Below are positions 1 through 64,000 of a stretch of DNA of 64,000 bases, one piece after another. Origin of the DNA: Candidatus Cloacimonadota bacterium. Lineage in GTDB: Bacteria > Cloacimonadota > Cloacimonadia > Cloacimonadales > TCS61. How positions within the stretch are numbered: position 1 is the first letter of the stretch; the number at the start of each line of letters is the position of its first letter. The DNA is taken from NCBI GenBank assembly GCA_030600585.1, contig JAUVLU010000002.1:2740-66739 (forward strand), read 5' to 3'. The translations under genes were made by a program, and so were the position numbers. Under the pieces are notes generated by a model. The model saw only the letters and a program-made list of their open reading frames with translations. It made no database searches and was not told where the DNA came from.

Positions 1-371
1 TGTTCATCACACTCTTCTTCCCCACTCTAATTGCAGCTTCAGATCAATTCTCCTGTCTTCCACATGAATATCTTGATGAGGGACATGTTCTGGGAGCTTC
101 TCAATTGCAAATGTTTCTTCATATTGAACTTCCGCTTACACTTCCCTCTCTATTAAATTTATTCCGAATAATCTGGGGATTGGGTTGGACGGTAATAATC
201 GCTGCAGAAATGCTGGGTGTTAGTAGTGGAATGGGCTTCAGACTTCTGGATTTTCGTTACTTGTTAAAATATCCGGAAATGTTGATCTACTTTATTATTA
301 TGGGTTTTACCGGTATTCTCTTCGATTCAATTCTTAAAGTATTAATTCAATCTTATAATAAAAAACTTTAA
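1..371 (+). CDS. ABC transporter permease, C-terminal part (SsuC/TauC/NrtB-like); 5' end lies outside the window
   Basis: Frame 3 is open from the window edge to the TAA at 369-371. Translation ...HVLGASQLQMFLHIELPLTLPSLLNLFRIIWGLGWTVIIAAEMLG... matches the conserved C-terminal membrane region of binding-protein-dependent permeases. Confidence 0.75.
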   Translation, partial: FITLFFPTLIAASDQFSCLPHEYLDEGHVLGASQLQMFLHIELPLTLPSLLNLFRIIWGLGWTVIIAAEMLGVSSGMGFRLLDFRYLLKYPEMLIYFIIMGFTGILFDSILKVLIQSYNKKL

Positions 372-383
372 TAATAAGCTATT

Positions 384-535
384 GATCTCGTTCCCAATCC
401 CCTGAGTTTGATCTCGTTCCCAATCCCCTGAGTTTGATCTCGTTCCCAATCCCCTGAGTTTGATCTCGTTCCCAATCCCCTGAGTTTGATCTCGTTCCCA
501 ATCCCCTGAGTTTGATCTCGTTCCCAATCCCCTGA
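384..535. repeat. Perfect 26-bp tandem repeat, about 5.8 copies (unit gatctcgttcccaatcccctgagttt)
   Basis: Unit starts at 384, 410, 436, 462, 488 and 514 with no substitutions. There are no spacers, so it is not CRISPR. Confidence 0.95.
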
Positions 536-645
536 TTGGGAACGCATAATAAAACCCTTGTTTGTTATGTTCCCAAAGTGGGCTTTGGGAACAAGTATAA
601 CAATTGTAAACTTGTCTCGTTCCAAAAGTGGGCTTTGGGAACGAG
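519..645. repeat. Three REP-like palindromes sharing gttcccaa / ttgggaac arms
   Basis: cgttcccaat-cccctg-attgggaacg (519-544); gttcccaaag-tggg-ctttgggaac (569-592); ctcgttccaaaag-tggg-ctttgggaacgag (616-645). Confidence 0.85.
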
Positions 646-744
646 AATCACTCAGTTTAAAAATATATAATTGTTTATTCTAACTTGACCAACCATAGTT
701 GAATACCAAAAATGCCCGTAGAGATCATGAGTAGAGAATGAAAA

Positions 745-1368
745 ATGAAAAAGAATATTATAGCAATAATTGCCGATGGAGAGAAAGTTAGTAATATCGG
801 GAAAATCCTGAAGAATGCTGATATCATCATCGCTGCAGATGGTGGAGCAAATCTGTGCAGGTCACAGAAAATAATACCGGATTATATTATTGGTGATCTT
901 GATTCTATCACGCTGGGAAATCTGAAGCTTTTCTCAAAATCCAAATTAATTAAAATTACCGGGCAGAATCATACCGATATGCAAAAAGCTCTTGAATATG
1001 CATTATCACTAAATCCAACTAAGATAATCATAATTTCGGTATTCTGTAAAAGAATTGACCATTCTTTAGCAAATATTCTCATCTTCCAAAATTATAATGA
1101 ATCTATTCCTTTGGAAATTTATGACAATTTTGGTGTGATGAATTTTTATACTCCGGGCAAATATACATTAACATTACAGCGGGAGCAAACAGTATCATTT
1201 TTCTCATTATCTCCCATTAAAGGTCTTTCTTTGCAGGGATTTAGGTATCCTGTTAATAATGCAAATTATTCAAGAAACTTCATTGGTGTAAGCAATGTTG
1301 CTATTACAGAAAATTGCACGATCGAGTTTCAAAAAGGGAAATTGATCTGCTGCATAATTACAGCTTGA
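745..1368 (+). CDS. thiN: Thiamine pyrophosphokinase
   Basis: 207 aa. Motifs IIAADGGAN, IIGDLDSI, NHTDMQKALEYAL and RIDHSLANI, plus a C-terminal thiamine-binding beta domain (GFRYPVNN), match the TPK family. Confidence 0.8.
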   Translation: MKKNIIAIIADGEKVSNIGKILKNADIIIAADGGANLCRSQKIIPDYIIGDLDSITLGNLKLFSKSKLIKITGQNHTDMQKALEYALSLNPTKIIIISVFCKRIDHSLANILIFQNYNESIPLEIYDNFGVMNFYTPGKYTLTLQREQTVSFFSLSPIKGLSLQGFRYPVNNANYSRNFIGVSNVAITENCTIEFQKGKLICCIITA

Positions 1369-1506
1369 CATTCAATTCAGTTTTTTTGAAATTAATATCA
1401 TAGAAAGATGTTAATGGATTAATTTCTATAGGAAACTAAAAAAACTTGCGTTTTATTGCAGGTTAAAAAAATTGAAATTATAAAAAATAAATGCACAGGA
1501 GGAAAC

Positions 1507-3099
1507 GTGAAGAAAATTATAATTTCCATACTTATACTACTTATTATCAGCAGCATCCTTTTAGCTGATGTTCAAAAAGTAGCTATACTCGATTTTAGTA
1601 ATAATGATAGAGAAAGTGGTTATGTCGCCAGTTCTTTAATGAAGAGAGATTTTAACAAGGTTTTTGAAGAGTTGGAAGATATCGAACTGATAAATATCAA
1701 AGAATCTGAGAAAGTATTTAAAGCATCCGGAATTACTAATCTTTCATATGCAGGAACTGAAGATATTGCCAACATGGGTGCCAAACTTAGTGCTGATATT
1801 GTTATTTGGGGAACTGTGTCAACAGAGTCCGGATCAAGTTTCAAAGTAGTTGCCAAGATATATAGTATGCAGTCTAAAGATGTTAGTGTAATCTCCTTTT
1901 GTGTTGAGAAAAAGAGTAAGCAAAGACAGCAGACTATTTCAGAAAAACTTATTCCTAATATCCAAGAGTTAGGTGCAGGTGAAATAGAAAAACTCCTTAA
2001 TATTGGTGTACAGCACTTCAGTTGTAAGAACTATACATCAGCAGAAGAGACATTTTTAAATCTTATTGATATAGATGCTAAAAGCAGAGACGGATATTTT
2101 TATCTTGGTCTTATCAAATTTATAGAAAAAGATTTTAATGCTTCTGCTGAATATTACAATAAAGCATTGGAAATTGTACCCGAAGATAAAGATATTCTTA
2201 ATTTTTTAAGTAGATCATATTTAAAAATGGAAGATTATGAACTTGCTGCTGAAGCACTTGAAAAAATCACAGAATTCAAAGATAATAAAGAGATCTGGCT
2301 GAGGATCGGAAATATCTATGCTGAGCTGCAATATACAGATCAAGCAAAAGAAGCTTTCAATAATGCGATTGAAATAGATGAAGAATATTTTGAAGCATTT
2401 CAGGCTCTGGGTGAACTTCTTTATAATATGGAATTTTATGATGAAGCTATAAAACCCCTGGAAACTGCTTCCAATGCTTTTCCTGATGATGATGATTTGC
2501 AAAAGAAACTTGCCAAATGCTATCACAAAACCGGTAAACTGGAAAGTGCTATTGAAAATTACCGGCAAATGGTTATAGATCAACCTGAAAATAAAACAGC
2601 ATATATGAACCTTGCCGGTGCTTATAGAGAGACAAATCAAAACAGCAAAGCTCTTAAAGTTCTTAACGATCTCAAAACTCTTGATCCTATGAATGCTAAA
2701 GTATATCTACGATTAGCGGATGTATATATAGCTCTGGAAGAATTTGCTAAGGCAATACATAATGCAAACAAAGCAATTGAACTTGATGAAGAGCTTTATG
2801 AGTCTTATCGTGTATTAGCTTCTATCCACCAAAAAATCGGATATAAGAAATACGAAAAGTTCCTTGAATTTGAAGAATTGTATAAAGATAAAAGTGTTTA
2901 TTATGGTGATAAAGCTGATGAACTGGTTGAACAACGTGATAAAGTAAAAGCTGAAGCCAATACTAATTTTATAAAAGCAGAATACTATCTTGCTGAAACA
3001 GAAAAAAGAACTGATAAATCTTCAGTTATTAGTGATATTAATAAAACCAGAATAACTCTAAAGCAACTTAAAGAAGCTACTAAATCCGGTGGATTTTAA
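1507..3099 (+). CDS. Secreted TPR-repeat protein
   Basis: A GTG at 1507 lies 3 nt after the GGAGGA Shine-Dalgarno and starts a signal peptide (VKKIIISILILLIISSILLA). The ORF-track start at 1456 has no RBS. Multiple TPR units are present (YFYLGLIKF..AEYYNKALEI, WLRIGNIYA...AFNNAIEID, and others). Confidence 0.75.
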   Translation: MKKIIISILILLIISSILLADVQKVAILDFSNNDRESGYVASSLMKRDFNKVFEELEDIELINIKESEKVFKASGITNLSYAGTEDIANMGAKLSADIVIWGTVSTESGSSFKVVAKIYSMQSKDVSVISFCVEKKSKQRQQTISEKLIPNIQELGAGEIEKLLNIGVQHFSCKNYTSAEETFLNLIDIDAKSRDGYFYLGLIKFIEKDFNASAEYYNKALEIVPEDKDILNFLSRSYLKMEDYELAAEALEKITEFKDNKEIWLRIGNIYAELQYTDQAKEAFNNAIEIDEEYFEAFQALGELLYNMEFYDEAIKPLETASNAFPDDDDLQKKLAKCYHKTGKLESAIENYRQMVIDQPENKTAYMNLAGAYRETNQNSKALKVLNDLKTLDPMNAKVYLRLADVYIALEEFAKAIHNANKAIELDEELYESYRVLASIHQKIGYKKYEKFLEFEELYKDKSVYYGDKADELVEQRDKVKAEANTNFIKAEYYLAETEKRTDKSSVISDINKTRITLKQLKEATKSGGF

Positions 3100-3116
3100 T
3101 TAGCAGATCATATTGC

Positions 3117-3154
3117 AAAATCCCCTTTGGAAATTTCCAAAGGGGATTTTTTTA
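3117..3154 (+). terminator. Rho-independent terminator after the TPR gene
   Basis: Perfect palindrome aaaatcccctttggaaa/tttccaaaggggatttt followed by a T-run, 18 nt after the stop. Confidence 0.8.
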
Positions 3155-3548
3155 TTAAGACCTTGCGAATGGTCACAGACCTTCGCAATGGTTAATTTTT
3201 ATCAATTTTGTCATTCTCAGCTTGACTGGGAATCTCATAGATTCCCACTTTTCATCCTTCGCAGTAACCTGCTACGGAGAATGGATTGTGGGAATGACAA
3301 ATATCAATAGCCTATGCGTTTTTAACCTGTGGAATCCTTTTTTATTCCACCGGGTTACGCATAGGTTGAGTTGAATAGAAATAAGTGTAACAAATTTAAA
3401 CTAACCTTGAAAGTGTTAAGCAAGAAAAAAAAATGAAAGAAACATTTTCAAGGTACTTGAAAATTATTTTTGATTTTAAATATAATAGACTCTTCGTCGA
3501 ATGTCTTTGTAATCCCGAAAGCTTTCGGGACTCAAAAAGACGAATTTG

Positions 3549-4415
3549 TTAATTTTTATTTTGCATTTTATAAGCAAGCAGAACATTATTCAGTAACATT
3601 GCAGTTGTTATTGTTCCAATGCCGCCGGGTACGGGAGTGATTGCTGAAACTTTTTCAAAGCAAGCTTCATAATCGACATCACCCACATATCTATAACCTT
3701 TTTTAGCATCCTCTATTTGGTTTACTCCAACATCGATAACAATTGCATTTTCGCTTACCATATCAGCTTTGATGAATAAAGGTTTTCCAATTGCAGCAAT
3801 GAGAATATCTGCTTGTTTTGTGTGGAAAGTTAGATCTTTAGTTCTACTGTGACAAACAGTTATAGTTGCATTTCCTAAATTAGATTTTCTTAACAATAAA
3901 TTTGCGAGTGGTTTTCCTACAATATCACTTCTGCCAACAATAACAATGTGTTTCCCATTTGTTTCAATTTCGTAATATTTAAGAAGTTCTAAAACTGCTG
4001 CTGGTGTACAGGGAATGAATCCTTCTCTATCAAGAACAAGATTTCCCATATTTAAAGGATGGAACGCATCAACATCTTTTCCGGGATCGATCTGCATAAC
4101 AATTTCAGATTCATTTATGTGTGAAGGCAGCGGTTTTTGCAGCATTACTGCATTTACTTGTACATCATTATTCAAAGTATTGATCTTCTTTAATAATGAT
4201 TGTTGATCAATTGAAACATTTAGAATTATGGTTTCAACTTTAATGCCAATCTTTGAACCCTTTTTTTCAAGATTCTGCACATAATATTCTGCAGCCGGAT
4301 CGTTTCCAATAAGCAATATTACTAATTTTGGTGTGATCTTATTTAGTTCAATATCTTCTTTGATACTTCCGTAAATTTCTTTGGCAATTTTTTTTCCGGA
4401 TAGTCGTTTACTCAT
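3549..4415 (-). CDS. folD: Bifunctional 5,10-methylene-THF dehydrogenase / methenyl-THF cyclohydrolase
   Basis: 288 aa. Contains PCTPAAVLELL, VIVGRSDIVGKPLANLL and TPVPGGIGTITTAMLL, all hallmark FolD motifs. Confidence 0.95.
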   Translation of the reverse strand: MSKRLSGKKIAKEIYGSIKEDIELNKITPKLVILLIGNDPAAEYYVQNLEKKGSKIGIKVETIILNVSIDQQSLLKKINTLNNDVQVNAVMLQKPLPSHINESEIVMQIDPGKDVDAFHPLNMGNLVLDREGFIPCTPAAVLELLKYYEIETNGKHIVIVGRSDIVGKPLANLLLRKSNLGNATITVCHSRTKDLTFHTKQADILIAAIGKPLFIKADMVSENAIVIDVGVNQIEDAKKGYRYVGDVDYEACFEKVSAITPVPGGIGTITTAMLLNNVLLAYKMQNKN

Positions 4416-5190
4416 TGTATTTTCTCAGTATCCTTTGAATTCCAGTTGCTTTTCCGGTATTTTCATCAATTCCAACCACAATTGCATTTATCTGTAGTCC
4501 ACCTTTACCCGGATTATACTGTTGAGGCATTGAAGTTATCATTTTTTTAATAACGATATCCTTATCAACACCAATACAAGAATCATGCGGGCCTGTCATT
4601 CCTACGTCGGAAATATATGCAGTTTTATTTGGAAGGATCTCTTCATCAGCAGTTTGAACGTGAGTATGAGTTCCCACCAGAGCACTTACACGTCCATCAA
4701 AATAAAAACCTAAAGCTCTTTTCTCACCTGTTGCTTCAGCATGAAAATCAATAAAGATATTATTGGTTACTTTCTTTATTTCAGGTAAGATTTTATCAAG
4801 AGCAATAAATGGTGAATCGATCGGGCTCATATAAACCTGTCCAATCAAATTGACCACAGCTAATTTTGATTTCCCTACATTTGCAATATACAAAGTTGCA
4901 CCAACTGCTTTTTCAGAATAATTAAGCGGCTTGAGGATTCGCGGTTCTCGTTTTAGATATTCAATTGAGTCTCTTCTATCCCAAATATGGTTACCGCTGG
5001 TAAAACAATCGATACCACACAAGAATAATTCAGCAGCTGTTTTTTCCGTTATTCCTTTTCCATGCGCAGTATTTTCTCCATTAGCAATACAAAAATCAAT
5101 TTCAAATTCTTTTCTTAATTCAGGAAGATACTTTTTCATCAAGTTTCTTCCGGGTGAACCGAAGATGTCACCAATAAATAAAATATTCAT
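4408..5190 (-). CDS. ymdB: YmdB-family metallophosphoesterase (2',3'-cyclic-nucleotide 2'-phosphodiesterase)
   Basis: 260 aa. Contains MNILFIGDIFGSPGR, NGENTAHGKG, IDFHAEATGEK and GTHTHVQTADEEILP. It sits directly downstream of rny, as in the Bacillus rny-ymdB operon, and overlaps both neighbours. Confidence 0.9.
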   Translation of the reverse strand: MNILFIGDIFGSPGRNLMKKYLPELRKEFEIDFCIANGENTAHGKGITEKTAAELFLCGIDCFTSGNHIWDRRDSIEYLKREPRILKPLNYSEKAVGATLYIANVGKSKLAVVNLIGQVYMSPIDSPFIALDKILPEIKKVTNNIFIDFHAEATGEKRALGFYFDGRVSALVGTHTHVQTADEEILPNKTAYISDVGMTGPHDSCIGVDKDIVIKKMITSMPQQYNPGKGGLQINAIVVGIDENTGKATGIQRILRKYNE

Positions 5191-6758
5191 TATTTTGCAA
5201 TCGCTGTTTGTCGTGTTTCACGAATGACTAAAACTTTGATCTGCCCGGGATATTGCATTTCTGCTTCTATTTTTTCTGCAATATCAGAAGCTACAAATGC
5301 TGTATGTTTATCATCAACTGCGACAGGATCCACGATTATTCTCAATTCGCGTCCGGCTTGAATAGCAAAAGATTTATTAACACCTTCAATTGAGTTGGCT
5401 ATTTCTTCCATTTTAGTAAGACGTTTCATATATGTTTCAAGCATTTCTCTTCTTGCGCCCGGTCTTGCACCGGAAACAGCATCTGCAACCTGTGTAAGAA
5501 CTGCATAAACACTTTGATATTCGACTTCTTCATGATGAGCTTCAATAGCATTAACAACTATTTTGCTTTCTCCATTCTTACGTGCGACATTTGCACCGAG
5601 ACTGGCATGTGAACCATCATATTCGTGGTCTATTGCCTTTCCAAGATCATGCAGGAATCCGCAGCGACGTGCTAGTTCCTGATCAAGATTTAATTCAGTT
5701 GCAAGAATACCACAGATCCAAGCTGCCTCTATGGAATGGCGAAGAATATTCTGTCCGTAACTTGTACGGTATTTCAATCTTCCGATAAGTTTTACAATGT
5801 TTGGTGAGATGTTATGAATATTTGTTTCCATACATGCTTTCTCGCCGATCTTAATAAGATTGTTATCCATTTCTTTTGTAATTTTTTCGATAACCTGTTC
5901 GATGCGTCCCGGATGAATTCTGCCATCCTGGATCAATTTTTCCAGAGAAAGGCGAGCAATTTCCCGACGCACCGGATCGAAGCCTGAAAGAACTACAGCT
6001 TCGGGAGTATCATCGATGATCAGATCGATTCCAGACGCTTGCTCAAAAGCCCTGATATTTCTGCCTTCTCTACCTATTATCCTTCCTTTCATTTCATCAT
6101 CCGGAAGCGAAACAACTGAGACAGTAGATTCGGAAACGTAATCGACAGCAACCCTTTGAATAGCTGTAGAAAGGATTCCGGCGACAAGTTGATCTGCTTC
6201 CGCTTTAGTATTCTCAGCTATTTTACGGATTTCTTTTGCAGCTTCGTTACGAGCTTTATTTTTCAGATTATTTTTCAGGATCTGAATTGCTTCATCACGA
6301 GACAGTTTTGCGATTTCGGATAATTTTGTGTTCTGCTGTTCAATCAGTTCATCAAGTTTTTCTTTTTTAGAAGCTATCTCGATATCTTTATCCTTAATTT
6401 CTTTTTCAAATTCTTGAAGTTTATTTTCTTTCTTATCGAGATTTTCTAATCTGTTATCAAGTTTTATAACCCGTTCGTTGTATTCCTTTTCCAGTGTGTA
6501 AATCTCACGTTTACGAGTATTGATCTCTTCTTCATAATTTTTTTGAACTTTGTACCATTCTTCTTTCGCTTCTAAAACAGCAGCTTTCTTCAAATTTTCC
6601 GTTTCTTGTTTTGCATCATTGATTATCTTCTTAGCAAATTCATTTGAAGAAAGAATTTTTTTATCAGCAGAAGATTTCTTTACGAAATTTATGATCAGGG
6701 AAATAAAAATCCCGACCAGAAATGCACCTCCAATGTAAATTATATTTATATCGTGCAT
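5190..6758 (-). CDS. rny: Ribonuclease Y
   Basis: 522 aa. N-terminal TM helix, long coiled coil, KH domain (GRIIGREGRNIRAFE) and HD domain (LHDLGKA). Confidence 0.95.
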   Translation of the reverse strand: MHDINIIYIGGAFLVGIFISLIINFVKKSSADKKILSSNEFAKKIINDAKQETENLKKAAVLEAKEEWYKVQKNYEEEINTRKREIYTLEKEYNERVIKLDNRLENLDKKENKLQEFEKEIKDKDIEIASKKEKLDELIEQQNTKLSEIAKLSRDEAIQILKNNLKNKARNEAAKEIRKIAENTKAEADQLVAGILSTAIQRVAVDYVSESTVSVVSLPDDEMKGRIIGREGRNIRAFEQASGIDLIIDDTPEAVVLSGFDPVRREIARLSLEKLIQDGRIHPGRIEQVIEKITKEMDNNLIKIGEKACMETNIHNISPNIVKLIGRLKYRTSYGQNILRHSIEAAWICGILATELNLDQELARRCGFLHDLGKAIDHEYDGSHASLGANVARKNGESKIVVNAIEAHHEEVEYQSVYAVLTQVADAVSGARPGARREMLETYMKRLTKMEEIANSIEGVNKSFAIQAGRELRIIVDPVAVDDKHTAFVASDIAEKIEAEMQYPGQIKVLVIRETRQTAIAK

Positions 6759-6787
6759 TATTTACCTCACTTTGATCTATTATTTTA

Positions 6788-6952
6788 CCCGCGATACCGT
6801 GTACCATGTACTTCTGGAACCTTGGAACAAGGTGGACGTCTACCGTTTTTTGCTTTACATCTCCGGATCATGTCCGGTTCATGCGCCACAAAGGGCCTGA
6901 CTTCCTATTCATAATTGGTTCTGAATATCGATAATATCACGAATACCGCAGG
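6788..6952 (-). ncRNA. ssrS: Candidate 6S RNA (rod-like structured RNA immediately downstream of zapA)
   Basis: GC-richer 165-nt intergenic segment. On the minus strand, 5' CCUGCGGUAUUCGUG pairs with 3' CACGGUAUCGCGGG (14 bp, one bulge, three G-U pairs that would be A-C mismatches on the plus strand). There is an apical hairpin CCGGA-CAUGA-UCCGG and internal complementary blocks (GUGGCG/CGUCCAC, GAACC/GGUUC). The zapA-ssrS synteny is known from E. coli. Confidence 0.55.
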
Positions 6953-6955
6953 CAA

Positions 6956-7228
6956 TTATTTTTCACTAACCTCTATTTCATCTATCAGATCGTTGATCTG
7001 CTCAAACTTTTTTGATAAATTTTTATAATCATCAATTTCAGAAAGATATTTCTCCGTCATCGACAATGCATAAAGAACTAATAATTTATTTTGATCTACT
7101 GTATTAAATCTTTCGTTCAATTTTTCCAGTTGATCTTCTACATACTCGGCTGTTTTTTTCAGCTTTTCAGGTTCATCACTTCTAAAATAATAAGTTCTAC
7201 TGAGAATCTTAATTTCAATAGATTTCAT
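6956..7228 (-). CDS. zapA: Cell division protein ZapA
   Basis: 90 aa. IKILSRTYYFRSDEPEKLKKTAEYVEDQLEKL...LLVLYALSM matches the ZapA fold signature. It lies downstream of pheST, as in Firmicutes. Confidence 0.75.
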   Translation of the reverse strand: MKSIEIKILSRTYYFRSDEPEKLKKTAEYVEDQLEKLNERFNTVDQNKLLVLYALSMTEKYLSEIDDYKNLSKKFEQINDLIDEIEVSEK

Positions 7229-7234
7229 CGATCA

Positions 7235-7558
7235 TTATAAATCATTCAATTGAGTAAAAATGCTATCAATTTTAGTTGATGCTTCTTTCATCTTATCATT
7301 ATAATCATCTAATTGATCACGAAGTTTTCTATTCTCATTTTTCAGGAATTCGATCTCTTCTTTTTGTTTATTATCAGATTCTACTAATCTTAATAATTTT
7401 TCTTCATTATCATTTTTAAATTCACTAAGAGAAGCATTTCGTTTTTCGAGTTCCGTATTAGCAACAATCGCATCGGCATATTTACTTTTTATTTCAGTAT
7501 AACCATTTATCAATTTTTGAATTTTTTCATCCAGACTCAGTACCGATCTCTCTTCCAT
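7235..7558 (-). CDS. Coiled-coil protein, possibly cell-division associated (ZapB-like); function uncertain
   Basis: 107 aa, predicted almost entirely coiled coil, and tightly packed between pheT and zapA. Confidence 0.4.
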   Translation of the reverse strand: MEERSVLSLDEKIQKLINGYTEIKSKYADAIVANTELEKRNASLSEFKNDNEEKLLRLVESDNKQKEEIEFLKNENRKLRDQLDDYNDKMKEASTKIDSIFTQLNDL

Positions 7559-7560
7559 AT

Positions 7561-9951
7561 TTACCTCATCTCAGCATTGTATGAATTTTTTAATTTCTTA
7601 ATTACTTTTTTGAGAATATTATTAATATATTCATCCGTCAAGGTTTTTGTATCGGAATTAAATACAAGACTAAATGTAAGACTATGAAATCCCTCTTTGA
7701 TATTTTTTCCTGCAAATTCATCGAATAAAACAATTTTGGAAATGCTGTTTCTGCCAACTTTTTGAATTGTTTCAATTATATCTGCATACTTATACTCTTT
7801 TGAGATCACAAAAGAAATATCTCTGAGTACAAGTGGAAATTTTGGGATATTCTCAAAAACAGGATCGTGAAATAGATCCATTGCAAAAATTGCATCAAGA
7901 TCGATATCAAAAACAAATATGGGAATATCAACCTCATATTTGGCTGCAATTTTTGGATCTATCTTACCCAAGCTTGCAATAATTTTTCCGTCTATTACTA
8001 CTGTCGCACCCATTCCGGGCTGATAGAAAGGTTCATCTGATATTTGATATTCACAATTCTCCACCTTTAATTCAGCAAGAATATCTTCCATTATTCCTTT
8101 TACATCATAGAATTCTATCTGCTTGGGTTTATCTTTCCAATAAACAGGATCAAGTTCTCCGCAAAGAAGACCGGAAAGGTGTAGTTTCTCAGTTGCAAGT
8201 TTTTCATCTTTCCTTGTAAAAACTTTTTTCAGTTCAAAAATTCTAATATTTTTCTGTCCGTGATTTATATTATAAAGTGCATTTTTCAGAAGACTCGGTA
8301 ATAACATGGAACGCATAATGGAGAAACTTTCTCCCAATGGATTTTTGAGTTCTGCAAAGTTTCTGCGCCGGTCATCTTTATTAATATTAAATTTATCCAA
8401 ATCATTCGGATCACCAAAATTCCAGTTGATCACCTCTGAGAATCCGTAATTAATAAGTATGTCTTCCACTTTCCTACGTGCATAAAAAACCGGTATATTC
8501 ATAACATTTTGAGATTTTAAAAATGTCGGCACATTATTATAACCGTTAAGGCGGATCACCTCTTCGATCAAATCGATCTCGCGTGTTAAGTCTTTTCTAT
8601 AATAAGGGATCTCAAATTCTAAATTATCTTTCGCTTCTTTTATAAAAATTATTCCCAAAGCTGTAAGATAATCTATGATTTGCTTTGAAGGAATATCTAT
8701 TGAAAGGATCTTCTTAACTCTGGAAGGACGAATTGAAACTTTTCTCAAATCTTTTTTGGAAGGAAATGAATCTAATTTTCCTTTTAAAAGTTCTCCTCCG
8801 GCAATATCAAGGATCAATTTACAAGCTCTCATACTTGTCAGTTCAGCAACTTCATCTGTGATATCCCGTTCAAAACGATAGGAAGAATCCGTTGATATTT
8901 TCATGCGACCGGCTGTCTTCCGAATGGAAGAATATAAGAAGTTAGCTGCTTCAATAACTATATCTGTAGTTTTAGAAGTAATGTGAGAATTCTCTCCACC
9001 GATAACACCGGCAAGTGCAATTGCACGTTCTTCATCTGCAATCACAATATCATCTTTTTTAAGTTTATAAGTTACTTCATCCAAAGCCGGAAATTTTTCA
9101 TTTTCCTTAGCATTACGCACAATTATCTTCTTTCCGTTAATTAGCGAATAATCAAATGCGTGTAGCGGATGACCGAATTCCATCATTACATAATTGGTTA
9201 CATCAACAACATTATTAATTGGTCGTAAACCAACCGAGATCAATTGTTTTTTAAGCCAATCCGGTGATTCTTTAATTTCAACATTTTTTATCATTCTCGC
9301 TGTATATCTTGTGCAAAGTTTGGAAACTTTATTTTCCAAAGAAAGATAATTTTCTATTGGTTCATTGCTTTCATTTAAATTGCTTTCGGGTAAAGTAAGA
9401 GGAAGTTTCAGTAAAGCAGAAAGATCTCTTGCAACACCGATAATTCCGAGCAGATCAGGGCGATTTGGTGTGATTTCCACATCATAACAAGTATCTTCAA
9501 TTCCAAGATAAGAGGCAAGATCTGTCCCGATTGGAGCATCTTTGGGAAGGATCATAATTCCATCATGATCATCAGAAATACCAAGTTCATCTTCAGAGCA
9601 AAGCATTCCAAAAGATACTTCACCACGAAGTTTGGCTTTCTTGATCTTGAAATCTTTTAGTTGTGTTCCTATTCCTGCGAAAGCAACTTTAATATTATTT
9701 TTGCAATTTGGAGATCCACAGATAACCTGCTTAATTTCTGTTCCATCATCTACCTGGCAGATAGAAAGTTTTTCAGCATTCGGATGTTGCTCAAATTTTA
9801 CAACTTGTGCAATTTTGATCTGCCTTAGTTCTTTTCCAAGTTCTTCAACAGCTTCAACCTCGATTCCGGTAAAGGTCATTTTATCTTTTAGCTCTTCTGA
9901 AGAGAGTTTAAGATCAATGTATCTTTTTAACCAATTATAACTTATTTTCAT
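7561..9951 (-). CDS. pheT: Phenylalanine--tRNA ligase beta subunit
   Basis: 796 aa. N-terminal tRNA-binding OB domain (MKISYNWLKRYIDL...), B3/4 and B5 domains, and a C-terminal FDX-ACB domain. Confidence 0.95.
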   Translation of the reverse strand: MKISYNWLKRYIDLKLSSEELKDKMTFTGIEVEAVEELGKELRQIKIAQVVKFEQHPNAEKLSICQVDDGTEIKQVICGSPNCKNNIKVAFAGIGTQLKDFKIKKAKLRGEVSFGMLCSEDELGISDDHDGIMILPKDAPIGTDLASYLGIEDTCYDVEITPNRPDLLGIIGVARDLSALLKLPLTLPESNLNESNEPIENYLSLENKVSKLCTRYTARMIKNVEIKESPDWLKKQLISVGLRPINNVVDVTNYVMMEFGHPLHAFDYSLINGKKIIVRNAKENEKFPALDEVTYKLKKDDIVIADEERAIALAGVIGGENSHITSKTTDIVIEAANFLYSSIRKTAGRMKISTDSSYRFERDITDEVAELTSMRACKLILDIAGGELLKGKLDSFPSKKDLRKVSIRPSRVKKILSIDIPSKQIIDYLTALGIIFIKEAKDNLEFEIPYYRKDLTREIDLIEEVIRLNGYNNVPTFLKSQNVMNIPVFYARRKVEDILINYGFSEVINWNFGDPNDLDKFNINKDDRRRNFAELKNPLGESFSIMRSMLLPSLLKNALYNINHGQKNIRIFELKKVFTRKDEKLATEKLHLSGLLCGELDPVYWKDKPKQIEFYDVKGIMEDILAELKVENCEYQISDEPFYQPGMGATVVIDGKIIASLGKIDPKIAAKYEVDIPIFVFDIDLDAIFAMDLFHDPVFENIPKFPLVLRDISFVISKEYKYADIIETIQKVGRNSISKIVLFDEFAGKNIKEGFHSLTFSLVFNSDTKTLTDEYINNILKKVIKKLKNSYNAEMR

Positions 9952-9978
9952 TTTTTATGACCTAATAATTTATACGAA

Positions 9979-10998
9979 TTAACTAAATTGCTTGAGAAAG
10001 CGAATATCATTTTCAAAAAGCAATCTCATATCCGGAATTTTATATTTCAACATAGCAATTCGGTCCATTCCCAAACCAAATGCATATCCGGTGTATTTCT
10101 CAGAGTCGATTCCCAGTTTTTCTAATACATTTGGATGAACCATTCCAGCTCCACCTAATTCCAACCAACCGCTGCCTTTACAAAGATTGCAGCCTTCTCC
10201 GTAACACTTCACGCAAATAATATCAATTTCTGCGCTTGGCTCGGTGAATGGGAAAAAGTGAGGACGGATCCTGAATTCTATCTTATCTCCAAACATCTTC
10301 TTAACGAAAATATTCAACATATCCCTAAGATCGGTAAAGGAGACACCTTCGTCCACCAGAAGTGCTTCCACCTGATGGAACATTGGGGAATGCGATGCAT
10401 CATTTTCATTCCTATAACAACTTCCCGGAGAGATAATTTTAATGGGAAGCGAATGTTTTTCCATAGTTCTAATTTGAACTGTGGAAGTTTGAGTTCTCAG
10501 AAGAACATCGTCGTCTAAATAAAATGTGTCGGAAAGCTCTCTTGCCGGATGATCTTGCGGTGTATTAAGTGCATCAAAATTATGGAATTCATCTTCAACA
10601 TCGGGTCCTTCTGCAACTTCAAACCCCATTGACATAAAGATATCTTCGATCTCGCGCCATATTTTTGTGATTGGATGCAAACTTCCTTTTGCTCTTTTGC
10701 GTCCCGGCATTGTTAGATCTATTGATTCCGACTTTAATGTTTTATTATAATCAAGCTCTTTGATCTTTTCTTCCTGATCTGCTATCATCTGTATGATCTG
10801 ATTCTTCGCAATATTAAGAGTCTGACCAAAAGCCGGTCTTTCCTCTTTAGACAAAGAACCAATCTTCTGCATGAAATTGTTCAGAATGCTTTTTTTACCG
10901 GCATATTTAGATTTCAATTGCATCAGATCATGCATAGAGTTAGCATTATTAATTTCTGTTTTCGCAGAAATAACAACTTTATTTAATTCTTCTTTCAC
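9979..10998 (-). CDS. pheS: Phenylalanine--tRNA ligase alpha subunit
   Basis: 339 aa. Class II motifs are present (HPARELSDTFYL, FRIRPHFFPFTEPSAE, GLGMDRIAML). Confidence 0.95.
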   Translation of the reverse strand: MKEELNKVVISAKTEINNANSMHDLMQLKSKYAGKKSILNNFMQKIGSLSKEERPAFGQTLNIAKNQIIQMIADQEEKIKELDYNKTLKSESIDLTMPGRKRAKGSLHPITKIWREIEDIFMSMGFEVAEGPDVEDEFHNFDALNTPQDHPARELSDTFYLDDDVLLRTQTSTVQIRTMEKHSLPIKIISPGSCYRNENDASHSPMFHQVEALLVDEGVSFTDLRDMLNIFVKKMFGDKIEFRIRPHFFPFTEPSAEIDIICVKCYGEGCNLCKGSGWLELGGAGMVHPNVLEKLGIDSEKYTGYAFGLGMDRIAMLKYKIPDMRLLFENDIRFLKQFS

Positions 10999-11009
10999 CC
11001 TAATTGACC

Positions 11010-11366
11010 TTATTTATTATGATCTTTTGCTATCTGACAAAGTTTTGTAAAAGCTTCCATATCATTGTAAGCAAGATGAGCAAGTACTTTTCTGTCGATT
11101 TCAACCTCAGCTTTTTTTAATCCGCTTATCAATCTACTATAAGATATTTCGTTAATTCTTGCTGCTGCGTTAATACGCGTGATCCAAAGTTGTCTGAATA
11201 CACGTTTCTTGGTTTTTCTATCTCTATAAGCGTATAGCCAACCTTTTTCTACTGCCTGGCGAGCAGTTCTGTACAATTTACTGCGACCACCTACGTAACC
11301 TTTGGCGGCTTTTAAATATTTCTTTCTTCTATTTTTTGCTGCTACATTATTTGTTGAACGTGGCAT
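11010..11366 (-). CDS. rplT: 50S ribosomal protein L20
   Basis: 118 aa. [35 protein letters not shown]... is canonical L20. Confidence 0.97.
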
Positions 11367-11383
11367 TTTTATCTCCTTCCTTT

Positions 11384-11578
11384 TTAGATACCGAGCATTT
11401 TTTTCATTCTTGCTGTATCATTTGAATTTACAAGACCTGACTTTCTTAAGTTTCTTTTTCTTTTAGATGATTTTTTGGTAAGTATATGACCAGCATAAGC
11501 ATGTGATCTTTTAAGTTTTCCTTTGCCAGTAACTTTAAATCTTTTAGCTACTGCCCTGCGTGTTTTGAGTTTAGGCAT
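11384..11578 (-). CDS. rpmI: 50S ribosomal protein L35
   Basis: 64 aa. [24 protein letters not shown]... is canonical L35. Confidence 0.97.
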
Positions 11579-11592
11579 TTTTCCTCCTGAAA

Positions 11593-12186
11593 TTATTCTT
11601 CTATGTTTTCATACTCTTCTAATAAATTATCAATATCCTTCTTTGGTGCGATTATTGTAAAAACAGTTCTACCTTCATTCTTCGGTTTTACTTCAACATC
11701 AACCAGAGGTTTAAGCTCTTCTAATATCCGCTCTAGTAATTTAAAGCCGATATCACGATGAGCAAGCTGTCTTCCTCTAAAACGAACTGTTAATTTTACC
11801 TTGTTGTGCTGACTTAAGAATTTGATAGCATGTACTTTCTTAAAATTGTAGTCATGATCTTCAGTGTTCGGACCGAATTTCACTTCTTTAGTCTGTACAA
11901 TGTGTTGATTCTTCCTTGCTTCACGTAATTTTCTTTCCTTTTTGTAATAATATGTGCCAAAATCCAGAATTTTACATACCGGTGGATTTGCATTTGGTGA
12001 AATTTCTACAAGATCAAGTCCTGCTCTTTCAGCTTCTTGCAATGCTTTTGACATCGGAACAACTCCGACTTGTTTACCTGTTTCAGAAATCAGTCTTACC
12101 GACTGTGCTCTAATCTGACCATTGATTCTTTCTTTAGGTGCAGTAGGCTTTGTTTTAGCCTTACCTCTTCTAATGCGAATAGAAAT
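11593..12186 (-). CDS. infC: Translation initiation factor IF-3, with AUU start codon
   Basis: The ORF-track ATG (12054) truncates the N-domain. The frame stays open upstream to an AUU at 12186-12184, which lies 5 nt after AGGAGG. The added residues ([44 protein letters not shown]) contain the conserved IF3 N-terminal INxQIRAxxVRLI motif. An AUU start is the known autoregulatory feature of infC. Confidence 0.9.
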
Positions 12187-12210
12187 ATGAACCTCCTTGT
12201 TCTTTCTTTA

Positions 12211-12240
12211 AAATAAAAAAGGGTGGAATAAATCCACCCG
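12211..12240 (-). terminator. Intrinsic terminator hairpin inside the infC operon leader (possible attenuator)
   Basis: On the minus strand, cGGGUGGA-UUUAU-UCCACCC is followed by UUUUUUAUUUU and ends about 15 nt before the infC Shine-Dalgarno. No minus-strand gene lies upstream for more than 600 nt. Confidence 0.5.
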
Positions 12241-12870
12241 CCATTACACATTTATATATAATTTAGCACTTTTATTTTCATAACCTTAACAAGTATCCCA
12301 AATCTAATAGGAACCGTAAGGTAGAAGCGGGTAGCTTCTTTTTTATTAACAAGATACAAAAAAAATTCATCTCTTGATGAGTCAAGTTTTTTATTTTCAT
12401 TTATTTTATAATAACTTATTCAGAAATTCAAAATTAACATAAAGAATTTCTTATAATAAAAGCTTATGAAAAAAAATACTTGTCAATTTGACATAAATAA
12501 TAATATTTATATTTTAATATAATAAAAATGGAAAAAGGAGGCAAAATGGAAAAAATATTTACTTCTACTTTTCTTAAAGTAATTTTTGTATTTACGTATT
12601 TATTATGTGTTGCATGATAAATGAATTGAACAATAAAAATTATCCGACATTACAATATTCAAAGCAAAATATTTATATTTTGGCTTCTTTCAATGAAATA
12701 ATTAGAGAAAAAATAATTACCAAAAATAATGATTTAACATACAATGATCATAATAATGTTAGACTACCGATAATTTCAAAAAAGAAGATAAAATCACAAC
12801 TATTATCAACAGCGTCTATAATCAAATCCCAAAAAGGAAAATAAACAATAAATATCAAAAAAAAAGGAGA

Positions 12871-13161
12871 ATGAAAATGAAAAAGAATCTTAGTTTGATC
12901 GTATTAGTAGCTTTTGTAGTTTCAGTAATCAATGTGTTTGCTATTATCAATAGCAGTAATGACACATCTGTTCAGGCAATTGTAGAAAGCAATATTTGTA
13001 CAGCACAGGGTGATTTTATGCCTGCACCATTTAATGAGATTGATGAAACAATCGTTGAAGAATTATCAATCGAGAAAAATGACTTGATTTGCAGTGCTCA
13101 GGGCGGCGTAAGACCACCACCATGGGATGACGAAGAAGATTACGTACCAAGCGGAAGTTAA
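12871..13161 (+). CDS. Secreted Cys-containing peptide, paralog 1 (unknown family)
   Basis: 96 aa. AAGGAGA RBS, with a likelier start at the second ATG (12877). Signal peptide KKNLSLIVLVAFVVSVINVFA. Internal repeat ICTAQGDFMPAPF / ICSAQGGVRPPPW and an acidic tail DDEEDYVPSGS. Confidence 0.7.
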   Translation: MKMKKNLSLIVLVAFVVSVINVFAIINSSNDTSVQAIVESNICTAQGDFMPAPFNEIDETIVEELSIEKNDLICSAQGGVRPPPWDDEEDYVPSGS

Positions 13162-13179
13162 AAAAAATAATTAAGGAGA

Positions 13180-13461
13180 ATGAAAATGAAAAAGAATCTT
13201 AGTTTGATCGTATTAGTAGCTTTTGTAGTTTCAATAATCAATGTGTTTGCTGTTATCAATAGCAGTAATGACACATCTATCCGGGCAATTGTAGAAAGCA
13301 ATATTTGTACAGCACAGGGTGACTTTATGCCTGCACCATTCGAGGAAGTAATCGTTGAAGAATTATCAATCGAGAAAAATGACCTGATTTGCAGTGCCCA
13401 AGGCGGCGTAAGACCTCCACCATGGGATGACGAAGAAGATTACGTACCAAGCGGAAGTTAA
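13180..13461 (+). CDS. Secreted Cys-containing peptide, paralog 2 (tandem duplicate)
   Basis: 93 aa. Near-identical nucleotide copy of 12871-13161, including the RBS, with one 9-nt indel. All five substitutions in the C-terminal half are synonymous. Confidence 0.7.
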   Translation: MKMKKNLSLIVLVAFVVSIINVFAVINSSNDTSIRAIVESNICTAQGDFMPAPFEEVIVEELSIEKNDLICSAQGGVRPPPWDDEEDYVPSGS

Positions 13462-13493
13462 AAAAAAATAATTGATATAAGCATATATTTTTT

Positions 13494-14165
13494 ATGATAA
13501 CTTTTATACAGCAGTATGGAGTAGTAATATTGCATCCAATTGTGTTAATATGTTGGTTTTTGGTTTACAAAAATAAATCAGGAGATTCACAATTAACTAA
13601 TTTCAGCATTAAAATGATGATGATATTCCTTCTGATATTTATTATATGGGATTTTATTGCACTTCTATTTTCAGATAATGTTAGTTTGGCGAGAAATATA
13701 TATCTTTTCTTCTGGGTAATAATAACCATTTATGAATTCTTCGTTATTCTTAAAGCTCTTTTTATCTCGTTAAGTTTTGGAAAAAGTCAGAATAAAATAC
13801 TATTAATCATTTTATTCATATTATCCATTCCTGTGATATTAGCAGCAATATTATCTCATACAAAAAGAACTTATAATCCAATAAACACAACTGATTTTTA
13901 TAATATGATCTTATTGTTATTTGGAACCGTTCTTATATTAAGGAATATATTATCTACCGGATTTTTCGTTGATAATATTGAATCTTTCTTTATTTATACG
14001 GGGTTTGCTTTATACTTTGGATTGCATATTCTTGCGAGTAATACAGTCTCAATAAATTTCCGATATTATTGGTTCTTCGCACAATATGCAACATTGATCA
14101 GTTTAATTTATTGGATGGGGAGCGTATTTTTTATATGGAAAATCAAATCCAAGCATTTGTTTTAA
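13494..14165 (+). CDS. Polytopic membrane protein (6-7 TM), possible sensor module of the downstream HD-GYP protein
   Basis: 223 aa, almost entirely hydrophobic helices. Its 3' end overlaps the next ORF, which is in the -1 frame. Confidence 0.55.
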   Translation: MITFIQQYGVVILHPIVLICWFLVYKNKSGDSQLTNFSIKMMMIFLLIFIIWDFIALLFSDNVSLARNIYLFFWVIITIYEFFVILKALFISLSFGKSQNKILLIILFILSIPVILAAILSHTKRTYNPINTTDFYNMILLLFGTVLILRNILSTGFFVDNIESFFIYTGFALYFGLHILASNTVSINFRYYWFFAQYATLISLIYWMGSVFFIWKIKSKHLF

Positions 14166-15316
14166 TCTCTTCGATTTCTTTAGCACTTTTCATTTTGATC
14201 GGAGTTTATCTAATTATTCGGTTAAAATTGAATGATATTCTACTTAAAAAATCAGAGGAGAAGCTCAAGAACTTTAATGAAACACTTCAATATATGGTAG
14301 CGGAAAAGACCGAAGAAGTACAGAAGTCAGAAAAAAAATTCCGTAATCTTTACGAATTAAATAAAGAAGTTCTGGAAAACTCACCCGCAGGTATCATTAA
14401 ATTGAATCGGAAACATGAAATAGATTACATGAATCAGGAAAGTTTATTGTTGTTGTCACCTGGTGATGATGAAAACACAAATGATCTGATTGGACAATTA
14501 ATATCACGAATCCCGCAATTTAATAGATCCGGTTGGGCAAGCCTTTTCAACCAATTGAAGAAAGGCAATGAAATTGAAGGTGAAGAAACATTTTCTAATG
14601 AAAGTAAAAAAGCTATTGTTAAGATCAAAGGTGTACCCATTCTTGAGGAAAGAATATATTCTGGTTCCGTGCTTCTTCTAAATGACAATACTGAGAGTAT
14701 TCTAGCAGAAGAAAAATTAAGACGCAGCTTTAGAATGCTGCAAAAATCAACTGAAGATATTATTCAGGCAATGTCTTATACATCCGAGATCAGAGATCCT
14801 TACACTGCCGGTCATCAGAAAAAAGTATGTGAACTGGCAGAAGCTATCGGTAAAGAAATGAATATCACGGAAGAACAATTGCAAGGAGTAAAATTCGCTG
14901 CAATGATACATGATATCGGCAAAATTTCTGTCCCTTCGGATATATTATCAAAACCAGGAAAGATTGGAGTTACAGAATTTGAAGTTGTAAAAAGTCATAG
15001 TCAAACAGGATATGAACTTCTTGATAAGATCAATTTTCCGTGGCCAATTTCAGATATTGTACATCAGCATCATGAAAGGTTAGATGGAAGTGGATATCCG
15101 AACGGACTCAAAGAAAATGATATCCTTCTTGAAGCTAAGATAATTGCAGTTGCCGACACAGTGGAAGCAATGACATCACATCGGCCCTATAGACCTGCTC
15201 TGGGAATAAAAATAGCTCTTGAAGAAATTACCACTAACAGAGGTAAGTATTTCGATTCTAACGTAGTTGATGCATGTACTAGTATCTTTGATAATGGCTT
15301 CCAATTTTCAACTTAA
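14135..15316 (+). CDS. TM / coiled-coil / PAS-like / HD-GYP domain protein (c-di-GMP phosphodiesterase family)
   Basis: The ATG at 14135 begins a TM helix (ISSISLALFILIGVYLII). C-terminal motifs HDIGKISVP and HQHHERLDGSGYPNGL define HD-GYP. Confidence 0.8.
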   Translation: MENQIQAFVLISSISLALFILIGVYLIIRLKLNDILLKKSEEKLKNFNETLQYMVAEKTEEVQKSEKKFRNLYELNKEVLENSPAGIIKLNRKHEIDYMNQESLLLLSPGDDENTNDLIGQLISRIPQFNRSGWASLFNQLKKGNEIEGEETFSNESKKAIVKIKGVPILEERIYSGSVLLLNDNTESILAEEKLRRSFRMLQKSTEDIIQAMSYTSEIRDPYTAGHQKKVCELAEAIGKEMNITEEQLQGVKFAAMIHDIGKISVPSDILSKPGKIGVTEFEVVKSHSQTGYELLDKINFPWPISDIVHQHHERLDGSGYPNGLKENDILLEAKIIAVADTVEAMTSHRPYRPALGIKIALEEITTNRGKYFDSNVVDACTSIFDNGFQFST

Positions 15317-15330
15317 ATAAAGGACATTGT

Positions 15331-17418
15331 TTGATTAACAAAATAATTATTCTATCAATGTATATTGTATTAATAAGCTCATTATGTGGCGCACTTAATG
15401 TTCCATATTCTGATAAAGCGGTATATTCGGAACAAAATCAAATAAGCAATTTCCTAAGCAGCATTCCACCTGATTCTTCCAACATTCCACTTGAAACAAA
15501 CTGCTGGATCTGGCATGATAACGATAATCTATATTTCTCATGGGAAGCAGAAACAGATGAGAATTTTATTATCGGGAAATTTTCTCCTTACGATGTTTCT
15601 GCACAAGCAGATCAACTCTGTGTTCAAATAATCACTGATCACATAAATTATTATGCTTATGGATTTATGGCTTATCCTTTAGAAAACAAATCTGATTTTG
15701 TTCGCTCTTCTTCACACTCACTGAATTTTGACTGGAACAGCACCTACGAATATTCATCAATAAACCGGAATTCTGAATGGAGTGTTGTAATGAAAATTCC
15801 ATTTAAGGATTTACGATTCAACGGAAAACCACCTTATAATTGGAAAATAATCCTAACTCGTTATATAAAAATTGATGATAAATATTACACAACTCCATTC
15901 CTGACAACACAAATGGGAAAAGATTATTTTAAAAAGGCAATAGACATTACGATAAACAAAGAGATCTGTAAAGATAGAAATTTTTATTTGCGACCATTTT
16001 TTATCGTAAAATCTGACCTGATTGAGAATGAAACTAAACTTGATTATGAAAGCTTTGGGCTTGATCTATCACTTAAACCCACCTCTTCTTCCAAATTAAA
16101 ATTCACGTATAATCCGGATTTCTCGGATGTACCAATCGATGATGAAACAAATAATTTTAATTCTAAATATGCTCCATCTTATGCAGAAAATAGATATTTC
16201 TTTATAAAGGATTTCAATGTTTTGGGCGTGAGTTCGACATCATTCTATTCACGGCAGATCGTACAACCGGATTTTGCTGTAAAATTCACAGGGAAAACAG
16301 ATAACCTAACTTATGGAATACTCTCCACAAAAGTAAAACAAGTGGTTGAAGACAGAATTATTGTAGATTCCGACGATATATATAATATTATTGCAATAAA
16401 GCCATCAACAGATACCTTCAGCTTCCAATTTACAATTCTTAATAGAATGAATAAAGATTATCATAATGAGGTACTTCACTTAAAACCAAATTGGGAATTT
16501 AAAAAAGATCAATATCTCTGGTTTGATATTAATCTTTCAAATAAGAATACACTTGCGGATGATATAAAAAAGGGATATTATGGATTCGCCGGTTATGATT
16601 ACAAAAGTAAAGATTTCAATCTAACTCTTAGCGCAACGCAGATGAGCAAAGATTATGCAGTTGATATGGGAAAGATATATGAAGATGATTATTACGGTTG
16701 GAATCTTAATTCTTCTTTAAGGAAGGAATTCAACAATAAATTTCTACGCTCGATCACATCAAATATCAATGCAAGCGAAGAGATAGATAATCACACCAGT
16801 AAACTGTTAGAACGTTATGCATACTTTGCTCTAAGTTTGAACTCCAATTACAATCTAAATTTTAAACTTAATTGTAAATCTGTAAAAGAATTATATTCAG
16901 AAAAATATTTCAACAAATACCAGCTTAGTTTCCAGACAACATGGAATAGATCAAACTTACTTAGAACATTTGTCGGCATCACTTACATAAATGATATTAT
17001 TTACGATCTTAATAATGATTATAAAGGTTATTATTTACAATTAGGCTTAAGTAGTATTATTGATAAATACATTACTTATACATTAACCGCCGATAATATA
17101 AAATATTATGACGTCCCGAAAGTAGATTATGTTGATGACAATTACTGGCTTGCAAATATGGATATTTCTTTCAGCCTTTCTAACGAACTCAGTCTTACAA
17201 GTGGTATTCGTTTTAATAATTATGAATATGCTTATACCAACTCAGATTACGAATATCGTGATTACACCCGGCATGTAGGATTATTTTCCAATCTCCGTTG
17301 GCAATTTAAAAAACGAAGTTATATCTATCTCGGTTATAATTCTGCAAACAATAAAATAAATGAGATCAATGAATATAGTCACCAACAAGCTTATTTAAAA
17401 ATTTCTTATTCATTCTAA
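15331..17418 (+). CDS. Putative outer-membrane protein (CBM9-like N-domain plus DUF5916-like beta-barrel)
   Basis: 695 aa. Signal peptide, alternating beta-strand pattern rich in Y/N/S, and a C-terminal ...AYLKISYSF with terminal Phe typical of OM barrels. Family assignment is from memory only. Confidence 0.45.
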   Translation: MINKIIILSMYIVLISSLCGALNVPYSDKAVYSEQNQISNFLSSIPPDSSNIPLETNCWIWHDNDNLYFSWEAETDENFIIGKFSPYDVSAQADQLCVQIITDHINYYAYGFMAYPLENKSDFVRSSSHSLNFDWNSTYEYSSINRNSEWSVVMKIPFKDLRFNGKPPYNWKIILTRYIKIDDKYYTTPFLTTQMGKDYFKKAIDITINKEICKDRNFYLRPFFIVKSDLIENETKLDYESFGLDLSLKPTSSSKLKFTYNPDFSDVPIDDETNNFNSKYAPSYAENRYFFIKDFNVLGVSSTSFYSRQIVQPDFAVKFTGKTDNLTYGILSTKVKQVVEDRIIVDSDDIYNIIAIKPSTDTFSFQFTILNRMNKDYHNEVLHLKPNWEFKKDQYLWFDINLSNKNTLADDIKKGYYGFAGYDYKSKDFNLTLSATQMSKDYAVDMGKIYEDDYYGWNLNSSLRKEFNNKFLRSITSNINASEEIDNHTSKLLERYAYFALSLNSNYNLNFKLNCKSVKELYSEKYFNKYQLSFQTTWNRSNLLRTFVGITYINDIIYDLNNDYKGYYLQLGLSSIIDKYITYTLTADNIKYYDVPKVDYVDDNYWLANMDISFSLSNELSLTSGIRFNNYEYAYTNSDYEYRDYTRHVGLFSNLRWQFKKRSYIYLGYNSANNKINEINEYSHQQAYLKISYSF

Positions 17419-17614
17419 AGAACTAATTTTTTATGTAAAATTCTGATTGGTTTTTTCTTATCTGAAATCATATTATCATTATTTGATTAAATTTATTGTA
17501 GTATTTTATACTGTAATATTTTAAAAGAACATACCTTTAAAAAACATTTGACATTCATTCCCTGTTTTTAAAAACCTACCTCCAAATAAGATCTTTGGGA
17601 GAGTGTAATAAATT

Positions 17615-18073
17615 ATGAAATTTAAAACCGAGATTGATATTGCAATTAACAAGTTTATTAGCAAAAAAGGTGTTTTGATCCCACTTCTACAAAATGTTCA
17701 AAATATCGAAGGATACTTATCTAAAGATTTGATGAGCTACGTTTCAGAAAAAACAGGAATCAAACTTGCACACATTTACGGCGTTGCAACATTTTATACA
17801 ATGTTTCGATTAAAACCACAGGGTAAACATATTATACGAGTTTGCAAAGGAACTGCCTGCCATGTTTCCGATGCGAATTCCATCATGAATGAGGTCAATA
17901 ATCAGTTAGATCTATCCGGGGAAGAAGATACAACTAAAGATGGAAAATTTACGGTAATGCAGGTTGCCTGTCTCGGTTGTTGCAGTCTTGCTCCTGTTAT
18001 TATGGTAAATGATAATACATACGGCAAATTAACTCCCGCTTCAATTGGGAAAATATTAAAGAAATACGAATAG
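17615..18073 (+). CDS. NuoE/HydC-like [2Fe-2S] thioredoxin-fold subunit
   Basis: 152 aa. Cluster ligands are in CKGTACHV ... CLGCCSLAPV. Confidence 0.9.
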   Translation: MKFKTEIDIAINKFISKKGVLIPLLQNVQNIEGYLSKDLMSYVSEKTGIKLAHIYGVATFYTMFRLKPQGKHIIRVCKGTACHVSDANSIMNEVNNQLDLSGEEDTTKDGKFTVMQVACLGCCSLAPVIMVNDNTYGKLTPASIGKILKKYE

Positions 18074-18082
18074 GGGGATAAT

Positions 18083-19852
18083 TTGAGTTTTGTAATAAAA
18101 GTCGGTTTGGCAAGTTGCGGGTTAGCGGCTGGTGCTGGTGAGGTTTATGAAGCTATTCTGAAACACATAAAAGAGAACGGTATTGATGCTGAAGTAAAAA
18201 AGACAGCATGTATCGGAATGTGTTTCGTCGAACCCCTTGTAGAGATTTTTTCCGAAGAACAAAAATCCATTACTTACGGAGATGTTACTCCTGAAAGTAT
18301 TGGAAATATTATCGATGCATTCTCTAAAGGTAAACCAATCGAAGAAAATGTGATAATTTCAAATGTTCTTGAGGGAAGTGAAAATAAAACTTATAATAAA
18401 CAAGAAAGGATAGTTTTACGCAATTGCGGTATTATCGATCCTGTCTCAATCAATGATTATCTTGAAAATGACGGTTACAAAGCTCTTGAAAAAGCTGTAA
18501 AGAAAATGAGTAGTGAAGATATTATCGATGAGATAAAAAATTCAGGACTTCGCGGACGTGGCGGAGCCGGTTTTCCAACAGGATTAAAATGGCAATTCGC
18601 CTTTAATGCAAAGAGTGAGAAAAAATACATTGTTTGTAATGCTGACGAAGGAGATCCTGGAGCATTTATGGATAGAAGTGTATTGGAAGGTGATCCTCAC
18701 AGTGTAATTGAAGGGATGATCATCGGTGCTTATGCAATTGGTGCAGATGAAGGCTACATTTACTGTCGGGCAGAATATCCGCTTGCTATCAAACATCTTA
18801 ATATTGCAATTGAACAGGCAGCCGAAAAAGGATATCTTGGAAATAATATTTTCGGGTCTGATTTCAATTTTGAATTACATATTAAAGAAGGAGCAGGTGC
18901 ATTTGTTTGCGGAGAAGAAACTGCTTTGATGGCATCGATCGAAGGCAAGCGCGGAATGCCAACTATCAGACCACCATTCCCTGCACAATCAGGGCTTTGG
19001 GGAAAACCCACAAATATTAATAATGTAGAAACATTTGCAAACATAGCATGGATCATCTTAAATGGGGCTAAAGAGTATGCAAAACATGGAACAGAAAAAA
19101 GCAAGGGAACCAAAGTATTCGCCCTTGCCGGAAAGATAAAGAACAGCGGGCTTATTGAAGTTCCAATGGGAATGCCCTTAAAAGAAGTAATATATGATGT
19201 TGGCGGCGGAATGAAAACCGAAAGACCATTTAAAGGAGTGCAGTTAGGCGGTCCTTCCGGTGGCTGCCTTCCTGCTGAACTACTAGACACAATAGTAGAT
19301 TATGATTCAATCAATAAAACAGGCGCAATCATGGGTTCCGGTGGTATGGTTGTAATGGATACATCCAGTTGTATGGTCGATATAGCCAAATTCTTCCTTA
19401 ATTTCACCCAGAACGAATCTTGTGGTAAATGTACTTTCTGCCGGGTTGGAACAAAACGCATGCTTGAAATTCTTACAAGAATCTCAGAAGGCAAAGGAAA
19501 AATGGAAGATCTCGATACACTTGAAGAACTCTCACATAATATTATTAAAAGTTCTTTATGTGGTTTGGGGCAAACTGCTCCAAATCCGGTTTTAACTACT
19601 TTGAAGTATTTCAGAGATGAATATATTACACATATTAAAGACAAAACTTGCCCCGCTGGAGTCTGCACAGCTCTTCTTAAATACGAAGTAATCGAAGAGA
19701 ACTGTATTGGATGTACTGTGTGTGCTATGAAATGTCCTGTAAATTGCATTGCGGGTGAACGGAAACAAGTTCACAAGATAGATCAGGATGCATGTATTAA
19801 ATGCGGTGCTTGCTATGATGCTTGTAAATTCAATGCTATTAAGAAAGGATAA
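18083..19852 (+). CDS. NuoF/HydB-like NADH/FMN-binding subunit with extra Fe-S domains
   Basis: 589 aa, TTG start. Contains GLRGRGGAGFPTGLKW, CNADEGDPGAFMDR, ESCGKCTFCRVG and a C-terminal 2x[4Fe-4S] region (CIGCTVCAMKCP, CIKCGACYDAC). Confidence 0.9.
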   Translation: MSFVIKVGLASCGLAAGAGEVYEAILKHIKENGIDAEVKKTACIGMCFVEPLVEIFSEEQKSITYGDVTPESIGNIIDAFSKGKPIEENVIISNVLEGSENKTYNKQERIVLRNCGIIDPVSINDYLENDGYKALEKAVKKMSSEDIIDEIKNSGLRGRGGAGFPTGLKWQFAFNAKSEKKYIVCNADEGDPGAFMDRSVLEGDPHSVIEGMIIGAYAIGADEGYIYCRAEYPLAIKHLNIAIEQAAEKGYLGNNIFGSDFNFELHIKEGAGAFVCGEETALMASIEGKRGMPTIRPPFPAQSGLWGKPTNINNVETFANIAWIILNGAKEYAKHGTEKSKGTKVFALAGKIKNSGLIEVPMGMPLKEVIYDVGGGMKTERPFKGVQLGGPSGGCLPAELLDTIVDYDSINKTGAIMGSGGMVVMDTSSCMVDIAKFFLNFTQNESCGKCTFCRVGTKRMLEILTRISEGKGKMEDLDTLEELSHNIIKSSLCGLGQTAPNPVLTTLKYFRDEYITHIKDKTCPAGVCTALLKYEVIEENCIGCTVCAMKCPVNCIAGERKQVHKIDQDACIKCGACYDACKFNAIKKG

Positions 19853-19857
19853 TTGAT

Positions 19858-22800
19858 ATGATTACTATAAAAATAAATGGAAATGAAATAAAAACCGGAA
19901 AAGGTAAAATGATCCTGGATGTGGCAAAAGAAAATGGAATCGAAATTCCAACACTCTGCCACGATAAAGAATTATCTCCATTTGGTTCATGTTGGGTCTG
20001 TGCTGTTAAAGTAAAAGACAGAAAGGGTTTTGTAACCGCTTGTGGGACTGAAGCATTAGACGGAATGGAGATTGAGACAGACTCGGAAGAAGTTCATAAA
20101 GCTCGTAAAATGGCTTTGGAACTCCTGCTTTCAGACCATTATGCAGATTGTGAAGCACCCTGTAAAATAGCATGTCCAAATCAGGTCGATATTCAAAGTT
20201 ATATTTCATTAATAGCAAACGGACAATATAGAGAAGCAGTAAGAGTAATTAAAGAAACATTGCCAATGCCGCTTTCTATTGGAAGAGTATGTCCTGCCTT
20301 TTGTGAAAAAGAATGTCGTAGATCTATTGTAGAAGAACCAGTTGCTATACGTCAGTTAAAAAGATATGCAGCCGATTTTGATATCTTTAATAAAACACCT
20401 TACGTTCCTAAAAAAGCTCCTGATAATGGGAAAAACATTGTTATAGTTGGCGCCGGTCCTTCTGGACTCACCTGTGGATATTATCTTTCCAATAAAGGAT
20501 ATAATGTAACCGTATTAGAATCTGCTCCCAAAGCAGGCGGTTGGTTAAGATACGGTATCCCTGAATACAGGCTTCCAAAAAGAATCTTAAATAAAGAAAT
20601 CAAGCTCATGTGTAAAAACGGCATGAAGATCAAATATAATACTAAATTAGGAAAAGATTTCAACCTTTCTGAATTGAATGAAAAATATGACGCTGTTTTC
20701 CTTGCGATCGGTGCACAAAATGCAGTTCCAATGAAAGTTAAAGGAAATAATCTTGAAGGATGCTTCCTCGGAGTAGATTTTTTAAGAGATCTAATGTTGG
20801 GAAAGAAGATAAAACTTGAGAAAAAAGTAGCTGTTATCGGCGGTGGTAATACAGCTATCGATTGTGCTCGTACTGCTGTAAGAATGGGAGCAAATGTCAC
20901 TCTTGTTTATCGTCGTACAAGAAAGGAAATGCCTGCTGAAGCTTATGAAGTCGATGCTGCCGAAGAAGAAGGAATTAAATTCCATTTTCTTACAAATCCG
21001 GTAGAAAATATCGGGAGAAAAGGCAAACTCAAATCAATTAAAATGGAAAAAATGAAACTTGGCAAACCGGATGACAGCGGCAGAAGAAGACCGGAACCAA
21101 CAGGTGTATTTTTCAAAGAAGAATATGGAACTGTAATCGCAGCAATTTCCCAAAAACCTGAAGTTGCCTTTGTTGTAAAAAAAGGAAATAAAATCAAAGG
21201 TAAAGAATTGCCATTAACAAGATGGAGCACCGTTGTTGCAGATGAAGAAACGCAATATACAGGACTTGGAAACATTTTTGCCGGTGGTGATTTCCGAAGA
21301 GGACCCGCAACTGCAATTGAAGCTATCGCAGACGGCAGAAAAGCTGCAGAAGCAATCGACAGATATTTGAATAACCAGCTTTTAATAAATCCGGTAAAAC
21401 TTTTCAATTCAAAGAAAGAAAAAAAGTTGAAAGATGTTGACCCAAAAGAATTTGAACAATATGAAGAGATCCCACGTTTTGAGATGCCGGAATTAGATCC
21501 TAAGATTAGAGCTTCTAATTTTAAGGAAGTTGAGCTTGGTTTTGAAGAAGAAGATGCACTCGCTGAAGCTGATCGCTGTCTGGAATGCGGTTGTAATGTA
21601 AACGAAACATGTGATCTCCGCAGGTTTGCAACTGAATATAAAATTGATGTTGATCTCTTTATGGGTGATAAAAATAAGCATCCTATCGATGACAGTCATC
21701 CGTTTATTCGCCGAGATGCGAATAAATGTATTAACTGCGGTCGTTGCGTTAGAATTTGTGCTGAAGTTCAAGGACCTGGTGTTTTGGGTTACATCTATCG
21801 CGGGTTCACAACTTATGTAGCACCCGAATTTGGAGAGAGCCTTTCTAAAACAAACTGTGAGATCTGTGGTAAATGTATTGAAGTCTGCCCAGTTGGAGCA
21901 TTACTTCCCAAAAATACCTATACAAAGCTTAATCCTCATTTATGTGAAAAGACAATCCAGAATTGCGGTTTTTGCGGAACAGGTTGTAATATTGAAGTAA
22001 GCGTTCAAAATAACAAAGTTACAATTGTTGAACCTGCCGACGGAGAGACTTTTAATCAGAGAGATCTGTGCTTTGATGGAAAATTCGGCTGGCAGATATT
22101 CGAGGATAAAGATAGAATTACGCATCCATATAAAAGAAAAGAGGATTATTGGCTTCCATTAGATGATAGTGATAAAGCTGCAAATCTTATTAAAGGTAAA
22201 TTGCAGAAAGCAGAATCTAAAATGATCTATATCTCTCCCACATCCTCAATTGAAGAAACATTATTAATGCAGCATATTGCCAAGAAGATAAATTCGGAAA
22301 TAGCATCTCTTTCTATTTATAAAAGTTTTGTTGATAAGCTGATGAATACAAATCTTTATGCCAAAATCTATGATGACCTTGAAAAAGCAGAGTGCATAGT
22401 TTTAGTTGGTAAGATCAGCAAAGTCCACAAAACAATTGCTCGCAGATTACAAAGAAAGGGCGCAAAATTAATAATAATTACAAAAGAGACGGGTGACTTC
22501 AATGATTTTGCAGATGAGTTACATAATGATGAGCCGATTGTAAAGACATTGGAAAAGATATTTCAATACCATATCGAATTGATTAAAGAAGAAATGGATG
22601 ATATAGATGACGCCGAACAACTTATTGATCCCTTGAAACTTGATCTTCCCGAAAAGACAGTATTTATATATAATCGTGATCTAATCTCGGAAGAAACAAT
22701 TTGGAATATCTGGGCAATCTCATCCCTGATCTGTAATTTTGAAAAAGGATCAGGCATACTTCCAACTTCCAAGTTCAATAATTTCCGTGGATTCCAGAAA

Positions 22801-23286
22801 TTGGGGATCGATGCGGGTGAACCGGCAAATTATAATTTCGTTCTTTTCTATGGTGAATTACCTTGTGAAGAGCAGAAGAAATGTATTAAAAACAGCAATT
22901 TCATAGTATCGGTAAATACACATATCGATGATGCGGATTCTTCACATTTACTCTTACCAAAAGCATCATATCTTGAAATGGAATCATCTTCAATTGCTGA
23001 TGATGGTAGAATTTCCAGCTTTAAGAATCCTAAAAAATCAACTATTCATAATGAACTTCTTCAGATCTTCAAAAAAGCAGGATTACTCACTGTACAAGAA
23101 GCTAAAATTTCATTCTGGAATAAGCAGGCAAAAGAGTTCTTGAAAAAGAAAGAAAAAACAAGAATTCTATCCAATCAAGAACTCATTGATTACCTATACA
23201 CAATTGAGAATATGCACTTTGATGCGCCTAAACAAGCCAGCGTGCAGAAAAAGTTAATAACTAAGCTATATAAAATGGCTAAGTAG
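19858..23286 (+). CDS. Fusion protein: 2Fe-2S ferredoxin domain + GltD/NfnB-like NAD(P)H-FAD module + NuoG/HydA-type 4Fe-4S domains + truncated MopB-like tail
   Basis: 1142 aa. Contains CHDKELSPFGSCWVCAV; the Rossmann motifs VIVGAGPSGLTCG and VAVIGGGNTAIDCA; CINCGRCVRICAEVQG; CEICGKCIEVCPVGAL; and CGFCGTGCNIEV, followed by about 430 poorly conserved residues. Confidence 0.8.
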   Translation: MITIKINGNEIKTGKGKMILDVAKENGIEIPTLCHDKELSPFGSCWVCAVKVKDRKGFVTACGTEALDGMEIETDSEEVHKARKMALELLLSDHYADCEAPCKIACPNQVDIQSYISLIANGQYREAVRVIKETLPMPLSIGRVCPAFCEKECRRSIVEEPVAIRQLKRYAADFDIFNKTPYVPKKAPDNGKNIVIVGAGPSGLTCGYYLSNKGYNVTVLESAPKAGGWLRYGIPEYRLPKRILNKEIKLMCKNGMKIKYNTKLGKDFNLSELNEKYDAVFLAIGAQNAVPMKVKGNNLEGCFLGVDFLRDLMLGKKIKLEKKVAVIGGGNTAIDCARTAVRMGANVTLVYRRTRKEMPAEAYEVDAAEEEGIKFHFLTNPVENIGRKGKLKSIKMEKMKLGKPDDSGRRRPEPTGVFFKEEYGTVIAAISQKPEVAFVVKKGNKIKGKELPLTRWSTVVADEETQYTGLGNIFAGGDFRRGPATAIEAIADGRKAAEAIDRYLNNQLLINPVKLFNSKKEKKLKDVDPKEFEQYEEIPRFEMPELDPKIRASNFKEVELGFEEEDALAEADRCLECGCNVNETCDLRRFATEYKIDVDLFMGDKNKHPIDDSHPFIRRDANKCINCGRCVRICAEVQGPGVLGYIYRGFTTYVAPEFGESLSKTNCEICGKCIEVCPVGALLPKNTYTKLNPHLCEKTIQNCGFCGTGCNIEVSVQNNKVTIVEPADGETFNQRDLCFDGKFGWQIFEDKDRITHPYKRKEDYWLPLDDSDKAANLIKGKLQKAESKMIYISPTSSIEETLLMQHIAKKINSEIASLSIYKSFVDKLMNTNLYAKIYDDLEKAECIVLVGKISKVHKTIARRLQRKGAKLIIITKETGDFNDFADELHNDEPIVKTLEKIFQYHIELIKEEMDDIDDAEQLIDPLKLDLPEKTVFIYNRDLISEETIWNIWAISSLICNFEKGSGILPTSKFNNFRGFQKLGIDAGEPANYNFVLFYGELPCEEQKKCIKNSNFIVSVNTHIDDADSSHLLLPKASYLEMESSSIADDGRISSFKNPKKSTIHNELLQIFKKAGLLTVQEAKISFWNKQAKEFLKKKEKTRILSNQELIDYLYTIENMHFDAPKQASVQKKLITKLYKMAK

Positions 23287-23304
23287 AAAAAGCCAATAAT
23301 AAAT

Positions 23305-23329
23305 GGGTGGTTTCACCCACCCTTTTTTA
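23305..23329 (+). terminator. Rho-independent terminator of the NuoE/F/GltD operon
   Basis: gggtgg-tttcac-ccaccc followed by tttttt, 19 nt after the stop. Confidence 0.85.
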
Positions 23330-23414
23330 TTGCGATTGTGTATATTAATAAATTACTTGCATAAATTCATTATTCTTTTTAATTTAGTTACATCTTAATA
23401 TATAAAGGTAAATT

Positions 23415-26006
23415 ATGCGATATTTCCTTGCGTTTATAGTTGTTTTCTGCTCTATTAGCTTATTAATGGCAGGTAAGAAAATTGACAGTTTAGAAGTATG
23501 TTTGAAGATAGCCGGTCAAAATGAAAAGGTTATTCTTTTAAATGAACTTTCACAAGCATATCAGGAAATATCCGCCCGTAAAAGTATAACATATGCTCAA
23601 TCAGCTCTTCAGATTTCTCAGGAATCAGGTATTAGAAAAGACATTGCCAAATCACTCACAAATTTAGGTTCAGCATATTACCATCTCAGTAACTATAAGA
23701 GAGCACTGGAATTTCATTCTAAATCCCTTGAAATATATCAACAATTGACAGATAAGACCGGAATGTTGATCGTTAATAACTGTATAGGGCTGGATCATGA
23801 AAAACTTGGTAATTATGATAAAGCTCTAAATTTCTTTTTTATCTCATTAAAGCTAAGTAATGAAACTAATAACCAAGATGGTATTTCAATGGGACTCAAC
23901 AATTTAGGAAATCTTTTTCACTCATTGAACAACTACGATAAAGCTCTCGAATATTACCGGCAAGCACTTGAGATAGAAAAACATAACGGGAATAAAAAAA
24001 CAATCTCGATTGCCTTAAATAATATTGGGACCACATTTGCTGATCGTGGAGATTATTCAGAATCTATAGAATATTTTAACCAGTCTTTAGAAATTGAACA
24101 AAAACTTGAAAATATTAAAGGTCTTTCTTCAGTATTGAATAACCTGGGTATTGTTCATGAAAAGTTACACGAATATAATAAAGCATTAACCTACTTCCAA
24201 AGATCACTCGATCTTATCCTGGAAACCGGTAATCAATACGGAATTGCTGATACATTTATCAATATCGGTAAATTGCAATTACTAATGAATAATATGTCTG
24301 ATGCTTACGCAAATATTAATCAAGGTCTTAAATTTGCTTCTGATATTGGGGCAAAACATCTTATCATGAATGGTTATCTTGCACTATCAGACTTCTATAA
24401 AGCAAATAAAAACAGTGATGAATCTTTACGATATTTCAGGCTTCACTCAAAAATTAAAGATGAAATATTCAGTGAAGAAATGACTCAAGAGATCATAAAC
24501 ATACAAACACAAATTGAAATGGAAGAAAGAGAACACGACATCATCCGATTAGAAAAAAATAATGAGATAATGACACTTAAGACCGAAAAGAAGAACCTGC
24601 ATTTATTACTTCTTCTTGCCAGTCTTTCCATAGTCACCGGTTTTTCAATAATTCAGTATAATCGATATAAGAACAATAAAGACAACAATAAGTTACTACA
24701 AAATGAGGTCCTCGATAGAATGTCGACAGAAAAAAGATTAATAAAGAGATTGAAAATTGAAAAGGTTATCACAAAGATATCGGCAAGATTCATTAATGTT
24801 TCTGATTTCGATACAGCCGTTGATGAAACCTTGAAAGAAATTGGTGAAATGTGTGGAGCAGACCGCTCATACCTTTTCCTGTTAAATAATAATAAAGACA
24901 TGTTAGATAACACCCATGAATGGTGTGATGAAGGTGTGCAACCCGAAATAAGCAATCTTCAGGATATCCCAATCAATACATTACCATGGTGGATGAGTAA
25001 ATTAGAGAATGATGAAGTAATACATATTGTTGATGTTTCTAAAATGCCGAATGAAGCACATATAGAAAAAAAGATGTTACAAGATCAGAATATTAAATCA
25101 TTATTGGTGCTGCCATTAAAATCGGCTGGTTATTTGATCGGTTTTATGGGATTTGATAATGTGTCAAAGGCTGAAGAATGGAAGGAAGAGGAGCTTTCAC
25201 TTTTAAATATTTCTTCTGAAATATTAGGTATCTATTTCGAAAAAAGAGAGATCGATTCCAAATTAGAAAAATCTTATTTCGAATTAGAGAAACGTGTGCA
25301 TGACAGAACTAGAGAATTGGCAGAAACAAATCATGAACTTCAAGTTGAAGTTACTGAAAAGAAAAAAATTGAGATCCAACTTAATGATAGTTTCATCAAA
25401 TTAAAAAAAGCTATTGAAGAGACGATTAATGCTTTCATATCCGCAGTTGAAATTCGTGATCCATATACTGCGGGACATCAACTAAGAGTTGCAAAATTGA
25501 GCTATGAAATTGCCAGTGAAATGAATTTGAACAAAATGCAGCTTGATGCGATACGAATCGCTGCGATTCTTCATGATATTGGCAAAATTTATATACCGAA
25601 TGAAATTCTCTCTAAGCCATCTCCTCTCACAGAAACAGAATTCTGCGTGATCAAAAATCATCCTCTTGCCGGATATGACATTTTAAAAACAATAAATTTT
25701 CAAATGCCTGTCGCCAAAATTGTATATCAACATCATGAAAAACTTGATGGCTCAGGTTATCCACAAGGTCTTATCGGAAACGAAATAATGCTGGAAGCAA
25801 GAATCGTGAATGTTGCCGATGTTGTAGATGCAATGATATCCCAACGTCCTTATCGATCTTCACAAAGCATTGAAGATGCACTCAAAGAAATAAAAGTAAA
25901 CTCAGGTATTTTATACGATCCGGAAGTAGTAGAAGTTTGTTTATATGTATTTAATGAAAAAGGATTTCAATTCGAAGAGATCAAAATAAGAACTGCCTCG
26001 AGGTAA
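23415..26006 (+). CDS. TPR / TM / GAF / HD-GYP multidomain signalling protein
   Basis: 863 aa. Signal peptide, about 8 TPR units (NLGSAYYHL..., NNLGNLFHSL...), a TM helix (LLLLLASLSIVTGFSII), a GAF-like region, then HDIGKIYIP and YQHHEKLDGSGYPQGL. Confidence 0.8.
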   Translation: MRYFLAFIVVFCSISLLMAGKKIDSLEVCLKIAGQNEKVILLNELSQAYQEISARKSITYAQSALQISQESGIRKDIAKSLTNLGSAYYHLSNYKRALEFHSKSLEIYQQLTDKTGMLIVNNCIGLDHEKLGNYDKALNFFFISLKLSNETNNQDGISMGLNNLGNLFHSLNNYDKALEYYRQALEIEKHNGNKKTISIALNNIGTTFADRGDYSESIEYFNQSLEIEQKLENIKGLSSVLNNLGIVHEKLHEYNKALTYFQRSLDLILETGNQYGIADTFINIGKLQLLMNNMSDAYANINQGLKFASDIGAKHLIMNGYLALSDFYKANKNSDESLRYFRLHSKIKDEIFSEEMTQEIINIQTQIEMEEREHDIIRLEKNNEIMTLKTEKKNLHLLLLLASLSIVTGFSIIQYNRYKNNKDNNKLLQNEVLDRMSTEKRLIKRLKIEKVITKISARFINVSDFDTAVDETLKEIGEMCGADRSYLFLLNNNKDMLDNTHEWCDEGVQPEISNLQDIPINTLPWWMSKLENDEVIHIVDVSKMPNEAHIEKKMLQDQNIKSLLVLPLKSAGYLIGFMGFDNVSKAEEWKEEELSLLNISSEILGIYFEKREIDSKLEKSYFELEKRVHDRTRELAETNHELQVEVTEKKKIEIQLNDSFIKLKKAIEETINAFISAVEIRDPYTAGHQLRVAKLSYEIASEMNLNKMQLDAIRIAAILHDIGKIYIPNEILSKPSPLTETEFCVIKNHPLAGYDILKTINFQMPVAKIVYQHHEKLDGSGYPQGLIGNEIMLEARIVNVADVVDAMISQRPYRSSQSIEDALKEIKVNSGILYDPEVVEVCLYVFNEKGFQFEEIKIRTASR

Positions 26007-26078
26007 TTATTTTTTCGCTGACCCAGACTAATTAATTTTATTTAAGATGCATTGATTTCCAAACTATATGGGAGTTTT

Positions 26079-26681
26079 ATGGAAAAGATCGTAAATGCGC
26101 TTATAGCAGCAATTGAAATTTGGGATCCATATACTGCCAGACATCAGAAAAGAGTTGCTACTTTATCTTTAGCAATTGCAAGAGAAATGGGGTTTGATCA
26201 AAAACAACTAGATGTTATGAGAATTGCAGCAATTCTGCATGATATTGGTAAGATCAATCTTCCAACTGAGATTTTATGCAAGCCCGGAAAGTTGGCCGTA
26301 TGTGAATACAATCTCATAAAAATGCATTCTGAAGCAGGATATCAGATATTAAAGAAAATTGATTTTCCCGAAGAAATCGCTGAGATCGTTTTTCAACATC
26401 ATGAATCGTTAGATGGAAGTGGATATCCGCGCGGACTCAAGGGAGATGATATTTGCATAGAAGCCAGGATATTGCATATATCTGATGTGGTTGAAGCAAT
26501 CTCTGCAGACAGACCTTATAGACCGGCAAATGGTATCGAAGAAGCTTTAAAAGAAATTGAAAATGATATTGACGGCAAGTACGATATTAATGCTTGTAAT
26601 ATATGTTTAGACCTATTTAGATATCAGAATTTCAAAATAAAAGAGATTCAAATGCGTGATATAGAACGAACAAGTAGTTAA
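26079..26681 (+). CDS. Stand-alone HD-GYP domain protein
   Basis: The ATG at 26079 is preceded by GGGAG; the track start at 26052 is a TTG without an RBS. Contains HDIGKINLP and FQHHESLDGSGYPRGL. Confidence 0.8.
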   Translation: MEKIVNALIAAIEIWDPYTARHQKRVATLSLAIAREMGFDQKQLDVMRIAAILHDIGKINLPTEILCKPGKLAVCEYNLIKMHSEAGYQILKKIDFPEEIAEIVFQHHESLDGSGYPRGLKGDDICIEARILHISDVVEAISADRPYRPANGIEEALKEIENDIDGKYDINACNICLDLFRYQNFKIKEIQMRDIERTSS

Positions 26682-26722
26682 AGACTTGCAGATTTAAAAA
26701 ATTAATATGAAGGAATGAATAA

Positions 26723-27856
26723 ATGGAGCCAATCTATCTTGATTATAATGCGACCACACCGATAGACCCTGAAGTTGCAGATGTAATGATGCCGTTCCTA
26801 AAACAAAAATTCGGGAATCCGTCCAGTTCTCACTGGTTTGGAATAATTACCAGAAAAGCACTGATCAATGCCAGAGAACAAGCTGCAAACCTGATAAATT
26901 GTAAACCGGAAGAGATCATATTCACCAGCGGCGGAACCGAATCCAATAATTATGCATTAAGAGGATATGCTTTTGCCAATCGTCATAAAGGAAATCATCT
27001 CATTACATCTTCAATTGAACATCCTTCAATAATTGAAGTTTGTAAATATTTAGAAAAACATAACTTCAAAGTAACCTATCTCCCTGTAGATAAAAATGGT
27101 TTAGTCTCGGTTAAATCTGTAAAAAAGGCAGTTAGGAAAGATACAATACTTATTTCCATTATGCATGCCAATAATGAAGTCGGCACAATCCAGCCGATCG
27201 CAAAAATTGCAGAAGTTGCCAACGAAAACGGAATATGTATGCATACCGATGCAGCTCAATCTCTTGGAAAGATCCCGGTTGATGTCTCAGAATTAAATAT
27301 TGATCTTCTTTCAATTGCCGGACACAAAATTTATGCTCCCAAAGGTATCGGCGCACTTTATATTAAACAAGGAATAAAACTGGAAAAACTGATACTTGGA
27401 GCTAAACAGGAAAACGGCTGCCGATCCGGGACAGAAAACATTCTTGAGATCGTTGGTTTGGGAAAAGCTTGCGAAATCGCTAAACAGAATCTTCCTGAGA
27501 ATTATGAACATCTTAAAGCGATGCAGGATAGATTATGGAATGGATTAGTTCGTGAGATCCCCGATGTTAGATTAAACGGACATCCTGAAAAAAGATTACC
27601 AAATACTTTGAACGTAAGCTTCCTGAATATGAATGAATATTTCCAGATATCTTTATTCCTTGAGATCGCAGCTTCAGCCGGAGCAGCTTGTCATTCCAAT
27701 AGCTTTACGTTTTCTCCGGTTCTGGAAGCTATGAATGTGCCTATTGAATATGCAAAGGGAACTATCCGTTTTTCAACCGGTAAAATGACAACTAAAAAAG
27801 AAATAGACAGTGCAATAAAAAAAATAACTGAAATTTATAATACTCAGATAAGGTAA
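26723..27856 (+). CDS. Cysteine desulfurase (NifS/IscS-like class V aminotransferase)
   Basis: 377 aa. Contains LDYNATTP, the PLP lysine in SIAGHKIYAPKGIGALY, and the active-site Cys in SAGAACHS. Confidence 0.9.
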   Translation: MEPIYLDYNATTPIDPEVADVMMPFLKQKFGNPSSSHWFGIITRKALINAREQAANLINCKPEEIIFTSGGTESNNYALRGYAFANRHKGNHLITSSIEHPSIIEVCKYLEKHNFKVTYLPVDKNGLVSVKSVKKAVRKDTILISIMHANNEVGTIQPIAKIAEVANENGICMHTDAAQSLGKIPVDVSELNIDLLSIAGHKIYAPKGIGALYIKQGIKLEKLILGAKQENGCRSGTENILEIVGLGKACEIAKQNLPENYEHLKAMQDRLWNGLVREIPDVRLNGHPEKRLPNTLNVSFLNMNEYFQISLFLEIAASAGAACHSNSFTFSPVLEAMNVPIEYAKGTIRFSTGKMTTKKEIDSAIKKITEIYNTQIR

Positions 27857-27861
27857 TAACT

Positions 27862-28803
27862 TTGTCTGTATTAAATATTGAGATCAAAGCAAGATGTAAA
27901 TATCCGGAAAAGATCCGAAATATTCTAAAAGATAAAAATGCCTTTTTCAAAGGTACAGACAAGCAGAAAGATACCTATTTTAAAGTTAAGAACGGACGCC
28001 TTAAATTGCGGGAAGGCAAGATTGAATACAGTCTTGTTTATTACGACAGAGAAGACATATCCGGTCCCAAACATTCCGATGTTCTATACTATCACCCCAG
28101 AAAAGAAAACCTAATAAAACAACAGCTTCAAAAAGCGATCGGAATTCTAATTGTCGTAAATAAAAAAAGAGAAATATACTATATTAATAATGTAAAATTC
28201 CATATCGATGAAGTTGATGAACTGGGTAGTTTTGTGGAAATCGAAGCAATTGATAAAACCGGAAATATCGGAGCAGAAAAACTTTATGAGCAGTGCAAAG
28301 AATACCTCTCATTGTTCCAAATACAAGAAAAAGACCTGATAAATAATTCTTATAGTGATATGCTGATGAAAAATGATATGCAGATTATTGAGGGAACAAT
28401 TAAGCAGGCTGTAGAAATTTCAAAACAGATACCGGAATTTGTAAATCCTTATAAAGCTGATGAATATGAGAAAAGATTGAAAGATAAATGGCATCTTATT
28501 CTCATCGCTTATTTCAAAGGAAAGCCTGCCGGATTTAAAGCCGGCTATCGGATCGATGATCATTTTTATTCCTGGATGGGGGGAGTTATTCCAAAATTTC
28601 GACAGAAAAAAATAGCTACAGAATTAGCACGTTCCCAACAAAACAGGGTTAAAGAAAAAGGTATGAAAACAATTAAAATGAAAACACGTAATAAACATAA
28701 AGCCATGCTCCATTTTGCACTATCTGACGGATTTTACATTACAGGCCTGAAAAAGCAGAATAACAAAAAAGAAACTAGAATATTTCTGGACAAAGAACTC
28801 TAA
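27862..28803 (+). CDS. CYTH (CyaB-like) domain fused to a GNAT acetyltransferase-like domain
   Basis: 313 aa. The N-terminus LNIEIKARC...DTYF...GRLKLRE...FVEIEA is the CYTH ExExK-type signature. The C-terminal half (GFKAGYRID...FRQKKIATELAR...MKTRNKHKAML.FALSDGF) looks GNAT-like. Confidence 0.55.
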   Translation: MSVLNIEIKARCKYPEKIRNILKDKNAFFKGTDKQKDTYFKVKNGRLKLREGKIEYSLVYYDREDISGPKHSDVLYYHPRKENLIKQQLQKAIGILIVVNKKREIYYINNVKFHIDEVDELGSFVEIEAIDKTGNIGAEKLYEQCKEYLSLFQIQEKDLINNSYSDMLMKNDMQIIEGTIKQAVEISKQIPEFVNPYKADEYEKRLKDKWHLILIAYFKGKPAGFKAGYRIDDHFYSWMGGVIPKFRQKKIATELARSQQNRVKEKGMKTIKMKTRNKHKAMLHFALSDGFYITGLKKQNNKKETRIFLDKEL

Positions 28804-28841
28804 TATTTTGATTTGCTATACAATGAATTAAACGTTAGAGA

Positions 28842-29462
28842 GTGATGAAAATGAAAAAATTTAAAATATTATTTATCTTAATATTGATATTAGTAAGTAT
28901 AAATCTATCTGCTGGTAAAATGCAATATATTTTTGGAATAAATGGAGCCGCATATTATCCCGAATATCCCGAATATAAATACGATGAACCTGTTTTGGGT
29001 CTTCAAGCACAATTGGATCTTTTTAATATTATCGATGTAATGGGGATCGGTGGTTCAACATTTCAAAAAGTTTATACGTTCGATGACAGATTCAGTTTGA
29101 TGAGATCATATAACCTTTATCTTCATAATTTTGCAAATTACTCAACTAAAGATTCCTATTTTACCTATGGATTTTACGGCGGTGTTAAACGTTCTGAGAT
29201 AGATTATGAGCAGCCTGAAACAGCTAACGAACGAAGCATAACAATTTATAGACCTCTTTTAGGTTTTCGTTTTGCTTCCGAAATATGGGGAATGGATATC
29301 AGTTGGACGCAAGCCGAGAACAGAAAACCTATTTTAGGATATGAACTCAAGTTCCGTAATTCCAGGGGAATGTTAATGCGTATTGGAAGAATTAATAGAG
29401 GATTAATAACCGGTATCGATTCTGAATTTTATGTTCTTCTCGGTTATGAATTTTTTAAGTAA
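28842..29462 (+). CDS. Hypothetical exported protein, possible small OM beta-barrel
   Basis: 206 aa, with a signal peptide (KKFKILFILILILVSINLSA) and an aromatic-rich alternating pattern. Confidence 0.4.
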   Translation: MMKMKKFKILFILILILVSINLSAGKMQYIFGINGAAYYPEYPEYKYDEPVLGLQAQLDLFNIIDVMGIGGSTFQKVYTFDDRFSLMRSYNLYLHNFANYSTKDSYFTYGFYGGVKRSEIDYEQPETANERSITIYRPLLGFRFASEIWGMDISWTQAENRKPILGYELKFRNSRGMLMRIGRINRGLITGIDSEFYVLLGYEFFK

Positions 29463-29465
29463 TTT

Positions 29466-30002
29466 ATGAAAGACCTTTCCATCTCTGCACTAAATACAAA
29501 TCTTTATGCAATCCCAATTGTACTGATCTCGATCATTTGCCTGGTATTTCCATTTGTGTTAATTTGGGACTGGCAAACTTTCACCAAAGGATTTCTTTCG
29601 ATCTATCTATCTCTTCCCTATTATATTACAGCATTTATTCTGGGAATTTTTCTTCATGAAATCCTTCATGCTATTGGATTTATTATCTTTGGAAAACTGA
29701 ATATCAAACAAGTTAAAATTGGAATAAAATGGAAATATCTCACACCATTTGCACATTGTAAAGTCCCGCTGAAAGCATCTGTTTATCGCATTGCATTAGT
29801 TCTGCCGGCAATTCTATTGGGAATTATTCCTTCTATTATTGCTTTAATTTTGGGAAAGAGCTGGCTGTTAATTTATGGAACTCTTTTCACGGTTTTAGCC
29901 GGTGGAGATTTTCTAATTTTTTGGGTCATTCGGAAAGTAAAAGCAGATGAATTGGTAAAAGATCATCCCGAAAGATGCGGATGCTTTATAATTAATAATT
30001 AA
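29466..30002 (+). CDS. Membrane protein with HExxH motif (DUF3267-like putative zinc peptidase)
   Basis: 178 aa, four TM helices, with FLHEILHAIGF inside a TM segment. Confidence 0.5.
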   Translation: MKDLSISALNTNLYAIPIVLISIICLVFPFVLIWDWQTFTKGFLSIYLSLPYYITAFILGIFLHEILHAIGFIIFGKLNIKQVKIGIKWKYLTPFAHCKVPLKASVYRIALVLPAILLGIIPSIIALILGKSWLLIYGTLFTVLAGGDFLIFWVIRKVKADELVKDHPERCGCFIINN

Positions 30003-30221
30003 TTCTCGTCACCCTGACGAATCTTATACGTTGCTCTCCTAAGGAAGGGTCATACATTATTAAACCCTCTTTAATAAGCCGTAGGCTTATAAATTCTCCC
30101 TTACAAAGGGAGACTCCTACAAAACCAGACTCGTGTTATTTTCGACTCGAAAGATATATCAAGTCGAAGTAATTTATTAAAAAGATTTCGAGTCGTTGTT
30201 CCTTACGACCCGATGAATAAT

Positions 30222-30419
30222 TTAATCTTGTTTCTTCTTAAAATAATCTAAAACTCCAAGCGACATCAATACACCGATTGCTGCGAATATTACTCCAAGA
30301 GTGGTTAAGGTAATTGCAAGAATACTTATTTTCCCAATTAATAATTGTCCTATAATGCTCAAAGTAAGTCCGATAGCTGTAAATTTTAGCGCATTCAATT
30401 TATTTATCTTTATTTTCAT
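30222..30419 (-). CDS. Small two-TM membrane protein, unknown function
   Basis: 65 aa with two clear hydrophobic helices. The coding call is weak. Confidence 0.35.
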   Translation of the reverse strand: MKIKINKLNALKFTAIGLTLSIIGQLLIGKISILAITLTTLGVIFAAIGVLMSLGVLDYFKKKQD

Positions 30420-30884
30420 ATTTAACCTTATGAAGAAAATTTATAAAGATATACTATTTAAGCAAGAAGAAATGAAAGAAGGGTGATCGTTCTCCCGAAA
30501 TAATTCTGGAAACCGCAGGAAGAAAAATTGTCATCCTGCCTGCCAAGCCATAGTAGCACGAAGGCTGGAGCGGAGACGAAGGATAATTCACCGCAAAGAC
30601 GCTAAGTACGCAAAGAAAGACAACTATTGAATAAATCTGTCTTTCTGAACCCCATCCCAACCCTTCCCCTTAAACTAATGGGAAGGGAGTTTTACTCGTT
30701 CCTCCGGTATTTAACGGATGGTCTTGAACCTAACAATGGCTAATTGCACCGCTTCGACTCGACGTTTCTCTTTCGAGTCGAAACTCAGAATTATTTTCTA
30801 ATTGACACATAATAATAATATTTACAAATTCGGTTTTGATTTAATAATTAATTTGCAACATTAGAATTTAGGGGAGAAGTTTTG

Positions 30885-31046
30885 AAATTTATACAAAAGA
30901 TTTGGGGACATAAGAATTTAAAAACCCCGATACATTTTTTCAAAACTATGGGGAAGGCAACAGAAATTTATATACATATCACAAAAAAAGGACTCAGTAA
31001 AATTAAGAATCCACTTGATAACTTGAATATTGAGGATGAATTATAA
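30885..31046 (+). pseudogene. C-terminal remnant of a tyrosine recombinase/integrase
   Basis: A 54-codon open frame, KFIQKIWGHKNLKTPIHFFKTMGKATEIYIHITKKGLSKIKNPLDNLNIEDEL*, matches the integrase C-terminus (..LLGH.s.kTTeIYtHv....l..i.sPLD.L) including the catalytic-Tyr box. That box appears partly duplicated. No upstream integrase sequence remains. Confidence 0.7.
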
Positions 31047-31123
31047 AGGTGCGCAATAACTCTGATATTGAAGTTATGACGAACCTTTTTGGTGTAACTA
31101 GAGGTTAGTTATGTGCACCTTTT
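31045..31123 (+). other. Long imperfect hairpin in the RT leader (candidate cis-RNA element or element boundary)
   Basis: aaaggtgcgcaataact (31045-31061) pairs with agttatgtgcacctttt (31107-31123), giving 16 bp with one G-U and one bulge. Mutually exclusive small hairpins (ataact/agttat, taacta/tagtta) lie inside. Confidence 0.45.
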
Positions 31124-31170
31124 ATAAGGGCGCAGCGTGCATATGTTAGCTGCTATCAGAGGTAAAATAT

Positions 31171-33084
31171 ATGGCTCAAAGTTATAATTTAGGAAGTTTT
31201 CTTAAACTCGAATATGTAGAAAAGGGATTTGAGTTACTAAAAAAACAAATTGAAGAAAATACTCATACTTTTAAAACACTCGAATTAGAGATTTACAGAA
31301 AAGAAGATTATCTAAATGGATTTGATATTATGAATTATTACAATGTTTATATAAAAAAAGATGTCTTTTACAATTATCCAAATCTTTTTTATAATAATTC
31401 GTACACAATGCCGAAAAGTAATTTAGGTGTCAGAAGTTTCAATTTCACTTCATTTAGATTAATGATTCTTTATTATTCATTAGGTTTTTATCTTCACAAT
31501 GTAATTTCATCATCTTTGATTGAATTAGAAGTAATAAAAAAAGAAAAAAATATTAATACATATTATGGTGGCAAACTTAATTACGATAACCCTTCAGCAA
31601 GTAAAATATATTATCATAATGATTACAAATCATTTTTGAAGGGTATTAATAATTCAGCAACAGAAATTATTAAAGACAACAAAAAAGCTATTGTTATCAA
31701 AATGGATATTCAAGATTATTTCAATAATATTGATCACCTTACTTTATTGAAAATTATTGAAAATTATTCTATCCCTTCTGTAAAACAAAATAAGAGTTTC
31801 AATCCAGAATCTAAAGACTCAATATTACAATTACTAAATTTTATTGTTGAGGATAAAAAGGGTTTACCTCTGTCAGCTAATAATATAATTTCAAACTATT
31901 TGAGTTATATTTATTTAATTGAATTGGACGATTATGTGAGGAAAAACATATTAACAAAATCTAATTTTAAGTATTTTCGATATGTCGATGATTTTTATAT
32001 CATTTATTCAGTTGAAAAGACAAAACTGAATGATGAAATTGGAAATATTAATTTCAAAATTTGTACCTCTGTATCAGACTTTCTTATGCACAAATTATCC
32101 TTACGTATTAACAATCTTAAATCAAAAATAAATATTATTGAAAACGAAGATCAACTTATTAAATTTAAATCTTTAAGTAAATTTTTTAGTTTTCCTCCTG
32201 ATATTGAAGTTCAAGATGAGAAATTAAGGAACAATTTTACAAAAGTTATTGAAGTTATTGAAAGATTAAAAGCAGATTTCAAAACTTTTGGTGAGGCTTC
32301 TTTAGATTCTGAAGACGACTCGTTATTAAAAGAAATGTTTCTTACATCAGTGAAAAATGATCAGATGTCAAATTACGTAAAATCTAAAGAAGCTATTAAA
32401 CAATTGGACAAAGCTTTTCTTGGCTGGAATTTCATTCTAACATTAAATAATATTAAATCATTGATGTTTTTTATCGGAAGTTCAAATAAAAGTTTTAAAA
32501 AACTCGAAAAATATCTAAAAGATAATTTTAAAGATATTGTCAAAAAAACTCAATATTTATACCTTCTTGAGCGAGTTTTGCTTAATGAAAAATATTCAAA
32601 TTCTTTAGATACAAACTTTATTGCAAATTATGTGAATTGCATTCCCTATTATGAAATACTAAAAAGAATAGTATTTCCTAAAATTGATAAAAATGAAAAT
32701 GATTTACCTTTTGACGATAACCTTCTTAATAGTTTAAATAGTTTAACCCAACAAATCAAACTGATGCATTTAGCTGAAAAAATGCAAAATTATAATGTAG
32801 CATTTAATCATCTATTGAATTCATTACATTATTATTGCTTTCATAATTTTTCTACACCAAAAAAATTAAAAAATTATGACCGTAATGATTTAGTAAAAGA
32901 TATTAAACAATTTCTAACATTAAGAGAAATTAGTTTTGTCATATCTTTTTTCGATAGAAGAAATAAAAACAGTATATCACATCCTGGAGAGAATGAGCTT
33001 ATTAACTGGATTGTTGGTAAAAAAGAATATTATGATTACAAAACAAAGTTAAAAGTAATTATAAAAAAACTAAACAGCAGCTAA
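31171..33084 (+). CDS. Reverse transcriptase with C-terminal HEPN-type Rx6H motif (AbiA-like, defence-associated RT)
   Basis: 637 aa. RT motifs: TMPKSNLGVRSF (1/2), IVIKMDIQDYFNNIDH (A, Asp codon at 31705), GLPLSANNIISNYLSYIYLIELD (B), FRYVDDFYII (C, YVDD at 31981-31992) and LSLRINNLKSKI (D/E). The C-terminus has FFDRRNKNSISHPGE, i.e. R-x6-H (32959-32982). Size and architecture equal lactococcal AbiA. The gene is visibly more AT-rich than its neighbours. Confidence 0.85.
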   Translation: MAQSYNLGSFLKLEYVEKGFELLKKQIEENTHTFKTLELEIYRKEDYLNGFDIMNYYNVYIKKDVFYNYPNLFYNNSYTMPKSNLGVRSFNFTSFRLMILYYSLGFYLHNVISSSLIELEVIKKEKNINTYYGGKLNYDNPSASKIYYHNDYKSFLKGINNSATEIIKDNKKAIVIKMDIQDYFNNIDHLTLLKIIENYSIPSVKQNKSFNPESKDSILQLLNFIVEDKKGLPLSANNIISNYLSYIYLIELDDYVRKNILTKSNFKYFRYVDDFYIIYSVEKTKLNDEIGNINFKICTSVSDFLMHKLSLRINNLKSKINIIENEDQLIKFKSLSKFFSFPPDIEVQDEKLRNNFTKVIEVIERLKADFKTFGEASLDSEDDSLLKEMFLTSVKNDQMSNYVKSKEAIKQLDKAFLGWNFILTLNNIKSLMFFIGSSNKSFKKLEKYLKDNFKDIVKKTQYLYLLERVLLNEKYSNSLDTNFIANYVNCIPYYEILKRIVFPKIDKNENDLPFDDNLLNSLNSLTQQIKLMHLAEKMQNYNVAFNHLLNSLHYYCFHNFSTPKKLKNYDRNDLVKDIKQFLTLREISFVISFFDRRNKNSISHPGENELINWIVGKKEYYDYKTKLKVIIKKLNSS

Positions 33085-33096
33085 CAAACGTGTCAG

Positions 33097-33670
33097 GTGC
33101 GTCACGAGGTGTGATATTGTCAGTTGGTTAAAATCCAACGCATTTAATTTTCCGTTCAGATGGAAGTGATGGAGATGGCTTGATTCGGTAACGAGTCGGT
33201 CAAAGCTCTCCTAATCGTTAAATAAGCCGTAGCGTAAGCGAACAGATTAGCTTCGTTAATTGTAATTTGCAGTCGGCGAGTCTCTTGGGCTTGATGAAGC
33301 CTGCTACTCAACAGGAAGAAACGGAAAGTAGCACTGTTGAGGACTGTCGGAGTTGTAACTGATGGCGTGTTTGAGAATGATAATGTCATAGACGTGAGAG
33401 AGCCTTTATATCAAAGATTGGCAATCTTAAATGTTTTTCTATAAGGGAAATCTGAAATGAAAAGCAGGTATAAAGGCAGTCGGAGATGCCCATAGTAGTG
33501 TTGATATTTGGTTCATAACTATGGGCTTATAAATCCAGCGAGATATACTTTTGTTTGATACTTATGAATGCTTAAGATGAATCTTGTCGGTAAGCCGTAT
33601 GCGGGAAAACCGCCCGTCCGGTTTGATGAGGGTTGCAGGTTCTCCATTTGGAAACCTGCTTCTACTCTAC
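33097..33670 (+). mobile_element. ORF-less group II intron ribozyme (or decayed remnant)
   Basis: Starts with GTGCG at 33097. Domain V is AAGCCGTATGCGGGAAAACCGCCCGTCCGGTTT at 33592-33624, with the AGC triad, a GAAA-type loop and a CGU.CGGUU 3' strand. A domain VI-like hairpin (GCAGGUU...AACCUGC) follows, with a candidate branch A seven nucleotides before the ...CUCUAC end. There is no room for an intron-encoded protein in domain IV. The segment is clearly GC-richer than its flanks. Confidence 0.7.
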
Positions 33671-33826
33671 CGGGGATGTGCAAATTGGCAACCCTTGACT
33701 TTGATTTGCTCATCTCTTATCAGATTAGCTTGAACTTAGAATTATGAGCAAGCTCAAATCCCAAACTCAATCCAATCTGACGTGGCACGCCGGCATTAGC
33801 AGCTATTTAAAAAATTGGAGGATAGA

Positions 33827-36301
33827 ATGAGAATTTTAATGATATTTTTAGTTGTGATTTTTACATTACATTTATCAGCTACAATAATCAATATTCCAGC
33901 AGATCAACCAACAATTCAAGATGGAATAAATGTATCTACTTGGGGTGATACAGTTCTCGTGCAACCTAACACTTACGTTGAAAACATTAATTATATTGGT
34001 AAAAATATTACAGTTGCATCATTATTTCTTACGACTCAGGATTCCAGTTACATTGAACAGACAATTATCGACGGTAATCAAAATGGCAGTGTTGTAACTT
34101 TTATGAACGAAGAAGATTCATTGGCAGTTCTCTGCGGTTTCACAATAACAAATGGTTTTCCGGGAACAACAGGTTATTGTTATGGAGGTGGAATTAATTG
34201 TCAGTTTTCAAATCCAATTCTGAAAGATTTACTCATCATAAATAATTCTGCCGGTTCTGGAGGTGGATTGTATATTCATGATTCTAACTCAAAATTAATA
34301 AACGTAAAAATCATCAATAATCATTCTTTCCATTGCGGTGGTGGAATACATTTCGTTTATTCAAATCAGCATCTCGAAGACATTATAATTTCAAATAATT
34401 CAGCAGAAAGATATGGTGGTGGTATTTATGTGTCGTTTTCACCAGAATTAGTATTGGAAAATGTTAGTATAAATAATAACACTGCTCAATTAGGAGGAGG
34501 AATATATAATTATACTGAAGGATTTGTATTTAGTTCTGAAAACAAATGCAATATCTATCAAAATACGATATCAGAAGAAAGAGGTTTTGGTTCAGATATT
34601 TACTACAGACCAAGCTCTTTCGGACCACCAAACAATTTTAATGTAATTGTTGATACTTTCACAGTCTTAAATCCGACAGATTATTATGCCACACCAATAC
34701 AATATATAACATTCGATATTATTCATTCAAAACTCGATAGTTTAGTTAATGCGGATGTATATGTGTCCCCAGATGGAAATAATATGAATAGTGGTCTATC
34801 CTCTGAAGAGCCTTTTAAAACAATCAAATTTGCTTTGTCTAAAATCTATGCTGACAGTTTAGCAAATAATTCCATTATACTTTCACCCGGTGTTTATAGC
34901 GTGTCAACAAATGGAGAACAATTTCCCTTGTATTGGAGTGATAACGTAAGATTGAAAGGATCACTTGAAGGAGAGTCCATTTTGGATGGTGAAAACCAAA
35001 CTGAAATTTTAAAAATATTTCATGCATCCAATGTATTGATTGAAGATTTAAACATTATTAATGGTGCAGGTGAACATAGTGGTGGAGGAATAGGAATTAT
35101 TAAATCAACTGTAGAAATAGATAACATCACTATATCTAGTTGCAACGATATTTATGTTGGATATGGAGGAGGAATTGATTGTGATGAATCCAATTTAAAG
35201 ATTGTTAATTCAACTTTCCAACAAAATGACAGTAATTATGGTGGTGGTTTAATATGTCGGGAGAATAGTATTTTTGACATTAGGAATTCAGAATTTATTG
35301 ATAATTCTGCAGATCGCGGAGGTGGGATAGCAATTTGGGAATCAAATGGTACAATTTTCAATTGTCAATTCACTAGTAATGATAGTTATAATAATGGAGG
35401 TGGGATTGAAGTCAAAAATTCTGATGTAAATATTAAAAACTGCATTATCCGCAATAATGTGGTTACCTGTAACTTTCCTGCATATGATAATAATGGCGGT
35501 GGAATTAATTGTATTGATGAATCTGTTCTGATTGCATGTAATGTATTAATAGAAAATAATTATGCTGATTTTGGAGGAGGGATATATTGTTATGAATCTT
35601 CACTTGATTTGATTAATTGCACTATAACAGAAAATACCGGTAATCAATTTGCTGGAATAAATTCTCAATACTCAGATGTAAATATTATTAATAGTATTGT
35701 TTGGGGTAATAACGTTCAAGATATACTGGTTTTTTTGTCAGACTCCAATATCATTTATTCTGATATTGGTGATGGTGAATATTTGCCAGGCATTGGAAAT
35801 ATAAATACAGATCCACTTTTTTCTGGTTTAGGTCTTCATCCGTATTCATTAAGTGATATTTCTCCCTGTGTTAATGCTGGTATTCCAGATACAACAGGTT
35901 TGAATCTGCCTGAATTTGATCTTGCTGAAAACCCTCGAGTATTTGGTGGAAGAATAGACATGGGCGCATATGAAAATCAGAATGTTATTGTAAGTATAGA
36001 TGAGGAATTAATGCCATTAATTACAAAACTCAAACAGAACTACCCAAACCCCTTCAACCCAACTACAACAATCTCTTTTTCAGTAACACAAAATTCCGAT
36101 TTTGTGACTCTTGAAATTTACAACATCAAAGGACAGAAGGTGAAAACATTAGTTGATAGAAGTTTTGAAAAAGGTAATCATTCTGTTACATGGAATGGAA
36201 CAAATGAAAATAACCAACCGGTCTCTTCAGGAATATATTTCTATAAACTCAAGGTCAATGGAACAGATGTTGCAACAAGTAAATGTGCATTATTGAAGTA
36301 A
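33827..36301 (+). CDS. T9SS-sorted right-handed beta-helix (pectin-lyase-fold / Pmp-like GGGI repeat) surface protein
   Basis: The ATG at 33827 follows GGAGGA; the track start at 33815 is a TTG inside the RBS. Signal peptide, many N.S..GGGI(Y/F) repeats, and a C-terminal sorting domain [16 protein letters not shown]...[12 protein letters not shown]...SGIYFYKLKV. Confidence 0.8.
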   Translation: MRILMIFLVVIFTLHLSATIINIPADQPTIQDGINVSTWGDTVLVQPNTYVENINYIGKNITVASLFLTTQDSSYIEQTIIDGNQNGSVVTFMNEEDSLAVLCGFTITNGFPGTTGYCYGGGINCQFSNPILKDLLIINNSAGSGGGLYIHDSNSKLINVKIINNHSFHCGGGIHFVYSNQHLEDIIISNNSAERYGGGIYVSFSPELVLENVSINNNTAQLGGGIYNYTEGFVFSSENKCNIYQNTISEERGFGSDIYYRPSSFGPPNNFNVIVDTFTVLNPTDYYATPIQYITFDIIHSKLDSLVNADVYVSPDGNNMNSGLSSEEPFKTIKFALSKIYADSLANNSIILSPGVYSVSTNGEQFPLYWSDNVRLKGSLEGESILDGENQTEILKIFHASNVLIEDLNIINGAGEHSGGGIGIIKSTVEIDNITISSCNDIYVGYGGGIDCDESNLKIVNSTFQQNDSNYGGGLICRENSIFDIRNSEFIDNSADRGGGIAIWESNGTIFNCQFTSNDSYNNGGGIEVKNSDVNIKNCIIRNNVVTCNFPAYDNNGGGINCIDESVLIACNVLIENNYADFGGGIYCYESSLDLINCTITENTGNQFAGINSQYSDVNIINSIVWGNNVQDILVFLSDSNIIYSDIGDGEYLPGIGNINTDPLFSGLGLHPYSLSDISPCVNAGIPDTTGLNLPEFDLAENPRVFGGRIDMGAYENQNVIVSIDEELMPLITKLKQNYPNPFNPTTTISFSVTQNSDFVTLEIYNIKGQKVKTLVDRSFEKGNHSVTWNGTNENNQPVSSGIYFYKLKVNGTDVATSKCALLK

Positions 36302-36340
36302 TTATTTTATTTGTCTTAGGGAAAAATAAGGAGCGTAAAT

Positions 36341-39300
36341 ATGAAAAAGATAATATTCATTCTTAGCTTACTATTTGTTTTCGCTTTTTGTCTTGCAGAC
36401 ACTCATATCCCTGCAGGAAATGTAAATGGCGTCTGGACAATTGATGGCAGTCCATATATTATTGATGGTGAAATTTCTATCCAGCAAGGAGATGAATTAA
36501 CCATCGAACCTAGTGTCGAGGTAATTTTCTCCGGACATTACAAATTCAATATCTACGGAAGATTATTGGCAGAAGGAACTGAAAACGATATGATATATTT
36601 TTCTGCACAAGATACGGAATTCGGTTGGCATAGTTTAAGATTTTGGAATACAAATTCAAACGGACAGGACAGTTCAAGGGTTGTTTATTGTGAATTAAGG
36701 CTTGGAAAAGCAACAGGAGAAGGAAATGAAAAATACGGTGGTGCAATTTATTTTAGCAATTCATCTGATATTCTTATTAGGAATTGCTTAATTACAAAAA
36801 ATTATGCGGAATCTCATGGTGGCGGAATTCACTGCTCAAGTTCCAGTCCGAATTTAATAAATGTTACCATAACAGGAAATTATGTTATTGGTGAATGGAC
36901 TACTCATGGCGGTGGTCTTTCTTGTTCAGGTTCCAATCCGTATTTAGAAAATGTCACTATCAGTAGTAACATTGCCCATTACGGTGCTATTGCTTATGGT
37001 GGCGGAATTTATTGTTCTTACTCAAATCCGATTCTGGAAAATGTTACTGTTAGTGGAAATACTGCTGAAGGTTATGATACTTATGGTGCTGGTATTTATC
37101 TTACAAATTCAAACCCGACTTTATCAGATGTTACTTTATCCGGAAATCATTGTGATTCATCTGTCGGATTTGGAGGCGGAATCTTTTGTGATAATAATTC
37201 TAATCCAGATTTAGAAGATGTAACTATCACAGGAAATAATGCTTGTTATGGAGGTGGGATCAGTTGCTCTTCTAATTCTAATCCGGTTTTAGAAAATGTT
37301 TCTATCAGTGGAAATAATGCAAGTGAAGGTGGTGGGATTTTCTGTTACAATTCCAGTCCGAATTTTGAAAATGTAACTGTAACCGGAAATTATTCTTATA
37401 ATCAAGGTGGTGGTATTTATCTTAATTCTAATTCTAATCCAACTTTTACAAATGTTATTATAATTGGAAATAGTATTTCCAATAATGGTTCAAATGGTGG
37501 TGGGATTTATTGTTCTGATTCCTGTCCGATTTTAACAAATGTTACAATTGTTGGAAATATTTCGCAATATTATGGAGGTGGGATTTTCTGTTCTGATAAT
37601 TCCATTCTGAATATAGAAAATGTCTCAATAACAGATAATTCTGCTTCTGAACATGGAGGTGGAATTTACTGTTCGGAATCCAATCTGAGTTTCAACCCGG
37701 AAAACAGATGTAATATTTATTCTAATAATATCACAAATAATAGAGGTTATGGCTTGGATATTTTTGCTAATAATTGTGATATAATAGATGTAATTGTTGA
37801 TACTTTCACTGTACTGACTCCAACCGATTATTATGCATCTCCGATTGATAATTTTACTTTTGATATATTGAACTATATTAGTCAGCAGATAAATGCCGAT
37901 CTTTATGTTTCACCGGATGGTGATGATACAAATAGCGGATTAACAGCGAATGATCCGTTAAGAACAATAAGATATGCCTTAACAATTATTTATGCTGATA
38001 GTTTAAATCAACATACAATATATCTGTCACCCGGAATATATAGTCCTTCCACAAATGGAGATCAATTTCCATTACCTATGTCTAATTATGTTTCATTACA
38101 AGATAACAATCAGGAAGATACATTCTTAGATGCAGATAGTTTAAGCGGGATATTGAGATTTGATTTTGTCACGGAATCAAATATAAGGGATATTACATTA
38201 AGAAACAGCACTAATGGGATTTATTTATCAAATTCTTGTCCGAGTTTAGAGAATGTAACAATATCCGATAATTCAGGTAGTGGAATCTGTTGTAGTGATA
38301 ATTCTAATCCAAGTTTGGTGAATGTTATCATAACAGGTAATTCCGGTTCTTGGGGAGGTGGGATTAACTGTTATAATCATTCCAATCCGAGTTTGGAGAA
38401 TGTTTCCATAACAGGTAATTCTGCTTCTCTTTTTGGTGGTGGAATTTACTGTAGTAATAATTGTGATACAAATTTTGAAAATGTAACAATAATGGAAAAT
38501 TCTGCTTCTCAACATGGTGGTGGAATTTATTGTTCGGAATCCAATATGAGTTTCAATATAGAAAACAGATGCAGTATTTATCTAAATAATGTTTTAAATA
38601 GTAGAGGTTATGGTTTGGATATTTTTACTTATAAATGTGATACAATAAATGTATTTGTGGATACTTTCACAGTATTGACACCAACTGACTATTATGCATC
38701 TCCAATTAATTATTTAACTTTTGATATTATTTATGGAACACAAAATAATCTGATAAATTCCGACTTTTATGTATCTGTTGATGGAGATGATTCCAATACA
38801 GGAACTACTGCGGATGAACCTTTGAAGACTATCAGATGTGCATTATCAAAAATATATGCAGATAGTTTAAATCAAAATACGATTTTTCTTTCATCGGGAA
38901 TATACAGCACCGAAACAACCGGAGAAATATTTCCCATAGAATGGAGTAATTTTGTATCTTTAGCAGGAAGTGAAGAAGAAGAGACGATATTGGATGGATA
39001 CAATGAAACCGGTGTTTTGAAATTTCATTATGTAACTGCTGCTTCAATAGAAAATATAACTATAAGAAATGGTGATGGAGAAGTAGGTTGCGGAATATAT
39101 TTTAATCATTCAAGCCCGAGTATAAAAAAAGTTACAGTAACAGGATGTTCCGGTCATGCTATTTATTGTAAAAATTCTTCAAATCCAAGTTTGAAAAATG
39201 TTCTGATAACCGATAATGCCGGTAAAGGATTTTACTGTAAGTATTCTTCCAATCCAACTTTAGAAAATGTTACAATAACCGGCAATTATGATTCTTTTTG

Positions 39301-39979
39301 TGGTGGGATTTATTGCTATGACTCCAACCCATGTATAGTGAATTGTATATTTTGGAATGATTCGCTGCATGAAATTCATTTATATTATCAATGCTCTATC
39401 ACAATATCATATTCGGATATTCAAGGTGATTTTGATGGAATTGTATCAAGTTATAATAGTACAGTAAATTGGCTTGAAGGTAACATAGACGCAGATCCAT
39501 TATTTGCAGACCCGCAAAATGGTGATTTCCATTTAACCTGGGCTAATTTCCCGATACCAGATTCTACAATGTCTCCTTGCATTGATGCTGGCGATCCAAA
39601 TTTACCTTATGATCCTGACGGGACAATTTCAGATATGGGAGCATTTTATTATGAGCAACCGGTTGGAATAGAAAAAGAAAATGTTCAATCTTCAGTATTA
39701 AATGTCAAACTCTCAAATTATCCTAATCCCTTCAATCCAACAACAACAATTTCTTTTTCAGTAACACAAAACTCCGATTTTGTGACTCTTGAAATTTACA
39801 ACATAAAAGGTCAAAAAGTAAAAACATTAGTTGATAGAAATTTTGAAAAAGGTAATCATTCTGTTATCTGGAATGGAGAAGATGAATCAGGAGAATCTGT
39901 TAGTTCCGGAATTTATTTGTATAAATTAAACGTTAATGGCAAAACTGAAGTAGCGAAAAAATGTTTATTGTTAAAATAG
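36341..39979 (+). CDS. T9SS-sorted giant beta-helix surface protein (paralog with an internally duplicated module)
   Basis: 1212 aa. Signal peptide, dozens of NP.LENVT(I/V)(S/T)GN...GGGI repeats, two copies of the ENRC.IY...[17 protein letters not shown]...DG(D/N)D.N.G module, and the same C-terminal sorting domain. Confidence 0.8.
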
Positions 39980-40159
39980 TGTTAGATGAACTAAATTTTA
40001 AGTGAGAAGCTTAGTAATTCAGCAACCGCCTTCTCCGATAGCTGCCGGATTTGGTTTGGCAAGCAGGATGACGTCATATTGAGTTATAAAAAACCTTAAT
40101 TATTGACAAAAAGAGTTATTAAATTTGATTAAACACTAATTAATATAAAAGGGGAACAG

Positions 40160-40363
40160 ATGGAATGTAAAAATCAGAGCAGAAATATGGAAAACTGCAA
40201 CTGCACATACCCTTGCAGTAAGAAGGGAATCTGCTGTGAATGCATTAGCTATCACCGTTCCATGAATGAACTTCCTGCATGTTATTTCCCAAATGAAGCA
40301 GAAAAAACATATAACCGTTCGATAGAATATTTTATAGAATTATATCAGCAGGGCAGGATATAA
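40160..40363 (+). CDS. Small Cys-rich cytoplasmic protein (DUF6485-like)
   Basis: 67 aa. [21 protein letters not shown]...LPACYF carries 8 Cys. GGGGAACAG lies upstream of the ATG. Confidence 0.45.
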
Positions 40364-40941
40364 TGTTCATCATCAAACCTTTAATTTTCATCGTTGTGAA
40401 TATGTTGTTTGGTTTTCTCTATGTATTTGCTATCAAGTTTTTTCTGTTCATACCTTCCAAACAGAAAATGATTTATGGCAAACGTATTCCTCTCACACCC
40501 GCGTATATTTACCGTAAAAAGATATGGCTTATCAAAAAGATCAAGAAAATGGTAAATGATTACATCAATGATACAAAAGATGACACAGACGGTTCACGCA
40601 TTACAAAGTGGGAACATAAAGTTTTCAATGAAACGTGGGATAAAATTACTTTTATGGATGACCTTAAATTCATCCCAAAATCTTTAAAGAACAATATCAG
40701 GCATTTTATTGCGACTGTAGTATTTGAGGTTGTAAAGCAGTTTTTGCGTACATTTATTCCATATTTAATGGAGAAATACGAATTGAACAAATACATTGAA
40801 CTGCTCGATAAAAAACTTGATGTGAATATTATAAAAGAATATTTTAATAGATATGTTTATAAGTATGTTTTAATGTTCATATTAGCAATTCATTTTCTTA
40901 TTGGCTTAGGAAATATGATAATCTATCTGTGCGTAAAATAG
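40363..40941 (+). CDS. Membrane protein, unknown function
   Basis: 192 aa with N- and C-terminal TM helices. Its start overlaps the previous stop (ATAATG). Confidence 0.45.
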   Translation: MFIIKPLIFIVVNMLFGFLYVFAIKFFLFIPSKQKMIYGKRIPLTPAYIYRKKIWLIKKIKKMVNDYINDTKDDTDGSRITKWEHKVFNETWDKITFMDDLKFIPKSLKNNIRHFIATVVFEVVKQFLRTFIPYLMEKYELNKYIELLDKKLDVNIIKEYFNRYVYKYVLMFILAIHFLIGLGNMIIYLCVK

Positions 40942-40996
40942 GTTATTAATAAATAAAAAAAAGTGTAATTTTAAAATACACAATATAGGAGAGTAG

Positions 40997-42115
40997 ATGA
41001 AAAAGTATTTTTGCAGAATAATATTAGTCTTATTGGTTATTCTTATAAGTAGTTGCAACGTTTCTAAAGGTAAGAAAGACAGATCAAAATTTGGCGGAAA
41101 GGCTAAACATCATAAAGTTGAACTGGGGACAATAGTAATAAAACTGGAAGAAACAGGGGAGATCCAGCCGATAAGAGAGATAGAACAAAAATCACAGGTA
41201 AGTGGAAAGCTAGTTAAATTCTTTGTAGAAGAAGGAGATTATGTTAATAAGGGAGATCTCATAGCAATGATTGAACCAGATTTTAATCAGGCTGAAGCTA
41301 TCTTGCGTGTAAATAGTAATTTGAAACTGTCTGAGATCGAATTGGAAAATGCAAGAGAAAAATATAATAAAAGAAAAGAACTTTTTGCAAATAATTATAT
41401 CTCGGAAACCGAACTTGATAATTACAAAGATGCTTATACAACTGCTCAGATAAATTATAATTCGGCATTGCAGCAATACGAACTTGTAAAAGAAATTGAA
41501 TCAGATGATAATTTATCAAAATTACATTCAACTGCTTTCGGAACAATTATTCAAAAGCCTGTAGAAGAAGGTGAAATGGTGGTTTCCAGTTCAGGATCAT
41601 ATTCTGCCGGTACTGTAATTCTAAAACTTGCCGATCTTAGCAGAATGATAGTTGACACAAAGATCAATGAAGTAGATATTTCGAAGATCGAAATTGGGAT
41701 GAAAGTTAATATTCAGGTCGATGCATATCCGTATGATAATTTTGATGGGGAAATTACAAAAATAGCTGCAATGGCTATAAATTATAACAATGTAAAAGTT
41801 TTTCCGGTTGAAATTGAACTAAAGGAAGTTGATGAAAGATTAAAACCCGGGATGACTGCAAATATCACAATAATCGGGGAAGAAAGAAAAGATATTGTCG
41901 TAATTCCAATTCGCTGTATATTTTCTGATGATGAGGGAAATGATATTGTTTATAAAGTAAAGAATGATACAATAGGTAGTGGTGATATTGTAAAAACCGG
42001 AATAAACAACTTCCAGCAGGTTGAGATAATTGATGGAATAGCTGTTGGTGATACAATCTCAACGAAAGAACCTGAATCAGAAAAAACTAATGAGATGAAT
42101 ATCAAGTTCGATTAA
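40997..42115 (+). CDS. HlyD/MFP-family periplasmic adaptor lipoprotein (MacA-like)
   Basis: 372 aa. Lipobox LISSC, a biotinyl-lipoyl-like hairpin (GKLVKFFVEEGDYVNKGDLIAMIEP), a coiled-coil hairpin and a beta-barrel domain (LKPGMTANITII). Confidence 0.8.
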   Translation: MKKYFCRIILVLLVILISSCNVSKGKKDRSKFGGKAKHHKVELGTIVIKLEETGEIQPIREIEQKSQVSGKLVKFFVEEGDYVNKGDLIAMIEPDFNQAEAILRVNSNLKLSEIELENAREKYNKRKELFANNYISETELDNYKDAYTTAQINYNSALQQYELVKEIESDDNLSKLHSTAFGTIIQKPVEEGEMVVSSSGSYSAGTVILKLADLSRMIVDTKINEVDISKIEIGMKVNIQVDAYPYDNFDGEITKIAAMAINYNNVKVFPVEIELKEVDERLKPGMTANITIIGEERKDIVVIPIRCIFSDDEGNDIVYKVKNDTIGSGDIVKTGINNFQQVEIIDGIAVGDTISTKEPESEKTNEMNIKFD

Positions 42116-42175
42116 TCATTTCATAATTCACTTTTTCATATTTTTATTGCTGCATGTTGATCTTGGGAGGATATT

Positions 42176-43405
42176 ATGCTGCACAAAACTGCAATAGTAT
42201 TTATTATATTATTTATTTCCTTTAATGTCGGTGCTCAGCAACTGATAAAAAGTGTAGATCTTGTTAAAACAGATGATAACGTGATCAATATTTATCAGAA
42301 TAAGGATACAGGTGAGATATTCCGGCACTATTCAAATAGAACAGATTCTTCTGTATTGGATTTGGGAATTGTAAATGATCTTTTAGCTGAAAATGTTCTT
42401 GAAGGTATAATCTGGGAAAGAGGTAAAAAGATTCCTTTTTCTAAAGGTGAACATTTTCTGGCTGCCAAAAACGATTTCATTTTGACCGTAAAAGATGTAC
42501 GGCATATTGAAAAAGAAGAATTTCTTAATGAAGTTAGAAGATATACGATTATCCAAAGATCTTTGCTTGAATCAGAGGAAAAGCTTCACATTTCAAAAGA
42601 CCACGATATAATAATGCTCAGTAATGGGAATTTCATTATCTCTAATTATTCTGAGAATTATGGAAATGAGTTTAAACTTTATTCCAACAAAATGGAGTTG
42701 TTGGAATCATACAAACCTTTCCTGCTCGGATTTAGTAATATTCAATTCGCCGAGAATAACAATGTCCTCATCGCTGTGATCTATCCTACAAAAACGCATC
42801 GAAATAATAAGATAAAAGTGCTATTTATTAATACAAAAAATGGTTATTTGCTGCGTGAAAAAGAAATATATAATAATTTCTCTACTAATAAAATTTTTGC
42901 AATAAATGATCTTTTCATCTTATACGGTGCAGGTTGGTTCAATGCATTCTCACCGGAGGGTAAATTGAAATGGGATAGAACATTTGATGATCCTGTATCC
43001 ATCTTTGAAGGTGATCAAGGGAAATATATATATGTTGTAACTTTAGAAAAGATATATTGTCTTAAAAAGAAGAACGGACACATCAAATGGTCTGAGAAGA
43101 TTTCCAAATATTACGAATTGAATTTAGGGAAAATGCTGGAAAGCGTTGTAAATATCGATGTAGTCCCACTTGGGATCTACAGCTTATATAATGGTTCTGA
43201 GATCGGTGTGATAATCGGACAGACAAAAGGCACACTCGGCAAAAGCAACTTGAAACATCAGATTGTTTTATTCAGATTAGATAAAAATGGTGAACTGCTT
43301 GGTCAGATAGATATTGCATTAAAAAGTGAGGTCGTTAAGCTGATATCAGGCAATGGAACCTTTAAAGTTATTACAGACAACTATGTAAAAACATATTCAA
43401 AGTAG
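42176..43405 (+). CDS. Hypothetical secreted protein (possibly beta-propeller-like)
   Basis: 409 aa with a signal peptide (IVFIILFISFNVGAQQ). I recognise no motifs. Confidence 0.4.
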   Translation: MLHKTAIVFIILFISFNVGAQQLIKSVDLVKTDDNVINIYQNKDTGEIFRHYSNRTDSSVLDLGIVNDLLAENVLEGIIWERGKKIPFSKGEHFLAAKNDFILTVKDVRHIEKEEFLNEVRRYTIIQRSLLESEEKLHISKDHDIIMLSNGNFIISNYSENYGNEFKLYSNKMELLESYKPFLLGFSNIQFAENNNVLIAVIYPTKTHRNNKIKVLFINTKNGYLLREKEIYNNFSTNKIFAINDLFILYGAGWFNAFSPEGKLKWDRTFDDPVSIFEGDQGKYIYVVTLEKIYCLKKKNGHIKWSEKISKYYELNLGKMLESVVNIDVVPLGIYSLYNGSEIGVIIGQTKGTLGKSNLKHQIVLFRLDKNGELLGQIDIALKSEVVKLISGNGTFKVITDNYVKTYSK

Positions 43406-43420
43406 TTTTATAATATAATT

Positions 43421-43930
43421 TTATAATAATTTCTTCAGCATTCCGGTATTTCTATCGATAATGTTCATTTCGACTTCCGCTTCTGCCAGCAATTCCTGAG
43501 CAAGTTTATCCTCATATGATTCTGTAATATAAATAGTTTTAATCTCAGCGTTAATAAGAATTTTAGAACAGATAACGCAGGGCTGATTTGTGCAGTAAAG
43601 CGATGCATCCCGAATAGAAGATCCGTTAATGGCAGCTTGGATAACAGCATTCTGCTCAGCGTGAACTCCGCGGCACAATTCATGTCTTTCACCGGATGGA
43701 ACGTTTAATTGTTCGCGAAGACAACCCGTAATTTCACAATGCCTGATATGTTTAGGTGCCCCATTATATCCTGAAGATATAATTTGATTATCCCTCACAA
43801 TAATAGCTCCCACTTGTCTGCGCAAGCAGGTTGATCGTGTACTTGCAAGATATGCCATTTCCATAAAATATTGATGCCAGCTTGGTCTGTTATTCATTTT
43901 TACCTCTATTATTTTTTTTATTTGTCTCAT
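43421..43930 (-). CDS. dCMP deaminase (ComEB family)
   Basis: Zinc motifs HAEQNAV and PCVICSKIL are present. The likely true start is the ATG at 43897 ([15 protein letters not shown]). Confidence 0.85.
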
Positions 43931-44621
43931 TTTGTTGTTGTTTTATTTTCTCGTCCCGTACAAATTCTGCCTGTGATTTCCGTAAGTAATATGGTTCCAA
44001 TTCCGATATACTCTCAAAATCATATTTTGGGATGTTACATTTAAGTGCTATACTTATCAGTGTAGAAGCCAGTGGAATATTCTGATGTTCCAAACAAAAT
44101 ATATGATCGATTCCACTTTTTATGATCTCTTTTTTAAATAATTTTGCGCCATCGCCAACAATGATAACAGGTTCTTTTATCATCTTGAATATCTCAGTTG
44201 GTTTTGCGTTAGTTTCCGGTATCAGAATTTCCAGATCAGGCGAATACAATGCTGCGTAAACTTCCGCCATTCGCGCATCGATAAGTGTAAGTATATTCCT
44301 ATTTGCCGGAAATATATTGTTTGCCAGCAGCTCGAGGGTATTAATTGGTAGTAATGGAATGTTGTGAGCCATGCATATTCCTTTAGCTGTAGCAAGTCCA
44401 ATTCTTACACCTGTAAAAGATCCGGGTCCATTGGCAATTACAACCAGACCTATATCGGAAATATCTATTTTGGAATTCTTAAGCCCGGCATCGATCTGCG
44501 GCAATAAACGCTCTGAATGCGTTACCTTAATATCGAGATGATTGATATATGAGATGTGATCTTTGTTATAAATTGCAATACTGCCGGAAGTTGATGTTGT
44601 GCTTAGAGCAAGTATATTCAA
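43890..44621 (-). CDS. tsaB: tRNA threonylcarbamoyladenosine biosynthesis protein TsaB (YeaZ)
   Basis: 243 aa. Contains [18 protein letters not shown] and [18 protein letters not shown]. Confidence 0.85.
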
Positions 44622-44815
44622 ATTATTCTCCTACATTTATTTCTGTTACAGAATTTTTCTAAAATTGCTAAAGTCAAGAAAAAGAAATTTTAAATGATAT
44701 TCAAATTATTCAATCGGGTCATATAAGGGATATCATAAATAATCTTGCAAAAATTAACTTTACTTACAAACCCTATTTTATCAAATTAGCATCAGAAAAT
44801 AAAGCTGGAGACAGA

Positions 44816-45703
44816 ATGAAAAAATCTACAAAGAGCAAAATAGAGTTTTTCTTTTTTAAATTATTTATCGATATATTCAAAGTTTTTCCATATAGATTTA
44901 CCAGATCATTTCTGGCAAAACTTTTTGTATTCGGCACCAGTGCATTTAATATCCGTTTGTCAGTAGCAAAAAAGCAGCTTAAAATGGTATTCCCTGATAA
45001 AACAGAAAAAGAGATAAAAACAATACTTAAGAAGATGTTTTATAATATGGGATTAACAACTGCCGAATCGTATTTCGGTAATACGGAAAAACTATTTGAA
45101 ACGTGTGAAACAAAGGGCTGGGAGAATTTGAAAGGTGCAGTCGAAAAAAGAAAAGGTGTGATCCTGGTAACCGGTCATTTTGGAAATTGGGAACTTGCCG
45201 GCAAATATATTGCGGCGCACTTTGATATGGCTGTTGTAGGTAAAAGACAGCGAAATAGATACTTTGATAATTACACAAATGCTGTGCGTTTAAAAGATAA
45301 CGTTATTGTGATAGATAAAAAAAATGCGCTCAGACCTATCCTTAAAATGCTGGGAGAGGGTTATATCGTAAGTTTATTAATGGATCAGAATGCAGGACGG
45401 AATGGTGTGCTCACAGATTTTTTAGGACACGAAGCTTCCACGTTTGTTGGTGCTGCCAAGATTGCAATAAAAACAGGATGCCCTATTGCTCCGGCTTATG
45501 CAATAAGGAAGGATGACGGAAGTCACCTGTTTATCTGTGAAGATATCATCTCTCCCGAAGGATTCAAAAACAATTTAGAAGATATAACAAAATTCACGGA
45601 AATTATATCTAAAAATATAGAAAAATATATTTACCAATATCCTCATTTATGGTTTTGGGTTCATAAACGTTGGAAAGGTTATAAAAAAGCCAGAAAGATA
45701 TAA
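44816..45703 (+). CDS. Lysophospholipid/lipid A late acyltransferase (LpxL/HtrB family)
   Basis: 295 aa. Contains VTGHFGNWEL (HX4-type acyltransferase box), LMDQNAG, and a C-terminal YPHLWFWVHKRWK typical of the family. Confidence 0.75.
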   Translation: MKKSTKSKIEFFFFKLFIDIFKVFPYRFTRSFLAKLFVFGTSAFNIRLSVAKKQLKMVFPDKTEKEIKTILKKMFYNMGLTTAESYFGNTEKLFETCETKGWENLKGAVEKRKGVILVTGHFGNWELAGKYIAAHFDMAVVGKRQRNRYFDNYTNAVRLKDNVIVIDKKNALRPILKMLGEGYIVSLLMDQNAGRNGVLTDFLGHEASTFVGAAKIAIKTGCPIAPAYAIRKDDGSHLFICEDIISPEGFKNNLEDITKFTEIISKNIEKYIYQYPHLWFWVHKRWKGYKKARKI

Positions 45704-47721
45704 TGCTTTACAATAAAGCATTATTGCAAACATTTGCCGATAAGGAGTTGCTTTTGAGAAGATATATTTTCGTAATAATAACACTTGCTTTTTCTCTGCT
45801 TAATGCAGTCGATTACCATACTGCGTCAGGTGAGAATGTGAAGCCCTCAGTGCGGGATACCCTCGTTTACTACCACACAAATACAGATGACCAGCACTGG
45901 TTCGGAAGCGATAGCTGGGCTGTAAAATTTGAATTCAATGAGTTTTATGCTGGGGTAGATCCACTTTTCTTTGAAGCTGAAGGAGCGAATATATTCATTC
46001 CGGGAAGCAGCGGTTCGGATCCTTTAACTCTAAAACTCTGTGAGGATAGATATGGTCAGCCGCTTCTCCATCCCGATAGTTTGTTATTTTCGCAAACACT
46101 GCAAGCTTCTGAAATTCAATATCAAGATTGGAATTACATTCAATTTTCCAATACGATAACGGATACGACTTTATGGCTGGTAGTAGATTATCCTACAAAT
46201 TCGACAGAGCAGTTCATCTCAGCTTCCGCAGTAGGTGGTTTGCAAAGCTATTTCTTAAATAATGGATATTATTATAATATGTACAGTATTAGTTATGATT
46301 CGGAATTTCTTTTTAGTCTTCAAGGCAGATTTATAACCGAAGGAACAGATTTGGATTTGGTTTCAATAGATTGGGAAGGTGAATTTCTGCCGGGTGCTTC
46401 CATACATCCAAAATTTACAGTAAAGAATAATTCTGATATTCCGGTTTCAGGAAGTTATATTATCCCATTATTGGAAGATCCTTCAGGCGAAATTGATCTT
46501 GTTTACACTGCTGACAGTACAACCTGTCATCAAATTGCTTTACCAATACTTAATGCAAATGAACTTTATGTGTTCGATGTAAGTGACAGCCTTATGTACA
46601 GACTTCCCGATGCAGCTTCTCAATATAAATTTGAATCTGAACTTTTCTGTATAACCGATAGCTTAACTCAGAATAATTCGATTGAGGATGAATTTCAAAT
46701 TTATGTTGAATTATTAGAAAATCTCATGATAGAGAATGCTGTGCAGTTAAATAGTTCAAGTTCCAATAATATCTGGTCTGCGCAGTCATCAGTTTTGGAT
46801 ACTTGTATTATTGTAAATTACTTTGCCGATCTGAATGACGAGCCATTTTTTAATGATGATTCTTGCGCAAGGTTTCATTATTATGATCTGTTGGGATTTC
46901 CTGCAACGATAGTTGGCGGAAGTGAAAAACTACTGGGTTATACAAGTGGATATTCTACTCAACTGATCGAACTTTATAATTCTGCAATTCAAAATAATAC
47001 ATTCATCAGCAATGATACATGTTATGCTTATTATAACGAACAGGGAAATGTCGGTTTCTATTATGAATTAGAAAACGCAGAAACTATTCTTTTTGATGAT
47101 TTCATAAATGATCTTACGATGCGTGTTGGTGTGATAGAGAATGTAGAAAATGAACCTGGAATACCTGCTGATACGAATATTCCTGTTTTTACTTATTTAA
47201 TTGCTGAAGTAGATGCAGATCAATTTTTAGAAAGTTTAACAATCTCTGATACAGTCCTTTTTAATATGAATGATGATTATACGACAATAACAGGTGATAC
47301 TGATAATTGCGAAGTTGTATTCTGGCTTCAGAATGATGAAACAAAAGAAATATTTCATGTGAACAAATTTCCATTTACAGAATTCCAACCCGGACTTGTC
47401 AGCATGGATGAGGATGAAATTCCAAATACTGATCATGCCATGGTCATTTTTCCTAATCCGTGCAAAACTAATGATGTTATGCATATTTCATTCTCTCTTT
47501 CTAATACGATCCAATCTGCCGAACTTAGAATTTATAATATAAAAGGGCAGTTAGTGAGAACAATGATAAAAGAACCAGTATCACAGAATACTTCCTTTAT
47601 TTGGAATGGGAAAAATAACGTGAATAAAACAGTTTCCAGCGGAATATATCTGATGCAGATCAAAGCGAAAGTTAACGGGAAAGAATACAATTTCCACAAA
47701 AAAAGTTTGTTGATCAGGTGA
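45703..47721 (+). CDS. T9SS-sorted hypothetical surface protein
   Basis: 672 aa. The probable true start is the TTG at 45754, 6 nt after AAGGAG, beginning the signal peptide LRRYIFVIITLAFSLLNA. C-terminal sorting domain FPNPCKTNDVMHISFSL...IYNIKGQLVRTM...SGIYLMQIKA. Confidence 0.7.
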   Translation: MLYNKALLQTFADKELLLRRYIFVIITLAFSLLNAVDYHTASGENVKPSVRDTLVYYHTNTDDQHWFGSDSWAVKFEFNEFYAGVDPLFFEAEGANIFIPGSSGSDPLTLKLCEDRYGQPLLHPDSLLFSQTLQASEIQYQDWNYIQFSNTITDTTLWLVVDYPTNSTEQFISASAVGGLQSYFLNNGYYYNMYSISYDSEFLFSLQGRFITEGTDLDLVSIDWEGEFLPGASIHPKFTVKNNSDIPVSGSYIIPLLEDPSGEIDLVYTADSTTCHQIALPILNANELYVFDVSDSLMYRLPDAASQYKFESELFCITDSLTQNNSIEDEFQIYVELLENLMIENAVQLNSSSSNNIWSAQSSVLDTCIIVNYFADLNDEPFFNDDSCARFHYYDLLGFPATIVGGSEKLLGYTSGYSTQLIELYNSAIQNNTFISNDTCYAYYNEQGNVGFYYELENAETILFDDFINDLTMRVGVIENVENEPGIPADTNIPVFTYLIAEVDADQFLESLTISDTVLFNMNDDYTTITGDTDNCEVVFWLQNDETKEIFHVNKFPFTEFQPGLVSMDEDEIPNTDHAMVIFPNPCKTNDVMHISFSLSNTIQSAELRIYNIKGQLVRTMIKEPVSQNTSFIWNGKNNVNKTVSSGIYLMQIKAKVNGKEYNFHKKSLLIR

Positions 47722-48773
47722 AAATGAAAAACAAGAATATATTTAATAAAAAATATTTTGAACTTACAGGCTGTGTTCACAATCATACCAAATATTCTTA
47801 TGATGCGCACGTTAAACTGAGTAAAATAATTAATGCTGCTAAGAAGAATGAACTTGATTATATAACGATAAACGATCATCACACAATGGAAGCACGGGAT
47901 GATGAAGCTGTAAAAAAAGAAAACGATATTATTATTATCGTCGGAGCAGAAATTAACGATCCACAGAAGAATAATCACTTTCTAATTTTTAATACTGATG
48001 AAATTATTCAGGGAAAGGAAGCAAAAGAATATGTTCAGCATTATGCTGAGTCGGAAGCAATCAGTTTTATTGCGCATCCTTTTGAAAAAAGAGCTTCCAA
48101 ACAATTCAGGAAATATATTTGGACAGATAAGAATATCGATAACTTTGATGGAATTGAAATATGGAATTACCTTTCGGAATGGGTCGGGAAACTAATTCCA
48201 AAACTAAATGGAATATTCTTTGTTCTGTTCCCTTCTATATTCGTGAGAAAACCGCATCGTGAAGCTTTGGATTACTGGGATGAATTAAATGCGGTGGGGA
48301 AGAGAAGATCAGCAGTAGGCAGTGTGGATGTGCATTCAGAGAGAATTGAGAAATTTGGATTTAAGTTCAGTTTTCTCACTCATAAAACAATATTTCGTTC
48401 AATTCGTACAAATGTTCTTATTCCTGAAAAGTTACCAATAAATCAGCAGAATATCCTAAAAGCTTTAAAAAATGGCAATAGTTATATAGTAAATTATAAA
48501 GTTGGGAATCCATACGATTTTTATGCAGGTATCGCTTCCTCTAAAAATGATAGTGCTGTCTTTGGTGAAGAATTAAAATTTACTGAAAATATGTATTTCT
48601 ATTTTAGACTTCCCAAAATTGCCAGAGTAAAACTTTATAGAAATGGGAAAAAGATTGCCTCTAAACATGATGAAAAAGGAAGATTCGAAATATCACAAAA
48701 AGGAAATTACAGATTAGAGATTTATAGATTCGGTTACGGCTGGATCTTTACAAATAATATTTATGTGGTTTGA
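47718..48773 (+). CDS. PHP-domain-like metal-dependent phosphoesterase (CehA/McbA-like)
   Basis: 351 aa. Contains GCVHNHTKYSYDAH, ITINDHHT and FIAHPF, His-rich metal motifs of the PHP superfamily. Confidence 0.55.
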   Translation: MKMKNKNIFNKKYFELTGCVHNHTKYSYDAHVKLSKIINAAKKNELDYITINDHHTMEARDDEAVKKENDIIIIVGAEINDPQKNNHFLIFNTDEIIQGKEAKEYVQHYAESEAISFIAHPFEKRASKQFRKYIWTDKNIDNFDGIEIWNYLSEWVGKLIPKLNGIFFVLFPSIFVRKPHREALDYWDELNAVGKRRSAVGSVDVHSERIEKFGFKFSFLTHKTIFRSIRTNVLIPEKLPINQQNILKALKNGNSYIVNYKVGNPYDFYAGIASSKNDSAVFGEELKFTENMYFYFRLPKIARVKLYRNGKKIASKHDEKGRFEISQKGNYRLEIYRFGYGWIFTNNIYVV

Positions 48774-48783
48774 GAATGATTTC

Positions 48784-48965
48784 CCTTCCGAAGCCTTTCT
48801 CTCAAGTTTTGCTTTAGGTTTGGATTCGGAAGGTTAGAAGGTAAAATAAAATTAGATGTTAGTGGAGAAACTTTCCGAATCTTAGTTGTCCGTCTTCGTT
48901 TTGGACTTCGCCGTGACAAGAAAGAATTCCTTTGCTGGAAGCTTCGGAAAGTGAAAAAAAATATT
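48784..48965. repeat. Dispersed intergenic element, copy A
   Basis: ccgaagcctttctctcaagttttgctttaggtttggattcggaaggttagaag and following sequence. It shares about 80 percent identity with 55686-55785 and carries an extra 55-nt insert. Confidence 0.8.
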
Positions 48966-48981
48966 ATTTATGTGATATAGG

Positions 48982-50151
48982 ATGGAATTTATGAAAAATA
49001 ATAGGTTATTTGAATATTACTATATTGATATTCTTTCAGTTTACCAAAATAATCCTGACAAATACAAAGTTTATACAGATAATTTTGAGGGAAGAATATC
49101 AATTAGAGATGATTACTACGAAACTCTTTCACCAGAAGAAAGGTTTTACATCAATATTCAATTTGGATTTAGAACAAAAACAGATGGTGAACTTGCTTTA
49201 GCAGTTTTTTCAGCTGATTTAAGAAAAGCTCCAGATGTTGAACAAAAAAAATGGCAAGGGTTTTTAATAAAAGATTGCTCAGTATTTGAAAAAGATGATG
49301 AAAGATTTAAACTGTTTTTTAATAGATTTATTTTAGGTGATTGGGATATTGAAAATGGAATATTATTTAGAATCCAAACTATAGTCTCTGAGATTAATGC
49401 TTTAACTGAAATGACATTAAATAGTCCTTTGTTTAAAGCCGAAGAAGATGTATATTTAATTTTTCCATCAGCTGAAAATGACCATAAATACCAAGATGCA
49501 CACACAAGAGCTTATGGTTTTTTAATTGATGGATTACAGATGACAACAATAAAAAAAATAGCAGAGAAGAAAAATATCAAAATTGAAAGCAATATCCAAA
49601 AAACATTAAAAGCTTTGAAGAAGATATTACCAAAAGAATTACATAATGAAATAATTGAACCTTTTAAGAAAGTATCAGATAAGCGAGGTCCTGCTACTCA
49701 CAATACAAGAAAACTATCTAAAAAATTTTCAGCATTTTCTCAATTTAATTTTGATATGGATAAGATATTTAAATCTTTAGAATTAATTAAAAAATTTATA
49801 GAAAAAATCACAAAAGTTTCTGCTGAGGTTTGTATGAAAAGAAAAAACAAATTATATATGTTACCTGAATTTGATGATGAAAAGAAAGTACTTCAGGATT
49901 ATTCAATTTCAAACTTTAACAGCATTGTTGGGAAAACAATCGAAAAAGTAAAGATAGGTTTCAAGAAAATTGATACTGATAATCCTGAAAGTGAATTATC
50001 TTTTCTTCATTTCAATGATGGTAGCATATTAAGTATTTCAATTGTTTCAAATATAAATCAACTTATTGATTCAAATGAACAGGATATAATAAAAGATTTA
50101 AGTTTGCAGTTTCATTTATGTTTTGTACCATCTTTAAAAGAAACTAAGTAA
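48982..50151 (+). CDS. Hypothetical cytoplasmic protein, very AT-rich
   Basis: 389 aa with no signal peptide and no family recognised. It contains one R-x4-H string (KRGPATHN). Confidence 0.5.
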   Translation: MEFMKNNRLFEYYYIDILSVYQNNPDKYKVYTDNFEGRISIRDDYYETLSPEERFYINIQFGFRTKTDGELALAVFSADLRKAPDVEQKKWQGFLIKDCSVFEKDDERFKLFFNRFILGDWDIENGILFRIQTIVSEINALTEMTLNSPLFKAEEDVYLIFPSAENDHKYQDAHTRAYGFLIDGLQMTTIKKIAEKKNIKIESNIQKTLKALKKILPKELHNEIIEPFKKVSDKRGPATHNTRKLSKKFSAFSQFNFDMDKIFKSLELIKKFIEKITKVSAEVCMKRKNKLYMLPEFDDEKKVLQDYSISNFNSIVGKTIEKVKIGFKKIDTDNPESELSFLHFNDGSILSISIVSNINQLIDSNEQDIIKDLSLQFHLCFVPSLKETK

Positions 50152-50169
50152 TGAATAGGAGTAAGTATT

Positions 50170-51834
50170 ATGAAAAATTATCTATTATTTTTTCTTATAA
50201 TTTTTGTACCGATTGCTATTTACCCGTCTCAAGAAATCGGACAAAATTTTAATATAGATGAAAATATTAAATATTCCCAATATAATTATACCATAAAGTT
50301 AGACTATCTCAAAGTTACAGAAAACTATTATTTTCTGACAATTTACTTCCACAATAAGTCTTTTAATCCATCTAAAAAGTATAAAATATTATTCAATATT
50401 GATATTAACGGAACGGGAAATGCTGATGATTTTATTTGTACAAATACATATAGTAGTAGTAGTAATAGCCCTTGGTTATCTTGGGATAAAGAGCACATAA
50501 GAGAAAATATTCTTTTTTCAAATTTTTATACTAAACAATTTATTTTGCTTTATAGTTCAGCAAATACTAAAGACAATATTTATAGCAATTTTAAATCAGT
50601 TATTAAGATTCCAAGATATGCAACAAGTATTTCATTTTCCGGCTGGATAGATGACACAGAAGGTAATTCTTGGAGCAAAACAGAATTTTATAATATTTTC
50701 AAATTTACAGATTACGACAATTTATTGAAGTCAGATTTATCAGAAATACAATTTGATAAAAATTCTCCTATTCTCTCAATTATAAGTCCAGAATATGAAG
50801 GTGATTATTTTAGAACGGAGAACAATACCATTTCAATTATCGGAAATACTTCTGATGATAATGGGATTGCTAATTTAAAAATAAATGATAAGAAAAAACC
50901 TTTAGATTCGGATAATAATTTTCTAGTAAAATATAAATTAAAATTCGGATTAAATAGGATAAATATCAAAGCAGAAGATATTTTTGGAAATATTAGTAGA
51001 AAAGAGCTTTTAATATACCGTGATGAAATAATTAAAGAAGAAGTAAATTTTTCTGATGTTGATATCCCATTGAAAACCAGTAATAGAAATAATGCTATTG
51101 CAGTTGTTTTAGGAATTGAAGAATATCAATATGCTCCAAGCGTATCAAATGCTTATAATGACGCAGAAATAATGCGAGAATATTTAATTTCAACTTTTGG
51201 TCTTAAAAGAAAAAACATCTATTTTAGATATAACGAAAGAGCTACAAAAGGTGAGTTTGACAAAGTATTTTCAGAAAATGGTTGGATTGCTAAAAATGCT
51301 AATAAGAATTCTGAAATTTATGTATTTTATGCAGGTCATGGAGTTGCATCAACAGAGGATAAAAGTGCATATTTAATCCCAAATGATATTGATCCCAATT
51401 ATGCAAGCACAGGTTATTCATTAAATGAACTGTATCAGAATTTGAGTAAAATAAAATCAAAATCAACAACAATAATCTTAGATGCCTGCTTCTCAGGTGT
51501 TTCAAGAGAAAATGAGATGTTATTGGCAGATTCACGACCGATCAGCATTGAAGTAAAGCAAGGTTCAATTCCAAAAAATCTTAATGTTTTTACAGCTTCA
51601 TCAGGCAGTGAGATCAGTTCAGGTTATTCTCAGAAATTGCACGGATTGTTTACTTACTTCTTTTTAAAAGGATTAAATAAAAATGCTGATATAAACAATG
51701 ATAAAAAAATTACTTATGGTGAGATGGAACAATACCTAAAAGAGAATGTATCTTCGCAAGCGAGAAAAATGGGCAGAGAACAAAATCCTCAATTGCATAC
51801 AACTGATAAAGATAAGATCCTTTTGAAATATTAA
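50170..51834 (+). CDS. Exported caspase-like (peptidase C14) domain protein
   Basis: 554 aa. Signal peptide. The C-terminal domain has the His/Cys dyad context IYVFYAGHGVAS and TTIILDACFSG, which is the C14 pattern. Confidence 0.75.
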   Translation: MKNYLLFFLIIFVPIAIYPSQEIGQNFNIDENIKYSQYNYTIKLDYLKVTENYYFLTIYFHNKSFNPSKKYKILFNIDINGTGNADDFICTNTYSSSSNSPWLSWDKEHIRENILFSNFYTKQFILLYSSANTKDNIYSNFKSVIKIPRYATSISFSGWIDDTEGNSWSKTEFYNIFKFTDYDNLLKSDLSEIQFDKNSPILSIISPEYEGDYFRTENNTISIIGNTSDDNGIANLKINDKKKPLDSDNNFLVKYKLKFGLNRINIKAEDIFGNISRKELLIYRDEIIKEEVNFSDVDIPLKTSNRNNAIAVVLGIEEYQYAPSVSNAYNDAEIMREYLISTFGLKRKNIYFRYNERATKGEFDKVFSENGWIAKNANKNSEIYVFYAGHGVASTEDKSAYLIPNDIDPNYASTGYSLNELYQNLSKIKSKSTTIILDACFSGVSRENEMLLADSRPISIEVKQGSIPKNLNVFTASSGSEISSGYSQKLHGLFTYFFLKGLNKNADINNDKKITYGEMEQYLKENVSSQARKMGREQNPQLHTTDKDKILLKY

Positions 51835-51843
51835 GAGATAGAA

Positions 51844-52671
51844 ATGAAAAAGTTAATTTTGATAGTTTTTTTTATTTTTACATTTACTTCACTTTTCTCT
51901 GAGCAACCTCAAATAACCAATTTAAGTAATGATTGGTATCAAGTTACTGTTTCTATTCCTATCGCAAATATTACACCGGAACAAGCGAGAGAAAAGGCAA
52001 TGCAGAAAGCCTGTCAAATGGTAATCGAGCAATTTGCAGGAATCGAGGTGACAGGTAGAACTTCATTAATTCAAGCTGAATCTAATAATGAAATTACAAT
52101 GGATCATTTTAGTAAATTAACTAATCAAATCTCTAATGGAATAATTCTTGAAAAAGAAATATTAGATGAAAAAAATATAACTGAAAACAATCTGCTTTAT
52201 AAACGAGTTACAGTAAAATTAAAAGTTGGTAAGCAGCAGGGAGAAAACGATCCCTACTTTTCATTAGATGCCGGTTTAAACAAAAATTATTTTCAGGAAG
52301 GTGAAGAACTCTTTCTTAATGTTAAACCTACAAAAGATTGTTATCTTACAATTCTTAATATCATGTCAGATGAGAATGTGGTAACAATATTTCCCAATCA
52401 ATATCGTAAAGATAATTTCGTAAAAGCAGGTAACGTTTTTGAATTGCCAAATCAGTCTGATATTGAACAAGGGATAATGTTCAAGGTAAATTTGTTACAT
52501 GATAAATTGGAAGATGCGGAGATCATTAAAATAATTGCAACCAAAGAACCTGTCTCAATTAAAATCGATTCGGATTTCAATACAGCATTTGAAGCTTTGC
52601 AGAATTGGCTTGTTACAATTCCACGAGATCAAATTGAAGAAGTTGATCTGCAGTATTTTATTTATAAATAA
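51844..52671 (+). CDS. DUF4384-like exported protein (common caspase-domain partner)
   Basis: 275 aa. Signal peptide. GEELFLNVKPTKDCYLTILNIMSDENVVTIFPNQY resembles the DUF4384 core. Confidence 0.55.
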   Translation: MKKLILIVFFIFTFTSLFSEQPQITNLSNDWYQVTVSIPIANITPEQAREKAMQKACQMVIEQFAGIEVTGRTSLIQAESNNEITMDHFSKLTNQISNGIILEKEILDEKNITENNLLYKRVTVKLKVGKQQGENDPYFSLDAGLNKNYFQEGEELFLNVKPTKDCYLTILNIMSDENVVTIFPNQYRKDNFVKAGNVFELPNQSDIEQGIMFKVNLLHDKLEDAEIIKIIATKEPVSIKIDSDFNTAFEALQNWLVTIPRDQIEEVDLQYFIYK

Positions 52672-52845
52672 CTACGGGTTTTACCCGTAGTCATTCAAGT
52701 TCAACTCCTTCGGAGTTTAATAGGAGTGAATCAGGTATTATTAATCCCAAAGGGATTGAACAATAATAACCACAGATGAAATCTGTGGTCTGTAGGTGGA
52801 ACCTACGAAAAACCCTGTAGGGGTTTAATTAACTCCTTCGGAGTT
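52672..52845. repeat. String of seven short perfect hairpins
   Basis: The hairpins are at 52672-52690, 52703-52717, 52743-52757, 52769-52789, 52792-52806, 52810-52826 and 52831-52845. Stems are 6-9 bp and loops 3-5 nt. Hairpins 2 and 7 are identical (aactccttcggagtt). Confidence 0.85.
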
Positions 52846-52900
52846 TTGTATTGACGATTTATGGAGTCAGAGAAAAATTAATAAATATAGGAAGGGAATT

Positions 52901-53848
52901 ATGAATAATAAAATTTTTGTTAAAGAATTAAAAGATCATTTGAATAAGGAGATAATCAGTAATTTTCTGGTTACAGAAAAGATCCTGCGGGAAGGAACTA
53001 AAGATTTTTACTTAAGATTAAAACTGGCAGACAGCTCAGGCTCGATTGCCGGTAATGTATGGAATAATGCAAAAGCAGTTGCTGAGAAATTTGAAGAAGG
53101 CGATGTAGTTCAGATAAAAGGTTTTATAATCACATATAAAGCACAGCTTCAGATTACTGTGAATAAATTGAAAAAAGTACCTCAGGAAGAATATGACCTT
53201 CAGGATTTTTTGGAAACAACTTCCAAAGATATAAATAAACTCTCGGATAAATTATTCAATTATATCGATAGCATTAAGAACCAATATCTAAAAGAGTTAC
53301 TATCGAATATCTTTGAAGATAAAGAATTTTTCGCAAAGTTCGGGCAAGCACCGGCAGCCAAAGGCTGGCATCATAATTACATTGGCGGACTTCTGGAGCA
53401 TACAATTACCGTCGCGGGATTATGCGATTACGCTTCCCACACATATAAAGCCGATAGAGATCTGCTTATTACAGGAGCTATTTTACACGATATTGGAAAA
53501 GTTTTTGAGTATCGGGTTGTGCCGAATATTGAATTTACTCCGGTAGGAAGATTGGTTGGACATATTCCGCTTGGAGATAATTTTGTTGCCGATAAATCGA
53601 AAGAGATCAATAATTTTCCCAAAGACCTTCTTATGAAGTTACGTCATTTAATTCTGTCGCATCATGGCGAATATGAAATGGCATCGGCAAGACTTCCTCA
53701 AACTCTGGAAGCTACGATCCTTCATCAAGCAGATAACTTTGATGCGCAGTCAATTGGTGTGCAGCAGCTCAAGGACGCTGTAACTGATGATGATACCGTC
53801 TGGACAGAATTTGATAGATTAAACAGCAGATTTTATTATATAAAGTAA
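52901..53848 (+). CDS. yhaM: OB-fold + HD-domain 3'-5' exoribonuclease (YhaM family)
   Basis: 315 aa. N-terminal OB fold (LKLADSSGSIAGNVWN), then HHNYIGGLLEHT, LHDIGK and LILSHHG. Confidence 0.75.
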   Translation: MNNKIFVKELKDHLNKEIISNFLVTEKILREGTKDFYLRLKLADSSGSIAGNVWNNAKAVAEKFEEGDVVQIKGFIITYKAQLQITVNKLKKVPQEEYDLQDFLETTSKDINKLSDKLFNYIDSIKNQYLKELLSNIFEDKEFFAKFGQAPAAKGWHHNYIGGLLEHTITVAGLCDYASHTYKADRDLLITGAILHDIGKVFEYRVVPNIEFTPVGRLVGHIPLGDNFVADKSKEINNFPKDLLMKLRHLILSHHGEYEMASARLPQTLEATILHQADNFDAQSIGVQQLKDAVTDDDTVWTEFDRLNSRFYYIK

Positions 53849-53851
53849 AAT

Positions 53852-54637
53852 ATGTTCCAAACATCTGTATTAGCGAGTGGCAGTAAAGGGAACTCGATCC
53901 TGATTCGAACCGAAAATACTAAAATACTTCTCGATGCCGGACTCAGCGGCAGGAAAATAACAAATTTTATTCAAAGCATAAAATTGGATGAGAATAAACT
54001 GGATGGAATAGTTATCAGCCATGAACACAGCGATCATATTAGCGGAGCCGGTATTATTTGCCGCAAATTACAAATTCCACTTTATATTACTAAACCAACT
54101 TATGATGTTTGCAGGGAGCGGTTAGGAAAATTACCCATTGAAGCAGTTCACTTTAAAAATGGATCGTCATTTACGATTGGTAATATTGAGATCCGGGCAT
54201 TTCAATCTTCTCACGATGTAGCTGACGGGAGTAATTTCACATTTAAAAAGGTTGGTGATGATACAAGAAAGTTAGCGGTAGCAACAGATCTTGGTTTCAG
54301 TTCCAAATTAATGATAATGCAGTTAAAAAATTCTACCTCCATAATATTGGAAAGCAATCATGATGTTAAAATGTTATTGGCTGGATCATATCCGCCGCAT
54401 TTGAAACAGCGTATAAAAAGTAAACAAGGTCATCTCTCTAATGAACAGGCAGTTGGTGTGGTTTCGCAGGTTGTTCATCCGGGATTGAAAAATATAATTC
54501 TTGCGCATCTGAGCGAGGAAAATAATCTTCCCAAAAAAGCTGAGAAGTTGATGAAAGATTATTTGCAAAGTATAAACCATGATCTACAGCTTATTGTAGC
54601 TTCGCAGTATGAATCTACAAAATTGATAGATGTGTAA
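53852..54637 (+). CDS. MBL-fold metallo-hydrolase (YycJ/WalJ-like)
   Basis: 261 aa. Contains LLDAGLSG and ISHEHSDHISG (HxHxDH). Confidence 0.8.
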   Translation: MFQTSVLASGSKGNSILIRTENTKILLDAGLSGRKITNFIQSIKLDENKLDGIVISHEHSDHISGAGIICRKLQIPLYITKPTYDVCRERLGKLPIEAVHFKNGSSFTIGNIEIRAFQSSHDVADGSNFTFKKVGDDTRKLAVATDLGFSSKLMIMQLKNSTSIILESNHDVKMLLAGSYPPHLKQRIKSKQGHLSNEQAVGVVSQVVHPGLKNIILAHLSEENNLPKKAEKLMKDYLQSINHDLQLIVASQYESTKLIDV

Positions 54638-54716
54638 TTAAAATAGATCCGGCTTCGTTCCGCACCAAAAGAAATACAATTTGGTGCGATACTACGCCGT
54701 GACCAGAAAGGAAAAT

Positions 54717-55652
54717 ATGCTAATTTCAATATTATTATTAATTATAGGATTTGTGATAATTATAAAAGGTGCGGATTTTTTAATTGATGGTGCTTCATCA
54801 ATTGCAAAGAAGCTTTCCATCTCCGAAATTGCAATTGGACTCACGATAGTTGCTTTCGGAACTTCCGCTCCGGAATTGATCGTGAATATATTCGCTAGTA
54901 TTGGTGGACATCACGAGATCACATTTGGTAATATTTTGGGAAGTAACATCTTTAATATTCTCATGGTTCTGGGAATTGCCGGGATTATCTCTACAATATC
55001 CGTTCAGAGAAATACTGTTTTAAAAGAAATTCCATTTCTGCTGGTAGCTACTTTGCTTGTTTTTGGGCTGGCATTATGGAATTCTGATCTTTCCACTATC
55101 GATGGTATTATTTTGATCGTATTTCTTATTATCTTTTTTGTTTATGTTTTTGTTATTCTTAAAGCAAAACCGCTGCAAGGCTCGAATATAAAGGAATATT
55201 CATATCCAATTACAATTCTCATGATGATCTTAGGAATTATAGGTCTATTTTTTGGTGGAAAGTTCGTAGTTGATAATGCTGTGATAATCGCGCGGCATTA
55301 TGAAGTGAGTGAAAAGTTTATAGGGCTTACAATAGTTGCTTTGGGTACATCACTACCGGAACTTGTAACATCTGTAATAGCTATCACGAAAGGCAGAAAC
55401 GATCTGGCTATTGGGAATGTGATCGGCTCTAATCTTTTCAATATTCTGCTTGTGCTTGGTGTGAGCTCACTTATCACTCCAATTCATTATGATATTTCTC
55501 TTAATATTGATTTTACTTTTCTTTGTATTATTACGACTATGTTGTTTATAACAATGTTCATCGGTAAAAAACATAAACTTACCAAAATCGAAGCAGTATT
55601 TTTTGTTCTTTTATATTCAGTATATCTTGTGTTTATATTTTATAGGAAGTAG
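54717..55652 (+). CDS. Ca2+/Na+ antiporter (CaCA / YrbG family)
   Basis: The ATG at 54717 follows AAGGA; the track start at 54681 lies inside a repeat module. Both alpha-repeats are present (GTSAPELIVN and GTSLPELVTS). Confidence 0.85.
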   Translation: MLISILLLIIGFVIIIKGADFLIDGASSIAKKLSISEIAIGLTIVAFGTSAPELIVNIFASIGGHHEITFGNILGSNIFNILMVLGIAGIISTISVQRNTVLKEIPFLLVATLLVFGLALWNSDLSTIDGIILIVFLIIFFVYVFVILKAKPLQGSNIKEYSYPITILMMILGIIGLFFGGKFVVDNAVIIARHYEVSEKFIGLTIVALGTSLPELVTSVIAITKGRNDLAIGNVIGSNLFNILLVLGVSSLITPIHYDISLNIDFTFLCIITTMLFITMFIGKKHKLTKIEAVFFVLLYSVYLVFIFYRK

Positions 55653-55685
55653 AAAAAAATGAATATCGAATGATGATTAGCTCAC

Positions 55686-55785
55686 ATTTCGAAGTCTTTC
55701 TCTCAAGTTTTCTTGTGTAGAGGATTCGGAAGGTTAGAAGAAAAATGAAATTTGAGGTTAATAAAAAGCTTCGGAAAAAAATTAT
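55686..55785. repeat. Dispersed intergenic element, copy B
   Basis: tcgaagtctttctctcaagttttcttgtgtagaggattcggaaggttagaag and following sequence align with 48784-48965. Confidence 0.8.
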
Positions 55786-56122
55786 GGTAGTGTAACATAA
55801 TTAATGAAAGATTATGAAAAGCTATCATAAACTTGTCACAAGTGATTTCATCATCTTGTGATAAGTTGTTCGTGCTATATTTGGAGGAAGATAATGCTCC
55901 TGTTTCAACTTAACATTTATCCACCTTAGGCGGACAAGACCTTCCGGCTTTATACATTATGCCGTGACAGGTTGGCTTGTGCCAAGTCTTAGAAAAAGTA
56001 ATTTGAGATTCCAATCTCGAAAAGTAGAATTGCTCAACATTGGAATGTTGAGTTACAATGTAGTGTAATATAATTTATGAGAGTTCTGTGTTACAGAACC
56101 AAAATTATAATAAGGAGATCAA

Positions 56123-57217
56123 ATGAAAAAAAAGTATTGGATTCTATTTACGGTTATTCTCATTATCATTAATGGTTGTGATATTTTTAATACCAATTTT
56201 GATGATATGGAAGATGCGAGGATGTATGAAGCAAATGTTATAACCGATGCTCCCGATAATCCGGCATCATTGAAGATAATGACCTGGAATATTAAATTTG
56301 GGGGAGCACGCATAGATTTTTTCTTCGATGGATGGGGAAATGAGGTTCTCATGGATGAATCTGTTGTTATCGAGAATACTCAGAATATTGCAGATTATAT
56401 TAATGAAGTCGAACCTGATATTATCTTATTGCAGGAAGTGGATATAGATAGTAAACGCAGTGCTTATGTAGATCAGGTGCAATATTTATTGGATGCAACT
56501 GACCTAAATTACGGTGCTTATGCATCTCAATGGAAAGCAGATTTTGTCCCGAGTGACGGACTTGGAAGAATGAATTCCGGTAATGCTATATTGAGTCGCT
56601 GGGAAATTACCGATGCAGTCAGGATTGCACTTCCGCTAATTGATCAGGACGGATTAACGCAGTATTTTTATCTTCGTCGGAATATTCTGAAAACAAAGAT
56701 CCAAATTGGAGACGAGGAATTACAAGTCCTCAATATCCATGCTTCAGCTTATTCCAAAGATGGAACCAAAAAGGAGCAGATAGATATTTATAAAGGTGAA
56801 CTGGATGATCTTGATTCGGAAGGATTACTTTTTGTGGCAGGAGGCGATTTCAATGCAATTCCACCTAATTCTTTAAATTGGTTAGAAGAGGGCTTCCCTG
56901 ATCGTCCAGATGATTTAGGTGAAGATTACGAAGTTGAGGATTATGATCTCACTGATATGATTGAATTCTATTCTGATTATTATCCCGACCTTCATCCAAG
57001 CGAATATGCTCTTTATGAAGAAGAAGGTGTTTATTTCAGTCCATATTATACTCATTCGATCTACATTGATTTGGATGAAGGAATTGATTGGAATCGAAAA
57101 CTGGATTATTTGTTCACGAATAATCCAACAGGTTGGATTGCAGGCTCAAATGAAACACATCAGGATACAAGGCAGCTTTCCGATCATTGCCCGATAACTG
57201 TGGAATTGGAGTGGTAA
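56123..57217 (+). CDS. Endonuclease/exonuclease/phosphatase (EEP) family lipoprotein
   Basis: 364 aa. Lipobox IINGC, with LKIMTWNIKFG, DIILLQEVD and a C-terminal LSDHCPI. Confidence 0.75.
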   Translation: MKKKYWILFTVILIIINGCDIFNTNFDDMEDARMYEANVITDAPDNPASLKIMTWNIKFGGARIDFFFDGWGNEVLMDESVVIENTQNIADYINEVEPDIILLQEVDIDSKRSAYVDQVQYLLDATDLNYGAYASQWKADFVPSDGLGRMNSGNAILSRWEITDAVRIALPLIDQDGLTQYFYLRRNILKTKIQIGDEELQVLNIHASAYSKDGTKKEQIDIYKGELDDLDSEGLLFVAGGDFNAIPPNSLNWLEEGFPDRPDDLGEDYEVEDYDLTDMIEFYSDYYPDLHPSEYALYEEEGVYFSPYYTHSIYIDLDEGIDWNRKLDYLFTNNPTGWIAGSNETHQDTRQLSDHCPITVELEW

Positions 57218-57218
57218 A

Positions 57219-57986
57219 ATGAAGAAGATAATAACAATATTGATAATTAGTTTTGTAACGTTGTCATTGTCTGCTGAAACTGCAATCTGGTCTAAGGGCA
57301 CTACTCAAACACTACCGCAGGGAAGATGGGAAGTTGGTATTTTCCAACCGCTCAGCTACGGTTTGAATGAAACCACTGAACTTTCAACATACGCACTGGC
57401 AGATCTTGTTATTCCAAACATAACATTGAAAAAATTCTGGAAGAATATGGAAGGCTGGGAATTTGCTTCCAAACATAGTTTGATTTATCCTTCCATTCTT
57501 TTAAATACGATTGCTAAAGAAGGTGCTCTTGGTATTTTACCCGATATTTCAGAAATTCCGCATATATTTGTTTTAAACAACCAGTTTATGCTTTCTTACC
57601 GTTATAATGAATATCTTTATATAATTCCTAAAATCGGATTTTCTGTAGCATTAATCAGTGGTGACAGCGATTTTCCAACTATCGATATGCCGTTCGTTTA
57701 TAACAGAACATCCATTTATCATGAAAATGCAATGTTCAATATCGGGTTGGATGTGAGAGGAAATATCACAGATAAGATTGAATATCTCGTTGATATTGAT
57801 AAATTCATTATGGATAAGGAATATTGCGAATTTTCGTATGAACATAAAGCACTCATTATTTGGAAAATAAATCGCAGATTTGCACTTTCTGGTGGTTATA
57901 AACTCTGCTATTCAGATTATCCTTCAACAATGCAGAGAAGCACGGATATTATTCCGCTGATAGATTTGCAGGTGGGTTTTAAATAA
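57219..57986 (+). CDS. Hypothetical exported protein, possible OM beta-barrel
   Basis: 255 aa. Signal peptide (IITILIISFVTLSLSA) and an alternating hydrophobic pattern. Confidence 0.4.
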   Translation: MKKIITILIISFVTLSLSAETAIWSKGTTQTLPQGRWEVGIFQPLSYGLNETTELSTYALADLVIPNITLKKFWKNMEGWEFASKHSLIYPSILLNTIAKEGALGILPDISEIPHIFVLNNQFMLSYRYNEYLYIIPKIGFSVALISGDSDFPTIDMPFVYNRTSIYHENAMFNIGLDVRGNITDKIEYLVDIDKFIMDKEYCEFSYEHKALIIWKINRRFALSGGYKLCYSDYPSTMQRSTDIIPLIDLQVGFK

Positions 57987-58108
57987 TACCTTGCGAATGG
58001 TGACAAAGCAATTCAGTGATTTTTTCCAACCATTACGGAGGCTTACAGCCATCCGCAAGGTTTAGAGTTACCTTCGGAAAGGTTACTGTAAATCAGCAAT
58101 AAACAATC

Positions 58109-58139
58109 AGCCTTTCAGTGCAAACTGGGAGGCTTTTTT
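58109..58139 (+). terminator. Rho-independent terminator
   Basis: agcctttcag-tgcaaa-ctgggaggct forms a 10-bp stem including two G-U pairs, followed by ttttt. Confidence 0.65.
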
Positions 58140-58466
58140 GTACCTCGTTCACTTCTCCAAGAAAACCGGCGGACTTGTAAGCCTACGGCTTATAAACCTT
58201 GAATGTGTTTGAACGATTGAGGCGATCGTTTTACATATTTTTCTTTTATCCGTGTGTATCCGTGAGCATTTTTTCATCCTGAACAATGGCTACCAATCAG
58301 AGACTATTTTTTAAACCCCCTGTATTCCCCCTTACAAAGGGGGACAAAAATGGCTTAAAACTTTTTCTCCGTTGTTCGTTTGTTCGTTGTTTTCTGCCAA
58401 TTTATTTACAAACTATTTGGCTCAAAATTTGCATAATAATTGTATAAAAAAGCAAAGGATTATATT

Positions 58467-61400
58467 ATGAAAAAAACACTTATTGTTCTATTTATTATTT
58501 TCGCGATTTGTTTAAATGCAAGTATCATCGAAAAAACATATCATTTTGGGAATCATAAAATATCTGAAATAGACGGTTATCAAACAATTGAATTTGAAAA
58601 TGCACAGCAGCAGGCAAAAACAGGTGAGCCGGTTCTTCCATATATTTCAGTTTCACTTTTACTTCCACCTGGCGAAGCTGCGGAATCAATTGAGATCATC
58701 GGAAGTAACGAAAAACAAATTCCCGGAACTTTCCTATTATATCCCAAACAGCGGGTAAGACCCGTTTCAGAGGTAAATTCAAATGAATTTATTCAAGATC
58801 AGACAATATACAATTCATCGGAAGTTTATCCGCAAAAACAAAATGGTGAGCTGATAACACAATTCTTAAGCGGACACTCGATTGCGCTTACAACTATCAC
58901 TCCTGTTAAATATATTCCTGCAAATGGAACACTTTCATATTATGAAGAGGTAAAGATCGTCATTCACACAAGAAGAGATGTTAAAGCACAAAATGCTTTG
59001 AATAATTTACATTCGAGTGAAAATGTGAAAATGAGAGTAATGCGGCTTTCCCAGAATGCGGAAATGCTTGCACGTTATCCTCAAACAAATTCCCGCGAAG
59101 GCGAATATCAATTGCTTATCATCACACCTTCCCAATTTGAAGAGGACTTTGATGAAATACGTGAAGTTTATCTTCAGCAGGGCATGATCTCTGAAGTTAA
59201 AACAGTGGAAGATATTTATTCTTCAATGCCGGGGCAGGATCAGCAAGAGAAGATAAGGAATTACATCATTCAGGAATATCAGGATCATGAGATAGAATAT
59301 GTCTTGCTTGCCGGTGATGTGGAGCATGTGCCTTATCGTGGATTTTATTGCACGGTAGATTCCGGAGGCGGTTATGTAAGTGATGATATCCCTGCTGATC
59401 TTTATTATTCCGCTCTTGATGGAAATTGGAATGATGACGGAGATGGGTATTGGGGCGAGATCGGTGAAGATGATCTGCTTCCTGAAGTTGCAGTTGCCAG
59501 ATTTTCATTCAGCAATATAACTGATCTTAACAATATGCTGAATAAAACAATTTCCTACCAAACTCAACCGGTAACCGGTGAATTACGTGATCCGCTATTG
59601 GCAGGAGAACACCTTTATAGTGCACCACAAACATGGGGAGCAGATTACATGGATCTTCTGATCGGTTTTCACGATGATAACGGTTATGAGACTACAGGAA
59701 TTCCAGAAGATCACGATATTACCACGATGTACGACCGCGATATGGGAAGCTGGTCTGCATCTCAATTGATAGCAGAGATCAACGAAGGACATTCGTTCAT
59801 ACATCATGTTGGGCACGCAAACTATGAATATGCAATGAGACTGAATAATTCCGATATTACAAATGCCAACTTCAATATGGTTAATGGTATCGATCATAAC
59901 TATACATTTGTTTATACGCATGGTTGTAACTGCGGTGGATTTGATTCTAATGATTGTATTGGTGAAAAAATGATAAATATTGGAAATTTTCTGGCAGCTT
60001 TTGTAGGAAATTCACGTTATGGCTGGTTTAACGAAGGGCAGACAGAAGGTCCTTCTGCACACATACATCGTGAATTTACAGATGCGCTTTATACAGATAA
60101 ATATCATCGTATCGGTCGTGCACATATGGAATCTAAAACCGAAACTGCTCCGTGGCTTACAGCTCCGGGACAGCACGAAGAAGGTGCTATCCGCTGGTGT
60201 TTCTACGATTGCAATGTTCTTGGCGGCAGTGCGCTTCCTATTTGGACGGATGAACCTCTTGAGATTATTGCAACATATTCGTCTGTGATCCCTATTGGCT
60301 CTTCTGAATTCACAGTTCAGATACAAAATAATGGAAATCCTGTGGAAAATATGCAGTGTACACTTCTCCAAAATGGAGAATTTATTGGAACTGCTGTAAC
60401 AAATGTTTCGGGAAGTGCTCTTATAACATTTGATTCGAATTCAGTCATAATTGGCGATATAGAATTATATATAAGTGGGTATAATCGTCCGATAGAAATG
60501 CATGAATTGCAAGTTATTCCTCCTAGTAATTTTGTTACTGTCTCAGATTATTCAGTTCACTCGGGAAATGACAATGTTATTGAATTTGGTGAGAATGCTA
60601 TCTTGAGTCTAACCTTAGAAGAAATTGGAAATTCTGGAGATATTCATAATGTTGTTGTGGAAATATCCTCTTCAGATGAATTTATTGTAATCAATGATAA
60701 TACTGAAGATGTTGGAAATATCCCAAGCGGAGGAACAGTTGAGCTATTCGATGCCTTTGATTTTGATGTTGATAATGATATTCCGGATGAGCATCTGATT
60801 GTAATTAATGTTATGATAACATCAGATGAAGGTGTTTGGTATGAGGGAGTTGGTTTGATCGGTTATAATGCTGTATTGGAAATGGTTAGTGTGGAAGTTA
60901 TCGATGGAGATAACAATGTTCTCGATCCGGGAGAAACTGCCGAACTTGCAATTGAAATACATAATTCCGGTGGGGCAGACCTCTATAATTTGATTCCTTC
61001 CATTACTTCTTCAAATCCTGATATTACAATCACAAATTTGCCGGTTCTGTTAGATTCGCTTAATGCCGATAGCTCGGAAAGTATTGTGGTTTGTTCTGTG
61101 GAAGTTAGTGAAGATGCACAATCGGGTGATACAATAGATTTTAATCTTGAAATTACAGCAGATTATGAATTCAGTTTTTCGGAAGAATTTGCAATGGTTG
61201 TCGGGCTCTTAATTGAGGATTTTGAAAGTGGAGATTTCTCGGAATTTGAATGGCAGCAGGGTGGAGACGCAGATTGGACAATTGATAATGAAGTTTATGA
61301 AGGAAACTACTCGGCAAAAACTGGTAGTATTGGGAATAACAGCACAACAAGCCTATCTATTGAGCTTGATGTCTCAGCAAACGGTGAAATAAGTTTTTGG

Positions 61401-61964
61401 AAGAAAGTATCGACTGAATTAAATTATGATTATTTCAAATTCTTTATAGATGGTGATCTGCAAGACGAATGGGCAGGTGAAGTAGATTGGAGTGAATCCA
61501 GTTATACAGTTACTTCCGGTCTTCATACATTTAAATGGGAATATGATAAAGATGGTGCTGTTATCGGTGGTGATGATTGTGCATGGTTAGATTACATTAT
61601 ATTTCCACCAATAGCCGGAGACGTTGCAATCGATGAAAAACTCTTGCCGAATGTATCAAAGCTTATTGGCAATTACCCCAATCCATTCAATCCTGAAACA
61701 ACTATTTATTTTGAAACCACGAATTTGCACGAATTAGCACAAATAGAAATATATAATGTTAAAGGTCAAAAAGTTAGAACTTTGGATATTTTGGAGTGCA
61801 TCAATTGTTTTGATGCAAAAGCGATGGAGTCGCTTTCCCGCTACTCCATATCATGGAACGGTACAGACCAAAACAATCAACCTGTCGCATCAGGAATATA
61901 TTTTTATCAATTAAATGTAGATAATAAAATTATTGCTTCGAAGAAGTGTTTGTTGTTGAAATAA
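58467..61964 (+). CDS. C25 (gingipain-like) cysteine peptidase with T9SS C-terminal sorting domain
   Basis: The ATG at 58467 starts the signal peptide MKKTLIVLFIIFAICLNA. Propeptide-like N-domain, YVLLAGDVEHVPYR, catalytic His in IHHVGHANYEYA, catalytic Cys in YTHGCNCGGFD, and the sorting domain [15 protein letters not shown]...IYNVKGQKVRTL...SGIYFYQLNV. Confidence 0.85.
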   Translation: MKKTLIVLFIIFAICLNASIIEKTYHFGNHKISEIDGYQTIEFENAQQQAKTGEPVLPYISVSLLLPPGEAAESIEIIGSNEKQIPGTFLLYPKQRVRPVSEVNSNEFIQDQTIYNSSEVYPQKQNGELITQFLSGHSIALTTITPVKYIPANGTLSYYEEVKIVIHTRRDVKAQNALNNLHSSENVKMRVMRLSQNAEMLARYPQTNSREGEYQLLIITPSQFEEDFDEIREVYLQQGMISEVKTVEDIYSSMPGQDQQEKIRNYIIQEYQDHEIEYVLLAGDVEHVPYRGFYCTVDSGGGYVSDDIPADLYYSALDGNWNDDGDGYWGEIGEDDLLPEVAVARFSFSNITDLNNMLNKTISYQTQPVTGELRDPLLAGEHLYSAPQTWGADYMDLLIGFHDDNGYETTGIPEDHDITTMYDRDMGSWSASQLIAEINEGHSFIHHVGHANYEYAMRLNNSDITNANFNMVNGIDHNYTFVYTHGCNCGGFDSNDCIGEKMINIGNFLAAFVGNSRYGWFNEGQTEGPSAHIHREFTDALYTDKYHRIGRAHMESKTETAPWLTAPGQHEEGAIRWCFYDCNVLGGSALPIWTDEPLEIIATYSSVIPIGSSEFTVQIQNNGNPVENMQCTLLQNGEFIGTAVTNVSGSALITFDSNSVIIGDIELYISGYNRPIEMHELQVIPPSNFVTVSDYSVHSGNDNVIEFGENAILSLTLEEIGNSGDIHNVVVEISSSDEFIVINDNTEDVGNIPSGGTVELFDAFDFDVDNDIPDEHLIVINVMITSDEGVWYEGVGLIGYNAVLEMVSVEVIDGDNNVLDPGETAELAIEIHNSGGADLYNLIPSITSSNPDITITNLPVLLDSLNADSSESIVVCSVEVSEDAQSGDTIDFNLEITADYEFSFSEEFAMVVGLLIEDFESGDFSEFEWQQGGDADWTIDNEVYEGNYSAKTGSIGNNSTTSLSIELDVSANGEISFWKKVSTELNYDYFKFFIDGDLQDEWAGEVDWSESSYTVTSGLHTFKWEYDKDGAVIGGDDCAWLDYIIFPPIAGDVAIDEKLLPNVSKLIGNYPNPFNPETTIYFETTNLHELAQIEIYNVKGQKVRTLDILECINCFDAKAMESLSRYSISWNGTDQNNQPVASGIYFYQLNVDNKIIASKKCLLLK

Positions 61965-62070
61965 TGTAGCACGTTCACCTTGAACGTGTATGCTGTTGAA
62001 ATAATGTAACACGTTCATTCAGCCAAAAAGACCGGCTGTTAAATCCTGAACGTGTTTGCTGTTGAAATAA
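61946..62070 (+). repeat. Triplicated gene-end motif (gtgt[t/a]tg[t/c]tgttgaaataa) interleaved with acgttca/tgaacgt hairpins
   Basis: Copies lie at 61946-61964 (the real stop of the C25 gene), 61986-62004 and 62052-62070. One hairpin is at 61971-61987, and a longer one spans about 62007-62055. Confidence 0.8.
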
Positions 62071-62220
62071 GGTCAAATGACCATAGGTGAAGGCACATTT
62101 GACCTAAACATTAAATAAACTTTACAATCATAATATAAACAAGTATTTTTTCTATTGAATGGATTATCTGGCTCGTTTTTTGCTACATAATACATTAAGA
62201 AAATATGAAAAGGAATATTA

Positions 62221-64000
62221 ATGAAAAAAAAATTAACACTTTTATTATTAACAACTATTACTATATTAGGTGCGATCGATCTGGATATTTCAGGAAATTC
62301 AATTCAAATCTCAGGAAACTTCGATAGAGTTGAGTTCACAGAGAAAAGCTCACAAAATGATACATTTACACAATTGCATATTAAAGACTGTTATTCATCC
62401 GGAAAGTATGGAGAACCGGAATTACCGATCTACACACAACTTATTCAGCTTCCAAATACAGGTAATTTTGTTTTAGAAAACATTTCATACGATGAAAAGA
62501 TCATCGAACTGGATAAGATGGTTTTACCTACCGGTTTTTTTGATGACTGCAAAATAAATACTGCTGAATATAACAAAGATGAATGGCTCCCTTCGGAAAT
62601 CGTTACAATAAGTGATCCGAATATCATGGGTGCATACCGATTCTCACAGATTGCCGTATCACCTTTGCAATATAATCCGATCCTAAACAAAATTAGAATT
62701 TTTGAAAACATTGAAATACATTTAACTCTGGATGAAACTAATACAAAAAATCCGAAATTAAAACAAAATAATATCAATTCATTTTCCAATATTGCAGAAT
62801 CAATGATTAATGGAAATATAACTGTTCGAAATGAGCAAAATGGACTATATCTTTTTATTATTCAAGACAATATGGCATCTATTTTAGATCCGCTATTACG
62901 TTGGAAAGAGAAACTGGGCTATAAAACCAGAGTTGCAACTTTATCCGAAACCGGTTATACTACAGATGACATTAAAGACTTCATCCAGAATGCTTATGAT
63001 AATTGGGAAATTCCTCCGCAATATGTCGTATTAGTAGGTGATGTAGATGGTTCTATCGTTCTTCCGGCTTTCTATGTAGAAGGTTCTTATATTTATACTC
63101 CATGGGCTGTAAGTGATCATAGTTATTCACTTTTGGAGGGAGACGATTATTTCCCGGATGTATCTGTTGGACGTTTATCTGTTCGCTCACAATTAGAATT
63201 GAATACGATCATCAGTAAAATAATAAATTATGAGAGCAATCCGTTAATTGCAGATAATTGGCAGAATAAAGCTTTAATGCTGAGTTGTGTTGTTGACGGT
63301 TGGCAATATTACTCCGGAAGAGAAACTGTGATGGCTGCTAGGGAAAAGCTGCTGGATTTTGAATTCACGGCTGTAGATACATTTATCACTCCATATCAAA
63401 ATGGAATGAATACAGTAATTAATATGATAAATGGTGGTTATACTTTTTTGAATTACCGTGGATACGGAGGTCCTGAATACTGGTATGGAAATTATGATGA
63501 TGTAATGAATATAAGTGGAATTAATGATTTGAGTAATGGGTTCATGCTGCCGATGGTAACAAGCATTGTATGCGGCGGCGCAGATTTTTCGAGTACTTCC
63601 TACCCTTCCTGTTTTGGAGAAACATGGCTTAAAGCAGGTTCGCCTTCAAATCCTAAAGGGGCTATCGGTTTTATCGGACCAAGTGAACACGATACAAAAA
63701 CATGGTTCAATAATACAATTGATATGGGAATATATCAAGGCATTACCCAGGAAGGAATAACCCGATGCGGCGAAATGATGCTCCGTGGAAAGATGGCAGC
63801 TTACAACAACTATCCATACTGTCATGCTTGGGGAAATGCATCTGTTTCCGACCAATTCTACTTTTATGTTTACATCCTTCTCGGTGATCCCGGATTGCAG
63901 ATTCTTACTGATACTCCGGAAACATTTGATATGACACTCCCAAATGAAATCCCATCAGGTTCAAATTATATCGAGGTTCAAATTGAATCAGATACTGATG
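62221..64000 (+). CDS. Second C25 (gingipain-like) peptidase homolog; 3' end lies outside the window
   Basis: The frame is open from the ATG at 62221 (AAAGGA RBS) to the window end, so the ORF track omits it for lack of a stop. MKKKLTLLLLTTITILGA signal peptide, then QYVVLVGDVDGSIVLPAFY, FLNYRGYGGPEYW, PMVTSIVCGGADF and KGAIGFIGPSEHD align with the gingipain catalytic domain. Confidence 0.8.
   Translation, partial: MKKKLTLLLLTTITILGAIDLDISGNSIQISGNFDRVEFTEKSSQNDTFTQLHIKDCYSSGKYGEPELPIYTQLIQLPNTGNFVLENISYDEKIIELDKMVLPTGFFDDCKINTAEYNKDEWLPSEIVTISDPNIMGAYRFSQIAVSPLQYNPILNKIRIFENIEIHLTLDETNTKNPKLKQNNINSFSNIAESMINGNITVRNEQNGLYLFIIQDNMASILDPLLRWKEKLGYKTRVATLSETGYTTDDIKDFIQNAYDNWEIPPQYVVLVGDVDGSIVLPAFYVEGSYIYTPWAVSDHSYSLLEGDDYFPDVSVGRLSVRSQLELNTIISKIINYESNPLIADNWQNKALMLSCVVDGWQYYSGRETVMAAREKLLDFEFTAVDTFITPYQNGMNTVINMINGGYTFLNYRGYGGPEYWYGNYDDVMNISGINDLSNGFMLPMVTSIVCGGADFSSTSYPSCFGETWLKAGSPSNPKGAIGFIGPSEHDTKTWFNNTIDMGIYQGITQEGITRCGEMMLRGKMAAYNNYPYCHAWGNASVSDQFYFYVYILLGDPGLQILTDTPETFDMTLPNEIPSGSNYIEVQIESDTD

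Follow-up and report, generated by a model that had tools for sequence, protein, structure and literature searches.

A seven-helix membrane protein and its PAS/HD-GYP partner in Cloacimonadota are predicted to be encoded by two overlapping genes rather than by a frameshifted fusion

Cloacimonadota are abundant, uncultured bacteria of anaerobic digesters. In one of their genomes, a run of six thymines at the junction of two overlapping reading frames raises the question of whether the frames represent one receptor gene or two. We analysed a 64,000-nucleotide stretch of DNA, referred to here as the window, in which both frames lie on the plus strand. ORF1 extends from an ATG at 13494 to a stop codon at 14165 and encodes a polytopic protein of 223 aa. 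Reading in the −1 frame is open from 14069 on, and the first ATG there is at 14135, from which ORF2 runs to 15316 (393 aa counted from this ATG). A GGGGAG element is located at 14117–14122, leaving a gap of 12 nt to the ATG of ORF2. The T6 run occupies 14127–14132, where both frames are open, in the context GTA TTT TTT ATA, with TTT TTT encoding Phe212 and Phe213 of ORF1. A first-pass annotation had recorded these elements correctly, including the poor spacing of GGGGAG. It had also proposed that a −1 slip or a 1-nt change in the run would fuse the frames into a 7TM/PAS/HD-GYP receptor of about 606 aa, and it had listed a homopolymer sequencing error, a phase-variable switch, programmed frameshifting and a genuine two-gene arrangement as explanations.

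We compared the junction with those of 34 Cloacimonadota genome loci, giving 35 junctions with the window, and with four more distant lineages. The partner gene starts 28, 31, 34 or 37 nt ahead of the stop codon of the 7TM gene in all 35 junctions, and the overlaps in the distant lineages are 37, 37, 28 and 37 nt. Every overlap is therefore 3n+1 nt long, and the frame relation of the two genes is always the same. The 31-nt overlap in the window (14135–14165) encodes the ORF1 tail (I)WKIKSKHLF-stop in frame 0 and the ORF2 N-terminus MENQIQAFVL in frame −1. The ATG of ORF2 (14135–14137) is composed of the last base of the Ile214 codon and the TG of the codon for the invariant Trp215. This ATG is found at the same position in 30 of the 35 junctions. 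Five loci have ACG instead of ATG and carry a new in-frame ATG 6 nt upstream (MYTENQ), and one locus (L037) starts the partner gene with GTG. Codon 214 ends in A in all 35 junctions; where it encodes Ile, ATA is used in 31 of 31 cases, compared with 29% in general usage.

The Shine-Dalgarno (SD) element GGGGAG lies inside ORF1 codons 208–210 and consists of the third base of ATG (Met208), GGG (Gly209) and the first two bases of AGC (Ser210). Gly209 is encoded by GGG in 30 of the 35 junctions, against 9% in general usage, and Ser210 by AGY in 33 of 33 cases, against 30%. In two loci (L031 and L035) Gly-Ser is replaced by Gly-Gly, yet the DNA reads AGGAGG at an unchanged distance. The third positions of ORF1 are variable 5′ of the ATG and those of ORF2 from +11 onwards, and columns 0 to +10 of the junction alignment are nearly invariant, which is the signature of dual coding. 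With a conserved start and SD, the orthologs consistently encode two proteins, and of the explanations listed in the first-pass annotation the two-gene arrangement is the one that held. Sequence comparison shows selection across the family on the split, on the frame of the overlap, on the SD and on the start codon, but none on the T6 run.

A start of ORF2 at TTG 14069 was also considered and was ruled out, because the variable columns upstream of the ATG are the first positions of that frame and because the length of the open stretch 5′ of the ATG differs between loci, from 33 to 159 nt. At 12 nt, the distance from SD to ATG at ORF2 exceeds the usual optimum, and a GGAG at −17 is found in another conserved gene of the window.

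T runs of at least 6 nt are present in 12 of the 35 junctions and runs of at most 4 nt in 19. Five loci have no T run at all, and the run-less junctions include ...ataatatgtat... and ...gctcttgcatc.... In one locus (L013) the run is a T7 that arose by substitution, with the frame relation unaltered. The window has a G+C content of 33.6% and contains 79 T runs and 116 A runs of at least 6 nt in its 64 kb, with homopolymers of up to 8–9 nt elsewhere. Because such runs of T or A occur about three times per kb in this AT-rich genome, the T6 run is not above chance. With the overlap, the internal RBS and the start codon all conserved throughout a bacterial phylum, it is incidental.

The 79 database homologs of ORF1, with 43–99% identity, are all stand-alone proteins of 122–225 aa. 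An exhaustive HMMER search of 1.84 billion representatives, using a family profile that extends to the C-terminus of the protein, gave 61 family matches, all of at most 242 aa. No ortholog with a 7TM part fused to an output domain was found among either set. Protein databases are built by gene callers, which never report frameshift fusions, so homolog lengths alone would not exclude a conserved frameshift, but the DNA-level evidence does. ORF1 and ORF2 are thus almost certainly two separately translated genes in an anciently conserved overlap that involve no frameshift, although a rare slip on T6 may occur in this lineage. A two-gene overlap that encodes a coupled split receptor is the best explanation overall, with a probability of roughly 85%, a figure that applies mainly to the two-gene claim.

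Programmed −1 frameshifting on T6 would produce a 7TM-TM-PAS-HD-GYP fusion of about 607 aa as the main or a regulated minor product. The −1 frame relation in every locus, the location of T6 3 nt before the ORF2 ATG, and the SD-like GGGGAG just 5′ of the run would suit such a mechanism. However, the slip site is short in most junctions and absent in some, and the in-frame heptamer is A_TTT_TTT, not the slippery X_XXY_YYZ; on slipping, the P-site tRNA would pair with ATT. Only about 4 nt separate the SD-like element from the run, a spacing that favours +1 rather than −1 shifts (prfB vs dnaX). Folding of 14120–14220 gave a minimum free energy of −9.7 kcal/mol (z = +0.65), and 147 of 200 shuffled sequences folded at least as well; no stimulatory RNA structure 3′ of T6 was found in this region. 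Conservation of the ATG with its compensatory relocation, as well as selection on the SD, would be needless under frameshifting. Moreover, no naturally fused ortholog exists among the 61 family representatives, and the predicted topology of ORF1, described below, would leave the HD-GYP domain extracellular. The comparative data largely refute frameshifting, which we consider very improbable.

Even less credible is a sequencing or assembly error, in which a true T7 or T4 would have been misread and one gene split artificially. Some sequencing chemistries commonly misjudge the length of homopolymers, and altering the run by one T would join the frames, but T6 and junction are identical in an independent Logan assembly of a 99%-identical strain, made from another run (SRR18936871). 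The T6 is likewise identical in 10 further genome assemblies of other species, making 11 junctions with the window. In addition, the ORF1 tail 3′ of the run is conserved in frame 0 throughout the family, even in distant relatives with a C-terminal ...PWIRRLKSKLS, and all 79 homologs have about 220 aa. Equally remote is a contingency switch at T6 that would convert split into fused forms by slipped-strand mispairing. The homopolymer is located at the frame junction, as such a switch would require, but six nucleotides are short for a contingency tract, and runs of this length are frequent in this genome. Close relatives have no length polymorphism in the tract, the differences elsewhere are frame-preserving substitutions, and both reading frames have conserved, functional-looking ends.

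The AlphaFold2 model of ORF1 contains seven helices (mean pLDDT 86, pTM 0.84). Lys and Arg counts are 9.3 on the side of loops 1-2 and 3-4 and the C-terminal tail and 3.4 on the opposite side, a bias that places the K/R-rich C-terminal tail of the predicted topology in the cytoplasm and the N-terminus outside. With a cytoplasmic ORF1 C-terminus and a hairpin of 7 residues, a fusion would put the PAS and HD-GYP domains outside the cell.

The first-pass annotation had noted a likeness to 7TM-receptor-HD proteins, which stands for the layout but not for the family. No Pfam or NCBIfam model matched ORF1, those of the 7TMR families included: PF07698 and PF07695 matched neither ORF1 nor the artificial fusion at a Pfam E-value of up to 1, and NCBIfam gave no 7TMR-model match for ORF1 at E≤0.01. 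Ten distant 7TM relatives of ORF1 gave only sub-threshold noise in Pfam. ORF1 is therefore a member of a 7TM family that is covered by no curated library. A Foldseek search using the ORF1 model gave a best E-value of 0.02, which is not significant, with TM-scores of 0.5–0.58; the weak fold matches included microbial and viral rhodopsins (TM-score about 0.5) and the adiponectin receptor, a 7TM hydrolase. Helix 7 of ORF1 has no internal lysine, and K216, K218 and K220 are situated in the cytoplasmic tail. Four invariant polar residues, D134, E163, H178 and N183, are found within helices 5 and 6 or at their ends. Our literature searches found no paper on the ORF1 family or on HD-GYP proteins in Cloacimonadota.

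ORF2 has about 7 extracytoplasmic residues followed by a single TM helix (about 14156–14224), a coiled coil, a PAS domain (about 14360–14704) and an HD-GYP domain (HD_5, about 14789–15265). The HD_5 match is strong (PF13487, E-value 1.1e-37, 129.8 bits against a cut-off of 27.2 bits), and the motifs IHDIGK (H-D-x-G-K) and HHERLDGSGYP (HHExxDGxGYP) can be read in the translation. The sequence thus assigns the output domain to the HD-GYP type of c-di-GMP phosphodiesterases, an activity that is predicted here. The PAS match is weak in ORF2 itself (Pfam E-value 0.08), but the same region passes the Pfam thresholds in homologs. Across loci, the N-terminal TM-coil-PAS module of the partner is conserved while the output domain swaps: HD-GYP, HisKA_2 with HATPase_c, PAS-GAF-PAS-HisKA-HATPase_c, or PAS alone. 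The module is homologous even in a distant kinase, with 31% identity over 111 aa (E-value 5e-12). The 7TM family is always paired with a single-pass PAS sensor, and this was seen in every case examined. Such conserved pairing strongly supports the earlier proposal of a functional link between the membrane protein and the HD-GYP protein.

Two small genes for signal-peptide proteins precede ORF1 on the same strand. Copy 1 (12871–13161, 96 aa), probably the first gene of the cassette, carries the motif Cys-x-AQG-x3-P-x-P-[FW] twice, as CTAQGDFMPAPF and CSAQGGVRPPPW. Copy 2 (13180–13461, 93 aa) is a tandem paralog about 91% identical to copy 1, and its C-terminal motif LICSAQGGVRPPPW matches the C-terminal end, VICSGGGAYRPPKW, of the small protein encoded 5′ of a distant 7TM relative (pairwise E-value 3e-5). 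The motif has no further occurrence in a six-frame translation of the window, and the small proteins matched no Pfam or NCBIfam model. Wherever the upstream sequence is long enough, one to three such genes directly precede the 7TM gene. Their products contain 2 to about 7 tandem units of the form [CA]-x-AQGD-x2-P-x-P-[FW] with an acidic spacer. The cassette was found throughout Cloacimonadota and in the four more distant lineages.

On the two-gene reading, ORF1 is translated in frame 0 to the stop at 14165 and ORF2 is initiated independently at ATG 14135. In the split receptor that we propose, the overlap would couple their translation, either by unfolding or by termination-reinitiation, so that both membrane proteins would be made together at one membrane site and could assemble into a two-subunit receptor. 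Because ORF2 has only about 7 extracytoplasmic residues, it cannot sense outside the cell by itself. ORF1 would then serve as the membrane-facing input and pass the signal through the membrane to the TM helix, the coiled coil and the PAS domain of ORF2. The output would be hydrolysis of c-di-GMP by the predicted HD-GYP phosphodiesterase in this lineage, and in sister lineages the same input pair would drive histidine kinases. The motif-repeat proteins encoded upstream probably make up a third component, as the precursor of a ligand or as a co-factor in the periplasm. The arguments for coupling, for an interaction of ORF1 with ORF2 and for the direction of signalling come from gene order and domain logic. 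We give the split-receptor mechanism an even chance of being right.

It is doubtful, although conceivable, that the whole cassette represents an undescribed split "7TM receptor plus transducer" system for sensing peptides, in which the small proteins would give rise to periplasmic ligands or be such ligands themselves, and the 7TM protein would sense these and pass the signal on inside the membrane to interchangeable outputs. If this is true, the outputs would comprise HD-GYP domains, HisKA_2 kinases and sigma54-linked kinases. Somewhat less probable still is that ORF1 works as an enzyme within the membrane or as an exporter and processes or handles the motif-repeat proteins, as AgrB does with AgrD, with the overlap between the two genes reflecting operon economy only. 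The invariant D134, E163, H178 and N183, the constant position of small proteins with repeated peptide-like units directly upstream, and the adiponectin receptor among the weak fold matches all suit this role. However, no protease or transporter family in Pfam or NCBIfam matched ORF1, and there was no significant fold match. Furthermore, the partner is in all cases a sensor that hardly extends beyond the cytoplasmic side and must obtain its input from somewhere, and the pairing of ORF1 with the same TM-coil-PAS module outlasts several swaps of the output domain. The enzyme or exporter role and the sensor-subunit role of ORF1 are not mutually exclusive.

The split receptor can be compared with several known arrangements. 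LiaF-LiaS and BceAB-BceS are intramembrane-sensing kinases with accessory membrane proteins, and SaeS is another, with SaeP and SaeQ encoded alongside (PMC5083920). In these systems, as at our locus, a sensor with a minimal extracytoplasmic part has the gene for a polytopic membrane protein next to its own; in the Sae system the gene for a small exported protein also adjoins. Such neighbours provide the sensor input or modulate it. However, there is no sequence relationship, the 7-helix family of ORF1 being absent from Pfam and NCBIfam. The output here is by sequence an HD-GYP phosphodiesterase, not a kinase, and the evolutionary distance over which gene order and overlap stay fixed is much larger.

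Fused bacterial 7TM receptors comprise 7TMR-DISM (PF07695) and 7TMR-HD (PF07698) proteins such as PgpH, and are said to have been described by Anantharaman and Aravind in 2003. They share with our locus a seven-helix module linked to swappable cytoplasmic outputs, including HD-type hydrolases and kinases. They are, however, single polypeptides, whereas the ORF1-type 7TM is always a separate protein of at most 242 aa. The HD domain of ORF2 also differs from that of 7TMR-HD in being of the HD-GYP type, and ORF1 matches no 7TMR model at E≤1. Sensory rhodopsin is a stand-alone 7-helix receptor that passes its signal within the membrane to a separate Htr transducer packed against it. The likeness lies in the separately encoded transducer and in the rhodopsins among the weak fold matches. 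However, ORF1 lacks the retinal lysine in the middle of helix 7, and the fold match is not significant (best E-value 0.02). Htr has two TM helices, a HAMP domain and a methyl-accepting domain, whereas ORF2 has one TM helix and a PAS domain. The peptide-pheromone sensor kinases AgrC, ComD and PlnB have polytopic sensor domains, and a small exported precursor is encoded beside their sensing module of 6–8 TM helices, which controls the kinase. In these proteins, however, the sensor is fused to the kinase and the precursors need dedicated processing and export proteins, whereas the small proteins of Cloacimonadota, as putative ligands, carry ordinary signal peptides.

Published studies connect overlaps of the ORF1/ORF2 kind with coupled translation and with the subunits of heteromeric complexes (PMC6728339, PMC10666635, PMC12548453). 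The ORF1/ORF2 pair shares several features with the coupled co-directional pairs of these studies: the two genes have the same strand, ORF1 contains the start and the SD of ORF2, the pairing is conserved, and both products could plausibly belong to a single membrane complex as its subunits. Coupled pairs usually overlap by 1 or 4 nt, whereas ORF1/ORF2-type pairs overlap by 28–37 nt; overlaps of less than 30 bp make up more than 80% of cases (PMC12548453), and the 31-nt overlap in the window is longer than most. Unlike in the usual coupled pairs, the overlapping ends here encode conserved protein termini, the K/R tail of the 7TM protein and MENQIQ of the sensor. We infer that translation of ORF1 and ORF2 is likely to be coupled.

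The locus can be dropped as a candidate for recoding or phase variation. The test used here can be reused at other junctions and poses two questions: do synonymous sites in the upstream gene preserve the SD and the start codon, and is the homopolymer conserved? The split receptor also offers a testable case for the signal source of "blind" PAS sensors in Cloacimonadota, which lack an external input domain, and an example of one proposed input module that has been re-used with c-di-GMP and two-component outputs.

No plus-strand terminator-like site was found between 12340 and 17700, and an Rfam scan of 11500–17700 gave no RNA element at the junction. Downstream on the same strand, an ORF for a 695-aa protein (15331–17418) that matched no Pfam or NCBIfam family begins 14 nt past the end of ORF2. 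This ORF, a candidate member of the system, shows synteny in most Cloacimonadota loci and may be co-transcribed.

The seven-helix membrane protein (7TM) gene ORF1 (13494, ATG, to 14165, stop end; + strand; 223 aa) and the PAS/HD-GYP gene ORF2 (14135, ATG, to 15316; + strand; 393 aa) overlap by 31 nt; the -1 frame opens at 14069, and 14135 is the first ATG in it. A T6 run (14127-14132, +) lies inside GTA TTT TTT ATA, and GGGGAG (14117-14122, +) lies 12 nt ahead of the ORF2 ATG. The first-pass annotation, whose coordinates and sequence features were all correct on rechecking, had raised the possibility that a -1 slip at T6 fuses the two proteins. A search using ORF1 revealed 79 homologs with 43-99% identity, every one 122-225 aa long and, where a source was named, all from Cloacimonadota. 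Searched exhaustively with a HMMER profile, 1.84 billion representative proteins yielded only 61 matches, the longest at most 242 aa, with the profile match extending to the protein C-terminus. No fused 7TM-output protein was found among the 79 homologs or the 61 profile matches. However, gene callers never report frameshift fusions, so protein searches alone cannot rule out a conserved frameshift. Therefore, we compared the junctions at the DNA level.

We fetched 36 Cloacimonadota genome loci, of which 34 contained the junction, giving 35 junctions together with the window. The partner gene (ORF2 or its counterpart) starts 28, 31, 34 or 37 nt ahead of the 7TM stop in all 35, and every overlap is therefore 3n+1 nt. 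The partner ATG is at the same position in 30 of the 35 junctions; in five loci it is changed to ACG, each time with a new in-frame ATG 6 nt upstream that gives MYTENQ. In each of four distant lineages found by the profile search, too, the start codon draws its TG from an invariant Trp codon (ATA TGG, TTA TGG or CCG TGG). The Shine-Dalgarno (SD) sequence is made by the codons of the conserved Gly209-Ser210 of ORF1. The Gly209 codon is GGG in 30/35 junctions, compared with 9% of the Gly codons in the window, the Ser210 codon is AGY in 33/33 cases (30% usage), and the third base of codon 214 is A in 35/35. In L031 and L035, two of the fetched loci, the residues are now Gly-Gly and the DNA is still AGGAGG at unchanged distance. 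Column by column, ORF1 third positions vary upstream of the ATG and ORF2 third positions vary from +11 on, with hardly any variation in columns 0 to +10.

The T run has at least six residues in only 12 of the 35 junctions and at most four in 19, and folding of the RNA after the run revealed nothing stable. With the start, SD and frame relation conserved and the T run variable, fusion by a -1 frameshift is rejected; all orthologs examined are split, with a conserved start and ribosome-binding site, the outcome that the first-pass annotation had named as speaking against fusion. A phase-variable switch at T6 is likewise rejected. T6 is commonplace in the window, which at 33.6% G+C has T≥6 in 79 places and A≥6 in 116. 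A homopolymer sequencing error was also discarded, since T6 and the junction are identical in an independently assembled strain of 99% identity. The remaining suggestion, a two-gene arrangement, was borne out: at the sequence level, the comparison shows two genes, ORF2 initiating from its own SD and ATG within ORF1. The overlap is of an ordinary kind, if unusually long and deeply conserved. The co-directional ORFs 43421-43930 (-) and 43890-44621 (-) also appear to share a long overlap, of 41 nt, which may be just a product of a mechanical longest-ORF start call.

Lys and Arg are concentrated on the side of the 7TM proteins formed by loops 1-2 and 3-4 with the C-terminal tail (family average 9.3, versus 3.4 on the opposite side), which by the positive-inside rule suggests that ORF1 is N-out, C-in. 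ORF2 begins with about seven residues (MENQIQA), a TM helix and then RLKLNDILLKK, suggesting that it is likewise N-out, C-in. By the same rule, a fusion via ...VFF-YMENQ... would make the eighth helix cross the membrane outwards and so carry PAS and HD-GYP out of the cell, which would be senseless for a c-di-GMP enzyme.

Overlapping gene pairs have been tied to translational coupling (PMC12548453, PMC6728339, PMC10666635); by analogy, ORF2 is probably translated in coupling with ORF1, an arrangement that would yield matched amounts and insert both membrane proteins at one site. Domain logic suggests that ORF1 would be the input module of ORF2, because ORF2 has essentially no external part, and that a signal would pass within the membrane from ORF1 to the TM-coil-PAS relay of ORF2. 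The predicted output in this organism is c-di-GMP hydrolysis. LiaF-LiaS, an accessory membrane protein with an intramembrane-sensing kinase, is among the nearest functional analogues of ORF1-ORF2, as are sensory rhodopsin with its transducer and fused 7TM receptors such as 7TMR-DISM and 7TMR-HD. Another of the nearest is SaePQ-SaeS, in which accessory membrane proteins likewise accompany an intramembrane-sensing kinase (PMC5083920). ORF1 belongs to none of these families, either on sequence or on architecture. The pair would be a membrane sensor with an accessory protein, a kind already known; the remaining interest lies in an unannotated 7TM family in fixed partnership with a sensor and small motif-repeat proteins.

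ORF1 has no Pfam or NCBIfam match, and we found no paper on its family. AlphaFold2 (27-sequence alignment) predicted a confident seven-helix bundle (pLDDT 86, pTM 0.84), for which a fold search gave only generic seven-helix resemblance (best E 0.02). D134, E163, H178 and N183 are invariant polar residues in helices 5 and 6 or at their ends. ORF2 matches HD_5 (HD-GYP) in Pfam at E 1e-37, with IHDIGK and HHERLDGSGYP visible; its PAS match is weak, and the same region is above Pfam thresholds in homologs. Two further proteins have HD-GYP domains sharing 48-50% identity with the ORF2 domain: 23415-26006 (+, 863 aa) and, directly after it, 26052-26681 (+, 209 aa).

ORF1 and ORF2 together form a single unit within a conserved cassette, and no + strand terminator-like site was found between the cassette genes. 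The partner N-terminal module (MENQIQ, TM helix, coiled coil, PAS) persists across lineages, whereas the output is HD-GYP, HisKA_2+HATPase_c, PAS-GAF-PAS-HisKA-HATPase_c or PAS alone. The layout recurs in the four distant lineages, where the 7TM protein has 226-233 aa, the overlap is 28 or 37 nt and the partner is a single-pass PAS protein or kinase; the module is recognisably homologous in a distant lineage (31% identity over 111 aa, E 5e-12). Three of the four have, next to the cassette or nearby, a gene for a sigma54-type response regulator. A 695-aa ORF (15331-17418, +), with a hydrophobic N-terminus, C-terminal ...YLKISYSF and no Pfam or NCBIfam match, starts 14 nt past ORF2. In most Cloacimonadota loci it is syntenic on the 3' side of ORF1-ORF2, with HD-GYP or kinase partner alike; the most divergent clade (L026, L027, L029, L030, L033) and the distant relatives lack it. 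One MAG (DAOVQH01) has a 7TM homolog on each of two contigs (L011 and L012, about 54% and 53% identity to ORF1), indicating that one genome carries two paralogous cassettes or that the bin mixes strains.

Wherever the flank suffices, the 7TM gene is immediately preceded by one to three genes for small proteins, in Cloacimonadota and distant lineages; in the window these are 12871-13161 and 13180-13461, both encoding signal peptides. The Cloacimonadota proteins have a signal peptide and 2 to ~7 units of [CA]-x-AQGD-x2-P-x-P-[FW], each followed by an acidic spacer. Others are encoded at L006:3391-3981 (with six extra ASAQGDVRPPSWDEEDNEKIT units), L013:3485-3898, L018:3514-3921 and L017:3506-3937, and that of a distant relative ends in a similar C-terminal motif. 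No family match was found for these proteins. The repeat layout resembles a multi-copy peptide precursor, and the proteins may be ligands or co-factors; alternatively, ORF1 might process or export them. In a relative's assembly, stretches of N interrupt the repeats of the small-protein genes (L003:2546-3056), which suggests that the repeated unit breaks short-read assemblies, and copy numbers in MAGs may therefore be underestimated. Both small-protein genes in the window have a strong AAGGAGA, with spacing best for the second ATG of MKMKK, unlike ORF1, which starts 32 nt past the stop of the second one with an AT-rich leader (...aagcatatatttttt ATG) and no SD-like sequence in 13462-13493. Farther upstream, 12209-12349 (-) resembles the L20 ribosomal protein leader (RF00558), with a score of 46.2 bits (E 5.8e-7) that falls below the gathering score of 58.7. 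The match includes a terminator-like hairpin (12239-12221, -) and lies upstream of infC (11593-12054, -), the position of the L20 leader in Firmicutes.

Follow-up and report, generated by a model that had tools for sequence, protein, structure and literature searches.

The AbiA-type anti-phage reverse transcriptase (RT) gene in the Candidatus Cloacimonadota window (the whole 64,000-nt stretch of DNA analysed) very probably sits as a single mobile cassette in an integron-like platform that has fallen into decay. On this reading, the recombinase stub, the hairpin and the inverted 11-mers around the gene are scars of platform recombination, not RNA partners of the RT. A decayed integron-type platform with one gene cassette is very probably the best account of the region 30790..33805, resting on its anatomy, the junction at its left side, the family assignments and the conservation in relatives. 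A sequence-only reading had described a possible graveyard of mobile elements; this holds for the platform, which is decayed, but not for the whole, which is one coherent element with one secondary intron insertion. The features listed in that reading are all present in the sequence, with slightly shifted positions for the start of the stub ORF and for the distance to the RT start codon. The puzzling packed "islet" becomes a readable record of integron-type capture, recombinase decay and an intron hit.

The left edge of the platform is a promoter-like block on the + strand (30790..30838), corresponding to the upstream region of the former recombinase gene. In a three-way alignment, this block matches both the related locus L094 and the region ~110 nt upstream of the recombinase start at locus L099, and it contains an exact TTGACA at 30802-30807. 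It is the putative promoter region of the former recombinase gene, as judged from its sequence and position, and AbiA may be expressed from it. A sigma-70 promoter scan gave no enrichment over shuffles, although the consensus may not be the promoter type of the host; the promoter and terminator scan as a whole was uninformative, the conserved TTGACA block upstream of the stub being the sole Pc candidate. Downstream on the same strand lies the remnant of an IntI-like tyrosine recombinase (30852..31046, from FAT..LE to the stop, delimited by tblastn and alignment), of which the last ~60 codons survive, with an 11-codon insertion, while ~225 N-terminal codons are gone. The 54-codon fragment previously placed at 30885-31046 is thus real, but the stub ORF begins with a TTG at 30882 (30882-31046, 54 aa) and the similarity extends further upstream, 30852-31031 being 49% identical to residues 225-274 of the recombinase P0131 (tblastn, E 2.5e-9). 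The stub was also aligned with the recombinases P0043, P0040 and P0072 and with that of the L082 locus. Its sole NCBIfam match was a weak one to TIGR02249, integron integrase (positions 282-315 of 315, E 0.009), and Pfam PF00589 matched with E 1.4e-4 after removal of the insertion. Since the stub comprises only ~60 codons, the window's own recombinase is typable no further than this weak match. Recombinases in the loci compared were located by tblastn, which replaced an overly strict box II regular expression.

The attI region (31047-31145, + strand) follows directly and ends at the crossover G31145|T31146. Between the recombinase stop and the crossover stands a hairpin (31045..31123) with a 16-bp stem, formed by the arms AAAGGTGCGCAATAAC and GTTATGTGCACCTTT, and a 47-nt loop; its DNA fold reaches -14.8 kcal/mol versus -4.6 ± 1.8 kcal/mol in dinucleotide shuffles (z = -5.7). 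Although it had been taken for a leader of the RT, the hairpin belongs to the platform, as part of the attI region or as terminator of the recombinase gene: L094, where another cassette follows it, has kept it with two compensatory base-pair changes, and in other platforms of the recombinase family a hairpin is also found between the stop codon and the GTT. Comparison with L094 likewise placed the attI/cassette junction GGGCGCAGCGTGCATATG|TTAGCTGCT (31124..31154, + strand). L094 shares the neighbourhood of the window (its DUF3267 gene is 84% identical) and is ~88% identical to it as far as GTTAG (31149), beyond which the two are unrelated. The first 11-mer, TGTTAGCTGCT at 31144-31154, is therefore the attI/cassette junction with an R' box; its position had been given correctly, but the ATG at 31171 lies 16 nt, not 17 nt, further on. 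The recombinase remnant does record site-specific recombination, as proposed earlier. L094, the same platform with other cargo, sets the boundary of the islet at GTTAG; an empty site was not obtained, exact-protein look-ups with the RT, with the product of the DUF3267 gene and with the 824-aa protein encoded downstream having returned short Logan contigs of the same sample or nothing. The Logan contig ends at 31123 and 33711 differ from the cassette borders and were left out of the evidence.

The cassette extends on the + strand from 31146 to 33795 (2650 nt, or 2076 nt minus the intron), as delimited by end complementarity, and has a G+C content of ~23% versus ~33% in the flanks. It opens with the 9 nt TTAGCTGCT, which form the reverse complement of the R'' box AGCAGCTAA in its own attC, exact over 9-11 nt. 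The second 11-mer, AGCAGCTAACA (33076-33086), is the exact reverse complement of TGTTAGCTGCT and covers the TAA stop of the RT ORF (33082-33084). The 5' half of the predicted attC, which is at the same time the 5' exon of the intron (33076..33096, + strand), consists of R'' AGCAGCTAAC, holding the TAA stop, and L'' AACGTGTCAG, and pairs with 33777-33804 after removal of the intron. The remainder of the attC (33671..33795, + strand) is made up of a variable centre, L' CTGACGTGG (33777-33785) and the end at A33795, the first base of R'; this L'-R' end resembles the attC ends CGTGGCGTGCTCGACCATTAGC and GCGTGCAGTTCCCATTAGC of the L082 locus. With 153 nt minus the intron the attC is long. Once the intron is excised, either strand folds along its whole length, R'' pairing with R' and L'' with L' (-24.1 and -24.9 kcal/mol), but at a z of about -2.4 this is only moderately better than shuffles. 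The downstream R' box, ATTAGCAGCT (33795-33804) or, with one more base, ATTAGCAGCT(A) (33795..33805, + strand, crossover A33795|T33796), was recognised by its complementarity to R'', which covers 8 of 9 positions, and it contains the third 9-mer of the earlier reading, TAGCAGCTA (33797-33805). This box starts with A where the canonical one starts with G, as do R' boxes at four junctions of the L082 array. The array ends at this box, as no R'' partner for this 5' end occurs downstream, and the sequence past 33805 is the old attI right half or chromosome; only one cassette is present in the window, and there is thus no array in the sense of several cassettes there.

The relatives of the AbiA gene show the same arrangement. 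The closest homologue (56% identity), from a Cloacimonadota MAG, is the sixth cassette of the same-strand L082 array of at least six cassettes, which begins 118 nt after a degenerate recombinase whose C-terminus, SPLDNLKLEND, matches NPLDNLNIEDE of the window remnant. All six L082 cassettes with ends read (6/6) begin with 8-20 nt that are the reverse complement of the box right after their own stop codon, and since unrelated cassettes share this end complementarity, it is not specific to the RT. At the homologue loci L003, L006, L008, L010, L014 and L019, a GTTRRRY-type box precedes the start codon and a complementary RYYYAAC lies at the stop; L003, L008, L010 and L019 have, in addition, L'' and L' boxes that pair and, 60-175 nt downstream, another GTT box. 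These boxes were read by hand, a closed-hairpin attC scan being too strict, with the in-array R' boxes being hybrids. The co-conservation with RT homologues that had been envisaged was found for boxes of the 11-mer class at both ends, but not for a hairpin.

Coincidence would be another explanation: the inverted repeat would have arisen by chance in a graveyard of mobile-element remains that no shared mechanism links. The degraded state of the platform (a recombinase stub plus an ORF-less intron) would agree with this, and a pair of matching 11-mers is nothing unusual per se in 64 kb. However, the 11-mer is present at only these two places in the 64-kb window, none of 300 shuffles gave an inverted match of at least 11 nt (100 nt upstream plus 100 nt around the stop), and, of the 42 ORFs in the window that reach 150 aa, the RT ORF alone is flanked by an inverted match longer than 9 nt, the matches at the other ORFs being pure A/T. 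Furthermore, the L094 breakpoint falls exactly in the 11-mer, and homologues in other phyla carry the same motif class, (G/A)TTA... and ...TAAC, at equivalent positions. The breakpoint and the homologue loci refute chance as the explanation, and its probability is considered very low.

The downstream ribozyme of the earlier reading is indeed a group II intron, an ORF-less one of 574 nt inserted in sense in the top strand of the attC (33097..33670, + strand). Rfam recognised it with two models, RF02005 at 33130-33360 (54.7 bits, gathering 49) and RF00029 at 33590-33670 (44.5 bits, gathering 40), both on the + strand. It starts with GTGCG at 33097 and ends with ...CUACUCUAC (CTAC) at 33670, and a bulged A can be read from the sequence 7 nt from the 3' end. 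A + strand ORF of at least 40 aa for an intron-encoded RT/maturase was not found between 33360 and 33567 (the domain IV region). The search for EBS/IBS pairs gave CUGAUG (33359-33364) as the only candidate EBS1, with EBS2 unconvincing; neither the window nor any relative locus compared contains a related copy, and exact-pattern scans of viral contigs revealed no relatives. The intron lies on the coding strand of the cassette, 10 nt past R'' and 12 nt past the AbiA stop codon, the latter distance leaving the AbiA protein untouched, and the bottom-strand TTGT/T site (CGTTTGTTAGC) is unoccupied. When the exons are joined (GCTAACAAACGTGTCAG|CGGG), they agree with the uninterrupted attC 5' half at L082:8561 in 19 of 21 positions. 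The intron may splice.

A CGC triad in domain V is associated with class IIC introns. The window intron has AGC instead, and owing to this triad and the missing IEP it is not a IIC-attC intron (for domain V, the triad has been given as 'CGC for some introns', PMC4424553). With the IIC-attC introns of the S.ma.I2 type it shares the location of a group II intron inside an integron attC; those introns, however, occupy the bottom strand at R'' (TTGT/T), lie in antisense to the cassettes and carry an IEP gene (PMC3001079, PMC7923331), whereas the window intron sits in the top strand, in sense, after L'', is ORF-less and has the AGC triad. The classical IIC-attC arrangement is present at the homologue locus L014. 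The nearest analogues are the sense-oriented IIB intron UHB.I2 beside an attC and one top-strand IIC intron from Enterobacter cloacae (PMC7923331). The window intron appears to be an ORF-less, non-IIC derivative that was inserted later into the attC. A sense intron between the ORF and most of the attC is also what the cassette-genesis model of Leon and Roy needs (PMC7923331), in which an intron after a gene recombines with a copy in an attC, so that a cassette-free AbiA gene would be joined to the attC and splicing plus reverse transcription would make a new cassette. The region is very unlikely to be such an intermediate. As R'' and L'' precede the intron, and the cassette has a 5' end that is complementary to R'' already, the attC was complete before the intron came; moreover, the ligated exons restore a contiguous attC 5' half known uninterrupted from L082, AbiA homologues in other phyla are already cassettes, and the intron is not of the IIC-attC kind.

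The cassette gene (31171..33084, + strand) encodes a protein of 637 aa assigned by PADLOC and Pfam to the AbiA anti-phage family, with an RT-like polymerase, a helical region and a HEPN domain. Two PADLOC AbiA models matched over the full length, PDLC03741 (E 2.7e-43, protein 54-634 versus model 47-591 of 595) and PDLC02341 (E 8.5e-14, model 47-599 of 604), and Pfam RVT_1 scored above its gathering score. Across 22 homologues, both RYVDDF (YVDD) and RRNxNxISH are invariant, the latter being represented here by RRNKNSISH with R597-x6-H604. The C-terminus of the RT, as had been noticed earlier, is by this Rx4-6H motif a predicted HEPN-type domain, although Pfam HEPN models gave no match in the protein. 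Lactococcus AbiA, a UG/Abi RT-HEPN abortive-infection protein, is of the same length class and has the same domain order, YVDD and R-x6-H HEPN motif, but the window protein, whose activity is a prediction, is very distant from it in sequence; in PDB searches, the solved AbiA structure was reached neither by phmmer with the RT nor by its family profile. The Lactococcus AbiA gene is not known to be in a cassette. An anti-phage function of the window AbiA is putative, by family membership; the Lactococcus enzyme carries out template- and primer-independent DNA synthesis and acts in phage defence (PMC11077055).

That the hairpin, the complementarity and the ribozyme are functional RNA parts of an RT plus cis-RNA defence system, like retrons or DRT2/DRT9, was suggested by their tight, co-linear packing on one strand, and some UG/Abi RTs do use neighbouring ncRNAs (PMC12489045, PMC12596737). 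Rfam was searched over the region, the window and 25 homologue loci, and in the window the intron was its only match. A co-oriented intron downstream was found in none of the 24 full-length homologue loci (0/24), nor did any Rfam RNA adjoin the RT gene in these 24, so that the intron does not behave as a partner RNA; the RNA itself is a standard group II intron recognised by two Rfam models. The upstream regions of the homologues share only the short R' box and no common hairpin, while the hairpin of the window travels with the platform, being kept in L094 before a different gene. The complementarity of the two ends marks recombination boundaries, as one part of the earlier proposal had it and as the L094 breakpoint indicates, but it is not specific to the RT, being also present in unrelated cassettes. 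Nor is a cis-RNA expected, since DNA synthesis by AbiA enzymes reportedly needs neither a template nor a primer (PMC11077055). The cis-RNA reading is largely refuted and is given hardly any weight.

The recombinase family was characterised on full-length relatives of the stub. Their best score was to TIGR02249 integron integrase, 219-243 bits and thus below its cut-off of 265, with matches in two stretches, 1-180 and 238-315, and their best PDB match was VchIntIA (2a3v). Unusually, the IntI-specific additional domain is absent (19 residues versus 61 in VchIntIA), and the proteins are XerA-sized, 275-305 aa. PMC4889954, with reference to Messier and Roy 2001, names this domain among the requirements for IntI activity, and its absence counts against an integron reading of the family. 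The stub at one edge and the composition unlike the flanks could also recall a small genomic islet left by a phage-type integrase with the 11-mers as attL/attR cores, but such integration leaves direct, not inverted, repeats, the recombinase is not part of the variable segment and is kept with attI in L094 beside other cargo, and the closest kin of the family are IntI and XerA rather than phage integrases, all of which makes this origin most improbable.

The cargo of these platforms is strain-variable and its cassettes lie on the same strand, as seen in the L082 array, in the different first cassette of L094 and in the P0043 variants. In three samples, the same P0043 recombinase with the same upstream genes is followed by different cargo, namely Eco57I/HincII restriction-modification genes, UvrD plus DarT, or other genes; the samples match exactly to ...GGAAATAGTT, 46 nt past the stop, and then diverge, with the breakpoint G|TT. 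A fixed insertion point G|TT beside the recombinase gene is therefore seen both in the window versus L094 and at the P0043 platform. After the intact P0040 gene, the closest relative of the stub, there is no recognisable array; at L091-L093 the first cassettes run past the contig ends, and R'' boxes there were left out. It is possible, if not quite an even prospect, that the stub comes from an undescribed branch of integron-like platforms with short, XerA-sized, IntI-like recombinases without the IntI-specific domain, which would take up cassettes at a G|TT attI placed right behind their own gene, accept R' boxes of the A|TT kind and, within Cloacimonadota and uncultured phyla close to it, spread defence genes (AbiA, DarT, restriction-modification). 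As tentative is the second point of this reading, that there is a lineage of non-IIC group II introns which invades attC sites in the sense direction. In the literature searched, no paper links integrons with Cloacimonadota or related phyla. If the branch is real, standard integron finders would miss such platforms or call them CALINs; the recombinases are IntI-like yet without the domain that defines integron integrases, and still the cargo at their fixed G|TT junction varies among strains. Should they be active, capture of the integron kind would be broader than current detection rules allow for, and many "CALINs" of uncultured phyla may adjoin an unrecognised recombinase.

On the preferred account of a decayed platform with one cassette, the original order would have been the promoter block, the IntI-like tyrosine recombinase gene and, directly downstream on the same strand, attI. 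A circular cassette made up of the AbiA gene and its attC would have entered at G31145|T31146 through recombination between attI and attC. Such a crossover cuts through the R' box of the attC, which is why the first bases of the integrated cassette, TTAGCTGCT, are complementary to R'' AGCAGCTAA at the other end; the 11-bp inverted repeat is this complementarity, and the third motif the R' of the downstream junction. Later, most of the recombinase gene would have been deleted, and the ORF-less non-IIC intron would then have retrohomed into the attC top strand right after L''. This order of capture, recombinase decay and intron insertion is the most plausible one, and with a split attC and a dead recombinase the cassette has probably lost its mobility and become fixed in place.

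Among known systems, the closest are chromosomal integrons with an 'inverted integrase' and CALINs with intI pseudogenes. As in these, recombinase gene and cassettes share one strand, attI is directly downstream of the recombinase and has its crossover at G|TT, each cassette is an ORF without a promoter that ends in what reads as an imperfect palindrome R''-L''...L'-R' with the stop codon inside R'', and variable cargo among strains goes with recombinase decay (PMC4889954; bioRxiv 10.1101/2022.02.06.479319). The family of the window differs, however, by its XerA-like size (275-305 aa) without the IntI-specific domain and by many R' boxes beginning with A rather than G, and the window itself by its long attC (~150 nt), its single cassette and by having only a recombinase stub. 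Phage defence-encoding integron cassettes (BRiCs) have been documented, with homologues both inside and outside cassette contexts (bioRxiv 10.1101/2024.07.02.601719). The window offers the same picture of a stand-alone anti-phage gene in an integron-type cassette, but the cassette is large (about 2.1 kb) and the host belongs to an uncultured Cloacimonadota-like lineage instead of carrying a proteobacterial mobile or a Vibrio integron; AbiA is not named in the main text of that report (bioRxiv 10.1101/2024.07.02.601719). With cassettes of this kind in Cloacimonadota and in several lineages of Bacteroidota, AbiA-type RTs join the defence genes known from integron cassettes. The combination of an attC with a sense, ORF-less, non-IIC intron is rare and bears on the interaction between introns and attC sites.

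Every feature listed in the sequence-only reading was present on direct checking of the DNA, all on the plus strand. A tyrosine recombinase remnant of 54 codons with a box II motif at its end (30882-31046) is followed by a hairpin with 16-bp arms (31045-31123), the 11-mer TGTTAGCTGCT (31144-31154, 16 nt 5' of the ATG) and an AbiA-family RT-HEPN ORF of 637 codons (31171-33084). The exact reverse complement of TGTTAGCTGCT spans the TAA stop (33076-33086); beyond it lie a group II intron RNA detected with Rfam (RF02005 at 33130-33360, RF00029 at 33590-33670) and a third motif, TAGCAGCTA (33797-33805). The suspicion that the 11-mer pair might be due to chance can be set aside, since none of 300 shuffles gave an inverted match of at least 11 nt between two 100-nt flanks, the pair has no further copy anywhere in the 64-kb window, and of the 42 ORFs in the window that reach 150 aa the AbiA ORF alone has a flanking inverted match longer than 9 nt. 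The hairpin is much more stable than its shuffled counterparts (z = -5.7). Taken as a whole, the region is very probably a decayed integron-like platform carrying a single AbiA cassette, the attC of which is interrupted by the intron.

The 637-codon ORF matches two PADLOC AbiA profiles from end to end (E 2.7e-43 and 8.5e-14), its RT domain is found by Pfam, and across 22 aligned homologues neither the YVDD box nor the C-terminal RRNxNxISH (the R-x6-H HEPN motif) varies; these matches assign its predicted product to the AbiA family, and it would presumably defend like other AbiA proteins. At about 23%, it is poorer in G+C than its neighbours, which have about 33%. The homologues come chiefly from Bacteroidota, and the nearest, at 56% identity, from a Cloacimonadota MAG. 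The AbiA of Lactococcus synthesizes DNA without template or primer (PMC11077055), and therefore, as far as AbiA biology is known, no partner RNA is expected for the AbiA encoded here.

For each locus with a full-length homologue, the flank 5' of the gene was compared with the region around the stop codon, and the longest inverted match was determined. Matches of one motif class occur in several of these loci, namely TGTTAGCGGC in L003, GTTATAGGCT in L006, TTGTAGGCA in L008, GTTACAGGCA in L010, TTAGCATAC in L014 and GATGTTGTAAAGC in L019. The class consists of a GTTRRRY-type box 5' of the start codon and a complementary RYYYAAC at or over the stop codon; in L003, L008, L010 and L019 another inverted pair follows RYYYAAC, with a further GTT box 60-175 nt downstream. 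Judged by its sequence, this layout corresponds to the R''-L''...L'-R' order of an integron attC. In an integrated cassette the G|TT crossover splits R', and the cassette thus starts with TTRRRY, complementary to its own distal R''; an inverted repeat around the ORF is just the appearance that a gene cassette would have.

The nearest homologue belongs to an array from Cloacimonadota (L082 and its duplicates), its AbiA gene being one of about ten on one strand. The array begins 118 nt past a degenerate tyrosine recombinase gene (178 aa) whose C-terminus, IISPLDNLKLENDEKNK, is clearly the same as that of the window stub, IKNPLDNLNIEDEL. At all six successive borders, the opening 8-20 nt past (G/A)|TT form the reverse complement of the box directly behind the stop codon of the same cassette, as in the pairs GTTATATGACATGCCACACC with GGTGTGGCACGTCATATAAC and GTTAGCTGTAAAAA with TTTTTACAGCTAAC. 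The products of these cassettes are unrelated (an HTH/peptidase-DUF4411 pair, DUF2971, DUF5700 and AbiA), and the end complementarity therefore belongs to the cassettes as such, and not to the RT. At 11915-12405 of L082, the AbiA attC ends after R''-L'' (TAGCTAACAAGCGCGAC), and a Cys-rich ORF of 147 aa begins 35 nt past the AbiA stop; two genes fused into one cassette, or an insertion at the position that the intron takes in the window, would account for this.

The left border was located by aligning related DNA. Scanning metagenomes with the DUF3267 protein encoded upstream yielded relatives at 76-91% amino-acid identity, and one contig, L094, has in common with the window the DUF3267 gene, a small minus-strand ORF, a conserved TTGACA block and the stretch 31045-31149. 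Identity is high from the hairpin to GTTAG (about 88% in the last ~65 nt), and past GTTAG there is no relation: the window continues with CTGCT and AbiA, L094 with GCGTAATTATTTT and another ORF. This divergence places the recombination point at G31145|T31146, within the first 11-mer, in keeping with the proposal that the 11-mers mark recombination boundaries. Since the hairpin precedes different DNA in L094, it is part of the platform, and not a leader of the RT as had been supposed. Its stem differs between the two at several positions, including two compensatory double changes and one wobble-to-Watson-Crick change, which in this one relative speaks for a selected structure, either part of attI or a terminator of the recombinase gene. 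The recombinase gene itself is wholly absent from L094 and reduced to about 60 codons in the window.

At the right end, the sequence with the intron deleted (33076-33096 joined to 33671-33804) folds over its full length, whichever strand is taken. R'' (AGCAGCTAA) and R' (TTAGCAGCT) pair at eight of nine positions and L'' (ACGTGTCAG) does so with L' (CTGACGTGG); the advantage of this fold over shuffled sequences is only moderate (z about -2.4). The ligated exons, GCTAACAAACGTGTCAG|CGGG, agree at 19 of 21 positions with the R''-L'' half of an uninterrupted attC of the L082 array, an agreement that favours the intron boundaries given here as well as the interpretation as an attC. The third of the motifs would accordingly be the R' of the AbiA attC, with a predicted crossover at A33795|T33796; A|TT is also used at four junctions of the L082 array. 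A search downstream found no partner R'' for the DNA past 33795, so the array ends at this point and the predicted cassette spans 31146-33795.

The secondary intron, of 574 nt, opens with GTGCG at 33097 and closes with CTACTCTAC at 33670, with the branch A at -7 and no ORF in domain IV. As it begins 12 nt past the stop codon, AbiA is intact whether or not splicing occurs. A CGC triad in domain V is known from IIC introns, whereas the triad here is AGC. The CGC triad is present in some introns (PMC4424553). The classical introns of integrons, those of the IIC-attC kind, occupy R'' (TTGT/T) on the bottom strand, run antisense to the cassettes and bear an IEP (PMC3001079, PMC7923331); the window intron, in contrast, is ORF-less and lies after L'' on the top strand, in sense. 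Reports of non-IIC introns in sense orientation next to attC sites are sporadic (PMC7923331), and ORF-less introns are rare in bacteria and usually rely on the IEP of a related intron, acting in trans (PMC4424553). The window, the loci retrieved and viral contigs yielded no relatives of the intron. The segment CUGAUGGCGUGUUUG (33359-33375) is complementary to the 12 nt that end the 5' exon, if G-U pairs and a bulge of 3 nt are allowed; CUGAUG is a candidate EBS1, in a layout unlike the usual separate EBS1 and EBS2 loops. The classical IIC-attC arrangement is seen at 4456-4902 of L014 (Flavobacteriales), where the minus-strand domain V/VI (4464-4543) of an antisense group II intron abuts the R'' of the AbiA cassette. 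Introns thus occur in the attC of two of about ten AbiA cassettes.

The family of the recombinase stub has full-length members, among them the IntI-like P0043. In several samples P0043 is found as an identical protein with identical upstream housekeeping genes and differing downstream genes (an Eco57I-type methylase with a HincII-type endonuclease, a UvrD helicase with DarT, and others); the defence cargo differs past one and the same GTT (L091 8932, L092 5989, L093 6519). As far as GTCGTTTAGGAAATAGTT, 46 nt past the stop, the DNA does not differ between samples, and then it diverges (GTT|GTGTGCC, GTT|AGGCACA and GTT|AACTGTC). This is an attI with the canonical crossover, directly 3' of the recombinase and with the cargo on its strand; a small hairpin lies between the recombinase stop and GTT, and the platform seems to be active in gene capture. 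Against VchIntIA the relatives align in two blocks, with 19 residues where VchIntIA has 61, and they match TIGR02249 only at 1-180 and 238-315, with a score under its cut-off. Although the family scores nearer to IntI than to XerC or XerD, retains every catalytic residue and heads strain-variable cargo at G|TT, it lacks the IntI-specific additional domain, a defining feature of integrons, and on this one count strict membership fails. The window platform works like "inverted integrase" integrons and resembles CALINs with intI pseudogenes (PMC4889954), its cassette resembling the defence-carrying cassettes of integrons (bioRxiv 10.1101/2024.07.02.601719). The literature searched has nothing on integrons in Cloacimonadota or related phyla, and this recombinase branch may be new.

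The comparisons show how the platform is built, with its junctions and its cassette, to which families the parts belong, and that the intron is secondary; the history behind this can only be proposed. The AbiA cassette would have entered by attI x attC recombination and would be transcribed from the block that formerly served the recombinase gene, the latter having probably been lost by deletion. The intron may have retrohomed into the exposed attC and, with the recombinase dead, would now immobilise the cassette.

In the more distant relative L099, two tandem tyrosine recombinase genes (10370-11568) lie 3' of the TTGACA block conserved in the window; in the first of them the catalytic box is degenerate (SILKNSFAVHLL in place of HTLRHSFATHLL). 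In L088 (9240-9320 and 9960-10000) a sequence of ~32 nt, ACAAAACATTTGACAGGAAGTTAGAAAGAAATG, occurs in near-identical form ahead of a nucleotidyltransferase/HepT toxin-antitoxin pair and again ahead of the intact recombinase P0040, and could serve the two as a common promoter or operator. A unique, strongly foldable segment of ~330 nt with a richer G+C content of ~43% (30470-30800) sits in the window between the small minus-strand ORF (30222-30419) and the TTGACA block; it is missing from L094, has no Rfam match and no repeat elsewhere, and may be the scar of an insertion or else an RNA outside the known classes. Of the Logan contigs from the same sample (SRR18936872), L001 corresponds to window 31123-33711, breaking where the hairpin ends on its 3' side and within the loop of the attC, away from the cassette borders, and L089 stops at about 30098; coverage and strain mixture are possible causes. 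A 6S RNA gene is located at 6782-6957 on the minus strand (RF00013, 75.3 bits).

Follow-up and report, generated by a model that had tools for sequence, protein, structure and literature searches.

An ORF-deleted copy of a mobile Cloacimonadota-type group II intron lying, it appears incidentally, beside an AbiA-type RT-HEPN gene

The features of the locus are collected in Table 1. The DNA analysed is a stretch of 64,000 nt (the window) from a Candidatus Cloacimonadota bacterium, in which a gene for an AbiA-type reverse transcriptase (RT)-HEPN protein is followed on the same strand by a group II intron that contains no ORF. [quoted passage not shown] The genes around the locus are those of an FCB-group chromosome, among them genes for T9SS-sorted surface proteins and an aminotransferase. 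Elsewhere in the window a 6S/SsrS RNA is found on the minus strand at 6782–6957 (75.3 bits, gathering score 46.4).

Table 1. Features of the intron locus, in window coordinates
Feature	Coordinates	Strand	Basis and remarks
AbiA-type RT-HEPN gene, 637 aa	31171..33084	+	PADLOC AbiA, Pfam RVT_1; upstream exon context, outside the intron
5′-exon homing-site motif TAACAAACGTGTCAG	33082..33096	+	TAA is the RT stop codon; IBS2 ACAA 33084–33087; IBS1 UGUCAG 33091–33096
ORF-less (ORF-deleted) group II intron, 574 nt	33097..33670	+	Rfam RF02005 and RF00029 above gathering thresholds; identity to relatives
Domain I	33102..33397	+	MFE fold and RNAalifold consensus, seven family members
EBS2 core UUGU	33260..33263	+	Pairs with ACAA (33084–33087)
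EBS1 hairpin, 8-nt loop CUUGGGCU (33284–33291)	33275..33301	+	EBS1 UGGGCU 33286–33291
Domain II	33402..33477	+	MFE fold, RNAalifold consensus
Domain III remnant and substitute, hairpin GCCCAUAGU/ACUAUGGGC	33488..33526	+	Deletion junction 33510/33511
3′ remnant of domain IV and linker to domain V	33527..33589	+	Homology to the sequence that follows the ORF in L204, L207, L208, L209 and L212
Domain V	33592..33624	+	AGC triad 33593–33595; U33598·C33618 mismatch; private A-to-C change at bulge position 33614
Domain VI	33629..33670	+	Bulged A33664; end ...CUAC; Rfam alignment; 3′ end common to all relatives

The upstream protein matches the PADLOC AbiA profile PDLC03741 at full length, through its RT, helical and HEPN regions (E = 2.7e-43, residues 54–634 aligned with profile positions 47–591 of 595), and it also has a match to Pfam RVT_1; a phmmer search against the PDB gave no match. 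Its YVDD sequence (271–274) conforms to the YxDD motif and RNKNNISH (597–604, R597...H604) to the HEPN motif R-X(4-6)-H, and both are invariant among 23 homologues. The corresponding HEPN motif of L. lactis AbiA is RNSNPVSH (PMC11077055). AbiA polymerases synthesize DNA independently of template and primer (PMC11077055), so that no RNA partner would be expected for this RT. The GC content of the gene (23–28% over 31000–33000) is markedly below that of both flanks (32–39%), which suggests that the RT is a horizontally acquired defence gene.

Some further features surround the RT gene. The ORF is bracketed by an 11-nt perfect inverted repeat (TGTTAGCTGCT at 31144–31154 and AGCAGCTAACA at 33075–33085). 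Its 5′ leader contains the motif GCGTGC-N(5-8)-TTAGCT, which is shared with the leader of an RT homologue on contig L001 (L001 3960–3990) and resembles the 3′ ends of a ~135-nt intergenic element (described below) in L207, L210 and L001. The repeat and the leader motif could be a cassette boundary, or could mark pairing between the 5′ and 3′ UTRs. Upstream of the RT there are 1.17 kb of non-coding sequence, for which a remnant of an intron or an intron-encoded protein (IEP) was considered and ruled out by blastn and tblastx. At 30140–30783 a pair of 15-nt perfect inverted repeats (TTTCGACTCGAAAGA), 614 nt apart, encloses a small hydrophobic ORF on the minus strand (30222–30419). Within the same region the sequence at ~30542–30585 (CCATAGTAGCACGAAGGCTGGAGCGGAGACGAAGG) resembles the domain III motif of group II introns, with neither an Rfam match nor similarity to the intron family described below.

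The element downstream of the RT was analysed with Rfam cmscan at the curated gathering thresholds. Its 5′ part matches RF02005 (group-II-D1D4-6) at 33130–33360 on the plus strand (54.7 bits, threshold 49, E = 1.3e-12), and its 3′ end matches RF00029 (Intron_gpII, domains V and VI) at 33590–33670 on the same strand (44.5 bits, threshold 40, E = 1.7e-5). The element begins with GTGCG at 33097 and ends with ...CUUCUACUCUAC at 33670, conforming to the GUGYG and AY boundaries of group II introns. At least nine relatives have the same ends, and those of full length (87.5–91% identical) begin GTGCGTCACGA and finish TTCTACTCTAC. The minimum free energy (MFE) fold has the six-domain layout, with the hairpin 33488–33526 at the place of domain III and a short remnant of domain IV. 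The RNAalifold consensus of seven family members, covering domain I, domain II and the start of domain III, comprises 124 base pairs, 10 of them with compensatory changes, and these together with the RF02005 score support the fold of domain I. Domain V has the AGC triad and a 2-nt bulge, and the bulged adenine of domain VI (A33664) is the seventh nucleotide counted from the 3′ end. Judged by its sequence and predicted fold, the element is a genuine group II intron ribozyme. The Rfam matches and the fold thus bear out the first-pass annotation, which had recognized the GTGCG start, domain V, the bulged A of domain VI and an end near 33670; its estimate of ~575 nt lacking an IEP also agrees with a length of 574 nt and with the absence of any ORF on the intron strand within 33097–33670.

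Two features of domain V had been noted there as departures that might indicate decay. The extra A in the loop is no defect, since the form GCGG-GAAAA-CCGC is shared by all the close relatives and occurs in 120 or more introns from metagenomes. The U33598·C33618 mismatch is real, but is weak evidence of decay. The same mismatch (GUCCGG) is present in the IEP-bearing copy L217, and because it recurs in IEP-bearing copies (L197 and L126 besides L217) it is probably tolerated.

Close relatives of the intron carry the protein that the window copy lacks. A spurious 77-aa antisense ORF in domain I (33156–33389, minus strand), used as a protein query, found two called ‘proteins’ with 77–78% identity. 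At the nucleotide level the window intron is 87.5–91% identical over 33097–33510 to the IEP-bearing introns of contigs L204–L212, and 79–85.5% identical over 33520–33670. L204 and L205 are 90% identical to window 33082–33510, as is L206 with a match starting from 33077, and L204 is also 82% identical to 33520–33632. Between these two blocks L204 contains an ORF with RVT_1 and GIIM domains, called as 424 aa (the family form is 441 aa), and its product used as a query gives a large IEP family in which the close members are 78–100% identical. One of these, P0046 in L207 (GCA_030656075.1), is annotated as ‘group II intron reverse transcriptase/maturase [Candidatus Cloacimonadales bacterium]’. The ORF is always present in the seven contigs L207–L213, where the intron is again 87.5–91% identical in its 5′ and 79–85.5% in its 3′ part. 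Five further contigs (L214–L218) hold close IEP relatives, together with the EBS1 hairpin or domain V of the family where these are on the contig. Every relative recovered has the 441-aa RT/maturase (RVT_1 and GIIM) in domain IV, the norm of the family being a protein without an endonuclease domain, and in Rfam the relatives score just over threshold for D1D4-6 or D1D4-4, plus RF00029. In related metagenomes the IEP family is common and present in many copies, and contigs there collapse to the length of the intron. The window copy does not have the IEP in domain IV that characterizes a mobile group II intron, and a tblastn search of the 64-kb window with the IEPs found no maturase. None of the close IEP relatives recovered comes from the sample of the window itself (SRR18936872).

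Individual members of the family have some peculiarities. The L204 copy (minus strand) has an insertion of ~65 nt within domain VI compared with all other members, and the first ~55 nt of its 3′ exon resemble those of L212. L212 contains a second, apparently ORF-less group II intron (D1D4-7, 87.9 bits, 2094–2232; domains V and VI, 67 bits, 2774–2850), the D1D4-7 match beginning 115 nt downstream of the first intron. The full-length intron of L207 is located between paralogous PD-(D/E)xK (DUF1016/YhcG) genes (1295–2320 and 5678–6799), a pair that matches the PADLOC candidate system PDC-S02.

Wider searches returned other group II introns. Blastn matches in plasmids and phages cover the universal domain V segment only, belong to D1D4-4-type IEP-bearing introns of Leptospira and Rhizobium, and were set aside. 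A domain V pattern scan of viral contigs found nothing, while in metagenomes it found the at least 120 diverse introns mentioned above, none of them close to the window copy. L166, L107, L086 and L094 were considered as close kin and proved to be distant, being of use solely to locate EBS1. L166 (132–783) and L107 (261–936, minus strand) are ORF-less D1D4-6 introns from high-GC soil metagenomes that score ~165 bits on RF02005, and the intron in L107 starts directly after the TGA stop codon of an upstream ORF. The AT-rich L135 was rejected as a relative, as it is a truncated IEP-bearing fragment. The supplementary files of Weinberg et al. (2010) describe the D1D4 motifs as ‘presumably the 5′ part of a group II intron’, and no more.

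The introns of the family are preceded by a common sequence. A 15-nt motif (TAACAARCGTGTCAG) lies directly before the introns of L204/L205, L206, L210 and L212, where it can be written TAACAA(A/G)CGTGTCAG, and before that of the window; L209 and L211 have the form CAACAAACGTGTCAG, and several of the 5′ exons fit RYYYAAC. The sequence further upstream is unrelated from site to site, and in L207 the equivalent TAA terminates an unrelated 328-aa ORF. There is no hairpin upstream of the insertion site. The intron thus lies 12 nt past the RT stop codon because of the target preference of its family, this stop being followed by the homing motif, and the sole tie of the intron to the RT is that the TAA of the target motif is the RT stop codon.

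At three sites the canonical homing site of the family forms the 5′ end of a conserved intergenic element of ~135 nt (L001 2557–2691, L207 5440–5551 and L210 2303–2414). The element contains the internal hairpins UCUGAACCUUACGGUUCAG and GAAUC-N6-GAUUC, and has no Rfam match. The copy in L001 is unoccupied, TAACAAGCGTTTCAG passing directly into CGGG at the insertion point. An nhmmer profile built on the copies of L001, L207 and L210 detects the element nowhere in the window. This result, together with ends of the ~135-nt element that do not complement each other, leaves the idea of an attC target unsupported.

The exon-binding sites (EBS) could be located from their covariation with the 5′ exon. 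EBS2 is in a single-stranded stretch 5′ of the EBS1 hairpin, and the pairing UUGU/ACAA of the window is replaced by UUUGU/ACAAA in L206 and L212, by AUGU/ACAU in L207 and by AAGAG/CUCUU in L208. EBS1 corresponds to positions 3–8 of the loop in a hairpin of the D1D4-6 model, and covaries with exon positions −6 to −1. In the relatives the pairing is perfect or nearly so, with six positions of six paired in four covarying variants: CUGACA/UGUCAG in seven contigs, AUGACA/UGUCAU in L214–L216, CAGGUG/CACCUG in L207 and AGGGUC/GACCUU in L208, and the distant ORF-less introns have UCCAAG/CUUGGA (L166) and UCAUUC/GAAUGA (L107). L207 has been retargeted, with exon sites CACCUG and ACAU. Exon positions −12 to −2 can also pair over 11 bp with 33363–33373. 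This complementarity was rejected as EBS1 or EBS2, since 33363–33373 forms a conserved helix of domain I with 33218–33230 that is backed by a G·U to G–C change in L206 and L212.

The window copy pairs at one of its two sites. The first-pass annotation had proposed that EBS1–IBS1 pairing be sought with the upstream exon; EBS2 does pair with IBS2, but EBS1 (UGGGCU) and IBS1 (UGUCAG) are mismatched, forming two Watson–Crick pairs, two G·U pairs and two mismatches. The EBS1 loop is unlike that of every relative, and in the MFE fold the changed sequence can form an alternative hairpin (GGGCUU/AAGCCU). Four or five changes are clustered within ~8–9 nt, more than would be expected of neutral drift on a branch with few private changes, and retargeting or gene conversion from a paralogue therefore seems as plausible as drift.

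The ORF has been lost by a deletion of ~1355 nt that removed the whole coding sequence, the 5′ part of domain IV and the 3′ half of domain III. In the relatives GAUAUUUG is followed by the 3′ strand of domain III (GAGACAACAUAACUCAGAAGUAGCGAAGGGGC), and then by domain IV and the ORF. Where GUUGAUAUUUG leads into that strand in the relatives, the window copy is joined directly to GUUCAUAACUAUGGGC..., which is homologous to the sequence following GAT(T)ATTT(A/G)G at the end of their ORF. The missing segment is flanked by the imperfect direct repeats GATATTTG and GAT(T)ATTT(A/G)G, and with its endpoints at such repeats the event looks typical of deletion by slippage or microhomology. The conserved 3′ strand of the domain III internal loop (GUAGCGAAGGGGC) is lost, so domain III is not intact, and the retained post-ORF segment pairs instead with the 5′ strand of domain III as a perfect 9-bp helix (33488–33496 with 33518–33526). 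Many metagenomic contigs end at this repetitive intron, and it might be asked whether the ORF-less form arose through collapse or chimeric joining of multiple intron copies during assembly. This is unlikely in the extreme; Logan contig L081, a separate assembly of SRR18936872, is 100% identical over 711 nt comprising the 3′ end of the RT, the whole intron and the 3′ exon, and a junction at a direct repeat is typical of a genuine deletion.

In other respects the window copy has changed little. In columns invariant in six aligned relatives it has four private changes within the 5′ 414 nt, compared with 12 in L208 and 13 in L209, and there are about five in its 3′ part, including the A to C at the domain V bulge (33614). 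With few private changes, fewer than in some of the IEP-bearing copies, the copy is on sequence grounds young, and may still be foldable. The clear defects that can be read from its sequence are the lost ORF, the truncated domain III and the unmatched EBS1. These favour the suggestion of the first-pass annotation that the element may be decaying, and the EBS1 that does not match its own 5′ exon, with half of domain III deleted, weakens its alternative of a trans-mobilized ORF-less intron.

An intron of this kind might nevertheless be active, spliced by the maturase of full-length copies elsewhere in the genome and perhaps mobilized, in which case its adjacency to the RT would again be incidental. 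Domains I, II, V and VI are well conserved with few private substitutions, the EBS2–IBS2 pairing is intact, and a stable substitute hairpin occupies the position of domain III, where the perfect 9-bp helix could reflect selection for folding after the deletion. The abundance of the multicopy IEP family in related metagenomes would provide a source of maturase, and in bacteria an ORF-less intron is hardly ever found without related copies that encode an IEP (PMC4424553). Set against this are an EBS1 that makes only two Watson–Crick and two G·U pairs of a possible six with IBS1 where its relatives pair perfectly or nearly, the deletion of the conserved strand of the domain III internal loop, the absence of an IEP from the 64-kb window, and the origin of all the close IEP relatives recovered in samples other than SRR18936872. 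Continued activity is accordingly given a small but appreciable chance.

The association of intron and RT was examined at 20 loci with full-length RT homologues (29–56% identity, one genome per species), which come from Bacteroidota and from one Cloacimonadota MAG. None of the 20 has a co-oriented group II element adjoining the RT at the Rfam gathering thresholds, and none has blastn similarity to the window intron. The sole group II matches are in L010, on the opposite strand and to other D1D4 models. The ribozyme is thus beside the RT in one of 21 members of the RT family, and is not an RNA conserved next to its RT in the manner of a retron- or DRT-like system. The closest RT homologue (L001, 56% identity) has no intron, and has an unoccupied ...AGCTAACAAGCG... 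stop context; its RT ends ...AGC TAA CAAGCGCGACTTCGGG, which resembles the unoccupied form of the window exon junction. The homing motif is absent from the stop-codon contexts of the other RT homologues. The pairing of intron and RT therefore looks incidental, and the first-pass view of an Abi RT with a group II ribozyme as a functional or novel arrangement is not supported, given its absence at all 20 homologous loci and the unrelated contexts in which the intron family sits.

The same data bear on co-option of the ribozyme by the AbiA-type RT-HEPN system, which had been raised as processing of the RT transcript 3′ end. [quoted passage not shown] The position of the ribozyme on the same strand, 12 nt past the stop codon and with no predicted terminator in front, would suit such a role, and the altered EBS1 and remodelled domain III can be read as adaptation, not decay. 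A closely related version, in which a hydrolytic or structural 3′-end element has an EBS1 and domain III remodelled to block exon ligation, or in which the RNA is a ligand of a HEPN/RT dimer, is equally improbable, with hardly any weight given to it. Co-option in general is very improbable, as the ribozyme accompanies one RT in 21 and is missing from the closest homologue, the insertion site is the generic homing motif of the family, the ORF was lost by a simple repeat-mediated deletion, and AbiA needs no RNA template (PMC11077055). No positive support for a co-opted function emerged. Such a domestication of a group II ribozyme by a defence RT would, if real, be without precedent.

Bacterial ORF-less introns are rare but documented (PMC4424553; PMC12350094). 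The window intron is like the ORF-less derivatives of IEP-encoding introns (Simon et al. 2008; Zimmerly and Semper 2015, PMC4424553) in being an apparently complete ribozyme of ~0.6 kb that lacks an IEP, in having family members elsewhere that encode an RT/maturase, and in its site outside coding sequence. It differs from the described trans-spliced ORF-less introns in having lost the 3′ half of domain III and in having an EBS1 that is not complementary to its own exon, and is more degenerate than these. With the Cloacimonadota family (L204–L218) it shares its boundaries, the 15-nt 5′ exon motif and high identity, and it is set apart by the missing ORF, truncated domain III, unique EBS1 loop and private substitution in the domain V bulge. 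Like the HYER ribozymes, which are ORF-less class IIC RNAs in the account of Liu et al. (2024) given in PMC11754743, it is compact, a group II RNA that encodes no protein. Unlike HYER as portrayed in that account, it has a covarying EBS2–IBS2 pairing, no hairpin-type target and close relatives with IEPs; the absence of EBS2, the stem-loop target and the IEP-less lineage of class IIC/HYER do not apply to it, and the HYER-type class IIC ribozymes are a different lineage.

The arrangement of an RT gene beside a structured RNA on the same strand recalls the retrons and some DRT/UG systems. In contrast to these, the window RNA is not conserved with its RT (0 of 20 loci), is a mobile-type intron with its own homing site, and is next to an RT of the template-independent AbiA type. 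The group IIC-attC introns of integrons, reportedly the subject of work by Quiroga in 2008 and by Leon and Roy in 2009, are comparable in homing to a short conserved sequence at or just past the stop codon of variable genes. The window intron differs from them in not being of class IIC and in running in the direction of the upstream gene; the ends of the ~135-nt target element of its family also lack the kind of complementarity seen in an attC.

The locus is probably best explained as an incidental copy of a site-specific mobile Cloacimonadota-type intron family, ORF-deleted, located in the 3′ UTR of the RT and probably both impaired in splicing and immobile. From the conservation of the target, an intron with a canonical EBS1 would have reverse-spliced between TAACAAACGTGTCAG and CGG, a target that here happens to start at the TAA stop codon of the AbiA-type RT-HEPN gene. 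The ~1355-nt deletion between short direct repeats then removed the whole maturase ORF with the adjoining parts of domains III and IV. Exon pairing has also been lost, in that EBS1 no longer fits the 5′ exon, with domain I, domain II, the 5′ half of domain III, domain V and domain VI otherwise well preserved. As a result the intron would be carried in the 3′ UTR of the RT mRNA as a structured passenger of 574 nt, leaving the RT protein unaltered. The intron would then probably be splicing-impaired and immobile, and would have no role in the AbiA system.

The claimed new RT–ribozyme system does not hold up, and what is present is a common mobile element that inserted here as an isolated event. 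For scans of genomes there is a caution in this, as an RT gene adjoining an intron ribozyme does not imply joint function. The window copy provides a natural snapshot of the origin of an ORF-less intron, by repeat-mediated deletion of the ORF and part of domain III, while its relatives form a compact natural data set on the retargeting of EBS1/IBS1 and EBS2/IBS2 within a family that is ~90% identical. They also put on record an intron lineage of the Cloacimonadota whose short target motif forms the 5′ end of an intergenic element that is itself conserved.
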